Source: Setoptus koraiensis (lineage: Eukaryota; Animalia; Arthropoda). From it: a stretch of DNA of 64,000 nucleotides. A program made the translations under genes and the position numbers. This document shows, in pieces, positions 1 to 64,000 of the stretch. The first letter of the stretch is position 1. Each line of letters starts with the position of its first letter. The notes below the pieces were generated by a model. That model saw nothing but the letters and a program-made list of their open reading frames with translations, was not told where the DNA came from and did not search any database. The stretch is from contig CM106585.1 of assembly GCA_048013815.1 (NCBI GenBank), positions 16,368,001-16,432,000 of the forward strand. Direction: 5' to 3'.

Positions 1-660
1 ATGTGAAAACAAACACACACGCAAAATGTCTAGCTAGATGCTTTCTTGTACACTAGTGGTGTGTATCGCAATAGAAAGGTTGATTGCCGTCAGATCTAAC
101 GCAATTTTGTCAGAACCGAGAAAGAAGAGGGCACATATAATTTATCAGACCTTAGAGTTTTCCAATACATGGAAAAAGTTCTTCAATTACAATGTAAGCA
201 CTGAACAAAATCAGTCGGCAGTTTCTAGCCGACGCAAAGCTGTGGAAAGATCGAGAATGAACACTTGTATAATCCCGCCAAATTGTTGATGAATCAATGT
301 ATCAGCTCGATGCTCTTATCAAAGCATCCAAGATAACCTAAATAGATACATGATACCGACGCAATTGATCAGCTATCACCAACACAAAATGATATTCTCT
401 TTTATAGTACTTTATTCCTGATATATGTTTTACAAATTGTTGGTCACGCTAGATATACAATTGCTATCGAAAGTTACTTCTCCTTCTTCTTGAAACTCGG
501 TGAATGTCAAAGACTATTTTGGATATGGTTCATAATAATAAATAATAAATATGAGGATCTCTTATAATAAATTATGAGTCTCTACAAGATTGTGTTGTTG
601 TTTGTGCGCTTCCGTTCAGAACTCGACACTGTTAGGCCAGTGATGTCTACTGATGTAATA

Positions 661-1592
661 TTATATTTGGTTCTCTTGACATTGATATAATTTGGCACAA
701 TCTTCATTGTTTCTTCCACGATGTGTAGCTTGTGTGATCTTGTTTGTTCCGTCTCCTAGAAAATAACCTGAGGCATACCCGCCTACCTGAGCTATGACAG
801 CTCCAAAGTGTCGCCCATCTCTCACGGCGTCTCTACCGGCCTCGCATAGATATCTCTGACTGCATTCTTCATTGGCAGCCCTAAGCGACTTGACATAACC
901 CTGAAGCATGGAAACTCCGGCAGTGGCAACTTCATCCATTGTATCTTTGAGGCCTCTGCTCGATGCACTTCGTGCCTTTTGACTAAATGTGTTCTTTAAT
1001 AGTTCGAGAGCCTGTAACAATTAATTAGACAACACCAATTTATTAGTGGATTAGTAAGTGCTTAGACGAAAGATTTAATTGATAATGAAAACGAAGCGGG
1101 GTAAATAGAACCTACCTTGGACAGGATGTCCAATACCTGTTTTGAGGTACGGCTTAGCTCTTCGGTGTTGCCCCAAATCAAATGAATGATGTTCTTGACA
1201 AGGTTTTTTGGGGTGAAAAATTCCATCACTTGCTTCTTGTCTGTTTCGGTACGATATTTGCTACTGTCGATGTTGTTGTTATTCGCGGCTGATCTACCCT
1301 GACGTTCAACAGATTGGAATGCTGCAGAGGTCACTTGTTGAGCTATGGCAGCCACATTTTCTAGAAGTTGTTGATGTTTCGATTGTTGTTGTGGTTGTTG
1401 CTGACTTCCGGATGATGTAGTCGATAAAGCAACTTGCTGAGGAGGACTGCTCTGTTTTTCGCTGCTCTGACCTGGGGCCAATTGAATTTGTCCTGGCAAC
1501 GTAGTTACTGATGCTAGTGTCTGGCTTGCAACCAGTATCAAACAAAATGCGGCTCCCAAGAGAGACGTATTATACATGATGATTTGTTGCAT
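661..1592 (-). CDS. Secreted DM4/DM12-family-like protein, 2 exons: complement(join(661..1011,1116..1592)); start could be 1577
   Basis: Hydrophobic signal-like N-terminus (SLLGAAFCLILVASQTLA) and Q-rich linker. GTAGGT..ACAG intron 1012-1115 in phase 0. C-terminal CSQRYLCEAG...GRNNEDCAKLYQC Cys pattern typical of DM4_12 proteins. Confidence 0.65.
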
Positions 1593-3555
1593 AGCTTTGT
1601 TGCTTTTGTGCAAATATTGCCTCTCTGACGTTATTATAAACAACGATAGATTGATGAAGGGGTATTAATGACAATGCAGTTGAATTATTGATTAAAATCA
1701 CAACGGATAACAGTCTGCAACAATAATAAACAGCTCAAACAACAATTGATGTTGTCAATTGGAAGATACAATTGTTAATGATGGTACGAAGATGGTTCAA
1801 CTTACTATGATGGCGAATGACGGACGATAGAGTTCAAGTTACGGAAAACAAGCGTAAACTTGAGCTGTAACGGTGTTGCATAAGCGTTGCGACGCCTTGT
1901 AAGATATTTTTCAAGTGTTTGAAGTGTTTTTTGTTTGCAGTCTAATTATGGAATGATTTTGGAGTAGTACAAGAAGTCGCCAGATAAGAAGTATCACTGG
2001 AAGATGACAATAACTCTTGAAATTGTTGTCCCTTGAACGTTCGTTGCAATAGCTGGCTATCTGCAAAGTTAACAAGCTAGACAAGGTTCTTTTTTGTGGA
2101 GAGAGGTGGTCACTAATTAAAAAGTTTTGCCAGCCTTCGCTCTGTATTAGCGCAACTAATTATATAAAGCCAATGATGGTGTAACCGCTTCCTATTTGTT
2201 ATAATCTTCTTTACTTTGAACTTGAGTAGTGGATATCATGTGGCATCCTACGCTGTGTGTCTGTTGTTGATTCGCAAACAGGTAGTTGAGGACGAAGGCA
2301 TGTATAGACGGAGATCCTTAGTACATAGACACACACACACAACCTGATCTTGAGATAAAGCACTAATGATGATTCTTCGAGTGGCAAACTAGAGAAAGAA
2401 TAAAAAACTGGAGGTATCGATGTGAATCAATGTATACTAACTAATGGTCAAGACTGTTGCTGGTCGTCAACATATATTATTGTACATATGCTACCTTTGT
2501 CACTTTTCGATACTAAGCTATCTTTTGGCAAGCTCAGGCTATATACGAGGAGTTGTTATCCTCTCGATTTAAACGAGGGAAAAGAGAGATTTTTTTTCCT
2601 TCTGATTCTGCACCACTCCACTGTGTGTTTCTTTCTTTCTATATATTTTGGCGGTGTTCTCAAGTAGTGTCCGCTACTACGACAATAACGGCATCCTTAC
2701 TCATTTGACCATGAAGTGGATCAAGTTTGGGCAGAGCTAGCCAGCCGGCTGGCCAGTTGCAGCGAATAACAACAACAACAACAACAACTTGTTTCTGGCA
2801 TCGTTGTGGTAGAGTTCTATTTTGGTTGTTGTTCGCATCGAGTAGACTATTCAGTGGAATCAGTCTTCAGTTATTACTCGAAGCTAGCACTTGTCTTGCC
2901 TCACTAAACAACAACTCTTTGTATGGCAATCGCACTACTATCATCTATCATGCTACAGAGGGCACCAATCATCTTTCGGCCGGCAGAAAAAATAGTAGCG
3001 GAATAGGAGGTAGTAGTGGTGGTAGAGGGGGTAGCAGTGGTAGTAGTCGTGGTGTTAGTTGTTTTACTGGTCAAAATCAGCGCCATCGCTCCATTCTTTT
3101 AACGGTACAACCTGTTGTTGATAGGAGCTTTGAACACATGGAACAACAACAGCATATCAGTTGTTGCCCGAAACACTGTTGTTTAGATGACCATTCCGAA
3201 GCTATTCTGGGCATGATTCCAATGACGCTGCCACTAGAGAGAACAGGCGGAGAGATACAAGAGGCTGGACAATTCTTCTTGAGAATTGGGCGCCTGTCTG
3301 ATGCCATGTTAAACTAGGCGAAATTTGTTCCCCATGATTTGACTATTTCTCGCTCTCTTGACACCAAAAATTTTTGATTCTCTAGCATCCCTTTTACGCA
3401 TGGTCTCCAATAGAATTCACTTGCAACAGTGTGTATTCCTGTCTTTGTGTGCTTATCAAGACAATCATGAGTGGTTGCGTAAGATGGAGCATATGTAAAG
3501 CGATGACCAAGTTTTATTCTCCTGTCCAGACATTCTCAACCTACATACAAGTTTT

Positions 3556-3674
<119 letters not shown>

Positions 3675-4818
3675 CCCTACATTGCCAATAACAGAGAACT
3701 CAATGCAGATGTAGAACGATATTATGACTAATATAGCCTAGTACCACCGCTGCGAGTAATACAATATATATATATATATATCTTGTTTCATGTCATCTAA
3801 TGAAATGATTACAGGTAAAAGCAGCACCATTGTGACACATTCAGCTCTTACAATCGGCTCCACAAAAGTGGTCCTGATCAGTCCGGCCATCACCGTTTGC
3901 TTGTTGGCGGTCATCTGTCCCTCAAATCTCAGCAATCTGGTCACACAAGCATACACTTACAGGAGAATATGTCACCGTTATTGCACCGGTAAAGATCTCC
4001 GCTCTCACAAGAATGCTAGTGGTCATCGTCTAATGTATACAACTGTAGTTCAAACTAATAACGATGACAGCATCAACAACAACAATCTTAGCGGTCTCGC
4101 CTGATGCGATAACTAGCCACTTGATATATACTCACGTACGTGTGCTCATATGTTTCTCAAAATTTCGTCATGACCAGTGAATGAGGGACCTGATCACCCG
4201 TTTGTTTGATCCAATAGAGCGTCAAGTATCCAGTTCCATGCGCTAAATCAGGAGAACTAACTACTCGATCGACAGTCAAAAGAGAACATAAAATAATGAT
4301 AAAATGCATGTTCTCGCTTCTCTGAAATCCTTCGTGCTCCATCGCAAATCATTGGCAGTAGAGTTGCTCTGTCTGTTTTACGTCACGAATAGCAACTCGC
4401 ATGAATAGTCTCAGCAAACATAACGGCGACTAATCATTTCTGCTCCCAGATGAGTCGAAATTGCAAGCCATGAGAAAGCTCGTATCTATGACCTGGTTAT
4501 TCAAACATTTAATGTGCAATTCGAGCGTTCACTTCGACCCACATTACCATAAATTGTATACCATGAACGAGATAAACAATAGTTACAATCTGCCAAGTCC
4601 ACAAGAGAAACACAACTAAAATCATAGCTGATGATTTGTTGCTGTGTGGCTCTGTTGCTATCAATTCAAATTCGCTTGCTGAATAAAACTTTGTTCTGGA
4701 ACAATGATCAATATAACAATTAAATGGGACCTAAGAACATGATTCAATGATGGTAACTATTTTTGTCTTTAAGGTAAAATATACATTTTTATATGATAGA
4801 ATTTTTAATTTTTTAATT

Positions 4819-5820
4819 TCATTCTCTCTGTTGTACAGAAGATTTTAAACTATCATATTCGGGAAACCCGAGAACTTTGATTGACCCACTATCGCGGTAA
4901 TCTTTATGATCTGTGGCAAAAGCCAATATATATTGTTTGGGATGAAAGTCTAACGCTAGGGTGGAATTTTTGACATCCCATTGGGCAGCGGTCTTACCCG
5001 ACCTGACATCGGCGATATCAATAAAAGTGTCTTCAGAACCTGACGCGAGAAATTTACTATCATGACTGAAACTGATAGCTCTCACTGGCCATTCAGGCCT
5101 GGTAATAGTTCTTATACAGGCCAGATTCTCACTATCCCAAATGGACGCTGTAGCGTCGTTGGAGCCAACTGCAAATAGTCTACCTGATGAATCGAATTGT
5201 ATACACATACATGGTCCGGAATGAGCATCTATAACAAGTTGAGATTCTAGATCTGGGTAACTTAATACATGAATATTTCCTTCTCCTGAGGTGAGAAAGA
5301 AGAGATCATTGTCATGGTTCCAAGTTATTTCATTGACTTCAAATTTAAAATGTTGATCTTTTTTCACTTTGTGACTTCTAACATCTATGAAAGAGACATT
5401 ATCTTCTCTATCCGCAACAGCTATAGTTTGACCATCGTATGACCAACAAACAGATATATTTTCTCCTAATAAGTGTATAGTTGCGCACGAACGAGCATTC
5501 CTAGCATCCCAAACTTTCACTGTTTTGTCTAAACTTGCAGTGGCGAACAAATTTTCATTTCTTTGATGCCAACAAAGTTGATCTATGGAACCTCTGTGTT
5601 CTTCATAAGCGCGATCTAGCTCTAGCGAACCTCTCGATGTGTCGACCAAGAACAGACGTGCTGATTTATCGGCTCCCCCGGAGGCTAGCCTTGATCCATC
5701 AATATTCCATTTCACAGAGTGTACCTTTGATTGATGAGCCGGTAAAGTCAACTCGTGACTCCTTTCAAATCGTGACTCTATAATAGTGTTGTATCTTACT
5801 TTGGTATCAAACTTTGACAT
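4819..5820 (-). CDS. THOC3: THO complex subunit 3 (TEX1), WD40 protein, intronless
   Basis: 333-aa WD40 ORF with VHSVKW...LASG, IDQLCWH, FEVNEITW and WPVRAISFSHDSKFLASGSED segments characteristic of THOC3. Confidence 0.93.
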   Translation of the reverse strand: MSKFDTKVRYNTIIESRFERSHELTLPAHQSKVHSVKWNIDGSRLASGGADKSARLFLVDTSRGSLELDRAYEEHRGSIDQLCWHQRNENLFATASLDKTVKVWDARNARSCATIHLLGENISVCWSYDGQTIAVADREDNVSFIDVRSHKVKKDQHFKFEVNEITWNHDNDLFFLTSGEGNIHVLSYPDLESQLVIDAHSGPCMCIQFDSSGRLFAVGSNDATASIWDSENLACIRTITRPEWPVRAISFSHDSKFLASGSEDTFIDIADVRSGKTAAQWDVKNSTLALDFHPKQYILAFATDHKDYRDSGSIKVLGFPEYDSLKSSVQQRE

Positions 5821-6019
5821 TCTGTGTTACTGAAAAATTCTGTAAATTAACATAAGGATATAATAATAAAATTGAGTATCTGAGTGAGGAAATATACTCT
5901 CTAGTTGTAAATGATGAAAATTTTATATTAGAGCAGATGAAACGAGAATGTGCAAATAATTTTCTTTTTTCACGCACGTACACTCACCCGAGACCGCGGG
6001 AATTTTGAATTCCTTTTTT

Positions 6020-6745
6020 TCAAGTTGATTTGCTTTTTAGAGGGAATTTTTTCACCGATTGAGTTATGGACTGTTTACAATTGGTGGCTTTTTGGATGGC
6101 TCTGAGGTCATCGTTGATATCTTTATCGTCAAGTTGATGATTTAATTGAGCAGGTGAAGTCCGTCTTCGTTTATCTGGCACAGGTATAGGCTCGTTTGGT
6201 CTACGTCTAAGTTTTCTTGTTGTCACAGGCTTGGGTTCAGCAGAGTCAGACAACAGTTCTAGTGACGTGCGTTCACTTTCCACTGTCTTTCTCCTATCTT
6301 CGAGATCTACAATCAAATTTTCTCTTAATTCAATAGTTCTATCTTCGTATTCTTTGAAGGCGGCACTCTTCTCATTAATAAATTCTCTCTCTACCCGTTC
6401 CTCCTCATAGGTTTTGAAGACTTGATTCAATAATAGACGGTCCTGGTGTACTGCTTCCACTATTTTCAGTTGCTTAACAAATTCTGGGTGTATACCGTCT
6501 TCGAGTTGCATTAATTGATCTTTGAGATTTTGCAACTTATCTAAATACATTTGATCTTTGATTTCGGTATAATCGTATTCATTGTATGTGTATTCGTAAT
6601 GTGGCAATTCAGATTCAGATGCATCCTCCGTATCCTCGTCAGAGTCATACGTCTGATGATCATCATAGTAGCAATATGCTGGTAGTTGGCGATGATAGTT
6701 CATGTTGATATTGTTTCTTTCGTCAATATTTCGTATTTTATCCAT
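6020..6745 (-). CDS. SUDS3: Sin3/HDAC corepressor subunit SDS3
   Basis: EDTEDASE, EIKDQMYLDKL and TRKLRRRPNEPIPVPDKRRR match SUDS3. First ATG at 6745; the ORF-track start at 6790 is GTG. Confidence 0.9.
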   Translation of the reverse strand: MDKIRNIDERNNINMNYHRQLPAYCYYDDHQTYDSDEDTEDASESELPHYEYTYNEYDYTEIKDQMYLDKLQNLKDQLMQLEDGIHPEFVKQLKIVEAVHQDRLLLNQVFKTYEEERVEREFINEKSAAFKEYEDRTIELRENLIVDLEDRRKTVESERTSLELLSDSAEPKPVTTRKLRRRPNEPIPVPDKRRRTSPAQLNHQLDDKDINDDLRAIQKATNCKQSITQSVKKFPLKSKST

Positions 6746-7294
6746 AATAAATCGTTGATTTGCTGAATTTCTATGGACATTGTATAGCACTGAAGGTATT
6801 TAGTCTAGGTTTTTCAACAAACAAAACCATTCAACACTGATCATATGAGACTCTTTTTCTCCTGTTCAATATTTGCGCACAAAAGGTTTGGTGTCTGGCA
6901 CAGTAAATCCAGTCTTTTGTCAGACAGTGGGAGTAGATCGTAGGTTGGAAACGCACTCCCACTATCCCATATCTCCCTAGTTCTCCGTCTGTCTCCCAAA
7001 TCTCCCACAAAGCTGAGAGAAAACTCAGCTGACCACCATAAGAAATTTTCAAAAACGTGACCGATTTTGCAACAGATAGTGTGACCGGTACTGTATTGTA
7101 ATCGATTTCTCCATTTTGAATTAGAATAGAATTAGTAAAGAAGAAGACTAGGCGAATGTAACACAGCATAGCCGAAGTAAAAGATATACATCCTTTTTGC
7201 CAAGTTTCTAGGAAATCGTGCAATCGCAAATTGCCAAATCGCTATATTCTTATTACCTAATATTATCAGAATATTTCTTTTTTGACACACAGAG

Positions 7295-10200
7295 ATGTCG
7301 GCAGTTGTCAGCCAAGACTATGAAATAGTATGCAAGGTCACTGTAGATGGTGACATACCAGTGACAAAATACAAGAATAAAATTACTGGTGAGTGATATG
7401 CTATACCTCATCACTCCATAAATATTATATTAAATACCTATTATAACTGATATTTTTATATCTCCTCTGACTTGTACTCATACATACAATACATATCGAT
7501 CTAGGTCTTACCGTGGTTGTGGTTTATGCTGAATCGCCAATAGTTAAGGGCGATCTAACGATAGCCACTGAGGCGTTCGATGATGATGGTCTGCCACATA
7601 CACTCGAACACTTGGTCTTCATGGGCAGTGAAGATTATCCGTACAAGGGTGTGTTGGATATGCTCGCCAACAAATGCCTGGCCGACGGCACCAATGCTTA
7701 CACAGACACCGACCATACCAACTATACTTTAAGTACTGCTGGCAGCGATGGCTTTTTGAATCTATTGCCAATATATCTGGATCATGTACTCTTCCCAACT
7801 TTGACAGATACAGCCTATCTGACTGAGGTTCATCATGTCAACGGGAATGGAGAGGATGCTGGTATTGTATACTGTGAGATGCAAGCCACAGAAAATAACG
7901 GTGAAACTCTTTGCTATATGGAACTATTACGAGAGTTGTACCCAGGAAAATGCGGTTACAAATCCAACACTGGAGGTCTCATGGAAAATCTTCGTAACTC
8001 AACAAGTAATGTCAAAGTTAGAAACTACCACAAAGAATTTTATCACGCGAGGAACCTCTGCGTTATTGTCACCGGCCCTGTCGAGGCAGACGAGATATTC
8101 AAACATATTAAACCCATAGAAGATAAGATAGTACTAAAAGGTGATCATCTCAACGCACGTGTCAGGCCCTGGCAAAGTCCTGTGAGTCCGTTAGCCGAAT
8201 CAATATCGAAAAGAATACCGTATCCTAGCGATACTGACGATGACGGTCTTGTTTATATTGGTTGGAGAGGACCGAACGCAGTTAAGGACTATCCAAGTTT
8301 AGTGGCGATTTCATTGCTCTTAGACTATCTCAACGATACAGCGATAGCGCCTATTCAGAGAGACTTCGTTGAATGTGAAGACCCTCATTGCAGTTCAGTT
8401 TGCCAATCTATTATTGAAAACTCGACCTCCTGCTTCTATTTCTCATTCGAAAGTGTCAAGAAGGAACGACTGAATGAATGTCAAGATAAACTATTCAAGC
8501 TTCTAGCAGACATAGCCAACAAAGAAGAAAGTTTCAACATGGAAAGAATGAAAACTATAATCGGCCGTAGAATTGTTAGAATTTTATCAACGGCCGAAAC
8601 TTCGCCTCATTCCGCCGCGATAGGTGCTATCATTGGAGATTTTTTGTACGGCGATCAAGTTGCAGATCTTGAAATCCGTTGTAAAGAGATCGAACAATTG
8701 AAAAAATACCAATTAAAAGACGAAGATTTCTGGTTGACACTGATAAAAGACTACTTAATTGGTCCTTCAGCGAAATCAGCTTGTATCATTGGCGAGCCAT
8801 CACCTTCTCTAATGAAGTCCATGGCAGCAGATGAAGAGGCAAGGCTACTGAGCCAGAAAACTAAACTGGGAGGTGAATTATCCAACATTGGGCAGAATCT
8901 GAAGGACGCAATCAAAACTAATGAAATTCCGCCACCAATTTCAATGTTGACTTCCGTCAAGGTCCCGTCCATCGAAAGAATACGGTTTCACACCATCGAC
9001 AGACATATCGATGATGATGGAAGAATCGGTTGTATGTTTCTTCACGACAGTATAAAAACCAACTTCATCTACATAAGGGTGTTATTGGATTCATCGCTCT
9101 CATTGACTAAGAAAGAAAGGCTCTATTTACCTATTCTCTCTGAGCTTCTACTCGAAAGCCCAATCATGCGTGAAGGAAAACTCATACCTTATGAACAGAT
9201 TGTAGCCGAGTTATTTTCTGACACTATACTCACTCGAGTTGGTCTAGGGGTTGGAGGATCTCTCGAGGGCTTAGGGGCGCTAGGAATGCTATTTGGCGTT
9301 ATTATGGGTGTTGAAATAGAGAAGTACAACAAGGCCGTCCAATGGTATAAAGAGCTTCTATTCGATACCGTTTTCACTCCGGAACGTGTGAAAACCATTG
9401 CGACCCGTATGGCTAGCGATATTCAGCAATCCAAAAGAAAAGGACCCAAAGTAGCCTCTTGCGCAATGACAGCTATGATCTATCAATCCGATTCCAATCA
9501 ATGGGCAATAAATTTCGCTAGGCAGCAAAGATTTCTGAAACAACTCGTTAAGAATCTTAGTAAGAACACTGAGGGTGATGTAATCAACGAGCTAATAGCC
9601 GTAAGAAATAAGCTTTTGCAGCCCAACAATTTAATAATCCACTTGAGTCTAAATCAAGAAAAAATTAAAGACAAAGTAGATGATATTTACCGTCCATGGA
9701 ATGATTTGTTCATGAGCAATTTCCCTGATGCTGGTGCCAACTCGAAGATTGATTTGACAAAAATCAAGATGTCCAACGAATTAATCCAATTCGTGCCAGA
9801 CCCAAAAGCCACCATCATTGGTGTAGGTTCAGTAGAGAGCAATTATCTACAACAGGTAATCAAATCTATTGACTCTCCTGAACATCCTGATCTAGCAGCT
9901 GTATATGTTCTGTTGCAATACTTGACTCAACTCGAGGGTCCTTTGTGGCGTCATGTGAGAGGGTCAGGTCTTTCATATAATTACGATATCAGACTATCGG
10001 TGTCATCTGGAATACTGATGTTTGTGTTATCCAAGTCAACTCATGTTGTGGATGCTTATAAGAAGGTGGCGGAAATAGTTAATCTCTATATTGATGGCAA
10101 GGAGGATTTCGATGACTCATTATTAGAATCAGCTAAATCTGTTTCAATATTTGAATTCATCTCTACAGAGAAAAGCGCCGTTGGTAAATCAGCTCAAAGT

Positions 10201-10461
10201 TTGGAATGCCTTCTACGAAATATCGACATAGAGTATAACAAAAAAATCATTGAAAAAGTCTCAGAAGTGACAAAAGAAGACTTAAAAAGGGTAGCTCCTC
10301 TTCATCTGAAACCACTCTTTGAAAATTTGAAAGAGTGCAGAAATGTTATTTGTTGCAACACCGCCAAAGTAGAAGAAATCCAGAGAGGATTGAAGGATAT
10401 TCACCCCCAACTGGCTAAAATCAGTTTGGATGAGACAGAATTCATAAGTTCTCTAGAATAA
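7295..10461 (+). CDS. M16 (insulinase-family) zinc metallopeptidase, C05D11.1-like: join(7295..7388,7505..10461)
   Basis: Inverted zinc motif HTLEH (GLPHTLEHLVFMGS), NAYT motif and GIVYCEM. GTGAGT..CTAG phase-1 intron 7389-7504 links a 31-codon ATG exon in frame. Confidence 0.9.
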
Positions 10462-10566
10462 TTATCTTCACCGCCCGTAATAAATAAATAAACCACTTCT
10501 AGTTTCACGGAAATTTATCTTTTTGATGAAACACGATGGATTGATTGAACACTTTGAATGGATGAT

Positions 10567-11568
10567 TCACAAGCAAGGATTCGCAGATATTGGAAACTTA
10601 GCTTCGCTACAAGATTCAGAGTCATCTGACTTTCGTATCTTGAACATCCTTCCGTTGCGACAAATACATATCTGGTATAGACTGAGGAGCGACTCCATCG
10701 TGCTCCTAGACAATTGTGAATTGGTACTTCTTTGAGAATTGAATGGTATCAGGGGTAATTTTATCCCTTTTTGTGAATTGAACAAAATTTCCGAGTCTCT
10801 CGAGTAGATTCTTATATGGTTGGAATGTAACTCTGTTTTAGTTCCAAATGTCTTGACTCCCAAGTTGCCACTGAGCACTAAAGAAGAGTTTGACTCTATG
10901 TTGAGATCGGTGAAAGTTGGAGATCTGATAATTTTGACTTGTCTGATGCCATTTGGTGAATTTAGCGAATTTAAACCAGGTGATATGTTGGCAGAGTCTA
11001 GTGCTTTGGGTGACAGTAAATCAATTGATTTCCTGGAGCTTTCATCAATCATGATTAGGTTCTTGCCTCGCATGATCAATTGATCATCTATTATTGATAT
11101 GCTAGCGCCAAGATCTTTACTGACATCGCTTGATGAAGCGCTAAAATCTGAATTGCCATGACTTCTGTCCAAAGCTGATCTTGTCACAGGATGTAAATAA
11201 TTCAAAGTCATCGTTATAGATAAACATAATATCCAATGAGAAAACAAAATCATTACAAACAATATTATCATTGAATGGCACTTACCTCTAACTTTGCCAG
11301 ACACAAATACCTTATCTAAAAAGATATCTTGGTGCATTGTCAATTCATCAGTGTCACGTAGCATATCAAAAATATAATCGCCAGGAGTGAGGCCTAGCTT
11401 AAAGACTAGGAAAAAGAATCCTATACTTGTGAGCAACGCCACTATGAAACCGATGCTTAAAATAACTATGAGGGATATTGTCATACAATTGTGGCCATCA
11501 GGAAATATGTTCTTTCTAGAGTGTCTAGGTGCCCCCAGCAACATGGATTTGGCTGCAAGTTGATCCAT
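10567..11568 (-). CDS. SGCB: Beta-sarcoglycan-like type II membrane protein; probable in-frame intron 11175-11285
   Basis: N-terminal TM helix, LVLSGNLGV segment and C-terminal CICRNGRMFK...C...NPC Cys cluster as in beta-sarcoglycan. Confidence 0.7.
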   Translation of the reverse strand: MDQLAAKSMLLGAPRHSRKNIFPDGHNCMTISLIVILSIGFIVALLTSIGFFFLVFKLGLTPGDYIFDMLRDTDELTMHQDIFLDKVFVSGKVRGKCHSMIILFVMILFSHWILCLSITMTLNYLHPVTRSALDRSHGNSDFSASSSDVSKDLGASISIIDDQLIMRGKNLIMIDESSRKSIDLLSPKALDSANISPGLNSLNSPNGIRQVKIIRSPTFTDLNIESNSSLVLSGNLGVKTFGTKTELHSNHIRIYSRDSEILFNSQKGIKLPLIPFNSQRSTNSQLSRSTMESLLSLYQICICRNGRMFKIRKSDDSESCSEAKFPISANPCL

Positions 11569-11698
11569 GTTCGAATATATCCGTTATTGAATACTTTGAT
11601 AACTTATATGGGTATCGAACTCACCTGACAAATATTATTATCAAACATAAACAGGGGGCATTTTCTCGACTATTTTTTTTTTCTATCCTGCTTGGCCA

Positions 11699-12287
11699 TC
11701 ACGCAATGGGGGCATCTGTATTGCTAATACGATTGCGCACAAGCTTCTTGGGATCGTATAACGGAGCCTTGTTGTATGATGGCCAAGTTGTGAGCCTCGG
11801 TAAAGAAACCTCAGCTCAGGAGGTAGTTAAGAGATCAACAGCAGGGAAGAAAGCAGATTTCGTTGGAAACAGTGGTGGTTTTTTCTCTCTCTCTTTCTCT
11901 CATGAGAACAAAATTGATATTGTTTATTATTATTATTCAAATCAAAAATTGGTCTTTGCAGTGATATTGTGCCACAGTTTACAGTTTATCCTTCCTTTCG
12001 CGGTGGTTCTTTTCTGTATTTTTGAATTTGGTCACCAATTTTCTGGTGTCACCTCCTGGGTCGTTTCTGTTTGTGTTCATTTCGCTCTCTTTTTTGCTAC
12101 GTCCCTTGCCTGGTTGTTTAAGGAGAATCAAACAATAAAATAGTGACGTCAAGATGATTTGTTGTGGACTATGCGTATAGTACGGAAAGGGTTGTAGGGA
12201 TGGTAGAGGGATGTTAGACTTACCTGAGCCGGGATTAATGTACTTTTCTTGGTCGACATTGTACTCAAAATCTTCAGCGCGTTCCAT
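11699..12287 (-). CDS. Candidate 59-aa two-exon microprotein: complement(join(11699..11814,12224..12287))
   Basis: ATG exon ending in perfect CAG|GTAAGT. Downstream pyrimidine tract and CTTAAC branch-like motif, but the acceptor is the rare GAG. Product unrecognised. Confidence 0.35.
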
Positions 12288-15159
12288 CTCGGTATATTTG
12301 ATTTGTTGTTCGTATTGAAAAATGGTTGTTTATTTGTTGCCAGATATCGAATGTCGTGCTATGTGTGATCTGTGAAATATGTTAACCTTAAAGGGACCTT
12401 AAAGTATTCTATTTATATAGTGGTTATTTTCCTGGTTGTTGATTTAATGATGATTACATAAGTATCAAGTTGAAGTGTTTTCGCATGTAGTGCTGTTGAG
12501 ACTCTCAGACGTTGTGTAGTTGTTGCCGTTGTGAAATATTTACTACCAGTATATAGAATAGAATATATATATTTGGCTGTTTGTGATTTGAATCTGTTGT
12601 TGTTGTTGTCTACGTGCTCTGTTTGTGTTGTTGCAGTGAGTGCATGCTCGACGGTAGTGTGCATGTATTTTTCTTTTTTCCCTTTATCCTCCCCCTTGTT
12701 TCATATTGCTCCTTTTATCGCGAACAAGGTCCCATCGATAAGGAGCAAAAGAGACAAGAGAAGAGCGCAACAAAATGGGCTGTTCTGTTTATTTGTGCTG
12801 TTGTTGTTGTTGTTTACAACAATTTCTTGTTAGTCTGTCTGTCTGTTTGGGCCATTCGTTTGTCTTAATTTGCAGTATCTAGCATGGGTGCGTGCGTATG
12901 ACCGTGAGTGTGTGCTCACGTTCGTTGTTCTCGCGAGGGGTGAACGCGCGATGATTTATTTCGCTTTCGTTTTTGTGGTTTTCTCCATATCCCTATTCTA
13001 CACGTCTATCTATTTATACGTTTGTATATTTGTCTAAGTTCGTGCTCTCTCTTTCTCTAACAATAATGCCGATATCACTTGGTCAGGTTTCAGATCGCAC
13101 TACAATGGGCCCGTCCATGCTGCACACATTGCACGTAAGCATCAGATTGGATCGCAGGAGCCAAGTGGAGCTCATCGGAATTCGACACAGATGTAGTTAA
13201 TGGCGCAAGATATTGGGCAGTTTTCCCATTTCATCACCATGTCAAATTGAGGCTGCCCATCTCAACTGACCGCATTTCAGCGCTTTCTTGGTCTGTATGC
13301 GATTCGCTTGAGAACGAGAGTTGCCAACATATCGCCAGAGTTGCACCGGCGGAATCATTCGAGAACATTCTTCGAGGCACAATGGTAATTGAATACGCAC
13401 ATCACATCACATCAGCAATCTGTGCCAATGGGATCGATCTAGTTTGATTTGATTTGATTTGTTGTGATTGATTATGATCGAACGTTGTATGTACCATTTG
13501 TAGCTGACGTTTGTAATTTCTCTTTTCTAATTTAACACACACCAGACAATGTCATAGAGATGCAACAACAATTACATATCAGACTACGTTATAATTGATA
13601 TTACTACTTGATGGGTGCTATTGATATCACCAATGGCATCTAATCTTTGATACATTTTTGTAGTCAACAGCACTGGGGATCACACACACAGAAACCTTAT
13701 CAACACAACAAATGCATCATACGAATAGCACATCAACAACTTATTGAATAGACACATCTATTGATGGCATCGTCTAAACGGCTGGACGGTATTCAGACAG
13801 AGGTGCACAGGTCGACAAATTTAGAGAAACTTCTCCACTTGATACACAAATCTTGCTCGTTAATAGAAAATAATGGCCTAAGCTCGATAAAAGGCCTCCT
13901 AGCCAATCGCTCTCCGGGGAGAGTTGTAAGTTAGACACGGATGAATCAATAATAATGATCTATCACTTATATGATATATATACATATATATATATATACA
14001 TATATGTGTGATGCAATTTCAGTGAAACTGTTCTCATGTGATTGTCTCGATAAGTTATATCATGTTGAATATTACCGAGCCATTGGTGCGCCATCACACA
14101 AAGTTGTAACATCATACCGATTCGACAAAGGAAGCAACAACAATAGTGACGACTTTTGACAGAGTTCTCGTTAGTTATGTGCTAGTCAAACTATATCGGA
14201 TTTGCGCCAAACATATATAAACTAAACAAGTTCGCAAAAATTCAACAATGTTGAAATAGTTGTTGTTGTTATATTGACGTGACTGCCGCACAGTCATTTT
14301 AGTATCCATCGAGCTAACTGCAATATCAGTGTATAGAAGCTGTAATATAACTGCAACAACAACAACCATTGGTATTGCAACAAAAGGTGGTGACGACCTT
14401 TAGCTTATTGTATGTGCGTTCTTCATGATCGAATGTCCTTTATGTGTACTATTTGTTAGTGTCTTTAACAGTGGCTCTACTATATCGGTAGAGCTGATAC
14501 CTGTATTGCAAATAGTGATTCTTTTTAACTCTTATAAATTTTGTTGCGCATCCATTAACATGCCTCATTATACCTGTCGCCTGTCGTGTTTTGCTGTTGC
14601 TGCAAATGGCGATGTGGTTTTTTCTCTATGAAGCCTTCCAGACCGCAATCCGAACTGCCTAATACAGCTATAACGGCGACACCGTAATTGAACATTATTG
14701 GCTACATCACTACAGAGGGAAAGAGGATGGTCTTGCTGTGAGATTCCCTTTCTCATTACAGACGAATCGTTAGTGAGTTGTTTGTTTTGGTTGTTAGCAT
14801 ATAACTAGCAGTGTGTGTCTTAATTTTAAAGAAAGATCATGCATTATTAATATACGACTCTATTTGCTTAATGCGTTCATCATCACCATAATCATCATGT
14901 AACTTCCATTTGATATATCCACACTCATAGTATGGTGCGTAGTGTCCATGCGTCTATTACTTGTGCGCACTTGTCGCTCATTGTTTGTAGAGATGGTGCA
15001 TTTGGGACTAGCTGCTAGTTAGCCGGCCATGGAAACTGGTGCCACCTCGCTTAAAATCAATGATGATACTGTAATGTTGATGATGATTCTCATCTGCGAC
15101 CCTCTTCATAAACGCACAAGCTGTGTGACACAATGGCGCTTGAATTACGCAAATACGCG

Positions 15160-15183
15160 TCTCTCTCTCTCTCTCTCTCTCTC
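15160..15183. repeat. (TC)12 microsatellite
   Basis: Direct read. Confidence 0.9.
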
Positions 15184-15496
15184 GGATTGACTCCCATAAG
15201 CGCTCTCTCAGGTAGCGGGCGGAGATAACAGGTAAAAGAACGGACGGGTGTGTGTGCTTCTCTACAAAGAAACTCAAATACCAAAGCCTTTAGGCGATGC
15301 TACCGATGCGGCTGCCTCCCCAATCCAGCCGACACCATCCAGACTCTCGCTCTCCTTCTCTGACTGTCTCTCAATCACCTGTGAATCATCGACCTGTAAC
15401 TCAGACGAGCGCACAGGTGAAAAAAAACAAACTCTAGCTTGTCACAGTTAACTCTTTTCGTTAGTTCCCTCTACAACTAATGGTTGATGCAAACCT

Positions 15497-15510
15497 CCGC
15501 TAGAGGGCGC
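15497..15510 (+). promoter_or_regulatory. CTCF-like insulator motif CCGCTAGAGGGCGC
   Basis: Close match to the bilaterian CTCF core CCACYAGRKGGCGC in a non-coding GC-rich patch. Confidence 0.4.
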
Positions 15511-16299
15511 TATGGTGGGTGGGCAGATCTAGTCGTCCAATGGTGGCCAGTCGCGCGCACACGCTGTGCCGATGCACACCAAGCAACAGGTTATTATGCA
15601 GGGGCAAGCGTTGGTGCAATAGAATGCAGCATATAGGCCCAACCAATGGTATGTGTGTGCCCTGATGGTGTGCACGAACTCTGAAACGAACTGTGCTTGC
15701 CTAGCAACCACTGTTCGTTCTAAAGAATGCACTGTGAAAGGCGTTATAGGATAAACTGTTTGAATTGGTCAACTTGATCTGCCCACCTCTGCCTACATGT
15801 ATTTGTATGGACAAATATATACAAGCAGGCTAGCGAACATACAAACTGTGTGTGTAGGGTACAGTTCAAGCGTACTGTTACACACACTTATAGCGAGTCA
15901 GCTACACCATTGGATTGTTGTACCTGTTACGGCTGCATATTGTCAGAGATTTGTGATTTCATGTGCTCATTGAACGCGCTCGAACGAAGGCACAGAAGGT
16001 AAAAAGACTGCTGGTGAGCCGCGTCAATGCCACTAGACAGTCCCACCGACAAGCGCTCTGTGCTAAGCGCAATTGTTCACTCAGACACATTCTGTGCCTA
16101 TCGCCATTTCAACGTTTCTATAACAAAAACATTCACAGCGATCTTTCCTCTATACTACACTAGACAGGTCTTTACGGTACATTCGATTCATGTATACAAT
16201 TCGAGAAGAGAATATACAGTTATAATCAACAATATGGATGTGGACAACTTGTAAGACTTTGCTAACTATACATTAATATTTTATTTTTACATATATCAT

Positions 16300-16460
16300 T
16301 AATATCACTTTTACCATTCTTATTATTATTATCACTATTATATGTTGTTGACCAATATTATTATTATTAGTACCACTAACACCATTAATATCAATTCTAT
16401 TACTATTATTACCATCATTATCACTATCACTATTATTACTATTACCATTATTACCAAAAT
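16300..16460. repeat. Degenerate (ATT/ACT/ACC)n trinucleotide low-complexity tract upstream of FAM43
   Basis: Direct read; produces a spurious N-rich ORF on the minus strand. Confidence 0.8.
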
Positions 16461-16502
16461 TGCAGCCATCCATCGTCCACATTGGTAGTAACATCAACTA
16501 AT

Positions 16503-17228
16503 ATGCTTAGTAATATGGCCTCCATATACCATTTTTCCTTCCTCAAAACTGTTGCTCGTAGATTAAAATTTTGGAATAAAGAAAGCTTTCAAATTAACCA
16601 ATACGATCCTAGCTTTAAAGTTATTTATCTTGGCAATTTAGGAATACAACTCTGGTCAAAAGAAGAAAGTTGTGTCGAGAAACCCCTGAGTACATTATGG
16701 AACAATTATTTGGTTAATATTAAAACAGAAATAATAATGCGTTTAACCATTTGTAATTCTGGATTGAAGGCAGTTACTCGCCAGCACGGTCTCACACAAT
16801 ATTGGTCTAATAGACTAATATACTGTTGTTCTAATAGAAACTATCCCAAAATATTCTGCTGGATATATAAGCACGAAGGAAAAAAAATGAGGCAGGAGCT
16901 AAGATGCCACGCCGTATTATGTCCATCTCCTGACAATGCTAGTAAAATGGTATCACTGCTAAACGAGAGGTTATCTTGTGCCCTCCAAGAATTTAGGCGT
17001 GAAAAAAAATCACGTCAAAATTCTCGTTTAAGCATATCAAACACGACATCCAGGCAAGAGATATCAATGAACATGCCAATTAGAAAACAGATTCTTACAA
17101 AGGGAGCAGCGAACTTTAGGCTACCTTTAGAAAGGTCTAAAAGTGCACCTAAACTCACATCCATAGTTGAAGAGGAAATTGATCTCGAAAAAGAGTACGA
17201 AGAGAATAGTAAAGACAATATCATATGA
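16503..17228 (+). CDS. FAM43A: FAM43A-like PTB/PID-domain protein, intronless
   Basis: FKVIYLGN, FCWIYKHEGKKMRQELRCHAVLC, ALQEFRREK and RSKSAPKLTSIVEE match FAM43. First ATG 16503 (alternative 16515). Confidence 0.85.
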   Translation: MLSNMASIYHFSFLKTVARRLKFWNKESFQINQYDPSFKVIYLGNLGIQLWSKEESCVEKPLSTLWNNYLVNIKTEIIMRLTICNSGLKAVTRQHGLTQYWSNRLIYCCSNRNYPKIFCWIYKHEGKKMRQELRCHAVLCPSPDNASKMVSLLNERLSCALQEFRREKKSRQNSRLSISNTTSRQEISMNMPIRKQILTKGAANFRLPLERSKSAPKLTSIVEEEIDLEKEYEENSKDNII

Positions 17229-17287
17229 TAAATGCAATATATAGTTGTATATATTTTTAATTAATAATTCTATGATTCCATTTGCAC

Positions 17288-20200
17288 CTAATCTGTGGTA
17301 GTTTCAGTTTCTGAAGATTGTTGTTGCTGTTGCTGCTGTTGTTGATGGTGGTTGACGCGATTCATATTGGACAAGTGGTACTCTGCTGAGTCTTGGATCT
17401 GCTGTTTAGCTGCCTTGACTTTATCTGCTCTGCCGTAAAGAGTAACATGATCTGGATCTTCATCATCCTGCCTAGCAAATTTGACCTCGATGTCAAATTC
17501 CTGCATAATCTTCTTGACTGCCCTACCTCCGCTACCTATTAGCATTGGATGGACTCGACTTGGTATATCAATTCGTTCCTCGACGCGTTCCTCAACTTCT
17601 TTGATGATTTTGTTTAACTGCTGAGATGCCGTGTTAACTGCTTTCTCATAACCTCTAAGAGTAACTACCGTTTGTGATCCTTGACGTCGTACGTAAACGG
17701 TTACACCATGCGTATCTTTCAGCCTAGACACGCGTAGACGGTCAGGAGAGGTGAATTTTTTGTAGATATTAGGCTCGATTGGAACAGTGGCTTGGAAGTT
17801 TCTATCCAATCTCTCCTGACAGTCGGCGATGATAGCCTCTAATTTCTTTTCAGCCTTCTTTAGGATATGTTTGGGCCCGCGTAGTTTGACCGTATCATTC
17901 TTGTTGCTATTGGCTGACTCGCTTGCCCCATTCATCTTGCCATTAGCGATTGGCTTTTTGGCGTCATCGCCTCCTCCTTCGCCATTCTGGTGCTGATTGT
18001 TTACTGTAGTGTGAGCAGCAGGAAATATCAGAGAAATCTTGTTCTGGAAGTCATCTAGTAGTTGTCTACATGGCTTTGATTTGGGACCAATGTGACTACG
18101 TAGCTTGTGCGGTATGGTCAACTCAACTTCAGTTATAGTGGTTAGTTCATCGAACAATTTTTGAAGCTTCACTTTAGCTAATTCAGCATCTTCTTTTTTA
18201 CCAGTAATTATTGCATAATTCTCTGTATTGCTTTTACTTTGCTTGGTGTTGTTTTGATTTTGCGTCGCTTTCTTACCCCCCTTCTTATCATTGTTAGCAT
18301 TATCCGAGTTATTGTTGTTACTATTAGCAGTTTCAGGGGTTGATGCTTCATTAACATTGGTGATAATATCTACTTTGACACGTTCATCGATTTTGATACG
18401 TCTTATTGCTTGGTTGGCGTCATTTATATACTTGACCGCCTCATTCTTTATAGGCACTTGAATTTGATGATTGTTTTCTTGCAATTGCTTGTGGAACTCT
18501 AATAAATATTCATAGCAGCTGTCAACATCCTCAGATGGACCCAAAATTGTAACTTCATTGCATTTCACCCCAGGTTCTGGAAACGTGATTGTGATTTGGT
18601 TAAATTTGTCTCTAATCTCCTTGATTTTTTCTCCTTTTCTGCCAATTATGAGGCCATGCAATTGTTGATCGATAACTAACTTTTTGCTCGACTCAAACTT
18701 CTTAGCTATAATATTTATCTTTTCCTCAGCAATCGCTACAGCTTCCGCTGTACCTTCTATTGTAATAAATTCACTCGAACCCTCATCATTCTCAGGCACT
18801 GTTATGAAAGCACCACTTTCATTACGAATTTGCTTGACAGTAGCCCCCGCTCGACCAATAATGAAACCATGTAACCTTGGCTCGATTTTGACATCCTTGC
18901 GAATAATTCTCTTTGTTATGTCATTTAGTTCTGCCTCGAGCAGGTCTTTAACACTCTCCACGTCAGCTGGTGGACCATGTATTTTGATTTTGTCCTCCAG
19001 ACTCTTCACTTCGACACCTCGGCTCTTGAAGTCAAGCGCATTGGATCTTTTGTTTCCTATGAGGTACTTGTGCAACCAATTGTCCACTTCAAAGAAATCA
19101 TCAGTCTCTGAATGCGCTTGTGAGTACAGTTCCATCAATGCTGGCCCAAGCTTAGAGTGTTCACCTCTAAGTGTGATAGTTTCACTTTCGCTCTCAGGCG
19201 GTGGCATTTCAATGGAGACACCCGTTTTCGCAAATAAATTATGTAAGTTCTGTGCCTTAGGGCCAACAATATACTTATGTTGAGCTTTTTTAACCTCAAT
19301 GTTTACAGTAGAGCACTTTTTCTTCTTGTCTTCGTAAATTTGTTGAATTTCATTCCGTACTGCGGTGACAGCCTCAGCCTCGCCAACCAAAGTGAAAGTA
19401 GCATCACCACTATGGAGGTTGGTCAAATCTTTCTCGGAACTTGGACCAAATCCATATGATGAGTAATTGACCTTGACTCCCGTAGATTCCCAACGTTTTA
19501 TGTTTTCATGGAAAGGACCTGTAACAAATAATAGATAGATTCTTTCGACAGATATCTTCTCTGTTGTTTTTGACTCTCGAACCAGCTTTTGTATATGCTG
19601 GACCGCTTCCTCAGCATTATGCTTCAGACCGACTACTTTGATTATATCTGACTCCTCGTTTAGGCGCGGTATGGCGATCTTTGTTTGAGTCTCATCTTGA
19701 ATCCCTTGTAAGCGAGCACCTTTGGGCCCTAAGAGTCGACCGTGGACTGATTTGGGTACTGACACAGTTAGAGTGACGGAAGTTTGAAAATCGTTTAATA
19801 TCAAATTTTTCGCTTGCTGAAGTGCTTGCCCTTTACCATAAATACAGAAATTCAGTCCACCATCTTTGGAAGCCGACACTTCTATCTTGGTTGAAGTCTT
19901 AACCATAATCTCTTTTAGTATTTTACTTTGTTCCGCCTCGAAGTCGCGATACCTACGCTCCTCCGGCGCAACTTTGAAAGTGATAGATCTTTCACTACTC
20001 GTAATTGGATGGGGCATTCCTTGCCGTTTCTGAGTGGATGGATTCACTTGCATATTAGTTTGCTTATTTAGTTGCTGATATTGTTGTTTTACCGGAGCTG
20101 AGATGGGACCAAGATTAATTCCCAACTGCTGATGCTGATCCGGTTGTTGTTGGAGATGCTGATGCTGATCTTGTTGTTGATGCTGTTGATACAATAACTG

Positions 20201-20644
20201 CATGTGTCCGTCAGCTATAGACATATAATCGAGATAGTTTTTATTATCTCCTAAATCAGCTATATTTGCGGGATAAAATATTTGATTATTGTTAGACTCT
20301 TTTTGATTCTGCTGCTGCGGTTGGTGTTGTTGCTGTTGCTGCTCTAATTGTTGCTGTTGCTCTAAGTGTCGCTGATGTTGCTGCTCTAACTGTTGCTGCC
20401 TCTGCTGTCGAGATGAAGTAGTAGAGTCGCTGCTATTGTGCAAGTGATTCAGAGTTGTCTGTTGTGCCTCCGAGGTATTATTGGAATTAGTTCTGCTGTT
20501 ATTATCGTTATGCTGTCTAATATTATGTGCTGGTGCTGCTGACCAATTGCCAATAAGGTTGATGGTGTTGCTCAAATTGTTTGCAATGACAGGTCCGTCT
20601 AGAGGTGGAAAAATCTCGTCATAGCTTGGCGGAGCATCTGTCAT
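17288..20644 (-). CDS. HDLBP: Vigilin (multi-KH RNA-binding protein), intronless, 1118 aa
   Basis: N-terminal YDEIFPPL motif and many KH GXXG loops (HGRLLGPKG, HKYIVGPK, HGFIIGRAG, HGLIIGRKG, HPMLIGSGG). Confidence 0.93.
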   Translation of the reverse strand: MTDAPPSYDEIFPPLDGPVIANNLSNTINLIGNWSAAPAHNIRQHNDNNSRTNSNNTSEAQQTTLNHLHNSSDSTTSSRQQRQQQLEQQHQRHLEQQQQLEQQQQQHQPQQQNQKESNNNQIFYPANIADLGDNKNYLDYMSIADGHMQLLYQQHQQQDQHQHLQQQPDQHQQLGINLGPISAPVKQQYQQLNKQTNMQVNPSTQKRQGMPHPITSSERSITFKVAPEERRYRDFEAEQSKILKEIMVKTSTKIEVSASKDGGLNFCIYGKGQALQQAKNLILNDFQTSVTLTVSVPKSVHGRLLGPKGARLQGIQDETQTKIAIPRLNEESDIIKVVGLKHNAEEAVQHIQKLVRESKTTEKISVERIYLLFVTGPFHENIKRWESTGVKVNYSSYGFGPSSEKDLTNLHSGDATFTLVGEAEAVTAVRNEIQQIYEDKKKKCSTVNIEVKKAQHKYIVGPKAQNLHNLFAKTGVSIEMPPPESESETITLRGEHSKLGPALMELYSQAHSETDDFFEVDNWLHKYLIGNKRSNALDFKSRGVEVKSLEDKIKIHGPPADVESVKDLLEAELNDITKRIIRKDVKIEPRLHGFIIGRAGATVKQIRNESGAFITVPENDEGSSEFITIEGTAEAVAIAEEKINIIAKKFESSKKLVIDQQLHGLIIGRKGEKIKEIRDKFNQITITFPEPGVKCNEVTILGPSEDVDSCYEYLLEFHKQLQENNHQIQVPIKNEAVKYINDANQAIRRIKIDERVKVDIITNVNEASTPETANSNNNNSDNANNDKKGGKKATQNQNNTKQSKSNTENYAIITGKKEDAELAKVKLQKLFDELTTITEVELTIPHKLRSHIGPKSKPCRQLLDDFQNKISLIFPAAHTTVNNQHQNGEGGGDDAKKPIANGKMNGASESANSNKNDTVKLRGPKHILKKAEKKLEAIIADCQERLDRNFQATVPIEPNIYKKFTSPDRLRVSRLKDTHGVTVYVRRQGSQTVVTLRGYEKAVNTASQQLNKIIKEVEERVEERIDIPSRVHPMLIGSGGRAVKKIMQEFDIEVKFARQDDEDPDHVTLYGRADKVKAAKQQIQDSAEYHLSNMNRVNHHQQQQQQQQQSSETETTTD

Positions 20645-20889
20645 CTTGATGAATTGACAACAGAATATTCAAAAACTGTGTGTTTATTAGCTACGTTGGC
20701 GAACTTTTTTGTTTTTCTTCCTACGCCTTGACTGTCCAATATCCTCTCAAGATAGAAAGAGTAGGCTATGGCTCCGGCGGTATAAGAGTGTGAGTTTTTT
20801 TATCTCCTCCTCCTTTCTCAAGTAATCTGTTACTCAAAAGCACATTCAATATTTGTCTTTAGTACCATTCGATTATCATTCAATATAAG

Positions 20890-21020
20890 TATATATATTT
20901 CTCTGTATGTATGTATGTATAAATCAATAAGTCTGTACGCAAATATATATGTATCTATATATATAAATATATATTAATAAATATATATATTATATGTACA
21001 AATATATATAGATGTGTACT
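20890..21020. repeat. Degenerate (TA)n/(TATG)n tract
   Basis: Direct read. Confidence 0.8.
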
Positions 21021-21453
21021 AAGTTACTAAATATGTGTAAGTGTACAATAAAGATACTTTTATAAAATCTCACTTTTGATATCTCTCTATATAATATAGT
21101 AATAGGCTCATTGATAATATACAGATCAACTGGCTTGAATAACAAACACACACTTCTGCTGCTTAATAACAGAAATATTATTGATATTATGGTGGTGGTG
21201 GCTGATGATGATGATGATAATAGTGGTGATAACGATATTGATAATAGTAATAATAATAATAGTAATGGCTGGTGAATGTTAATATTGACAGTGATATACT
21301 ATGTTACAATATTTTAAGGCATTAGGATATGACTATTTCCTATAAATCTATTCAAATCGTTTTTAATCCTAATATAGTGGCCGGGCCTGTAGGATCTGGA
21401 TTTGATAATGAGACAGATATGCAGTAGCAATAAAGTGTTGTAAGTTTGTGTTT

Positions 21454-21509
21454 GTGTGTGTGTGTGTGTGTGTGTGAGTGTGCAAGTGTGCAAGTGTGCA
21501 AGTGTGCAA
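21454..21509. repeat. (GT)n followed by (GTGTGCAA)4
   Basis: Direct read. Confidence 0.85.
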
Positions 21510-24500
21510 GTGTGTGTCTGTCTGCCTCTCTATATGTTTATCTAAGTGTGTCGGTCTGTGTGTTCATGTGTGTAAGAGTTTGTGTACGAATAATTCGTCA
21601 ACGTTGCCGTAATGTGTATAAGCGCTCGCTTGCGGTTGTCGTCGTGGTCTATCCGTGGAGCAGTGACACCATCATCAACAATATATATTATATATATATA
21701 TTATATAGATATAAATATATATACACTGAATGTGAATGCACACACAACGGTTAGAATCGAGAATTAATTAGAATCGGGAATGATATTGTGTGTCGTTAAT
21801 TTTGACTGACATATAGAGAGAACAACAGAAAAACCAACTTTTGAGGCTGCTCTTGTGCTTTTGTAAGAGAATACTATCCGGCCTGAACTATTATTGAATC
21901 TGAAAAGAATCATATAGCAGCCATTTATATATGTAATTAATTAAATGTCGCAGTGAGCAAGTGTGAGTGTGTGTCTGAGTTTGTTAGACAAGAATAATTA
22001 TTAATAATAAAAAATGGACATGACGTGCTTCGAGTGTCATAGAATATGAATCTGCGATTGTGTCGGTTTGAAAGTTGGCTTGTGTATTAAATTAATAGTG
22101 TGGACGGTTGCACCTTACGTCTGTCGTCCGTCAATATACGCCTTTTTGTATATAAAATATACATGTATATGTTTCGTTAGATGATTTGCTATGAAATAAA
22201 TTCGTTGATACTTCAGTGAAGTAACTTCACTGTGTGATTGCTTTCCGATGTCCGAAACATGCATGCGAAAAAACCCAGTAGGTGCGCTCGAGGTGCTTTA
22301 GAATATGCACAACTAAGGCTGAAGTGTTTTGTTTAATGTGTCTTCCATTTCATTAACAAGTATTGCAGCCGGTATTGAGTGATTGCGCTTCCTTACGCAA
22401 TGGCTTCATATAGCTTGTTGCTGGCTTCACTGGCCTGCAGACATTTATTGCATCGGCATCGTATTGCACTTGGCTCACGTTGCACTGATGAAAGCATAGC
22501 AGCGCCGCCCTCGTGGAATCTTTTCGCATTGATGTTTTGGGCAGTGCGAAAAGCTATGACACAGCACAAGTGGATTGGCATATAGAAACGTCTAATATAG
22601 AAGACACAAAGGATACTGTTGCTTACATCTCTGCTTTGAACTCTCTTATATTCTCATCCTGTACGTATATGATCTACAGACTGAACATTACATACAGTAC
22701 ATACAGTAGATCAACTGGTTACCGGCTACCGCCGGCCGACAACTTTTATATTCGTTCGAACTTGGAATTCACAACAGACAGAGGTGCATCGCTGCGTTGC
22801 ATGTCTACTGTATAGATAGTGATGGGCAGAGATAAAGAGATCTTGACTAAATATATATGATGTAGGTGATAGCATTGATTATGGCCAAGATGAAGAGCAT
22901 ATCCCGATAACTATACAAAGAAGATGACGAATATGTATCGCAGCAGTAGCCTTTACCTCGAACTGTACTCATGATCGAGTGCCTTCACTCATAAACAGAT
23001 GATCACTGGTGTTTGTGAGCTTTTGTTCCAGGTGAGTATTTGTGCCTGTTTTATACATTGCATTTGATTGCATTGCATTGCAATGATTGCATTGTATTGT
23101 GTATGTTTATAGAAATCACAACGCAAAATTTGCACTGTAAATTAAGAGTCTTAAATTAAGGCTCTTACACAACCCTCTACTTGTTAGACGACCGGCGAGT
23201 TCAGGACTTGAACTTCATGTAAGCTTGATTCTTTATTGCAAGATTGCATTGGACAGTATGATGCAGCGTGTGTAAAACTGCACCGAATTGTCTTGTGCAT
23301 CGAACACACACAAACACGAATAGTTTGAATATCACACTGCAGGGGTCGCTCTGCTTGCCGGCCGGTCATGCACAGGTGCCATCTATGTGGGAGTCGATCA
23401 GTATAGATTCGATCGGTGGCGTAAATGGCCGTCTAATAAACGTCAAATAGACGGCTGTTTTTGTTGTTACTTCAGGTGCAATCGATGATAGTGATTTCAT
23501 CGCCGAGTGCCAGTCGCAACAGAGCTGCCTTGATTGACGCCAGCGGGCGCCCCTGATGCCCGACTGAGGCTTGGTCACTGCAAAACTGCTCGAGCCGAGC
23601 TAACAAGAGTATGCACTCGGGCTGGGTTTCTCTAGACTGGCCGGCGCCTCTTGCGGCCTTTCTTACAAGCAGCAGGAGCAGACGCATTGAGAGCAATGTG
23701 CACAGTGCTAACTTTACACTAACTAGTTCAAGCCATATCCACCATCAACCGGGCGCAGTAATGCCCCGGTTCGGTGCCAACGTCGTCATGCTCTTGGATC
23801 GTGAACACAAAACGAAATCGCTTGGCATTAAAACGATCAGCACCATCACTACAGCTTGCAACTTAACTGTCTAGCCAGCGAGAGCCGTCACCCTGTTGCC
23901 ACACAGCTGCTAAGTTTCAACTCAACGCTGCCATGATGTTACACTATCCCGAGAAGCGTTTCTAGCGGCCCCAGGCATAAGATTGCTAAGCTAACTCATG
24001 CATTGCGCTTGCGCTTCTTTAGTGCACTCGGTGTTGACGGCGAACGAAGATCGTCTGCATAGTCGGCCAGCAACAAGCTATTCAAAGAAGTTGATATTTA
24101 TACGCACAGAGTAGCGCACATGGGCACAGTTGAGTTTCATGCGAACATGTTCATTCCCCGGCAGCTCGCGAGTGGCCAGAGTCGGCAATCAACAACAAGC
24201 AAACATTCAACGAGACACTCTGGCTTCGCAATTCAAACTAGAGCACCGCAAGCGCTCCTAGTGGACCTTTTTCGCACCGCTGTCTCGGACATTGGCGAGA
24301 GCGATGCTCGGCGGCGTGAACGCGGCCAATGGCCATGGTGACTGTATTGCTAATGAGTGAGCTTGATCGGCTGTTTAGATACATGAGCGCATTACACAAA
24401 TGCATGGGCAGGCGCACACAACTGACAACCGTGAACACTAACCGAGCTGCTCGCACAGTTTGGCCAGTCTATCGGCATTCGTTTCCTTTTTTTTATTTAA

Positions 24501-24512
24501 TGAATTTTAAAC

Positions 24513-24515
<3 letters not shown>

Positions 24516-24567
<52 letters not shown>
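24516..24567. repeat. (AC)26 microsatellite
   Basis: Direct read. Confidence 0.95.
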
Positions 24568-24570
<3 letters not shown>

Positions 24571-24929
24571 CGTATGCTCACAAACTCGCCGACGATAGGC
24601 AAACGGTCTCAAAATCAATGTGAGCGACGGAAGCTGCTCGGCCTGTACAAAAGCACCTCCCTCGTTGGAGAGTCTCCAATGGAGACGGCGGCAGACGAAT
24701 TGTTGACTCATGTGAGCTTCAAAATTTGAATGTGCACACCCTACACACACACACCCTGTGCAATACCGCCGAGAGAGCAACTGACAATAGGAATTTTAAG
24801 TTTTATATCATCATCATGTAGCTCCGTATGATGCTAAGAATAGTGACTGTGGGCAATTGACGCAAATACAGCCGATGGGCACGGAATATTCATTTCGCCC
24901 AACGAGCTTGCGCAACATATAAATATATA

Positions 24930-25200
24930 GATCATATTGGCTGATCGGCGCAGCCGGAAGGTGGGCCAATCGTCGAATACATTCAATGTACATTGGCTAT
25001 GTCACATTGCGCACCGAACATCGAATTCGCGGGCAAACATTTTTGCCGGCGATTCGTAGGACGTGCAACGATTGTTGTAGTGCGTACAAAGTTCGCCGAG
25101 TGTGCGCACAATGGCGTGAGGGGGCCGGCGCCGCGTGCAACTGTGCGACCAACATGTGAGCGCGCCCCCCTGTCCTCGCAAAATATTTCATTGCAAACAC
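24930..25200. promoter_or_regulatory. GC/CpG-rich patch, possible vigilin promoter
   Basis: Locally GC/CpG-rich non-coding DNA just past the OAT stop and upstream of vigilin on the minus strand. Function is inferred only. Confidence 0.25.
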
Positions 25201-25418
25201 TGACACTGACACCGACACCATTTTTTACCAGATTTTCATTACTCAGGATCTCGTCCGAATGGAGAAATTTTTTAATTTTTAGCAAATTCTTTAGTTTTCT
25301 GCAAATTTTTCAATACAATGCAAGACTATATCCACGCGACCTGGACCAATCACATGAATGACAGTGCATAGCTCAAACATCGACAATTGTTTCCTCGACA
25401 ATCGTAGGCTCCCCGTCA

Positions 25419-27170
25419 TCAATTCGAAGCAACGAACGCTTTCACAGTCTTCTCAATAATTTCGGCGCATTCCAATACTTGGTCGCGATTTATGATCAAT
25501 GGCGGTGCAAATCTTATCTTATCATCATGAGTTGGTTTAGCTAGCAAGCCGTTGTCTCGCAATTTCAAACATATCTGCCAGGCATCGTACTTGGCATCGA
25601 CCACAATGGCATTTAGTAAGCCTTTGCCCCGTACAATCGGCACCACTTTTTCCGGCAAGCGCTGGCGCAGCTCCTTTCGCAATAATTCGCCCATAATTTG
25701 TGCATTGTCGGCCAGTTTTTCTTCCTTGATGACCCGCAACGATTCTATCGCCACCTTAGCTGCCAGCGGGTTGCCTCCATAAGTGGACCCATGCTCACCC
25801 GGTTTGATCACTAACATGACGTCATTGTTGGCCAACACGGCCGACACAGGATACACGCCTCCACCTAGGGCCTTACCCAAGCAAACAATGTCCGGCTTAA
25901 CTTGCTCGTGATCGCTGGCCAGCCATTTACCCGTTCGGCCAAGTCCTGTCTGCACTTCATCCGAAATCCACAATATGTTGTATTGGGTGCACAATTCTCT
26001 GACTGCCTTCAGGTATCCTTCGTCGGGCACCACAACGCCCGCCTCGCCTTGAATAGGCTCCACCATGAAGGCGCAAATATCCTGACCAACTTGCTCAAAA
26101 ATAGTTCTAAGAGCCTCGATATCATTGTAGGGCACAAGGTCAAAGTTGGGCATAAATGGTCCAAAGCCCTCATATGAACTGGGATCAGTGGAGGATGATA
26201 TAGCGGCCAGTGTGCGACCCCAGAAGTTACCCTCAGCAAACACAATTCTGGCCTTATTTTTCGCGATCTTCTTGACTTCATAGCCCCACTTTCTGGCCAA
26301 TTTGCACGCGGTCTCGCCAGATTCTACGCCTGTGTTCATGGGCAGCACCTTGTCGTAGCCCAAGAGTTTCGTGATATATTCCTCATATTGACCCAACAAG
26401 TTGTTGTAGAAAGCTCTAGATGATAGAGTGAGTATTTGAGATTGCGAATGTAACGCTCTGACAATCCTTGGATGGCAATGTCCTTGATTAAGGGCCGAAT
26501 AAGCGGACAAAAAATCGAAATACTGTTTACCTTCGACATCCCACACATAGACTCCTTGTCCCCTGCAAAGGGCTACCGGCAGTGGATGATAGTTGTGGGC
26601 CCCAAAGCGCGACTCTCTATCGTAAATCTGGCTTGAGCTGACACTTTCGCTCGATTTGGGCTTTTCATCATTTCGTTGTTGTTGTTTGATTGTTGTTTGC
26701 AGATGTGCTTGTTGTTGATCTTGTTGTTGGCTTTTTTGTATGCTGCCGAATAGGTTATTGTTATTGCTTAGCGTGGACATTCTTCTAGGTGCGATCGGAT
26801 AAACAGCGTTGGTATAATAGTTAGTCGAGGGACAATTCAAATTAGCTAAATCGATTCTAGCCAAGTTCAGTTTGTCAATGGATGACGCTGAAATAGGTCG
26901 TATAGTCTGGTGACGGTGATATCGGTGGATAGATTGTTTGAGGGATGATGGCGATGATATTGTACCAGAATTCAATTGAACCGTTTTTAAAGATGACGTA
27001 AGACAACTTATACTCGAATCGAAATTGACAGATAGTGGCGGTACGACATTTAATACGACGGTTGCATTTTTACTACCATCATTCCTTATAGCTGACAGGT
27101 TGATGTTTTTCTTGCGGGTAACTTGCCTAGTCGCCAGTTGCAAAACAGGTCCAGTTGTACGACCGCCCAT
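25419..27170 (-). CDS. OAT: Ornithine aminotransferase with long N-terminal extension, intronless
   Basis: [54 protein letters not shown]-lysine LGKAL and [11 protein letters not shown]. Confidence 0.97.
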
Positions 27171-28303
27171 CTTTATAAGTTTTTTTTATATTCTTATTTA
27201 AACTACAATAATTTTGATTGCGTCTAATCTAAATCGGTAGCTAGTCTTTTAGTGTCACGCACCCAACTCCGGCCTGGATTTGATCCTCTTCTTGTCGCGA
27301 TCAATTAAGATTCAATATGGCATAACGATTGACATCTGAATTGATACACAGATGCCACACGACTACGTCTTGGCAACTTAATGACAACTTTTACTTTATT
27401 TCCAGAGCCGTCACATAGAGACTATATCTACACACAGAACGATAGAGTCTATCGACCAGATTGATTGATAATTAGTCATATTCACAAATTTCCGCTGTAG
27501 CTGGACTCGATAGTAGAAAATAATTCTAAGCGACATTCAAATGACTAATCTATATTTGTCATCTTATTAATTGATGAAATAGTTAGCAACCACACTCTAA
27601 TAAGAAATAACAATCAAGCAAAACAATATATGAGATCTTATAATAATATAATCTTTTCACTCATCTAGAATCTTATCTGATACAAAGTGAGTGATTTAAT
27701 CATGGAGAACAAGAGATATCAAGGAATCAAGATTGCGAACAGTCTGGATAATTGTTTTCCTCTCTTGCTTAAAGATAAGATCGCTGGTCGATAAGCCGGA
27801 TGCATTTTCTATACATGTAATAATCGCATACAGATCATGCAATTAGGATTGTGACATTCATTCAAGCTCCTCATGCGCTAACTGAATGAATGTAAATAGT
27901 AATTCAACCAATATTCACAGTTATGCATTCATTCGCGGAGATGCAAATTGTACACAACACCATGATATCTTGTTGTGATCACGAAAAAGAACGTGATATT
28001 GATACTATCTCTTATTTTACCGGTCTATCGTTAAAATCCAACAAAGTGTATCATGTTCCGTTTTGCGGTGCAAAAGTAAATCAGATTAGTGATTGAAGTA
28101 ACACTAGGCCGCCAAAGCCAAGGGTTGGAGAACATTGATAACATAGACAAGATTTATCTGGCTTATTCGGCTATATATACCTAGATTTGATCATTGCTAT
28201 CTAGTGTTGGAATGAGAGCTTTAAAGAGAAAATATCCACTGATTATCTGGCATTATTCAACATTCGAAAAAAAGAACCGGAGACCCCAGAAATTATACAA
28301 ATC

Positions 28304-29627
28304 ATGAACAAAGCCGCTCAATTGATCAGCATACTAGTGCTGGCGGCAGTTTATTGTGGCGGCCAGCATCATCATATAGATTTGGCGGATAGTGATGATC
28401 TGAAAAGTCTGATTATTATTATGCGCCATGGAGATAGTAAGTAACCAATTCATGGTGCTTATTTCCAATTTCTCTAAATCTAATGTATACTGATCCCAAA
28501 TATTCACTCATATATGCCCGTGCATAGGGGCACCTGTACATGTAAAATCGAAAAATCCCAACAGTAAATTTGTGGCAGAATTATGGCCAGATGGTTTGGG
28601 AAGACTGACAAAGAGAGGCAAACAGAGAGCATACGTCCAAGGAATACTGACAAGAATGCGTTACGAAAAATTCTTGACTGAAAACCCTACTGAAATGTAT
28701 GCTCGAAGCTCTTTTATGGACAGATGTCTAGATAGCGCTGAGCTATCTTTGGCCGCTATGTATATTCCGCATCGCCCAAACAACGAATGGTCTACCCAGA
28801 TACACTGGCAACCTATACCAGTTTATACAATACCAGAAATCCTAGATACAGTTCTGGAGCCCTCCACTTCGTGTCCAGAGGTAAAAGCTGCAGAAAATGC
28901 TTTGGAGAATTCGGCTGGGGTGAAAAACTTGAGAGCTAGAATGAAACCCATTACAGATTTGGTAACACGCGATCTCGGTATAGAGTTTGAAAAATGGAAC
29001 AGCATAGGTTGGCTGACTTATGAATTGAGGCCCCAAGAAAAACAATTCTGTCCTAAGTGCACACTTCCCAATTGGTACAACTCAACAACAAAAGCATTGC
29101 TGGCCAACGCAACTGTAGAGTGCTGGAAATTACTCTCCTCTACACCATTATTGAAAGAAGCACAAGTTGGGCCACTATTGAAAGAGATTGTGAAACGCTT
29201 TGCGGATCCTGATTATAAGGACTCCGAGGATAATGTTTTGCCAAAGAAGGCTTTCCTCTATTCAGGGCACGACAAAGAGGTGGCTGGCTTACTGGTCGCT
29301 TTGGGTATCTACGATGACCAATTAATAGGTTACTCAGATACCATATATCTTGAATTGCATCGAGATAGCAAGTCAAATCAACAATATATAAGAGTATTCT
29401 ATTATCACAATGAGCAACAATCAGAGAAGAGGCTAACATCGATACAGGAATTGTTTCCCGATTGCAGTTCAGTTGCACAAAACGAACTAACTGAATCATT
29501 TATCCGTCTAGCCGATAACAAGAATAGATGCACTCTAGCTGGATTCAACGCTTTGGTGAGAAAAATCACGCAACATAATTACCGATCAATGTGTCTCAAT
29601 GGAACCAACTTTATCGAATCTATTTAG
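28304..29627 (+). CDS. Secreted/lysosomal-type histidine acid phosphatase: join(28304..28436,28528..29627)
   Basis: Signal peptide. GTAAGT..ATAG phase-1 intron splits the catalytic RHGDRAP motif. C-terminal SGHD motif present. Confidence 0.9.
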
Positions 29628-32600
29628 CGACCAGCAGGCATCACAAACGATTATATAATTATATGTATCGGGTTAGGAATTCGTCCTCCCGTTGTTTATG
29701 CGAGAATTGATTGGCAGAGTGCTGCTCTCAATATGATGATATTGGGGAGAAAAATAAAAAGACACTAGATATAATAGTGTAATTGGATTGGTGTTGACCG
29801 CAGAGAACTAAATATAGTCTACAACAGAGATAGCCACAAGCGATATTATGAGATTGATATTCTCGGCAAAGCTGCAATAGACAAAAGTGTTTCAAATTGA
29901 AACTTTCAATACACTAACGCAAATTTATCTGATAGCTGGCCTTTGCTGGATGTTTTTTTTCCAATTTAAGTTTTTATGTTCGCCGACGACCTTTACATAT
30001 TAACAACGACATTGATTAGCAGAAATAATCTGTAATTTCGGCTCAATAAGTAAGAGTGACCGGTCCAGAGATACGGCCTTAGTAGTCATGATAACAGTAG
30101 AAGTGGTCTCATCGCGGCGCATAAATTGGACGAGTTTTGATATATGCAGTTTTGTTTTACTTGCTTATCAGTTGCAACATCAATGATTGGTGGACCATCG
30201 AGAGATATTTGGAGAAATTCTCGATTACAAATGCACCTGTTGAATGCAGGGCTATGGCCATATTATAAACAACTTAGCGGCAGAAAGGGACAACGCCACG
30301 GTTGGAGTGACATGTGAATCAAAAGTCTTATCTCTATTTAGCCAGCGGCTTGTTATTATTATTATTTGAAATTATAGCATTTGCAATTATTCCAAAGCCG
30401 AAGAGACGACTGAACAAAAGTTATATTGGGCAATTCTACTTTTTGTCAACTGTCTCAAAAGCCTTGAGAGAAAAAAGAAAGCTGAAAAAAAAAATCGTTC
30501 GAATAAAAATAACCTTGGTCATTTTCCAACAATCTCCCTGCAGCATCCAAACAATCAGATACCTTCTAGAATACTGATTCTTTCACATTTCGGTTTGGCA
30601 AACAAATATTCGTATTCAGTGAGCAAGTGCGTCTGGAGAGAATGTGTCAAAAGAGATAAATGTTATTTCGCATAACTGTCCGTTCAAGAGCGAAGGAGTG
30701 AAGATGATGTGGTTCATAGACATCAGCATTTCGGCCATTGGTCAGACACTGAGACAGGTGTCGTGGACACCGGCAACGATACACTATACATTATATGTGT
30801 ATGAAGAGTCAAAGGTCCTTGACCAATTAGGATTGATCATCGTCATTCAGTATCAGTAGATACAACTTGCTGCTGAGCGAGAGTGTTATCTTTGTTACTG
30901 CTGTCGTTTTTTCGCCTGACCACCACCACCATCATTAATGCAGCAAGACTAAAAATAGTTTTCGTGAAATTTGCAATTGCACTTCAACCATGGTACATAA
31001 TTTGACCATCTAATTTGTCGGATCAACCATTCACTTCACTTGTCGCTAGCCATTGGCTGGATAATCACTGAGATATGGCAGTTGAAGTTGCAAAGCTTTC
31101 AATAATGGGTGCATAGACAGTACCAGTTTTGATAAAATGATTGCTGCTCATTCAAAAACATAGCTTTTTAGTTTTGGCATTGTTCGTCAAGTTTTTTAAG
31201 GCAGTTTTATGTGCTCGACCTTTGGTTGAAGATTATACACATGGATATGTTGAGCATGGAAGCATGAATTGGAGAGTGAGAGTGGTGTTGGTCTGAATCT
31301 GTCTGTAATAGGATTGTTCTAGCTGATGTGATAGGCTTGGAAATTTAAAAGCCATCGAGCGATAGCAGGCCGCATCAAGTTGATGTGAGCTTCTTTTAAA
31401 ATGAACACAAATTGTGGGTTCTTTCATCGCTACAAGTGTCTAATTATAGACACATTCTTCATTAGCGATGCTTTATGTTCTTGGGGCACTTCAAGGAGAA
31501 CTCCAATCACGGTGGACAAGGTAGTAAACTGGCAATTGCTGCTGATAACCTTGGCTCTTTTTTATTCGATCACATAGCGGTCTAATGGTCTTTCGAAGCT
31601 TTTTGCTCGCAATCACTTGCAAGACTGGCACAAGTGGAAATTTTTTTGATAGACATTCCTCCCATGATGACATCAGCATCAAGGTTGATGAATTTGAATA
31701 TAAGTGCCTCCAAGGATTATATTGATATTACAATCTTCTCGACAGCGATCGTTAAAATTGAGATAGAACGGCGCAAAAATTGTTTGAGATGAAATAGTAC
31801 AGATCTGCTTGCAGTGATTAGTTGCTTGCTGTACTTACTAGCAGGCAAGTTTCAATTGCGCTTAATTGAAGATGTTGATAACAATCGTATTGATCACAAA
31901 ATGATTGGAAATCGAGTCTGATTAGGAACAGTACTGAACATCAAGAGTTCCGCTCTTTTTCGATCTTTAACTAGGTTAAATTGTTATGGTCAGTTAACAA
32001 TTATTTCTCAAGAAAAAGCGACACGCTAGTACGCAAATGCTCAGACCAGGAGAGTAATCGGTGGTTGTAGTGGCTCAATGAGAATTGAACGAGATCATTA
32101 TCACTTAATTTTTTAATGATTGGCAATATTGATAATATTTTTCCCTTTGCCTCCTGAGGCTAGTTGATAATTTGTTCACTAATAGTTGCAACTTGCAAGG
32201 CTCTCTTCCTTCTCTCCGATGAAAGAGGCCGCGCAACAAAAGAAACGAATCAAAAGAAACAAATTTGTGCAGTGATAACTGATACTGCCAGTTGGTTATA
32301 GAGCCGGTTCACTGGTCATTCATTGCTAGCTATTGTCCAGTGATTTTAGCCTGTCTGTGATTGTTACACTATCGTTATATCGATCAATCACATATACACA
32401 CACATGCGAATGATAATGGAACAATAGTCATTCCCGTTAATAGGATAAAATGAGAGTTACATAAGAAGGAAAGAAAAAATGAGCGGCTCCCTCATCTCGT
32501 CGTTGACTGAAACTGTTCACAAGTATTGAAATGCGTTTGCAAAAATTTGGCTCACATTTATTATCCGACAATCCAGCCATTTCGAGAGAGAGAGAGACGG

Positions 32601-33783
32601 CCATTACATACTGCCAAAATAGCTAAATATAATCGTTGGCCTATGTGGGTGCATTTGTTACGACACAATGCACAGTAGTGGTATAATGTTCAATCAATCC
32701 TGACTCGACTAAAATGATTAATTAGTCGTGCCCTAAGACGAACGACTCTCTTACGAGTGGTCGTTATTGTTAGCAGGTGCATTAACGGGCCAGCAACAAA
32801 GTTTGATACAGTAACAATGGAAAGGCCGCACTCAGGTTACATAACCAGACCGTTTATTGAGCAACCAATTGCTGGTTGTTCAATTTCGCTTTCTGAAACG
32901 ATTCTCATACAGGTATTTGTATTTCATGAAGAATTAACCTTATATACCATTATAATGATGCTGCCGATACTTAATGATAGGATAGTGCATTAGCTATTGG
33001 ATGAACGTTACTCAACAATCAGTATTCAGCGTCTTCGACGTCGTCTCGCCATGTCTTACTTGGCGTAGATTGATTTTCGTATCGTTAATCTGCCCTAAAT
33101 TGAGTGCAGACAGTGTCCAACGAGCAAAAACCATCCCTCTTGCCACCACTACTATGCAATTTTGCGTTTGTCTGTCAAACTGGTCAGTTTATTTCTTTTT
33201 GTTTGTATTTATTGCAGTGTGAGAGTTGCTCTTGATTGTTATTAACAGCAACACCATGACCAGCGCTCATGCATAACAATAAACAAACCAACTAAGACCG
33301 ACTTAGTAGAGTGAAAAGAAATATCCAAGCGAAAGCGAAGATAGTCATTGTAATCTTTTGGCATCCGAAATGTTGATGATAAATGTAAGATAATGTGTAT
33401 CAATTTATGTTATGTGTCCATCGAGAAAAAGCTAAAACTTTTGGCAGACTGACCCGCTAGATGATTCAAAAAATTAAGTGAGCTAGCAGTGAAAGCAAGA
33501 GCAACTTGCTGCAGCAAACGAAAACTCAACCCTAGAATGGCCAACCTCCTCTGTTGTTCCAACTTGTACAAACGTTGCTGTTCGTTCACACACGAATAAA
33601 CATCTACTAAGACCACTACCACTTGTTGGACATTAAACTTGCCTCGACTGAAGTCTTGATCGTGATGTAACAAGCTAAAATTTGCTAGAGAGCTGGTCAG
33701 TGCATTGGCAAGTCTATAGATGCATACAAAACGTTGTTGTCGCCTTAAACCGCGCCTATCACTTGAAGGTATGTATATGAATA

Positions 33784-33789
<6 letters not shown>

Positions 33790-33816
<27 letters not shown>
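33790..33816. repeat. (AT)n microsatellite
   Basis: Direct read. Confidence 0.9.
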
Positions 33817-33822
<6 letters not shown>

Positions 33823-34185
33823 TGCATGTTATATATACATACATAAAAAGAGAGAGTATATTCTTCCCATTGGGTTGGTTTGTATCCATTCTTCTGGAAT
33901 ATAAGTACTAGCGGCAAATAGTTTTCGAAATCAATGGGCAAGATATAATTCAAAAATCAAGAGGATCGTAGCACTTTCATTTTATCGCAAGACGTTGCAA
34001 GAGGAGCACACACACAAAATAGTACACATGTTCTTTACGTGTTCTAGGAGCTATTTAGATTCATAACATAGCGGATTAATTCTCTAGTTAGTAGTACAAA
34101 GATAGAAGTAGTAGTCTATAATATCGACAATTACTAACAGCGTTATCATCATTGGAAATACGACCGAGCAGAGATTTTCATAACA

Positions 34186-37112
34186 ATGCATCCTCCAAAT
34201 AATTTTGTGATTTCCGCAATCACACTCTTGATTGCCAATGCAGGTAAGTCACTCAGCCACTTATTACATAACCAATAACAAAACCTTTGATGTGTTAACA
34301 AGAAGAGAGAGGTCCCATCCCGTCCCGACCAACATTTTCAGGGAAAGAAAAACGAGATTCAATTGACTAATAAATACTAATCACTTATTGTAATCATTCA
34401 AATCACAACATAAATTCTGTATCATCATCTATAACTTGATCACAAATGGAACCATTAATTATGCAATAATAAATAAATATGTATATGAGCAGTGGTCGCA
34501 CAACGTTCATCACCTCAATTTGGTTTCCCACCGCCCAGCTCAAATCAATTCAGCTCCGATGTATTCAGTAGCAACAGTCAAGATTTGGGCCTATCGCCAC
34601 CACCTACTCTTGTTAGCCTCGTAGGCCAACAACAGGGATCCTCTGTACAGCTTCAATCAGCATCTCAATCTCAGCAAGACCAACAATCGTCTTCTTCACA
34701 ATCACAGCAAGTGCCATCCTCACAATCGGTACAGCAGCAGCAACAATCTTCATCGCAACAACAACAACAGCCAACTATTCAATTGTCTAGGCCTTCTCTA
34801 TCATTGTCATCATTGAGTGGACAACAAGGAGGAATTATGTCCAGACAATCGTCGCAACAACAACCAGGCTCCTCATCGTCGTCGTCCTCCTCATCACAAT
34901 CGTCGCTAGTAGCCAACAATGTGTCGCCGCAGCAACATCAATCGGCTCGTCAACCATCACAATCTCATTCTCATCAATCACAATCGCACAGCCAATCGCA
35001 ATCGTCGCATAGAAGCCAACAAAATCATCCAGTTGTTGCGCAACCTGTCGTCCACAATCACCATAATCAACATCCATCAAATTTGCAACCATTGCAACAG
35101 ACTAGCCAATCTCTAAATAGAGATAATCCTGCTATTATTGAAGCAGCTCGTAAAGCCGAACAAACGGCCGCCTCATTGGCAGCTAGCTCTGGCCAGACCT
35201 ACCATTGTCCTGATTTATTTGGTTTCTTCCGTCATCACAAGAGCTGTGATAAATATTGGGCATGTGAAAATGGAACAGCAACGTTAAAATTGTGCGGTAA
35301 TGGTCTTAACTTTGATGACTCAGATCCGAAAAGAGAAAATTGTGCTTATCCTTTTTCAGTAGATTGTGGAGGTGACAGGACAGATTTAGGTAAGTTTTAC
35401 CGGGCACACATTCACCCATTTTCATTTTACCTTTCTTTGCTTAAATTTCACATTCGACATGCTCTGACATCGCCTTGATATACATAAATTGAGTAAATGA
35501 ATAACATGAATAGGGAAAGAATTGATTATCATTGCATAATCTCACTCTGTTTAAGCTGTATACTTACAATAGAGATGGTAATAATTTATTGCTCTCGACT
35601 GAAATTGAAGTTATCCAGTTAGTAAAACAAATCTTAGTAGTGGTCAAAGCTGGCTAAAGTATCTGGAGTGCACTCTCAGTGGAGAATGTGCTAGAGTTCA
35701 ATGCACCGCATCATACAATTAAGTTTAATTTCTAGATTGCCAGTAATCCGATGGTGCATCCACATGCTCCAACGACAACGACTAAATACATGAATGACTT
35801 ACACAATGACCGATAGGCAAATAAAGTGTTTAGAGAGCAATGATCTATATTCATGCCTATTCACTTAACTTATTCACTTTTCTTTATGCCATGGTTCTGA
35901 TGATGATCGTGTTGATTATAATGAAGATAATGCGATAATATTCAAGTATGAGCTGTGAATTAACATAGCGGGATCGTCGTCATTCTCTCAGACTAAACAC
36001 CATCCTAGTAACCTGATCAACTCCTGAGAACAAGTGTTAAAAAGGAAATTTGACTATTTGAAGTTGCTCATTCATCTCACGATGTTAACCTGATAATTCT
36101 TAGCTTGATGTTGGTTTGTACGAGAGCACACCAGTTGTAAGCAACAAGTTTTTTTATTCTGTTGTTATCACATGAGCATTACAACTAAATATTTACTCTT
36201 TCTCGATCCCTTGTCCGACTAAGAGCAACAAAGAGAATCAATTAATCTCCCACGATCACACTTTCACCATCACTGTTACATGTTTAAATATAGAAACAGA
36301 AAGAGTAAACTAACTGAACAACTATTCCTAAATATACTGTTGAAACTTCCTCCCTTCTTCTCATATAACTCAATCAGAACCACCTATATCAACGCCTCAT
36401 TGTCCACGTTTGTATGGTTTGTTTGCTGACACTGCAAACTGTAGAGTGTTCTACTCTTGCTGGAATGGAGAGGCCTCGAAATACGAATGTCCTCCAGGTT
36501 TAGCTTATGATAACGAGCAAAGAGTCTGTGTGTGGGCGGACCTAGTGGATCGATGCGACCAATCAGGTTAGTAGATTTGTTTTAAAGCCGAATAGTAGCA
36601 TTATTATTATGCAATTATCAATGCCTTGGAGTGCTTTTTTATATTCATGAAAAATTTGTTTGTTTATTCACGCTCATCTCTAAAACAACAGAGGTATCTG
36701 ACGGCTTTGTGTGTCCTGACCCTACCGAAGTTGACCAGCCAGGTCATTATACTAGACACGCACATCCAACAGATTGCAGGAAATTCTACGTTTGTATCGA
36801 GGGTGTCGCTAGGCCTTATGGATGTAGCTTCGGAACAGTCTTCAACGTAGATTCACTACAATGTGATGAGCCAGACAACGTTTCTGGGTGGTGAGTATCT
36901 TTAGCCCTGATGATCGAAGTGCTCTCCGAAATCTCTAGTTATTAATGTTTCTCCATCAACTTTCATTCTAACTATTCAGTGAGAAATACTACGGAGACAT
37001 CGACCCAAAGACAGCAAAGAAGCTAGCCAAAGAGAGCAGTCAAGGACAGTCACCAGTACATTCGACTAGCACTTCAACTAGCTCCAGATCATCATCGCAA
37101 GCACAACGTTGA
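34186..37112 (+). CDS. Gasp: Gasp/obstructor-C (CPAP3) with three chitin-binding type-2 domains: join(34186..34243,34493..35389,36378..36566,36692..36890,36980..37112)
   Basis: All four introns are GT..AG and phase-compatible. CDKYWACENG..LCGNGL, EPPISTPHCPRLYG, RHAHPTDCRKFYVCIEGVARPYGC and CEKYYGD match Drosophila Gasp. Confidence 0.9.
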
Positions 37113-37256
37113 TCTGTCTTAACTGCATTTTTGTTGAACCAACTTGTTACATCACGATGATTGACCTTCCATAAATCTTGAGAATGACTTTGCTTTGTTC
37201 TTTAAAATGAAAAAAACATTAATCAAGCATGTCATTCAAGATAAATTAGTATTGAG

Positions 37257-37356
37257 TATTCAATGGGAAGACAAAGAAGCAAAACAGGCATTCTTGTTTG
37301 GTCATATCAGTAGACTTAAAAGCATTCTGTGTAATTTAATATATACATAAATGAAA
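37257..37356 (+). repeat. Left copy of a 100-bp direct repeat bounding the duplicated block
   Basis: 97/100 identical to 48943-49042 (three G/A differences). Confidence 0.92.
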
Positions 37357-37410
37357 GAAAATGAAAATGAATTACATGTCATTTCAATCGTAGATACCCA
37401 AAGCAATTAT

Positions 37411-37806
37411 TTCATCGATTTTGCTACGTCTTATTGCTTGGTTGGCGTCATTTATATACTTGACCACCTCATTCTTTATAGGCACTTGAATTTGATGATT
37501 GTTTTCTTGCAATTGCTTGTGGAACTCTAATAAATATTCATAGCAGCTGTCAACATCCTCAGATGGACCCAAAATTGTAACTTCATTGCATTTCACCCCA
37601 GGTTCTGGAAACGTGATTGTGATTTGGTTAAATTTGTCTCTAATCTCCTTGATTTTTTCTCCTTTTCTGCCAATTATGAGGCCATGCAATTGTTGATCGA
37701 TAACTAACTTTTTGCTCGACTCAAACTTCTTAGCTATAATATTTATCTTTTCCTCAGCAATCGCTACAGCTTCCGCTGTATCTTCTATTGTAATAAATTC
37801 ACTCGA
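37411..37806 (-). pseudogene. 396-bp internal copy of vigilin (one KH domain)
   Basis: Matches 18383-18778 with 3 substitutions, same orientation. No ATG. Confidence 0.95.
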
Positions 37807-37814
37807 CTCAAAAG

Positions 37815-37931
37815 GCCCATGTTGCGTCTCATCAACAGCAAGCGATTTTTGTATTTGAAATTCGAGATGGATAACGAGCAAGAATTGAAACGCCAAAGTC
37901 GGGCAATTATTCTGTCATCAACAAGAGTCTA
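37815..37931 (+). pseudogene. Fragment X0 of the UPF1-like pseudo-helicase gene, cut by the gap
   Basis: Matches 43726 onward, shares the ATGTTG allele with X2, and carries a 7-nt deletion (GGCCACC). Confidence 0.9.
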
Positions 37932-38031
37932 NNNNNNNNNNNNNNNNNNNNNNNNNNNNNNNNNNNNNNNNNNNNNNNNNNNNNNNNNNNNNNNNNNNNN
38001 NNNNNNNNNNNNNNNNNNNNNNNNNNNNNNN
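37932..38031. other. Assembly gap (100 N)
   Basis: Direct read. Confidence 1.
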
Positions 38032-38785
38032 TTATTACAGCCCACTTGGCGTTCAGGTTCAATATTCTATTGATAGTCTCGAGGACTTGTCGCAATTTAC
38101 GTCTTTGAGCATCTTCGTTCTGAGTCACTTCAACCACGTCTAATTTTGATCCGCTATTGGGAGAGATACAACGAAAATCCGTTATTCAAATGATAGAGAC
38201 ATTTCGATAATTTTTCGTCTGATAATTCAACCCACCGAAAGCGTCATGCACTTACCTCAGTTTTTCAACTAGTTTACCCAAAACTTGACCATCATAAAGA
38301 TCTTGCTCTAGATTTTTCACGATGATCCGCTGATCGTTTAATTCATCATTAATCCAATTGACCAATGTAGTGACCAAATGGTTAAATTGTGGCGAATCTC
38401 TTGACGACTGATCAATCACCGCCCTGCTCTCGTTCTCGCCAAGCCCGTAATCGCCGCCGGCATCTATTATTCTGGGAACGATATTTCCATCTATGGCCTC
38501 TTTTCCTTCTTGTTCGACTTGTTCCACTGTCAGCTCAGCAACTGTATTATCGTCATGTAGCATTCGAGCAGAAAATTTGCACGATATTGAATGACATCGT
38601 TAATCACGATACTTGTTTTATAGTTTTTTGAGCAACTAAATTATCAGCCTATCTAGCGAGGTTCTATGGGACACAAAAATAGAGAGATAACAGTTGGAGA
38701 TATGTTGCTTACCTTCGCGTTGCTTCTTCTTGCGACCAAGTGTGCCAATGTAATCCAAGAATCCTCCAGATTCTTGTTTGTTCAT
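38032..38785 (-). pseudogene. Parvin copy P1: exons 1-2 and start of exon 3; rest hidden by the gap, so it may be complete
   Basis: Near-identical to 47866-48619 (offset 9834) with a few substitutions. Confidence 0.8.
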
Positions 38786-38894
38786 ATCTAAGCGCGGGTG
38801 CGACAACGATACAGGCGGCCCATGATGAGGTAGATTCTGTTGTTGTTGCTGTCTTTGAAACTCTTTACCATTGTATTGATACTGGCTAAGGTTA

Positions 38895-40163
38895 TTGAAT
38901 TGTTGCGGGGATGAAGTTGGAGTGGATGGACAGTCTCGCCTTAACGTGGAGGACAGTGTGTCGTCACTATACAATGATCATTGGCTGCCCGAGTGTCAAC
39001 AACAAATATCCTCGGTACGCTGGAAACGAGAATCTTGCCAAGGAAAACATTTTCTCACAGCGAGACTGGATCGCCACACGCTAGACAGGACATTCGCAAG
39101 AAAAATCCATCACTCCAACAGGATGCAAATGATTGAATACGACAGCAGCGGTAAAAAGTTGTGGTCGGCCGAGGGAGTGCCCATCTTGCGTCTCATCAAC
39201 AGCAAGCGATTTTTGTATTTGAAATTCGAGATGGATAACGAGCAAGAATTGAAACGCGGCCACCCAAAGTCGGGCAATTATTCTGTCATCAACAAGAGTC
39301 TACAGCTATTCTATCAGCAGTCGATGGAGAGGCTGAAAGGAAACATCAGGCGCATCGCAGGCGATACACTATTGCGCGAAATTATCCAAACAAGTTGTGG
39401 AGAGGGAAAAAATGTGTGCCACTTGGATTTTAACACGCTGAGATCGGATGACACAGGTATATGGGTCATCGAGGAGGCCTTACAATCGGCAATATGTAAT
39501 AGAGTTACCATATTGGTGAGTGAGCCGGGCCAAGAGGCCATCGGCATACTTGACATCGTGTCATTGGCTCACTTGCACAAGACAATATCAGAAAGTGATC
39601 AGACACCTTCTACCGGTAATTCAAAAGTGTTGATATGTGCCGGCAGTGCTGGCTCGCTCGAGGCCATAGCAGAGAAACTCCATGAATTAGCTGATTTGAA
39701 GGTCAAGATCTTCAGCTCGGCTGACTGTCAGTCGCAGCAATCATCTTTTTCTTATTTTGACGATCTCAATGATGAAGATATTGTCGATGATGAAGATGAT
39801 GATTACTACGAGAACGTCAATGTCGACAATTCAAGAATTGATACCAGAGATCTAAAAGTGGAATCGGATTTGGGCATGCCTGCTGCACGAAGCATTTTCT
39901 TCGAAAACTCCATAGATGATGTTGATTGTAACGTTATTTTATGCACTTTTCACGATGCACTCAAACTGTCATCGTGGACCGAGTTTTTAGTTCATTCTTT
40001 GATACTGTACAGATGTAACGAGTTCAGTATGTCCGATGTGCATCTATTATTCCATTTTCTACCCAAACGTATCACAATTATGTCAGACGGTAGCGAGGTG
40101 GACGTTGTGTTCAATAGTTTCAAAAGTATGGGCTTCAAGCCGAAGAGAATAAATGATAAATAA
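38895..40163 (+). CDS. X1: stand-alone degenerate UPF1-like helicase module (stalk-1B-RecA1) with acidic insert; start uncertain (TTG 38895, first ATG 39123)
   Basis: Uninterrupted 422-codon frame, paralogous to the C-half of Y1/Y2. [33 protein letters not shown] and KRITIMSD align with UPF1 motifs Ia, Ib and III. Confidence 0.6.
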   Translation: [422 protein letters not shown]

Positions 40164-40626
40164 ATGATCGTACACCTAGCAACTGACCTGTTGACTGCTA
40201 GCGTTAGCGTTGCGGTTCGAAGTCCAACCTTGTCTCAATTCCAATCTATCTTGCCTTTCTTTTCTTTGCACGCTCACCTGCTCTAAGCACGGGTCACGTC
40301 GCATTAACGGAACTGTCAACTGGAGAAGTGCTGTAGCGAAAGTGTTGTGAGTTGGTCAGCATTGTCTGTTTGCACGGACGATGGCGCTTGTTTGTCCAGA
40401 ATACCCGCTCTCCGCTTGTCTGCATCACACTGTCCATCTCCTTTATGACCAGCTATGATAAAATCCTCGATTCACCGTCTCTATCATCATCAACATACAT
40501 CAAGTGAACATCAGCGATCTCGGCCAGATTTTTCTGCAACTTCGTGCAAATTCTTGTATCAATTTTATTTCCATACTAGCTATTTTACGGCAGTTCCAAC
40601 AGTGCCTTACTATATATTCACAAGCA

Positions 40627-42594
40627 ATGCCAATCAAGTCTTCGGTCGACCAGCACAATAATGAAGGATCTCTCTGGCGCCTGGATATGCTGCCCCCTGA
40701 GCTGTTGCTCATTATCATCGAAAATTTAAACGATTTACTCGATCGACATAATTTGGCCCAAGTGTCTACGAGATTCAGCAAGCTTATTGATAACGAAAAT
40801 CTAGAGGAGGGCACACTCAGTAGCGATATTTCGGATTCGCCAGATTGTCAAGTGTTGGAGCCAATTGTTCGCAAGCTGCCCAAGCTAAAACGACTCACCC
40901 TTCATTCAGGATGCTATGCGATCAGAAGATTCATGCCAGACTCATATTTCAGTTCGTCTGACAACTGCAGCCTACTAACAGCGCTCAATTTTCATGGAAT
41001 ATCCTTTGAACCCGATGAACTGACAATGATTGTGACTAATTGTCATCAATTGACGACGCTCAAACTGGATCATGTCATGCTTGGGGACGCTGGCGAACTG
41101 AGAAGATTGGTGGACCGGGTTAATGGAGGGTTGTTGCATCTCATCGTGATTTGGGTTATAACCTCTCACATTCGCAATCCTTGGGCTCGTAATCCCCCCA
41201 GGCCTGTGTTGCGTTCGATCGATATCAGAAGGAACCATTATTATGACGGGTACGAGGGCGAGATGAATGCCGTTCTCACCTCATTTCGTAATTTGGAGAG
41301 TCTATCGGTTACAATAAGAGCGTCGAGAGATTTAGACGAGTTGGTTAGAATCTTGAACCGTTTGAGAACGCCGTTGCGCACCCTCGTTCTCGATCAATAC
41401 TACGGCCCATTGCCAAATATTGACGTGCCAACAATTATCAGCGGCGAACAAGCTGAATTGCATTATAAAGAAAGCACTGCTCATTACATACCTGCAGGAA
41501 TTACCAGCCCAAAAGCGATACGTGATTTGGAGGGTCGTGTGTCGCAAATCTACACAGATTATTTCCTGCCAGAGTGTCAACAACAAATATCGACCGTTCG
41601 ATGGGGCCGAGAATCTTTGCAATGGAACGCCAGGAGACATTTTCTCCTGGCGTTCCCGTGTAGTGGGACACTGGACGAGTCATTCGTAAAAATGAATGGT
41701 CAGTCCAACTCATCCGTTTTGCGAATGACCGAATACGACTGCGTGAGTGGTGAAGAGTTGTGGTCAAACAGTGCATTTCTATGTCCAAGACTCATCAACG
41801 GCGAGGAAATTTTACATTTGTCCATCGAGATGAGTGAAGAAGAATGTAAACGCGACCGATCAGAATCAGGCAATTTCTGGTTGGTCAATGAAGATGACCT
41901 GTCCTATTACTATAACGTGGGTTGCGAGAATCTAAAACGAAAGATTAGACGAATTTCGGGCGATGAGCTGTTGCGTGAAATTATCGAGAAAAGTTGTGGA
42001 GACGTGCAACTCGTGGGTAACTTGGTTTCTAAAAACAAGCTGAAACAACGAGAGTACGCCAATATACACACAGAGAATGAGGCCATCAAATCGGCACTAT
42101 CCAATCGGGTCACTCTCATGGTGAGTGCGCCAGGACAAGAGGCGAACAGGATAAAATCTATTGTGTCATTGGCTATTCATTTGCACAACACAATATCATA
42201 TCGGAATTATCCGAAAATGATGATATGTGCTGGTAGTGATCGTTCACTTGAGGCAATCGCAGAGAAAATCCACCAGTTGAGCGAATTGAAGATATACAGG
42301 TACAAGTCTGCGTACATAGATTATAAGGATAGTAGCGTGATTTTATGCACTTTTCCAGATGCACTGAGATCATCATCATGGTTTGGGCTTTCAATTGATT
42401 CATTATTACTATACGAATGTAACGAGTTCAGCATGTCTGATGTTCATCTGCTGTTCCATTTATTGCCCAGACGAACAGTACTGGTGTCTGACACCAGTGA
42501 GGGAGGCACTGTATTCACCAATTTCAAGAAAATGGGCTTCGAGCCAATAATGATGAATGATAAATGTTATAGCAGCGAAGAAAATAAAGAATAA
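40627..42594 (+). CDS. Y1: F-box + LRR + degenerate UPF1-like helicase fusion, 655 aa
   Basis: F-box [16 protein letters not shown]...[8 protein letters not shown]; LRR segments [27 protein letters not shown]; C-half aligns with UPF1 stalk/1B/RecA1. First ATG 40627. Confidence 0.85.
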   Translation: [655 protein letters not shown]

Positions 42595-42830
42595 TAAAAA
42601 ACCATCTAGTTGGAAAGCTGTTCGTGCGAATTAGGTAACACCCAACGACTAATCGACCGAAAATGTGGTTAAAGTTTTGATTTTATCAGAATTGATGAAG
42701 ATTTTTACATTATTGTGACAGACAGAGATGGCAGTTAATGTAAATTGTTGATCACATGCACATTCTCAAAATTACCATTAGAAATATACTGATTAGTGGA
42801 GTAAATTTTGTTGATGCTTCTCATGTCGTT

Positions 42831-43469
42831 CTAGACGTGTTTGTACTTGCTAAATATCATGTATAATACTCGTAAAGTTGACTTGAGATCGGCGTTTACA
42901 ATATCCTCAGCGCGTACTTTTTGTTTTAGGTCTACGTCCGCATCTTCCATTAGCTTGAAGGCCACATTAACATTATGTAGTTTGTGTATTGGTGACGTAT
43001 TGACATAATTTTCATGTTGAAGAGCTGTTTGGACGCCGTTGGGTGCCATATCAGCGATGGGGTCCGTAGGTTGTGTAAAAATATTGCCCAGTGGTACAAA
43101 ATAGTTCTCTAAACTTGCCATAAGAAATATCAATAGAAGGCCATGGCTAAATTGTTGGGGATCCAAATCGCCTCCGGTGTGAACAGAAAAGCATTCAATA
43201 TTGATCTTGTTAAGATGTCTGTTAACGAAATTGCATAGTGACCTTTTAACTGCGGCCAATTTATCTGGCGCATGATCGAATAGGGTGTCAAATGCGTCAC
43301 GTGGCTCAGTTTTTAAACCCAATTCATTGTAAGTTTCTGTCAGTTTTTCCTCTATGCTTCTTGTTATGATTTTGCCCCCTTGTTTTGACACGAAATTAAC
43401 TCTCGCCGAAACATCCGAGGGCAAACGAATTGGTGCTCTAAAATGTCGTATCATAGTGACTAATAACAT
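42831..43469 (-). pseudogene. Parvin copy P2: 5'-deleted, C-terminal (CH2) 212 aa with a junction-created ATG
   Basis: Near-identical to 47180-47815. The 941 bp equivalent to 47816-48756 is replaced by the 3 nt CAT. Confidence 0.85.
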
Positions 43470-44503
43470 TGGATGGACAGTCTCGCCTTAACGTGGAGGA
43501 CAGTGTGTCGTCACTATACAATGATCATTGGCTGCCCGAGTGTCAACAACAAATATCCTCGGTACGCTGGAAACGAGAATCTTGCCAAGGAAAACATTTT
43601 CTCACAGCGAGACTGGATCGACACACGCTAGACAGGACATTCACAAGAAAAATCCATCACTCCAACAGGATGCAAATGATTGAATACGACAGCAGCGGTA
43701 AAAATACGTGGTCGGCCGAGGGAGTGCCCATGTTGCGTCTCATCAACAGCAAGCGATTTTTGTATTTGAAATTCGAGATGGATAACGAGCAAGAATTGAA
43801 ACGCGGCCACCCAAAGTCGGGCAATTATTCTGTCATCAACAAGAGTCTACAGCTATTCTATCAGCAGTCGATGGAGAGGATGAAAGGAAACATCAGGCGC
43901 ATCGCAGGCGATACACTATTGCGCGAAATTATCCAAACAAGTTGTGGAGAGGGAAAAAATGTGTGCCACTTGGATTTTAACACGCTGAGATCGGACGACA
44001 CAGGCATATGGGTCATAGAGGAGGCCTTGAAATCGGCAATATGTAATAGAGTCACCATGTTGGTGAGTGAGCCGGGCCAAGAGGCCATCGGCATACTTGA
44101 CATCGTGTCATTGGCTCACTTGCACAAGACAATATCAGAAAGTGATCGGACACCTTCTACCGGTAATTCAAGTGTTGATATGTGCCGGCAGTGCGGATTC
44201 GCTCGAGGCCATAGCAGAGAAACTCCATGAATTAGCTGATTTGAAGGTCAAGATCTTCAGCTCGGCTGACTGTCAGTCGCAGCATCTTTTTCTTATTTTG
44301 ACGATCTCAATGATGAAGATGATGATTACTACGAGAACGTCAATGTCGACAATTCAAGAATTGATACCAGAGATCCAAAAGTGGAATCGGATTTGGTACT
44401 ACCCAAACGTATCACAATTATGTCAGACGGTAGCGAGGTGGACGTTGTGTTCAATAGTTTCAAAAATATGGGCTTCAAGCCGAAGAGAATAAATGATAAA
44501 TAA
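43470..44503 (+). pseudogene. X2: frameshifted and deleted copy of X1
   Basis: 2-nt deletion near 44170, 4-nt deletion near 44283, 18-nt deletion and ~185-nt deletion relative to X1. Confidence 0.9.
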
Positions 44504-44972
44504 ATGATCGTACACCCAGCAACTGACCTGTTGAGTGCTAGCGTTAGCGTTGCGGTTCGTAGTCGAACCTTGTCTCAATTTCCACCGATCTTACCTTTCT
44601 TTTCTTTGCACGCTCACCTGCTCTAAGCACGGGTCACGCCGCATTAACGGGACTGTCAACTGGAGAAGTGCTGTAGCGAAAGTGTTGTGAGTTGGTCAGC
44701 ATTGTCTGTTTGCACGGACAATGGCGCTTGTTTGTCCAGAATACCCGCTCTCCGCTTGTCTGCATCACACTGTCCATCTCCTTTATGACCAGCTATGATA
44801 AAATCCCTCGATTCACCGTCTCTATCATCATCAACATACATCAAGTGAACATCAGCGATCTCGGCCAGATTTTTCTGCAACTTCGTGCAAACTCTTGTAT
44901 CAATTTTATCATTTCCATACTAGCTATTTTACGGCAGTTCCAATAGTGCCTATTACTATATATTCGCAAGCA

Positions 44973-46943
44973 ATGTCAACCAACACTTCGGTCGACCAGC
45001 ACAATAATGAAGGATCTCTCCGGCGCCTGGAAATGCTGCCGACAGAGCTGTTGCTCATTATCATCGATAATTTGGACGATTTACTCGATCGAACTCGCCT
45101 GGCCAAAGTGTCGGCGAGATTCAACGAGCTCATAAACCATGCCAACAGATTTTTAGGCAAAGGGGGCGTATTCAGTAGCGATATTTCGGACTCGCCATAT
45201 TGTCAAGTGTTGGAGCCATTTCTTCGCAAGCTGCCCAAGCTAAAACGACTCACCCTTCATTCAGGATGCTATGCGATCAGAAGATTCATGCCAGGCTCAT
45301 ATTTCAGTTTGTCTGACAACTGCAGCCTACTAACAGCGCTCAATTTTCATGGAATATCCTTTGCACCCTATGAACTGACCATGATTGTGACCAATTGTCA
45401 TCAATTGACGACGCTCAAGCTGGATCATGTCATGCTTGAGGACCCTGACGAACTGAGTAGATCGGTGCGCCTGGTTCATGTAAGGTTATTGCATCTCAGC
45501 GTGATTGGGGTGATAACCACTCACATTCGCAATCCTTGGGCTCGTAATCCCCCTGTGTTGCGTTCGCTCGATATCAGAAGGATACATTATTATAGCGAGG
45601 AAGAGTACGAGGAAGAGATGAATGCCGTTCTCACCTCATTTCGTAATTTGGAGAGTCTATCGGTTACAATAAGAGCGTCGAGAGATTTAGACGAGCTGGT
45701 TAGACTCTTAAACCTTTTGAGAACGCCGTTGCGCACCCTCGTTCTCGATCAATACTACGGCCCATTGCCAAATATTGACGTGCCAACAATTATCAGCGGC
45801 GAACAAGCTGAATTGCATTATAAAGAAAGCACTGCTCATTACATACCTGCAGGAATTACCAGCCCAAAAGCGATACGTGATTTGGAGGATCGTGTGTCGC
45901 AAATTTACACAGATTATCTGCTGCCAGAGTGTCAACAACAAATATTGACCGTACGATGGGGCCGAGAATCTTGGTATTCCAGACATTTTCTCCTGGCGTT
46001 CCCGTGTAGTGGGACACTGGACAAGTCATTCATAAGGATGAATGGTCATTCCGACTCATCCGAATTGCGAATGACCGAATACGACTGCGTGAGTGGTGAA
46101 GAGTTGTGGTCAAACAGTGCATATCTCGATTCACGCCTCATCAACAGCGAGGAAATTTTACATGTGACCATCCATGAGATGAGTGAAGAAGAATGTAAAC
46201 GCGACCGATCAGAATCAGGCAATTTCTGGTTGGTCAATGAAGATGACCTGTACCATCACCATAACGTGGGTTGCGAGAATCTAAAACGAAAGATTAGACG
46301 AATTTCAGGCGATGGGTTGTTGCGTGAAATTATCGAAAAAAGTTGTAGAGACGTACAAGTCGTGAGTAACTTGGCATCTAAAAACACGCTGATGCAACGT
46401 GAGTACGCCAATGTACACACAGTGAATGAGGCCATCAAATCAGCACTATCCAATCGGGTCACTCTCATGGTGAGTGCGCCAGGACAAGAAGCGAACAGGA
46501 TAAAATATATTGTGTCATTGGCTATTCATTTGCACAACACAATATCATATCGGGATTATTCGAAAATGATGATATGTGCTAGTAGTGATCGTTCGCTTGA
46601 GGCAATCGAAGAGAAATTCGACCTGCTGAGCGAATTGAAGATATTCAGGTACGATTCTGGGTACGGTGATATTGGAGGTTGTAACGTGATTTTATGCACT
46701 TTTCCAGATGCACTGAGATTATCATCATGGTTTAGGCCTTCAATTGATTCATTATTACTATACGAATGTAACGAGTTCAGCATGTCTGATGTTCATCTGC
46801 TGTTCCATTTATTGCCCAGACGAACAGTACTGGTGTCTGACACCAGTGAGGGAGGCACTGTATTCACCAATTTCAAGAAAATGGGCTTCGAGCCACTAAT
46901 GATGAATGATAAATGTTATAGCAGCGAAGAAAATAAAGAATAA
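44973..46943 (+). CDS. Y2: F-box + LRR + degenerate UPF1-like helicase fusion, 656 aa
   Basis: Intact paralog of Y1 (about 83% aa identity by hand count); all indels are in frame. Confidence 0.85.
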   Translation: [656 protein letters not shown]

Positions 46944-47179
46944 TAAAAAACCATCTAGTTGGAAAGCTGTTCGTGCGAATTAGGTAACACCCAACGACTA
47001 ATTGACCGAAAATGTGGTTAAAGTTTTGATTTTATCAGAATTGATGAAGATTTTTACATTATTGTGACAGACAGAGATGGCAGTTAATGTAAATTGTTGA
47101 TCACATGCACATTCTCAAAATTACCATTAGAAATATACTGATTAGTGGAGTAAATTTTGTTGATGCTTCTCATGTCGTT

Positions 47180-48619
47180 CTAGACGTGTTTGTACTTGCT
47201 AAATATCATGTATAATACTCGTAAAGTTGACTTGAGATCGGCGTTTACAATATCCTCAGCGCGTACTTTTTGTTTTAGGTCTACGTCCGCATCTTCCATT
47301 AGCTTGAAGGCCACATTAACATTATGTAGTTTGTGTATTGGTGACGTATTGACATAATTTTCATGTTGAAGAGCTGTTTGGACGCCGTTGGGTGCCATAT
47401 CAGCGATGGGGTCCGTAGGTTGTGTAAAAATATTGCCCAGTGGTACAAAATAGTTCTCTAAACTTGCCATAAGAAATATCAATAGAAGGCCATGGCTAAA
47501 TTGTTGGGGATCCAAATCGCCTCCGGTGTGAACAGAAAAGCATTCAATATTGATCTTGTTAAGATGTCTGTTAACGAAATTGCATAGTGACCTTTTAACT
47601 GCGGCCAATTTATCTGGCGCATGATCGAATAGGGTGTCAAATGCGTCACGTGGCTCAGTTTTTAAACCCAATTCATTGTAAGTTTCTGTCAGTTTTTCCT
47701 CTATGCTTCTTGTTATGATTTTGCCCCCTTGTTTTGACACGAAATTAACTCTCGCCGAAACATCCGAGGGCAAACGAATTGGTGCTCTAAAATGTCGTAT
47801 CATCGTGACTAATAAGTGAATGATCTGAACTGAGTTTCTACTGTGAATACCCTCTACTGTCCATTTTATTACAGCCCACTTGGCGTTCAGGTTCAATATT
47901 CTATTGATAGTCTCGAGGACTTGTCGCAATTTACGTCTTTGAGCATCTTCGTTCTGAGTCACTTCAACCACGTCTAATTTTGATCCGCTATTGGGAGAGA
48001 TACAACGAAAATCCGTTATTCAAATGATAGAGACATTTCGATAATTTTTCGTCTGATAATTCAACCCACCGAAAGCGTCATGCACTTACCTCAGTTTTTC
48101 AACTAGTTTACCCAAAACTTGACCATCATAAAGATCTTGCTCTAGATTTTTCACGATGATCCGCTGATCGTTTAATTCATCATTAATCCAATTGACCAAT
48201 GTAGTGACCAAATGGTTAAATTGTGGCGAATCTCTTGACGACTGATCAATCACCGCCCTGCTCTCGTTCTCGCCAAGCCCGTAATCGCCGCCGGCATCTA
48301 TTATTCTGGGAACGATATTTCCATCTATGGCCTCTTTTCCTTCTTGTTCGACTTGTTCCACTGTCAGCTCAGCAACTGTATTATCGTCATGTAGCATTCG
48401 AGCAGAAAATTTGCACGATATTGAATGACATCGTTAATCACGATACTTGTTTTATAGTTTTTTGAGCAACTAAATTATCAGCCTATCTAGCGAGGTTCTA
48501 TGGGACACAAAAATAGAGAGATAACAGTTGGAGATATGTTGCTTACCTTCGCGTTGCTTCTTCTTGCGACCCAATGTGCCAATGTAATCCAAGAATCCCC
48601 CAGATTCTTGTTTGTTCAT
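47180..48619 (-). CDS. parvin: Parvin (two CH domains), complete copy P3: complement(join(47180..47987,48090..48360,48547..48619)), 383 aa
   Basis: TLGRKKK, LVNWINDEL..RIIVKNLEQDLYDGQVL, RDAFDTLFDHAPDKL and EDIVNADLKSTLRVLY. GTAAG..AG introns are in phase; an alternative acceptor at 48376 is possible. Confidence 0.93.
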
Positions 48620-48756
48620 ATCTAAGCGCGGGTGCGACAACGATACAGGCGGCCCATGATGAGGTAGATTCTGTTGTTGTTGCTGTCTTTGAAACTCTTT
48701 ACTATTGTATTGATACTGGCTAAGGTTATTGAATTGTTGCGGGGATGAACTTGGAG

Positions 48757-48907
48757 TGGATGGACAGTCTCGCCTTAACGTGGAGGACAGTGTGTCGTCA
48801 CTATACAATGATCATTGGCTGCCCGAGTGTCAACAACAAATATCCTCGGTACGCTGGAAACGAGAATCTTGCCAAGGAAAACATTTTGTCACAGCGAGAC
48901 TGGATCG
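48757..48907 (+). pseudogene. X3: 5' fragment of X
   Basis: Matches X1/X2 starts, then breaks off at ACTGGATCG. Confidence 0.9.
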
Positions 48908-48942
48908 GCCTATTCACATTATTGTGACAGATAGAGATGGGA

Positions 48943-49042
48943 TATTCAATGAGAAGACAAAGAAGCGAAACAGGCATTCTTGTTTGGTCATATCAGTAGA
49001 CTTAAAAACATTCTGTGTAATTTAATATATACATAAATGAAA
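48943..49042 (+). repeat. Right copy of the 100-bp direct repeat
   Basis: 97/100 identical to 37257-37356. Confidence 0.92.
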
Positions 49043-49079
49043 AAAATAATATCTCTTACTACTCGATTTATTAGAACTG

Positions 49080-51522
<2,443 letters not shown>

Positions 51523-51662
51523 TTATGTCTAAATTTCTTGGGCAAGACGAAACTACTGCTGTTGCAACTACACTGGATATTTAATGGTCGCGAATCGTTA
51601 CCTTGAATAAGTCACACTCTGCAATCATTTTATAGTGACCAGTTGCTCAGTCGAGAGAAAGT

Positions 51663-51676
51663 CCTCTAGAGGGCGA
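51663..51676 (+). promoter_or_regulatory. CTCF-like motif CCTCTAGAGGGCGA in the DHX15/WDR46 divergent promoter
   Basis: Near match to the CTCF core, in a 537-bp head-to-head intergenic region. Confidence 0.3.
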
Positions 51677-52023
51677 TTCATGCTTTCATTTTTAGCTCGC
51701 GAGTAAAGGGAAGTATATGAGTCACAACTAAAATATTCAATGAAACAACATGTGCCTTTTCAAAGCATACGAGCTGCCTCTCTCTGAATTTCGATGAACA
51801 ACAATCAGTTACTCATTTTGGATGCGTGAGAGATTACAAACCAGCGTGGTGGATATAGATAAATCTGTGGAACGCGCAAATCTTGGGCACTACGTGTCAT
51901 GGATTGTTCATGCTTACACTGTTGACACTACATTTGTTGTACTACCGATAATAAATGCCGAAAAACAATTTTGTTTTGTAATTTATTCCTTACCTTATAT
52001 TTTTTTAAAATCTTTCTACCGAC

Positions 52024-53349
52024 ATGGAGACCAGTGTCGAAAAGTTACCGGGACCAGCAGCTGATACATTGGAGCTAGAGGATCTAGAAACAACAGCTGA
52101 AACAAAGTCGGAAAAGAGACAAAGTCTGTCAAAGAGAAAGGATCGCCGAAAAGAGCACGATAAAGAGACCTCCAAACGAAACAAATATCTACTACCATCC
52201 AAGCACGGATACCTCGATACTGATTCAAGTATATCCTCTTTCGAGATAGATCAATCGGACATTGTGAAATCAGTAGACATAACCAATGCGTCCAAACATT
52301 TCGAACTAAATTTAAATCAACTGGGACCCTACAGGTGCAACTATTTCAGAAATGGTCGTCTTCTTCTATTAGGTGGCAGAAGAGGTCATGTTGCGGCATT
52401 CAATTGGCTGACGAAGAAACTCATTTGTGAGTTCAATGTTCAAGAGTCTGTCCACGATATACAGTGGCTACATATGCCTAATATGTTTGCAGTAGCACAA
52501 AAGGAATGGGTTCATATCTATGATGACAAATCCATAGAACTAAATGTTATGAAGAACATGTATCGTGTGCAACATCTTGAATTTTTACCCTATCACCTGT
52601 TATTGGCATCGTCGTCAGATAATGGTTTTCTGAATTGGCTTGACATTTCGATGGGAAAAACTGTGGCAACATTTAACATTCGTACCAAGACCTCATATAT
52701 GACCCACAACCCTTCTAACTCCCTATTATTTTGTTCACACCCTAACGGTACAATAACCATGTGGAGTCCAAATCACAACAGACCGGCGGTGTCCATGCTT
52801 TGCCATGGTGCTGCTGCAAGAGGTATCAGTGTATCAAGTGACGGTAGATACTGCGCCACAACAGGCTTAGATAGAAAGATCAAAATATGGGATCTCAGGA
52901 ATAATTATACTTGCCTCAAAACTCATACAGTTAACCATGTACCCGACTCTTGTTCCTTTAGTCAACGGGATATGTTAGCAGTAGCTATAGGAAATCAACT
53001 CCAAGTATTCAAAGATTGCACAAGGAAAGATGTCACAGTAAAACCGTACCTGAGACATAAGGTAGGACATGTGATAAGCGATGTTCAGTTCTGCCCTTTC
53101 GAAGACGTACTCGGCATATCGCACGCCAGCGGCTTCACAAGTGCTTTAGTTCCTGGCAGCGGTGAACCAAATTTCGATTCACATGAGGCTAATCCATTCA
53201 TGACTAAATCTCAGCAGAAGGAAATGGAAGTTAAGTTGCTGTTAGATAAGATTCCATCTGAAATGATTTGCTTGGACCCTAAGAAACTTGCTTATGTGTC
53301 GAAAGAGAAGGAAATCTATGAAAGCAAGAAACCAGCGTTGAAAAAGTAA
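52024..53349 (+). CDS. WDR46: WD repeat protein 46 (UTP7/BING4), intronless
   Basis: LGPYRCNY..NGR.LLLGGRRGHVAAF, FAVAQK, LEFLPYHLLL and BING4CT motif VPGSGEPNFD. Confidence 0.93.
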   Translation: METSVEKLPGPAADTLELEDLETTAETKSEKRQSLSKRKDRRKEHDKETSKRNKYLLPSKHGYLDTDSSISSFEIDQSDIVKSVDITNASKHFELNLNQLGPYRCNYFRNGRLLLLGGRRGHVAAFNWLTKKLICEFNVQESVHDIQWLHMPNMFAVAQKEWVHIYDDKSIELNVMKNMYRVQHLEFLPYHLLLASSSDNGFLNWLDISMGKTVATFNIRTKTSYMTHNPSNSLLFCSHPNGTITMWSPNHNRPAVSMLCHGAAARGISVSSDGRYCATTGLDRKIKIWDLRNNYTCLKTHTVNHVPDSCSFSQRDMLAVAIGNQLQVFKDCTRKDVTVKPYLRHKVGHVISDVQFCPFEDVLGISHASGFTSALVPGSGEPNFDSHEANPFMTKSQQKEMEVKLLLDKIPSEMICLDPKKLAYVSKEKEIYESKKPALKK

Positions 53350-53403
53350 CATTCTAATTACATTATTAACAGCCAGTGGTCAATTATTAAAATATTTGGT
53401 CAT

Positions 53404-54246
53404 CTACTTTTTGCCTGCTATACTCTTCAATAATTCTAGAGCAGGTTTCTTAAGTATCGGTTTACGTATGATAGGGCCTATCGTTGTGGGTAATATAGAC
53501 GATTCAAAGATCATCTTCTTCTGACTAGACATGGAGGTTCTCGGCCTGTGCTTAGAATAAATTTTGACAGCCTTACGAGTATCCCTGGAACTTTCTGGTA
53601 GGAGTTTTATATCAAGAGAAGACTTTGCAAGAAGTTTCGCGTCTCTCTCCTTGACTAACTCTTCCTTCTTTCGGCGTTCTCTGAATTGTCTTCTGACTAT
53701 TCGATTGCATTTGAATTCGTCCGACCATCTTGACTGTAGTTTCTGTATTTCCTCAAGGTCGCCTATGGTAGATTCAGCCTTAATTTTATCCTCAGCTTGC
53801 CTCTCCAACTTGTACATTGCATCTACGGAGATTCTTTTAGATTCTTCCTTGTCATGACAGATTTGTTCATTGTCAGCTTGGTCCCACCGTCTTTCCTGAC
53901 GACGAGCGCCATTTAGGATAGTGTAGTCCAGTTTGGCAGGATCGCTTTGCATTTCGAAGTGATTATCACAGAGATGACATTTCATTCGAAACTTATAAAT
54001 TGGTGTGGTGTAATAATTGCCCGCTCTAGATTTTTCAGCGTTATATCGGACCCCCATGCCTATGTGATTGTTGCAACCATCACACCATATATTGTAAGGC
54101 ATCTCAAATCTGATGATCAGTATGCCTTGGTCTAGTTTTCGAGCCCTATCTCTCAATGGATGAGAATTCCTATATTTGTTTATAGATCCTTTCCTAGGGT
54201 CCCAATCCGTGGGATAATATTTATTGGTGGCTTTTCTTTCAGCCAT
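53404..54246 (-). CDS. CCDC130: CCDC130/YJU2B (CWC16 family) splicing factor, intronless
   Basis: MAERKATNKYYP, HPLRDRARKL, IRFEMPYNIWCDGC..HIGMGVRYNAEK and CHLC. Confidence 0.95.
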   Translation of the reverse strand: MAERKATNKYYPTDWDPRKGSINKYRNSHPLRDRARKLDQGILIIRFEMPYNIWCDGCNNHIGMGVRYNAEKSRAGNYYTTPIYKFRMKCHLCDNHFEMQSDPAKLDYTILNGARRQERRWDQADNEQICHDKEESKRISVDAMYKLERQAEDKIKAESTIGDLEEIQKLQSRWSDEFKCNRIVRRQFRERRKKEELVKERDAKLLAKSSLDIKLLPESSRDTRKAVKIYSKHRPRTSMSSQKKMIFESSILPTTIGPIIRKPILKKPALELLKSIAGKK

Positions 54247-54637
54247 TTTGTAAGATTGATAGAATATCCTTAAATTGATCTAAATGAATGATAATTCTAT
54301 TACACACTAATCTAACCTGATACATGTATTAAATCCAAATGAGTTGATTTTTCTTGGAGCCTTAGCGCGAATTTAAAAAAAGAAAAAATCTGATTTTTAA
54401 AATCATAAATAAATCATGGCGGCTGTGTTAGCATCTATAACTAGAATGATAGTGGTTCTACAGTGTTAGTTGCAATTTTTTTTTTTTGAATTTTCCGCTC
54501 ATCCAAATGTCATTTCCACCGGCTTTATTGCAGCGTGCTTCTACACAATGGTGTAATTATTACAAGAGTTTTGATTGATTTAATCTCAATAATTTAATTT
54601 ATTTAATTTTATAAATCTAACATCAAGGAGAACCACC

Positions 54638-56719
54638 ATGGAAATAAGGCCATCATATATCGAACATCGAGAAGGACTGTGGTCAAAGCATGAGGAGGAA
54701 AGACTGGTTTCATTAGAGAGCGCTGAGAAGAAGCCAATCACTATCAAGGCTCTGAATAAGAACGGCGAGAAAGTCTCCAAGGAAGGACTAAGTTGGTCAA
54801 CAAGTCCGTGGCAAATCGCCCAACAAATCCTTCCGAAAGCATTTTGTGATGAGATTATTGTGGCGAAGGTGAACGGGATTCTTTGGGATCTAGAACGCGT
54901 TCTTGAAGAGGATTGTGAAGTCGAATTTCTTAGGTTTGATAATGAGGAAGCTCAAGCTGTCTTTTGGCACTCAACGGCTCACGTACTGGGCGAGGCGATC
55001 GAAAGATTTTATGGTGGCCATCTTTGCTACGGACCACCTATTAGTGAAGGATTCTATTATGACGTGTTCATGACCAATGAATCTGGTGATGAATCTCGAA
55101 ATGTTGTCTTGCCTCAACACTATGCAGAGTTGGAAAAAATCATGAAAACAATCTGCTCCGAGAAGCAACCTTTTCGACGCCTGGAACTTACAAAAAAACA
55201 ACTCAAAGAAATGTTTTTTTACAATCAATTCAAGCTGAGAATACTGGACAACAAAGTAACTGAACCTAGCACAACGGCCTATAAATGTGGTACATTGATA
55301 GATTTGTGTCGTGGTCCTCATGTTCGCCACACCGGACTTTTGAAGGCTTTCAAAGTAGCTAAGCATTCCTGCTCATATTGGGAGGGCAAAAATGATGCTG
55401 AAAGCTTACAACGTATTTACGGTATATCCTTTCCCAACAACAAACAGTTACAGGAGTATATCAAGATACAAGAAGAGGCTGCGAAGTACGATCACAGGCG
55501 CATCGGTGTGGAACAGAATCTATTCTTTTTTGATGAACTTAGCCCCGGTTCTTGTTTTTTCACTGGAAAAGGAACTCATATATACAATACTTTGGTGAAG
55601 TTTCTAAAGGAACAATATCGGGAGCGAGGCATTGAAGAAGTGAAGACGCCAAATATATTCAAGTCTAACTTGTATAAAATCTCTGGACATTTGGACCATT
55701 ATGCGGACAACATGTACTCCATAGATATAGAAAAAGAAAAGTTTTGCTTGAAACCAATGAACTGTCCAGCCCATTGTCTGATATACAAGAGCGAAGTTAG
55801 ATCGTGGAGAGACCTACCCATTAGATGGGCAGACTTTGGTGCTTTACACAGGAATGAAGCTTCGGGAGCTCTATCTGGTTTGACCCGGGTGAGAAGATTT
55901 CAACAGGATGATGCACATATCTTTTGTACTAAAGACCAAATCGAGTCAGAAGTAGCACAAACTATCGAATTCATTGAACATGTCTACAAGCAATTCGGGT
56001 TCACATGCGAGTACTGTCTATCAACAAGACCAGAATCGTACCTGGGAGAACTCGCAATATGGGATCAAGCGGAAGATGCACTGCGTCATGCCCTGGGTGG
56101 TACAGGCCAAAGATACAAAATCAAGGATGGTGATGGAGCCTTTTATGGGCCCAAGATAGATATCACCTTGAGGGATGCATTACGTCGGCCACATCAATGT
56201 GCCACAATACAATTAGACTTTCAACTACCCGTTCGATTTGAACTGTCTTATGTGAGCCAAGATGGCTCTCATCAAAGACCGGTCATGGTTCATCGTGCAA
56301 TCCTTGGCTCTGTTGAACGGTTTATGGCGATCGTCATAGAAAATTTTAAAGGCAACTTACCTTTTTGGCTATCTCCAAGGCAAGCACAGATTGTTTCAGT
56401 GGCAACAGCATTTGATGATTATGCTAGGACAGTGAAGGATGAATTACATCGGGCTGGATTTGAGGTTGCTCTAGAGTTGGATCCAGGCAAGACGTTGGAC
56501 AAGAAGGTTAAGATGGCGTGGGAACATCATTTCAAATTTTTGTTGTTTGTCGGTGAGAAAGAGAGTAAAACTAATAGTGTCTCTGTGAGGACTGTTGTCG
56601 CCAACAAGCGCTTCACCGAAGTCCCAATCGATAAACTCATTGCGACCTTTTCCAAATTCACCAAAGGTCGCATGTCTGACCAAGATATGGTGGAGTTGCT
56701 GGACGAACTGAACGAATGA
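54638..56719 (+). CDS. TARS1: Threonine--tRNA ligase (cytoplasmic type), intronless
   Basis: TGS domain, HSTAH, DLCRGPHV, KPMNCP, RVRRFQQDDAHIFC, GAFYGPKIDI, CATIQLDFQLP and HRAILGSVERF. Confidence 0.97.
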   Translation: MEIRPSYIEHREGLWSKHEEERLVSLESAEKKPITIKALNKNGEKVSKEGLSWSTSPWQIAQQILPKAFCDEIIVAKVNGILWDLERVLEEDCEVEFLRFDNEEAQAVFWHSTAHVLGEAIERFYGGHLCYGPPISEGFYYDVFMTNESGDESRNVVLPQHYAELEKIMKTICSEKQPFRRLELTKKQLKEMFFYNQFKLRILDNKVTEPSTTAYKCGTLIDLCRGPHVRHTGLLKAFKVAKHSCSYWEGKNDAESLQRIYGISFPNNKQLQEYIKIQEEAAKYDHRRIGVEQNLFFFDELSPGSCFFTGKGTHIYNTLVKFLKEQYRERGIEEVKTPNIFKSNLYKISGHLDHYADNMYSIDIEKEKFCLKPMNCPAHCLIYKSEVRSWRDLPIRWADFGALHRNEASGALSGLTRVRRFQQDDAHIFCTKDQIESEVAQTIEFIEHVYKQFGFTCEYCLSTRPESYLGELAIWDQAEDALRHALGGTGQRYKIKDGDGAFYGPKIDITLRDALRRPHQCATIQLDFQLPVRFELSYVSQDGSHQRPVMVHRAILGSVERFMAIVIENFKGNLPFWLSPRQAQIVSVATAFDDYARTVKDELHRAGFEVALELDPGKTLDKKVKMAWEHHFKFLLFVGEKESKTNSVSVRTVVANKRFTEVPIDKLIATFSKFTKGRMSDQDMVELLDELNE

Positions 56720-56799
56720 ACACACATCACATTGGTATGAATAAACAATCTTTATTAATTAACATGTATTCAATTCACTCCACTTCATCATTTCGGCTT

Positions 56800-57663
56800 T
56801 TAATACAAGAATTCATTTTCGATTCCGTCGTCATACTCGCCCATGCCGTCATACTCGTCAGAAAATCCGTCTTCATCATACGGGTCGTAATCGAACCCTT
56901 CGCCATAGAATTCCTCATCGGAGTCTAGACGATCTGCTACATAAATTCTCGGCTTCTCAAGCTCCGGAATGTCACCGTGGTAGTTCTCCAAAGTGAGATT
57001 GTTGAGGTTGGAGCAGCTTGAAATTATCTTGTCGAGAGATTCCCTGTCATTCCTGTCTAAATCAACAAATAACAGTTCGAGTTTTGGGCAGGAACATATT
57101 AGATTCAGAGCATCTTGGCGAGAAGATGTGTATCTAATATCTAGCGATTGCAGGATGAACTCTTCATTGGCTACAGCGATACGTTGTCCCTCAATATATG
57201 GCATGTCAAGGTGGAGGAGTCTTGATTTGACCTCAGGCAACAGCCTACTTAACTCATCCTCGCCTTCCAATTGAACATGGTCAATCCTGAGCGTAGTTAC
57301 CTGGCGACACTTGGTCACAAGGTTAAATAATTCTGAGGGAGCGAATTTTATATATTGTAATTCCAAGGTGGTCAACATCGGACAATTATCACTCAAGTAA
57401 CGGTGCGAATCAGTGGGAAATCTTGAGACCATTCTGCTGAGGTTGACTTCTATTAAATTTGAAAGCTTCATGAAAAGTGGCTCTAAGGTCGTCATGTCCC
57501 TGTATGACCAGAGATCGTCTTCGCCGAATTTCTTTAGTCTGTTGAGATGATCGGTAACCAGCAATTTCGTTTTCCTGGAAACCATCGAAAGACGGCCAAA
57601 GTCGTTGAAATCGTCCAGACAGCTTATGATCCTTAGCCAGAGTTCGTTGGGTAATTTATCCAT
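56800..57663 (-). CDS. F-box + LRR protein with acidic Tyr-rich tail; paralog of the Y1/Y2 N-half
   Basis: F-box MDKLPNELWLRIISCL. LSDNCPMLTTLEL..IKFAPSEL..VTKCRQVTTLRIDHVQL..DELSR aligns with Y2 LSDNCSLLTALNF..ISFAPYEL..VTNCHQLTTLKLDHVML..DELSR. Confidence 0.85.
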   Translation of the reverse strand: MDKLPNELWLRIISCLDDFNDFGRLSMVSRKTKLLVTDHLNRLKKFGEDDLWSYRDMTTLEPLFMKLSNLIEVNLSRMVSRFPTDSHRYLSDNCPMLTTLELQYIKFAPSELFNLVTKCRQVTTLRIDHVQLEGEDELSRLLPEVKSRLLHLDMPYIEGQRIAVANEEFILQSLDIRYTSSRQDALNLICSCPKLELLFVDLDRNDRESLDKIISSCSNLNNLTLENYHGDIPELEKPRIYVADRLDSDEEFYGEGFDYDPYDEDGFSDEYDGMGEYDDGIENEFLY

Positions 57664-58020
57664 TTTTTCTAGCAAGTAATATCGTAATACAAAGTCAATT
57701 TAGAAAAGTAGCATGTGAGTAAAGGTATCATTACATTTATTGCATAATTGGCTGTTACAAATTGTTGGTCAACACGTGGTGGCGTCGTGAGCGCTACCTT
57801 GCGCGTAAAAAGAGAACTACCACTCCGCATCGTCATCATATGTTTTTATTTATGCATTTGGTGCACTTACAAAAAAAGTACACTTCGTGCTTTTTCTCCT
57901 TATGTGTCTCACAATTGTCACTTAATCGCCTTATCACCTGATTACTGGCGACAGTTTCACACTTGCCTGTCCAATGCAAACAATACACGAGGTCCATGTA
58001 ACAACATTTCATTATTTATC

Positions 58021-59085
58021 ATGGATAATGAAAATAGCAACTGGGTATACGCAGGAGGTTTGGATTACCGACTGACAGAAGGCGATATAATATGTGTATT
58101 CTCTCAGTATGGCGAGATTGCGGGGATCAATTTAGTTCGAGATAAAGATAGCGGCCAATCAAAAGGATATTGTTTCGTCTGCTACGATGACAAAAGGAGT
58201 ACAGAATTGGCGGTAGACAATTTCAACGAAACCACATTGGTCGGACGGAAGATCAAAGTATCCTATGTGGAGAATTATCGCGCGCCAAAACTCGGCCATC
58301 TTCGTATCAACCCATCATCTGGCCCCTCACCCCCAGAACCAAAGTTGGTTGAATCGCCCTCAGAACCGGCAGCTGTTCTCTCGGCGCCGGAATCAAAGCC
58401 TAGCAGCTCGCTAACACGACCACGTTTTGGCCAATTACCAACCACATTGAACGCGGCCATACCAGCGCCAGGACCACTCTTCGGCCAATTACTACAAAAA
58501 CCACTTCCTGTCCAAGAACCTCCACCACAAACGGAATCTGGCCGCCGCTCGTCATCGAGACCTCGCTCTGGCCCTTCGCCCACAAGACCGCTCTCTAACA
58601 ATTCGATATCGCGACCATATTCAGGCCGCTCGACATCACGACCACGTTCTAGTCGATCACCATCGAGGCCTCATTCGGGCCGCTCGCCACCACGACCACG
58701 TTCCGGCCAGCTGCAAACAAGACCACGAACTAGCTGGTCGCCGTCACGACACCGCTCTAACCGATCGCCGGCGAGACCACGTTCTAGCCGGTCGCCATTG
58801 AGATCTAGTTCTTTCCGCTCACCTTCAAGGCCACGTTCTGGTCGCTCTCCTCCGAGATACCACCATACTCGCATGCCACATGGATCGCGTTCGCCACCAC
58901 ACTTACGCTATGGTTACCCACCACCACGCTCTCGTTACGATTATTCCCCGCCCAGACACCGTTACGACTACTCACCGTCAAGACCACGCTATGACCGCTC
59001 TCCTGTTCGAGCACGCTCCCCCTTGTCGCCACCAAGATACCGTTTGGAACGCTCACCTGACGCATACAGTAGATATCGAAGATAG
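58021..59085 (+). CDS. RBMX2: RBMX2/Snu17-like RRM protein with RS/RP-rich repeat tail
   Basis: GGLDYRLTEGDIICVFSQYGEI..INLVRDK.SG.SKGYCF.CYDD.RST.LAVDNFN and NYRAPK match RBMX2. First ATG 58021. Confidence 0.85.
   Translation: MDNENSNWVYAGGLDYRLTEGDIICVFSQYGEIAGINLVRDKDSGQSKGYCFVCYDDKRSTELAVDNFNETTLVGRKIKVSYVENYRAPKLGHLRINPSSGPSPPEPKLVESPSEPAAVLSAPESKPSSSLTRPRFGQLPTTLNAAIPAPGPLFGQLLQKPLPVQEPPPQTESGRRSSSRPRSGPSPTRPLSNNSISRPYSGRSTSRPRSSRSPSRPHSGRSPPRPRSGQLQTRPRTSWSPSRHRSNRSPARPRSSRSPLRSSSFRSPSRPRSGRSPPRYHHTRMPHGSRSPPHLRYGYPPPRSRYDYSPPRHRYDYSPSRPRYDRSPVRARSPLSPPRYRLERSPDAYSRYRR
58555..59001 (+). repeat. 27-bp (9-aa) tandem repeats in the RBMX2 tail
   Basis: 11 units of consensus SRPRSGRSP (58555-58851) plus 3 units of PPRxRYDYS (58921-59001). 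Confidence 0.85.
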
Positions 59086-59756
59086 TATTATTTCTCCCGG
59101 TGAACAATTGATACTTTTACCTTATAACTTGTAGGGTGTATACTAGTGCAAACATTTCATAAAGTGTAAATAATATTACTATCATTTTAAATAAACATTT
59201 TCCTAAACCATAGGGGATTGCACAAATGTTCCAAAACACAACAGCATGCGCATCATCATTATCTACTGTGAGAACGATTTCTGGAGGCAGTAGATTAAGT
59301 GCGAACAATATCCAAAAGGTGGCGTTGCTAGCTTTCTCAAAGTCCTGTGAGTGTCGGCACGAAATCTTGGTCAGTGTAATCGGTGGAGAAGCGCACGCGA
59401 AAGTGAGTCAATCGAAACAGACAAACAGTTATTGGAACAGTCTGTGCTTGATACATTCAATTCAAGTTGTCGCGAGCGCCTCTCGTGGAAATATCTCATA
59501 CAGTGCTCGATGCCTTCAGAAATACAATAATATAGTGAGCATGCCTATGCCTACTTTGTTTAGCAGATAAGAAAAAAAAACGTAGATATATAGGCAGCAG
59601 AACAGATGAAGCATGATGAAATCTCAATCATTCGAAAAGTCGCGAATTTCCTAGTTTTTCATCAGATGAAACACAATTAATAGTTCATTCTTTCATGGTT
59701 TAACTAACCTATAACCGTTATATTATTTTCATCCACAGAATATAATATACGACAAA

Positions 59757-60851
59757 ATGGAAACTAGTGAGGATTATTATGAGATATTGGGTATTACAAG
59801 GAATGCCACCAACGAGGAGATAAAGAAATCGTGAGTGCAAGATTTTATATATTTTTATTTAGTGATACAACATTGACTATTCTAATAATCGATCGCTCAC
59901 CAATTTATATTCATCAACAATGTACCTTGTCTGTTCAGTTACCGAAAGCTCGCCCTGAGATGGCACCCTGACAAAAATCCTGGCCAACTTAAGGAGATAG
60001 CCGAGACGAATTTCAAGAGAATTTCCGAAGCCTACGAAGTTCTATCAGATGGTAAGCATGAATGACTGATCTCCGCTCATTGTCTGATCTTCTTTCTTTC
60101 AATCAGAGTCTCAACGATCCCTGTCTCTGATCAACACTCATCTTTCTTGATTCACATTTGTAATGTATTATGCATATCTGCGTTTGTACAGAAAACAAGA
60201 GGCAAATCTATGACACATACGGCAAAGAAGGACTGATCAATGGCGGAGGTCACTCCGGAGGCCCAGGCGAAGGGTTTGAGCACTTCAACCCGTTCACTTT
60301 CTTTAGAGATCCAAACGAAGTATTTAGAGAATTTTTCAAAGATTTTGGCATGGATCTCTGGGGTGATCCGTTCAGCAACCAAGGTGGAAGCAATCACCAA
60401 TATAATCATAATAACCAACAGCAGTATCAGCAGCAGACGAACATATTTGATCCATTCTCATCCGGTCTCCAGTCATTTGGCTTTGGCGGATTCACTCCTT
60501 TCTCTCCCTTTGGCGGATTCGCTGGCCCCGGTATGCAAACGATGAGCAGTAACTTTTATTCCAGCGCTGGTGGGCCCAACGTTAAACGAAGCAGCACCTC
60601 CATTCGAACTGTTAATGGAAGACAAATAGAAACTAGAAAGTAAGTCAATCGCTCGCTATGATCACCTCATGGTCTATATTCAAATTAGACTCATTCATTA
60701 ATTTATTGAATCAAATCTTTATATTCTCATTGAACCGTTTGTTTGTCACATTTACAGGGTTGTAGAAAATGGTGTTGAAACGGTAACTGTCATCGAGGAC
60801 GGCAGAATAAAATCTAAGACTGTCAATGGTCAACCTCAACTCACTAACTAA
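59757..60851 (+). CDS. DNAJB6: DnaJ subfamily B member 6-like: join(59757..59830,59939..60051,60192..60639,60758..60851), 242 aa
   Basis: J domain with HPD, G/F-rich region and C-terminal [21 protein letters not shown]. Three GT..AG introns are phase-compatible. Confidence 0.92.
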
Positions 60852-62986
60852 TATCAGCTAATAGATATTAACCATTAAAATATAACAATCAAGCATTCCC
60901 ATTAACCAAAAATAGAGGGACCCAACGACACCTACTCAATTTATTCACTATCAACATTTATGTTATACTCGGGGCTTGCAAACTCAACTTCTTCCTCACG
61001 CCTGTCATTTGAACTATCGTATCCACGTTTATCTTGCCGGTCGATTGTTTTTCATCCTCGAGATTTTCACTTAAATTTAGTATTCCCCTAACTTCGCTTT
61101 AAAAAGTAATTCCTGTTCCTGATCTGGGTTGATGGATGAAAATGCAGACCAGAATGAAATTGCGATACAAAAAAGTATTATTGAGATATATCGCCTGTAT
61201 GAACGGAACGTTATTTCACCAAGTCGATTAGTAGTTGCGTCCATCTGAATTCTGGATTTAGTGGGGATTAGGGCTCTGTGTGTCTGGGCACTGAAACTAA
61301 ATTGATTACAAGCGCACTTCAACATGAACTTGGGTATTTCATATGGAATAGTATATCTCATTTGAGGTTTGCACCAGACCTATTATATTTGAAAATATTT
61401 TGGGAAACTACATTGATTGTTATCCCTCCATAGAACTGTCTGCCAACAAAACTCGAGTTGAGTTTTCAGTCTACTTCTAAAATAGGGGTTATGTATACAT
61501 TTGAATTGAAACATCACACAAAACATGCAATCGGAAGAGTTCTAGAGGTTATCTCTCTTTTAAAGTAATTTTTTTCTTAAAAAACAATGAATTCGAGTTA
61601 GTACCGGTATTCGCTACAACTCATGATGCACCAGAAATAACATCGTCTCGAATTTCATTTCATCGTTCCACAAACAAACGAGGAAGAAACAGAATAAATT
61701 ATATTAATAGCAAAATATCAAGACACTCGATGATGTATAAATTTAGAAAAACTTGAACCCCGTATAGTTCTGGTAATCACACACATTTTGCTAAAGATTT
61801 TTTAGTGTTTCTTGAAAGTTCTGTCCACTTGGCAATGTGGACATTTCTCGGGTTTATATGTAAACCAGGGTTAGGTTTTATTTAATTATTGTACTCTGAC
61901 AATTGCAGTAAGTCGATGAAGCGAGATTATCTCAGATTCCATATGAATGAAAGTGGACTCTATTCACTGAATTCCCAATAAATTTGTTTGTTGGCCATCG
62001 TCATATCGAATGGCCGTTGGGCGGTATAGCTGAATATGCATCTGCAACAAGATGTTTACTTGGTCTAGCTATGGGTCTTTAAGCCACATCCGTGCCGGTG
62101 TCACCTTTTCTATCACACTACAACTCGCACCTATCCAACTAAAGTGAAACATTACAGATAGAGAAAGGTTACGTGCTACTTAAAAATAACCGACACCTCA
62201 CCTAAGTACATTTCACCAATGATGTTATTTTGCTGCCGTCCGAATTTGAGATACCATTCGAGACATGCCTGTAAGGTTGCTAGTTGGATAGTCTGATCTA
62301 ATGTAGCTCTGACACTTGGAAATCTCGGCTGGGAAATTGGAATTATACATTGGACGGCAGGCAATTCGTGAGTTTCGCATTTCTGTCTGAATTTTACACT
62401 ACTACCGAATGACGTGTGTGACGGTGGTAACACACTAATCGAGTAACATGTCTTTTTTTTTGTCCGACATGCGCAATATGGCGAGTGCGAGCTCGATCGC
62501 TAGGCACTTTCGTTTAGACAAAACTTTGTATGAGCAATTGGGCGCCCAAATCATATAGAACTGTGTGGGGGCGATCGGAATTGAATTAGAGGCTAGACTG
62601 CTCTCTAGAGACTCAATACTCAATAGAATTGAGGGATTATAGATGGTGAAAAGGGTGATATTAGGTTTCAACGTACATCTTCTCTTTAACTTTATACATA
62701 CCCTGAGTTGGTTTTGAGTATTAGTCAGTAGCTTCGGAGGGGGCCAGCATGAAACATCGTCATTAGCCGGCAGCAATAGGTTTAGTAACAACAACTCTAC
62801 TCTAATTATTCGTCATCGTTAATCTCCTCGTGTCAGAAATACGTAGTCAAAATAGTAATCCTTGGACGAGCCGAAGATATTAGTAGTAAACAAATCAATC
62901 AGTTGAATTTAAAAAGTGACTAGAGTGTATCGTGTTTGATATAAAAAAAGTTTTACTGAGTTTCATTCATTATCATTCATGACAAG

Positions 62987-63973
62987 ATGGCGGTCAAGGC
63001 CAATAGACAACAAGAAATATTACTAGTCAAAAAGTGTTGTCCAGATATTGGCAGAATATCATTTGCAATTAATTGTTTTACTATCATTTTAGTAACACTG
63101 CTAATAAGTGGCAATAAGATACATAAAAATATTGTTGATTGTCGTGTCGTTAATCATCAACAAGACAGTAGTAACAGTAACAACAACGCCAAACATACCA
63201 CTACTGACAACAGTAACAACAACATCGATTACAGCGATTACAACGACAATAAAAAGAACATATACAAGGACATTTACTTTGGGCCAGATATGATGGTTCC
63301 ACGACAAAACAATCGCGATGTTGTATCCGACGAGACTGCTTTGTCGTCAAATCGCAATAATGATGCCAACAATTTTGGGACTATGCTACGAACGGCCGCG
63401 TCACAACCGTCGTTCCTAGACAAGGACCAGCAGCAAGCGATTGGCAACGATCACGAGCTACCGCCCGATTACTATTATTATTACAGATTGCAACCCAAGA
63501 GCCAGCAACCAAATTACGGCGGCTCTATGGACAACATAGATGGTGGACGGTCTGCTCTACTAAACACCAACAATGGACACGCCAGCAACAATAACAACTA
63601 CAACAACAATATCAACAACAATCAGCAATACCAGAGAAGCAAAAGCATCAACACTTATGATGATATCAACACATTGGTATATCCCAACAGCAACCAAGGC
63701 AACTACGATCTAGAGAAGCGTCCTGATCTAGGAACAACCATGTCAACTCTGGAGAGTTACCTACCTAGATCGGCGCCACTTAGAACCAAACTGCTAGAGT
63801 AAGTACAACTACTAGAGGCATATATTGCACCTAACATGAATGTGTTTTGGTTAGTTTGGCCAGCATGAAATCAACTTGTTATCTAATCAAGCAAATGTAA
63901 ACTATGAAATGTTTTCTCTTTTTAGGATGATAAGCCAGGATATGGCCGTAGCCAGCAACGGGCTTCAACTATC
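62987..63973 (+). CDS. Uncharacterised N/Q-rich protein with N-terminal hydrophobic segment, incomplete at window end: join(62987..63798,63926..63973,...)
   Basis: 271-codon ATG ORF ending at a GTAAGT donor (63799), TTTTTAG acceptor (63925) and next GTAAGT donor (63974). Confidence 0.55.
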
Positions 63974-64000
63974 GTAAGTACAACTATCTATCTCATGACC

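Follow-up and report, generated by a model that had tools for sequence, protein, structure and literature searches.

F-box-LRR proteins with a UPF1-like, predicted ATPase-dead C-terminal half in Setoptus koraiensis

The window analysed here, a stretch of 64,000 nucleotides from contig CM106585.1 of Setoptus koraiensis, carries two paralogous genes, Y1 and Y2, in which an F-box and an LRR solenoid are followed by the first half of a UPF1-like helicase. Both are predicted to be protein-coding members of a small, lineage-restricted family. Most likely the proteins serve as SCF substrate receptors in which an ATPase-dead pseudo-helicase provides the binding platform. For the complete reading, an FBXL half and a dead UPF1-like half working as an SCF receptor, with the pseudo-helicase as recognition surface and the family duplicating in tandem, we see an even chance. 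The fusion is apparently new, as the original prediction had held: the literature search found no description of an F-box-LRR plus UPF1-type half-helicase combination, and none of the 30 AlphaFold DB clusters listed shows the architecture, the loose helicase match I3EIJ7 being left out. The searches made also returned no FBXL-type protein with a comparable pseudo-enzyme domain. The architecture extends beyond the Y1/Y2 locus, with four paralogues in a second organism.

Genes of the array and their coding state

The features of the locus are collected in table 1, where each Y gene starts at its first in-frame ATG. The ORFs of Y1 and Y2 are intact, as originally described, and every peptide string that had been quoted was located in the sequence. 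An assembly chimera was rejected as the source of the Y1 fusion, because a contig of an independent public run (record 23, 41373-41597, one mismatch) covers the LRR/C-half junction and four proteins of the same architecture, from a second organism, were assembled independently. The public runs that contain the sequence appear to be DNA, and no RNA-Seq run was among those listed.

Table 1. Features of the Y/X locus, in window positions
Feature	Position	Strand	Remarks
X1	38895..40163	+	stand-alone ORF of 422 codons for a half-helicase; lacks F-box/LRR and an initial ATG
Y1 gene	40627..42594	+	single ORF, 655 codons plus stop; AATAAA motifs overlap the stop codon
Y1 F-box	40684..40803	+	residues 20-59, core motif at 40690-40719; Pfam F-box-like and F-box above cut-offs on N-half
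Y1 LRR solenoid	40804..41472	+	residues 60-282, ~7-8 repeats; AF2 strand/helix periodicity, VIA, profile
Y1 stalk helix, 1B-like beta-barrel, return stalk helices	41509..42066	+	residues 295-480
ISTVRW in Y1 stalk/1B region	41587-41604	+	
Y1 RecA1-like domain	42067..42591	+	residues 481-655; stops before motif IV
Y1 dead Walker A, SAPGQEAN	42124-42147	+	Lys to Ala
Y1 motif Ia, MMICAGSD	42217-42240	+	
Y1 1C deletion	between ~42290 and 42330	+	
Y1 dead motif II	42403-42426	+	YE, Asp to Tyr in Walker B
Y1 motif III remnant, TVLVSD	42475-42492	+	
X2	43469..44500	+	frameshifted pseudogene copy of X1
Y2 gene	44973..46943	+	656-codon paralogue of Y1, 83% amino-acid identity; motifs shared with Y1
Parvin-like (CH-domain) gene	47180..48808	-	flanks the array; context only
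Partial copies of parvin-like gene	42831-43469 and 38032-38890		
Solo cassette remnant	48757..48943	+	X start (151 bp), then GCCTATTC, then 28 bp of Y 3' flank
Z	56800..57675	-	stand-alone F-box-LRR paralogue of 291 aa that ends in an acidic tail; 33-37% identity with the Y N-half

Y1 and Y2 differ by 159 substitutions and five indels (approximately 8% divergence), with no stop in either; all five indels (9, 6, 6, 9 and 3) are in frame, while those in the upstream flank are 1, 3 and 2 bases long. The dN/dS between them is 0.76 overall and approximately 1 in the LRR and RecA1 parts, a pattern with which relaxed constraint and diversification are equally compatible; against X1 the value is 0.38. 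As dS is also raised (0.10, for a flank divergence of 0.2-2.8%), gene conversion rather than an arms race is indicated. The locus is a rearrangement hot-spot, with the pseudogene copy X2, the solo remnant and an assembly gap nearby. Together with the high dN/dS, these neighbours could mean that Y1 and Y2 arose by recent duplication within an unstable array and are on the way to becoming pseudogenes, without present function. We regard such decay as unlikely, given that both ORFs stay open at this divergence with every indel in frame, that the architecture is kept across two organisms at only ~25-30% identity, and that residues of the F-box and of the fold core are invariant.

The two halves of the proteins

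The predicted F-box and LRR-like repeats of the N-half were borne out. Tested alone, the Y1 N-half reaches 25.2 bits with the F-box-like model and 23.2 bits with the F-box model, above the Pfam gathering cut-offs (PF00646/PF12937) of 24.3 and 20.5 bits; the whole-protein F-box score of 24.0 lies slightly below 24.3. F-box-like is matched by all seven family N-halves, and L22, P23, I31, L43, V46 and L53 are invariant in these seven members, whose overall identity is 24-34%. Within the N-half, no other part is as well conserved in the family as the F-box positions, which speaks for an F-box that is in use. In the AF2 model this region has low confidence (pLDDT 34-54). Fold and profile place an LRR solenoid directly behind it: the N-half profile matches TIR1 (E 1.4e-6), COI1 and FBXL3, and model residues 57-276 align in VIA-align with the LRR of COI1 (Z 16.2, rmsd 3.7) and with Skp2 (Z 14.3). 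The FBXL receptors Skp2, FBXL3, TIR1 and COI1 likewise have an N-terminal F-box and then a curved LRR solenoid, but in Y1/Y2 the LRR is short and a pseudo-enzyme domain of 360 residues follows.

The UPF1-like character of the C-half is weak by direct sequence comparison and firm when reached through the intermediates P0001 and P0006, two helicases of the second organism. Directly, the Pfam AAA_11 match of the C-half alone is faint (E 0.085), the PDB matches are nearly all UPF1 at E 0.37-1.8, and hhalign with a profile of canonical UPF1 yields E 1.6e-4 at a probability of 51%. The Y/X profile, however, matches P0001 at E 1.7e-24 and P0006 at E 6e-10, and these in turn match UPF1 at E 3e-53 and 1e-68, versus 3e-29 and 7e-37 for Sen1. 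Comparison of folds with UPF1-type helicases, which had been proposed as a check, ranked UPF1 first by Foldseek in both PDB and AlphaFold DB (E 1e-11 with the full model, 2e-13 with the C-half model).

The AlphaFold models also uphold the proposed UPF1 order of stalk, 1B barrel and RecA1: residues 291-647 are colinear with human UPF1 296-722 (Z 17-18 by VIA-align, a score that gives no separation of UPF1 from Aquarius, ZNFX1, Sen1 and DNA2), with 14-16% identity to UPF1 in the structural alignment. For the stalk and 1B it is the fold that carries the assignment (helix 295-311, strands 318-421, helix 422-456, pLDDT 70-85), the sequence match of that region alone not being significant; in the profile search it aligns with P0001 176-350.

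Each of the losses named in the original prediction (Walker A Lys, Walker B Asp, 1C, RecA2) was found in the alignment. Neither the Walker A pattern GxxxxGK(T/S) nor the Walker B DE is present in Y1 or Y2, and a gap of ~60 columns stands at the position of 1C in P0001, P0003-6 and UPF1. Both proteins end ~30 residues past motif III, ahead of the QYRMHP motif IV, and Pfam gives no AAA_12 match (RecA2, motifs IV-VI) in either. The CH zinc-knuckle (PF09416), which canonical UPF1s have, was not matched in Y1, Y2, P0001 or P0006. In SF1 helicases the second wall of the ATP site is normally supplied by RecA2, and the CH domain of UPF1 binds UPF2. With the Walker A Lys and Walker B Asp lost and RecA2 absent, the C-half should be unable to hydrolyse ATP, and we classify it as a pseudo-helicase, predicted to be ATPase-dead. 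Catalytic motifs are degenerate in every half-helicase of the family, and the core fold residues NRVTL, HLxxT, SKILICA, DS, LPRR and GFxP are retained.

UPF1/NAM7/SMG-2 have in common with Y1/Y2 the order of stalk, 1B barrel and RecA1, with motifs I, Ia, II and III in register, and they are the nearest by sequence to the full-length members of the Y family. The Y module differs in lacking CH, 1C, RecA2 and the Walker Lys and Asp and in being joined to an F-box-LRR half, and therefore ranks as a pseudo-helicase and not an enzyme. FBH1/FBXO18 also combines, in a single chain, an F-box and a superfamily 1 helicase domain, but FBH1 has no LRRs and its UvrD-type (SF1A) DNA helicase is active, whereas the module of Y1/Y2 is dead, half-length and placed behind an LRR; its best matches are SF1B (UPF1-type), and half of the core is absent.

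Relatives and origin of the C-half

Among 1.84 billion proteins, a profile search picked out seven relatives, all from one other sample. These include full-length helicases and four proteins with the F-box-LRR-AAA_11 architecture (P0003, P0004, P0005 and P0008), which are intact ORFs of 670-723 aa with the truncation point seen in Y1/Y2; all but P0005 pass the AAA_11 cut-off. The Y family and the second-organism proteins are ~25-30% identical, and the four fusions retain a 1C-like insert that is missing from Y1 and Y2. P0006 and P0009 are near-intact helicases without a CH domain. P0001, also without it, is full length, has GPPGTGVT as its Walker A and begins with a hydrophobic, probably membrane-spanning segment. 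Another gene of the second organism, L007, encodes a stand-alone half-helicase, its contig ending before the N-terminus.

The tree unites the Y/X C-halves with P0006, P0009 and P0001 in one clade (support 100/100), which sits on a long branch and excludes every canonical UPF1 sampled. Its members share signatures, among them LPRR ahead of motif III and a terminal GF(K/E)P. The Y module is not a copy of canonical host UPF1. Within the clade, the Y C-halves group not with P0003-8 but with the stand-alone X type, X1 being sister to those of Y1/Y2. The Y C-half is accordingly predicted to descend from a divergent, CH-domain-less, lineage-specific UPF1-like clade. The family forms a graded series: near-intact helicase, full-length protein with dead P-loop, half-helicase and F-box fusion.

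Candidate functions

F-box proteins recruit substrates through their C-terminal domains. The F-box would dock Y1 and Y2 on Skp1-Cul1, and the pseudo-helicase, alone or with the short LRR, would be the substrate-recognition surface. A plausible partner is one of the full-length helicases of the family (P0006 type) or a component that normally contacts them. With a pI of 5.2-5.8, versus 9.2 for the full-length relative P0006, the C-half is acidic, so that a protein or RNP partner appears likelier than naked RNA, net charge being a weak argument against RNA binding. The Y/X genes would change through duplication in tandem, through patchy gene conversion and through loss.

About as doubtful as decay is a role as RNA-guided adaptor, in which the half-helicase grips RNA via 1B and RecA1 motifs Ia-Ic and directs SCF to particular RNPs. 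The ancestor was an RNA helicase, and the motif Ia-like ICAGSD and the 1B barrel are kept. In trypanosomes, VSG mRNA binding reportedly involves CFB2, an RNA-binding F-box protein. The literature search returned an abstract on trypanosome VSG mRNA-binding proteins that mentions F-box many times (PMC8051951). However, 1C and RecA2, which complete the UPF1 RNA channel, are absent, so that half of the channel appears to be gone; the C-half is acidic, and at the 1C position X1 and its second-organism relative carry a strongly acidic insert.

The mechanism first suggested for the fusion, an integrated decoy whose dead surface imitates the UPF1 of the host and thereby catches viral NMD antagonists or other UPF1 binders for ubiquitination, is weakened by these results, and we think it slightly less probable still. 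It draws on a UPF1-derived fold joined to an F-box and on a family that is tandemly duplicated and fast-diverging, like many immune gene families. Decoys, however, normally remain close to the protein guarded, while the Y module belongs to a long-branch clade apart from canonical UPF1, is 14-16% identical to UPF1 and shows profile-profile similarity at only E 1.6e-4. Most known UPF1 partner surfaces lie in the CH domain, 1C, RecA2 and the tails, all missing here; X1 has the half-module without an F-box, and the raised dS points to gene conversion. Plant NLRs with integrated decoy domains, and the expanded F-box families of nematodes, resemble Y in combining a recognition scaffold with a borrowed domain in a tandemly duplicated, fast-changing family. 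Unlike the plant decoys, the borrowed Y domain is far diverged from any host target.

A broader form of SCF surveillance is similarly improbable: the fossil UPF1-like bait would trap proteins of pathogens or selfish elements directed against UPF1-like helicases, or against the full-length ones of the family itself, and lead to the ubiquitination of the trapped proteins. If true, it would be an animal counterpart of plant NLR integrated decoys, built on a cullin-RING ligase. Least probable of all is a vestigial F-box with the half acting as a dominant-negative, stoichiometric inhibitor or partner of full-length helicases, since the F-box is the best-conserved N-half part, even though stand-alone halves occur (X1 and the N-terminally incomplete L007) and the second organism also has full-length helicases that belong to the clade.

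As an SCF receptor, the fusion would represent a new kind of recognition module, a helicase-derived pseudo-enzyme serving as the C-terminal domain of an F-box protein, and would tie a relic of RNA surveillance to ubiquitination. The graded series of helicases shows how a motor protein can be converted into a binding domain. Should the genes be silent, the locus would illustrate domain shuffling within an unstable gene array; with RNA-decay factors or viral proteins as partners, it would reveal a regulatory or defence pathway specific to the lineage.

Organisation of the tandem array

Self-comparison of the window shows that the locus is a tandem segmental duplication, with a repeat unit that runs in the order X, Y and last-exon copy of a parvin-like gene. 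Here X stands for stand-alone copies of the C-half type (X1 and the pseudogene X2), and Y for the neighbouring paralogous ORFs Y1 and Y2, each joining an F-box and LRR N-half to a UPF1-like half-helicase C-half. Their two proteins share 83% identity, and the Y1 stop codon is overlapped by AATAAA motifs. The X1 ORF starts without an ATG. A stand-alone F-box-LRR paralogue, Z, ends in an acidic Tyr/Asp/Glu-rich tail in place of the helicase module, and retrieved generic F-box clusters when used as a query in the ESM Atlas. Scanning the window against Rfam and for tRNAs gave no matches.

Table. Features of the array and its surroundings (window coordinates)
Feature	Position	Strand	Remarks
X fragment	37815-37931		tblastn match 37816-37893; ends just before the 100-N assembly gap
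Assembly gap	37932-38031		100 N
Parvin-like 5'-part copy	38032-38890	-	99.4% identical
X1	38895-40163		Stand-alone C-half copy, 47% identity to Y1 C-half (tblastn on window)
Y1 ORF	40504-42594	+	First in-frame ATG 40627, 655 aa
Parvin-like last-exon copy	42831-43469	-	100% over 600 bases compared (42735-43334)
X2	43469-44500		Frameshifted X1 copy (tblastn on window)
Y2 ORF	44895-46943	+	First in-frame ATG 44973, 656 aa
Parvin-like gene, intact	47180-48808	-
Solo X-Y cassette remnant	48757-48943		tblastn X fragment 48729-48974; at 5' end of intact parvin-like gene
Threonyl-tRNA synthetase gene	54638-56719		Adjoins Z
Z	56800-57675	-	F-box-LRR paralogue, 33-37% identical to Y N-half
Duplicated block	40059-43466 vs 44399-47815		93.9% identity
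Duplicated block	38923-39873 vs 43470-44396		95.5% identity
Duplicated block	38032-39073 vs 47866-48907		99.4% identity

The solo remnant is a deletion derivative of the X-Y cassette, in which the initial 151 bp of X are followed by GCCTATTC and 28 bp from the 3' flank of Y. The 39073-to-42707 joints apparent in contigs from public runs are accounted for by this remnant and not by a presence/absence polymorphism. A copy of post-array sequence (37257-37360, matching 48943-49046) lies just before the assembly gap, and the array at 37257-38031 may be longer or misassembled.

Over 1953 aligned bases, 159 substitutions separate the CDS of Y1 from that of Y2, along with five indels (9, 6, 6, 9 and 3 bases) that all keep the frame, and neither CDS is interrupted by a stop; in the upstream flank the indels are 1, 3 and 2 bases long. 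The dN/dS of the pair is 0.76 (F-box 0.54, LRR 0.97, stalk/1B 0.63, RecA1 1.07), and that of X1 against the Y1 C-half is 0.38. The divergence of the CDS is 8.1% (dS 0.10), versus 2.8% in the upstream and 0.23% in the downstream flank, and the CDS is a mosaic of 99% identity blocks alternating with 80-88% blocks. Positive selection as the sole cause of this contrast was rejected; since synonymous sites have diverged too, it is better explained by patchy gene conversion, or by flanks that were homogenised. The sequence was found in five public runs, with contigs that cover Y1 with few mismatches, one of which (41373-41597, 1 mismatch) crosses the junction between the LRR and the C-half. These runs appear to be genomic, because coverage continues across intergenic DNA, and they do not count as evidence of transcription; a listing of runs showed none of the RNA-Seq kind.

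The F-box-LRR half and the helicase-like half

The original prediction of an N-terminal F-box followed by LRRs is borne out by Pfam, by profile matches and by fold. On the whole proteins the F-box-like model scores 24.0 and 22.9 bits, just below its cut-off of 24.3; the N-half of Y1 alone reaches 25.2 bits, and 23.2 bits with the F-box model (cut-off 20.5). F-box-like is matched by the N-halves of all seven family members, and their alignment, in which members are 24-34% identical to Y1 (the Y1/Y2 pair apart), has invariant F-box columns that include L22, P23, I31, L43, V46 and L53. The N-half profile matches TIR1 (E 1.4e-6), an F-box protein (7.5e-5) and COI1 (4.8e-4), and more weakly MAX2 and FBXL3 (E about 0.02). 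Residues 57-276 of the AlphaFold model align with the LRR of COI1 (Z 16.2, rmsd 3.7) and with Skp2 (Z 14.3); the F-box region is poorly modelled (pLDDT 34-54).

For the C-half, the direct sequence evidence of likeness to UPF1 is weak but consistent. Pfam gives a sub-threshold AAA_11 match (E 0.085), five of the six phmmer matches in the PDB are UPF1 (E 0.37-0.52), and a three-sequence profile of the half-helicase modules (the Y/X profile) matches UPF1/NAM7 alone in the PDB (E 1-2), these PDB matches also lying below threshold. Aligned by hhalign with 15 canonical UPF1s, the same profile gives E 1.6e-4 and a probability of 51% over 88 columns. The residue alignment between the C-half and UPF1 proposed at the outset was reproduced by the phmmer PDB alignment.

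When the Y/X profile was run by hmmsearch exhaustively against 1.84 billion representative proteins, eight matches were returned. One, P0007, is an unrelated lipocalin-repeat protein and was rejected; the other seven are all from one Logan assembly, SRR33593474. Four of these relatives (P0003, P0004, P0005 and P0008; 670-723 aa) have the architecture of Y1, with an F-box, an LRR that aligns to the Y1 N-half, and AAA_11, for which P0003, P0004 and P0008 score above the gathering cut-off. P0001 (824 aa; E 1.7e-24, profile positions 16-333) and P0006 (710 aa; E 6e-10) carry both AAA_11 and AAA_12, and UPF1 is far nearer to them than any other solved helicase (P0006, 1e-68 against UPF1 and 7e-37 against Sen1; P0001, 3e-53 and 3e-29). 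A profile of ten C-halves gives 4e-35 for UPF1 and 2e-15 for Sen1. Since intermediates of the P0001/P0006 type link the Y/X profile to UPF1, sequence comparison makes a firm case for homology of the C-half to UPF1-type helicases.

The predicted fold points the same way. AlphaFold2, run on Y1 with a 12-row family alignment, gave a mean pLDDT of 67.8, with most of the C-half at 70-90; the C-half alone gave a pLDDT of 70.3 and a pTM of 0.60. In the modelled topology the stalk helix spans residues 295-311 and is followed by a beta-barrel at 318-421, a pair of return helices at 422-456 and a Rossmann-type RecA1. Against the PDB, Foldseek places UPF1 at ranks 1-13 for the full model (from E 1.1e-11) and first for the C-half model (E 2.1e-13), with IGHMBP2, SETX/Sen1, DNA2, ZNFX1 and Aquarius behind it, in agreement with the proposed SF1B identity of the C-half. 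The top AlphaFold DB clusters are likewise UPF1s. In VIA-align, residues 291-647 align with human UPF1 296-722 at Z 17-18, although other Upf1-like helicases score about equally. Fold and sequence are not two independent lines of evidence, because the alignment used includes helicase relatives; what the fold does add is the modelled assignment of the stalk and 1B.

Alignment with UPF1 and the family also displays the losses first described for the module, those of the Walker A Lys, the Walker B Asp, domain 1C and RecA2. Walker A, GPPGTGKT in UPF1 and P0006 and GPPGTGVT in P0001, is SAPGQEAN in Y1 (residues 500-507), with Lys changed to Ala. Motif Ia is ICAGSD in place of CAPSN (UPF1 and P0006), motif II is LYECNE, with Asp changed to Tyr, in place of IDESTQ (UPF1) or IDECTQ (P0006), and motif III is VSDTSEG in place of VGDHCQLG (UPF1) or VGDDKQLG (P0006). 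About 60 columns are gapped in Y1 and Y2 at the position of domain 1C, which is present in UPF1, P0001 and P0003-6; X1 carries a strongly acidic insert there. All half-helicases end at a ...G(F/I/L)xP element whose UPF1 counterpart, LGIRPIRLQVQYRM, directly precedes motif IV, and RecA2 is therefore wholly absent.

Ancestry of the module

The eleven family members group as one clade with support of 100/100 in a maximum-likelihood tree of 34 rows (LG+C20) rooted on an archaeal outgroup. The clade lies on a long branch (1.21) beside rather than within the sampled canonical UPF1s, a position that long-branch effects may distort. The clade is ordered as (P0006, P0009), P0001 and two half-helicase groups, [L007-X, (X1, (Y1, Y2))] and [P0008, (P0005, (P0003, P0004))]. 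Besides P0009, the closest database relatives of P0006 are canonical UPF1s (about 35% identity), which carry a CH domain, whereas the family does not, all full-length relatives (P0006, P0009 and P0001) included. From the tree position and this contrast, the module is therefore derived from UPF1 through a strongly diverged, lineage-specific paralogue clade.

Judged by their motifs, the full-length relatives make up a decay series, from P0006 (L003:1124-3256), with motifs intact, through P0009, with Walker A GPPGASKT, to P0001 (L002:892-3366), with GPPGTGVT and NESNQ. P0001 also has an N-terminal hydrophobic segment that is probably membrane-spanning. The half-helicase state is older than the divergence of the two organisms, since the tree places the gene on contig L007, from the other sample, in one group with X1 and Y. 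At the 1C position this gene (L007:3-1481) carries an acidic insert rich in Tyr and Asp; it also contains one in-frame stop, and runs off the contig before its N-terminus.

Proposed function and distribution of the family

Y1 and Y2 are thus FBXL-type proteins with an ATPase-dead, RecA2-less UPF1-like module. They would act as SCF substrate receptors, in which the pseudo-helicase would serve, wholly or partly, as the recognition surface. The C-halves of Y and X are acidic (pI 5.2-5.8) and P0006 is basic (pI 9.2); because of this acidity and the loss of 1C and RecA2, a protein or RNP is weakly favoured over naked RNA as the ligand. It is possible that the dead UPF1-like surface acts as bait, as originally proposed, but the module has greatly diverged from canonical UPF1, it has no CH domain, RecA2 or tails, and F-box-less halves exist.

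The fusion was put forward as unreported, and no description of an F-box joined to a UPF1-like or AAA_11 domain was found in the literature searched. A word-based homologue search with Y1 gave nothing at E <= 0.001, of the 600 pattern matches that the Y/X profile gave in JGI metagenomes none was confirmed, and the ESM Atlas gave no close relatives of Y1, only AAA_11 clusters of low score (0.71). None of the 30 AlphaFold DB clusters listed has the three-part architecture, a loose match, I3EIJ7, left aside. I3EIJ7, a 1229-aa 'Helicase ATP-binding domain-containing protein' (TM 0.27 over query 25-642), may likewise combine a repeat domain with an SF1B helicase behind it. To date, members of the family have come to light in this genome and in one further sample (SRR33593474), and we rate Y1 and Y2 as putative F-box substrate receptors with a new pseudo-enzyme recognition domain.
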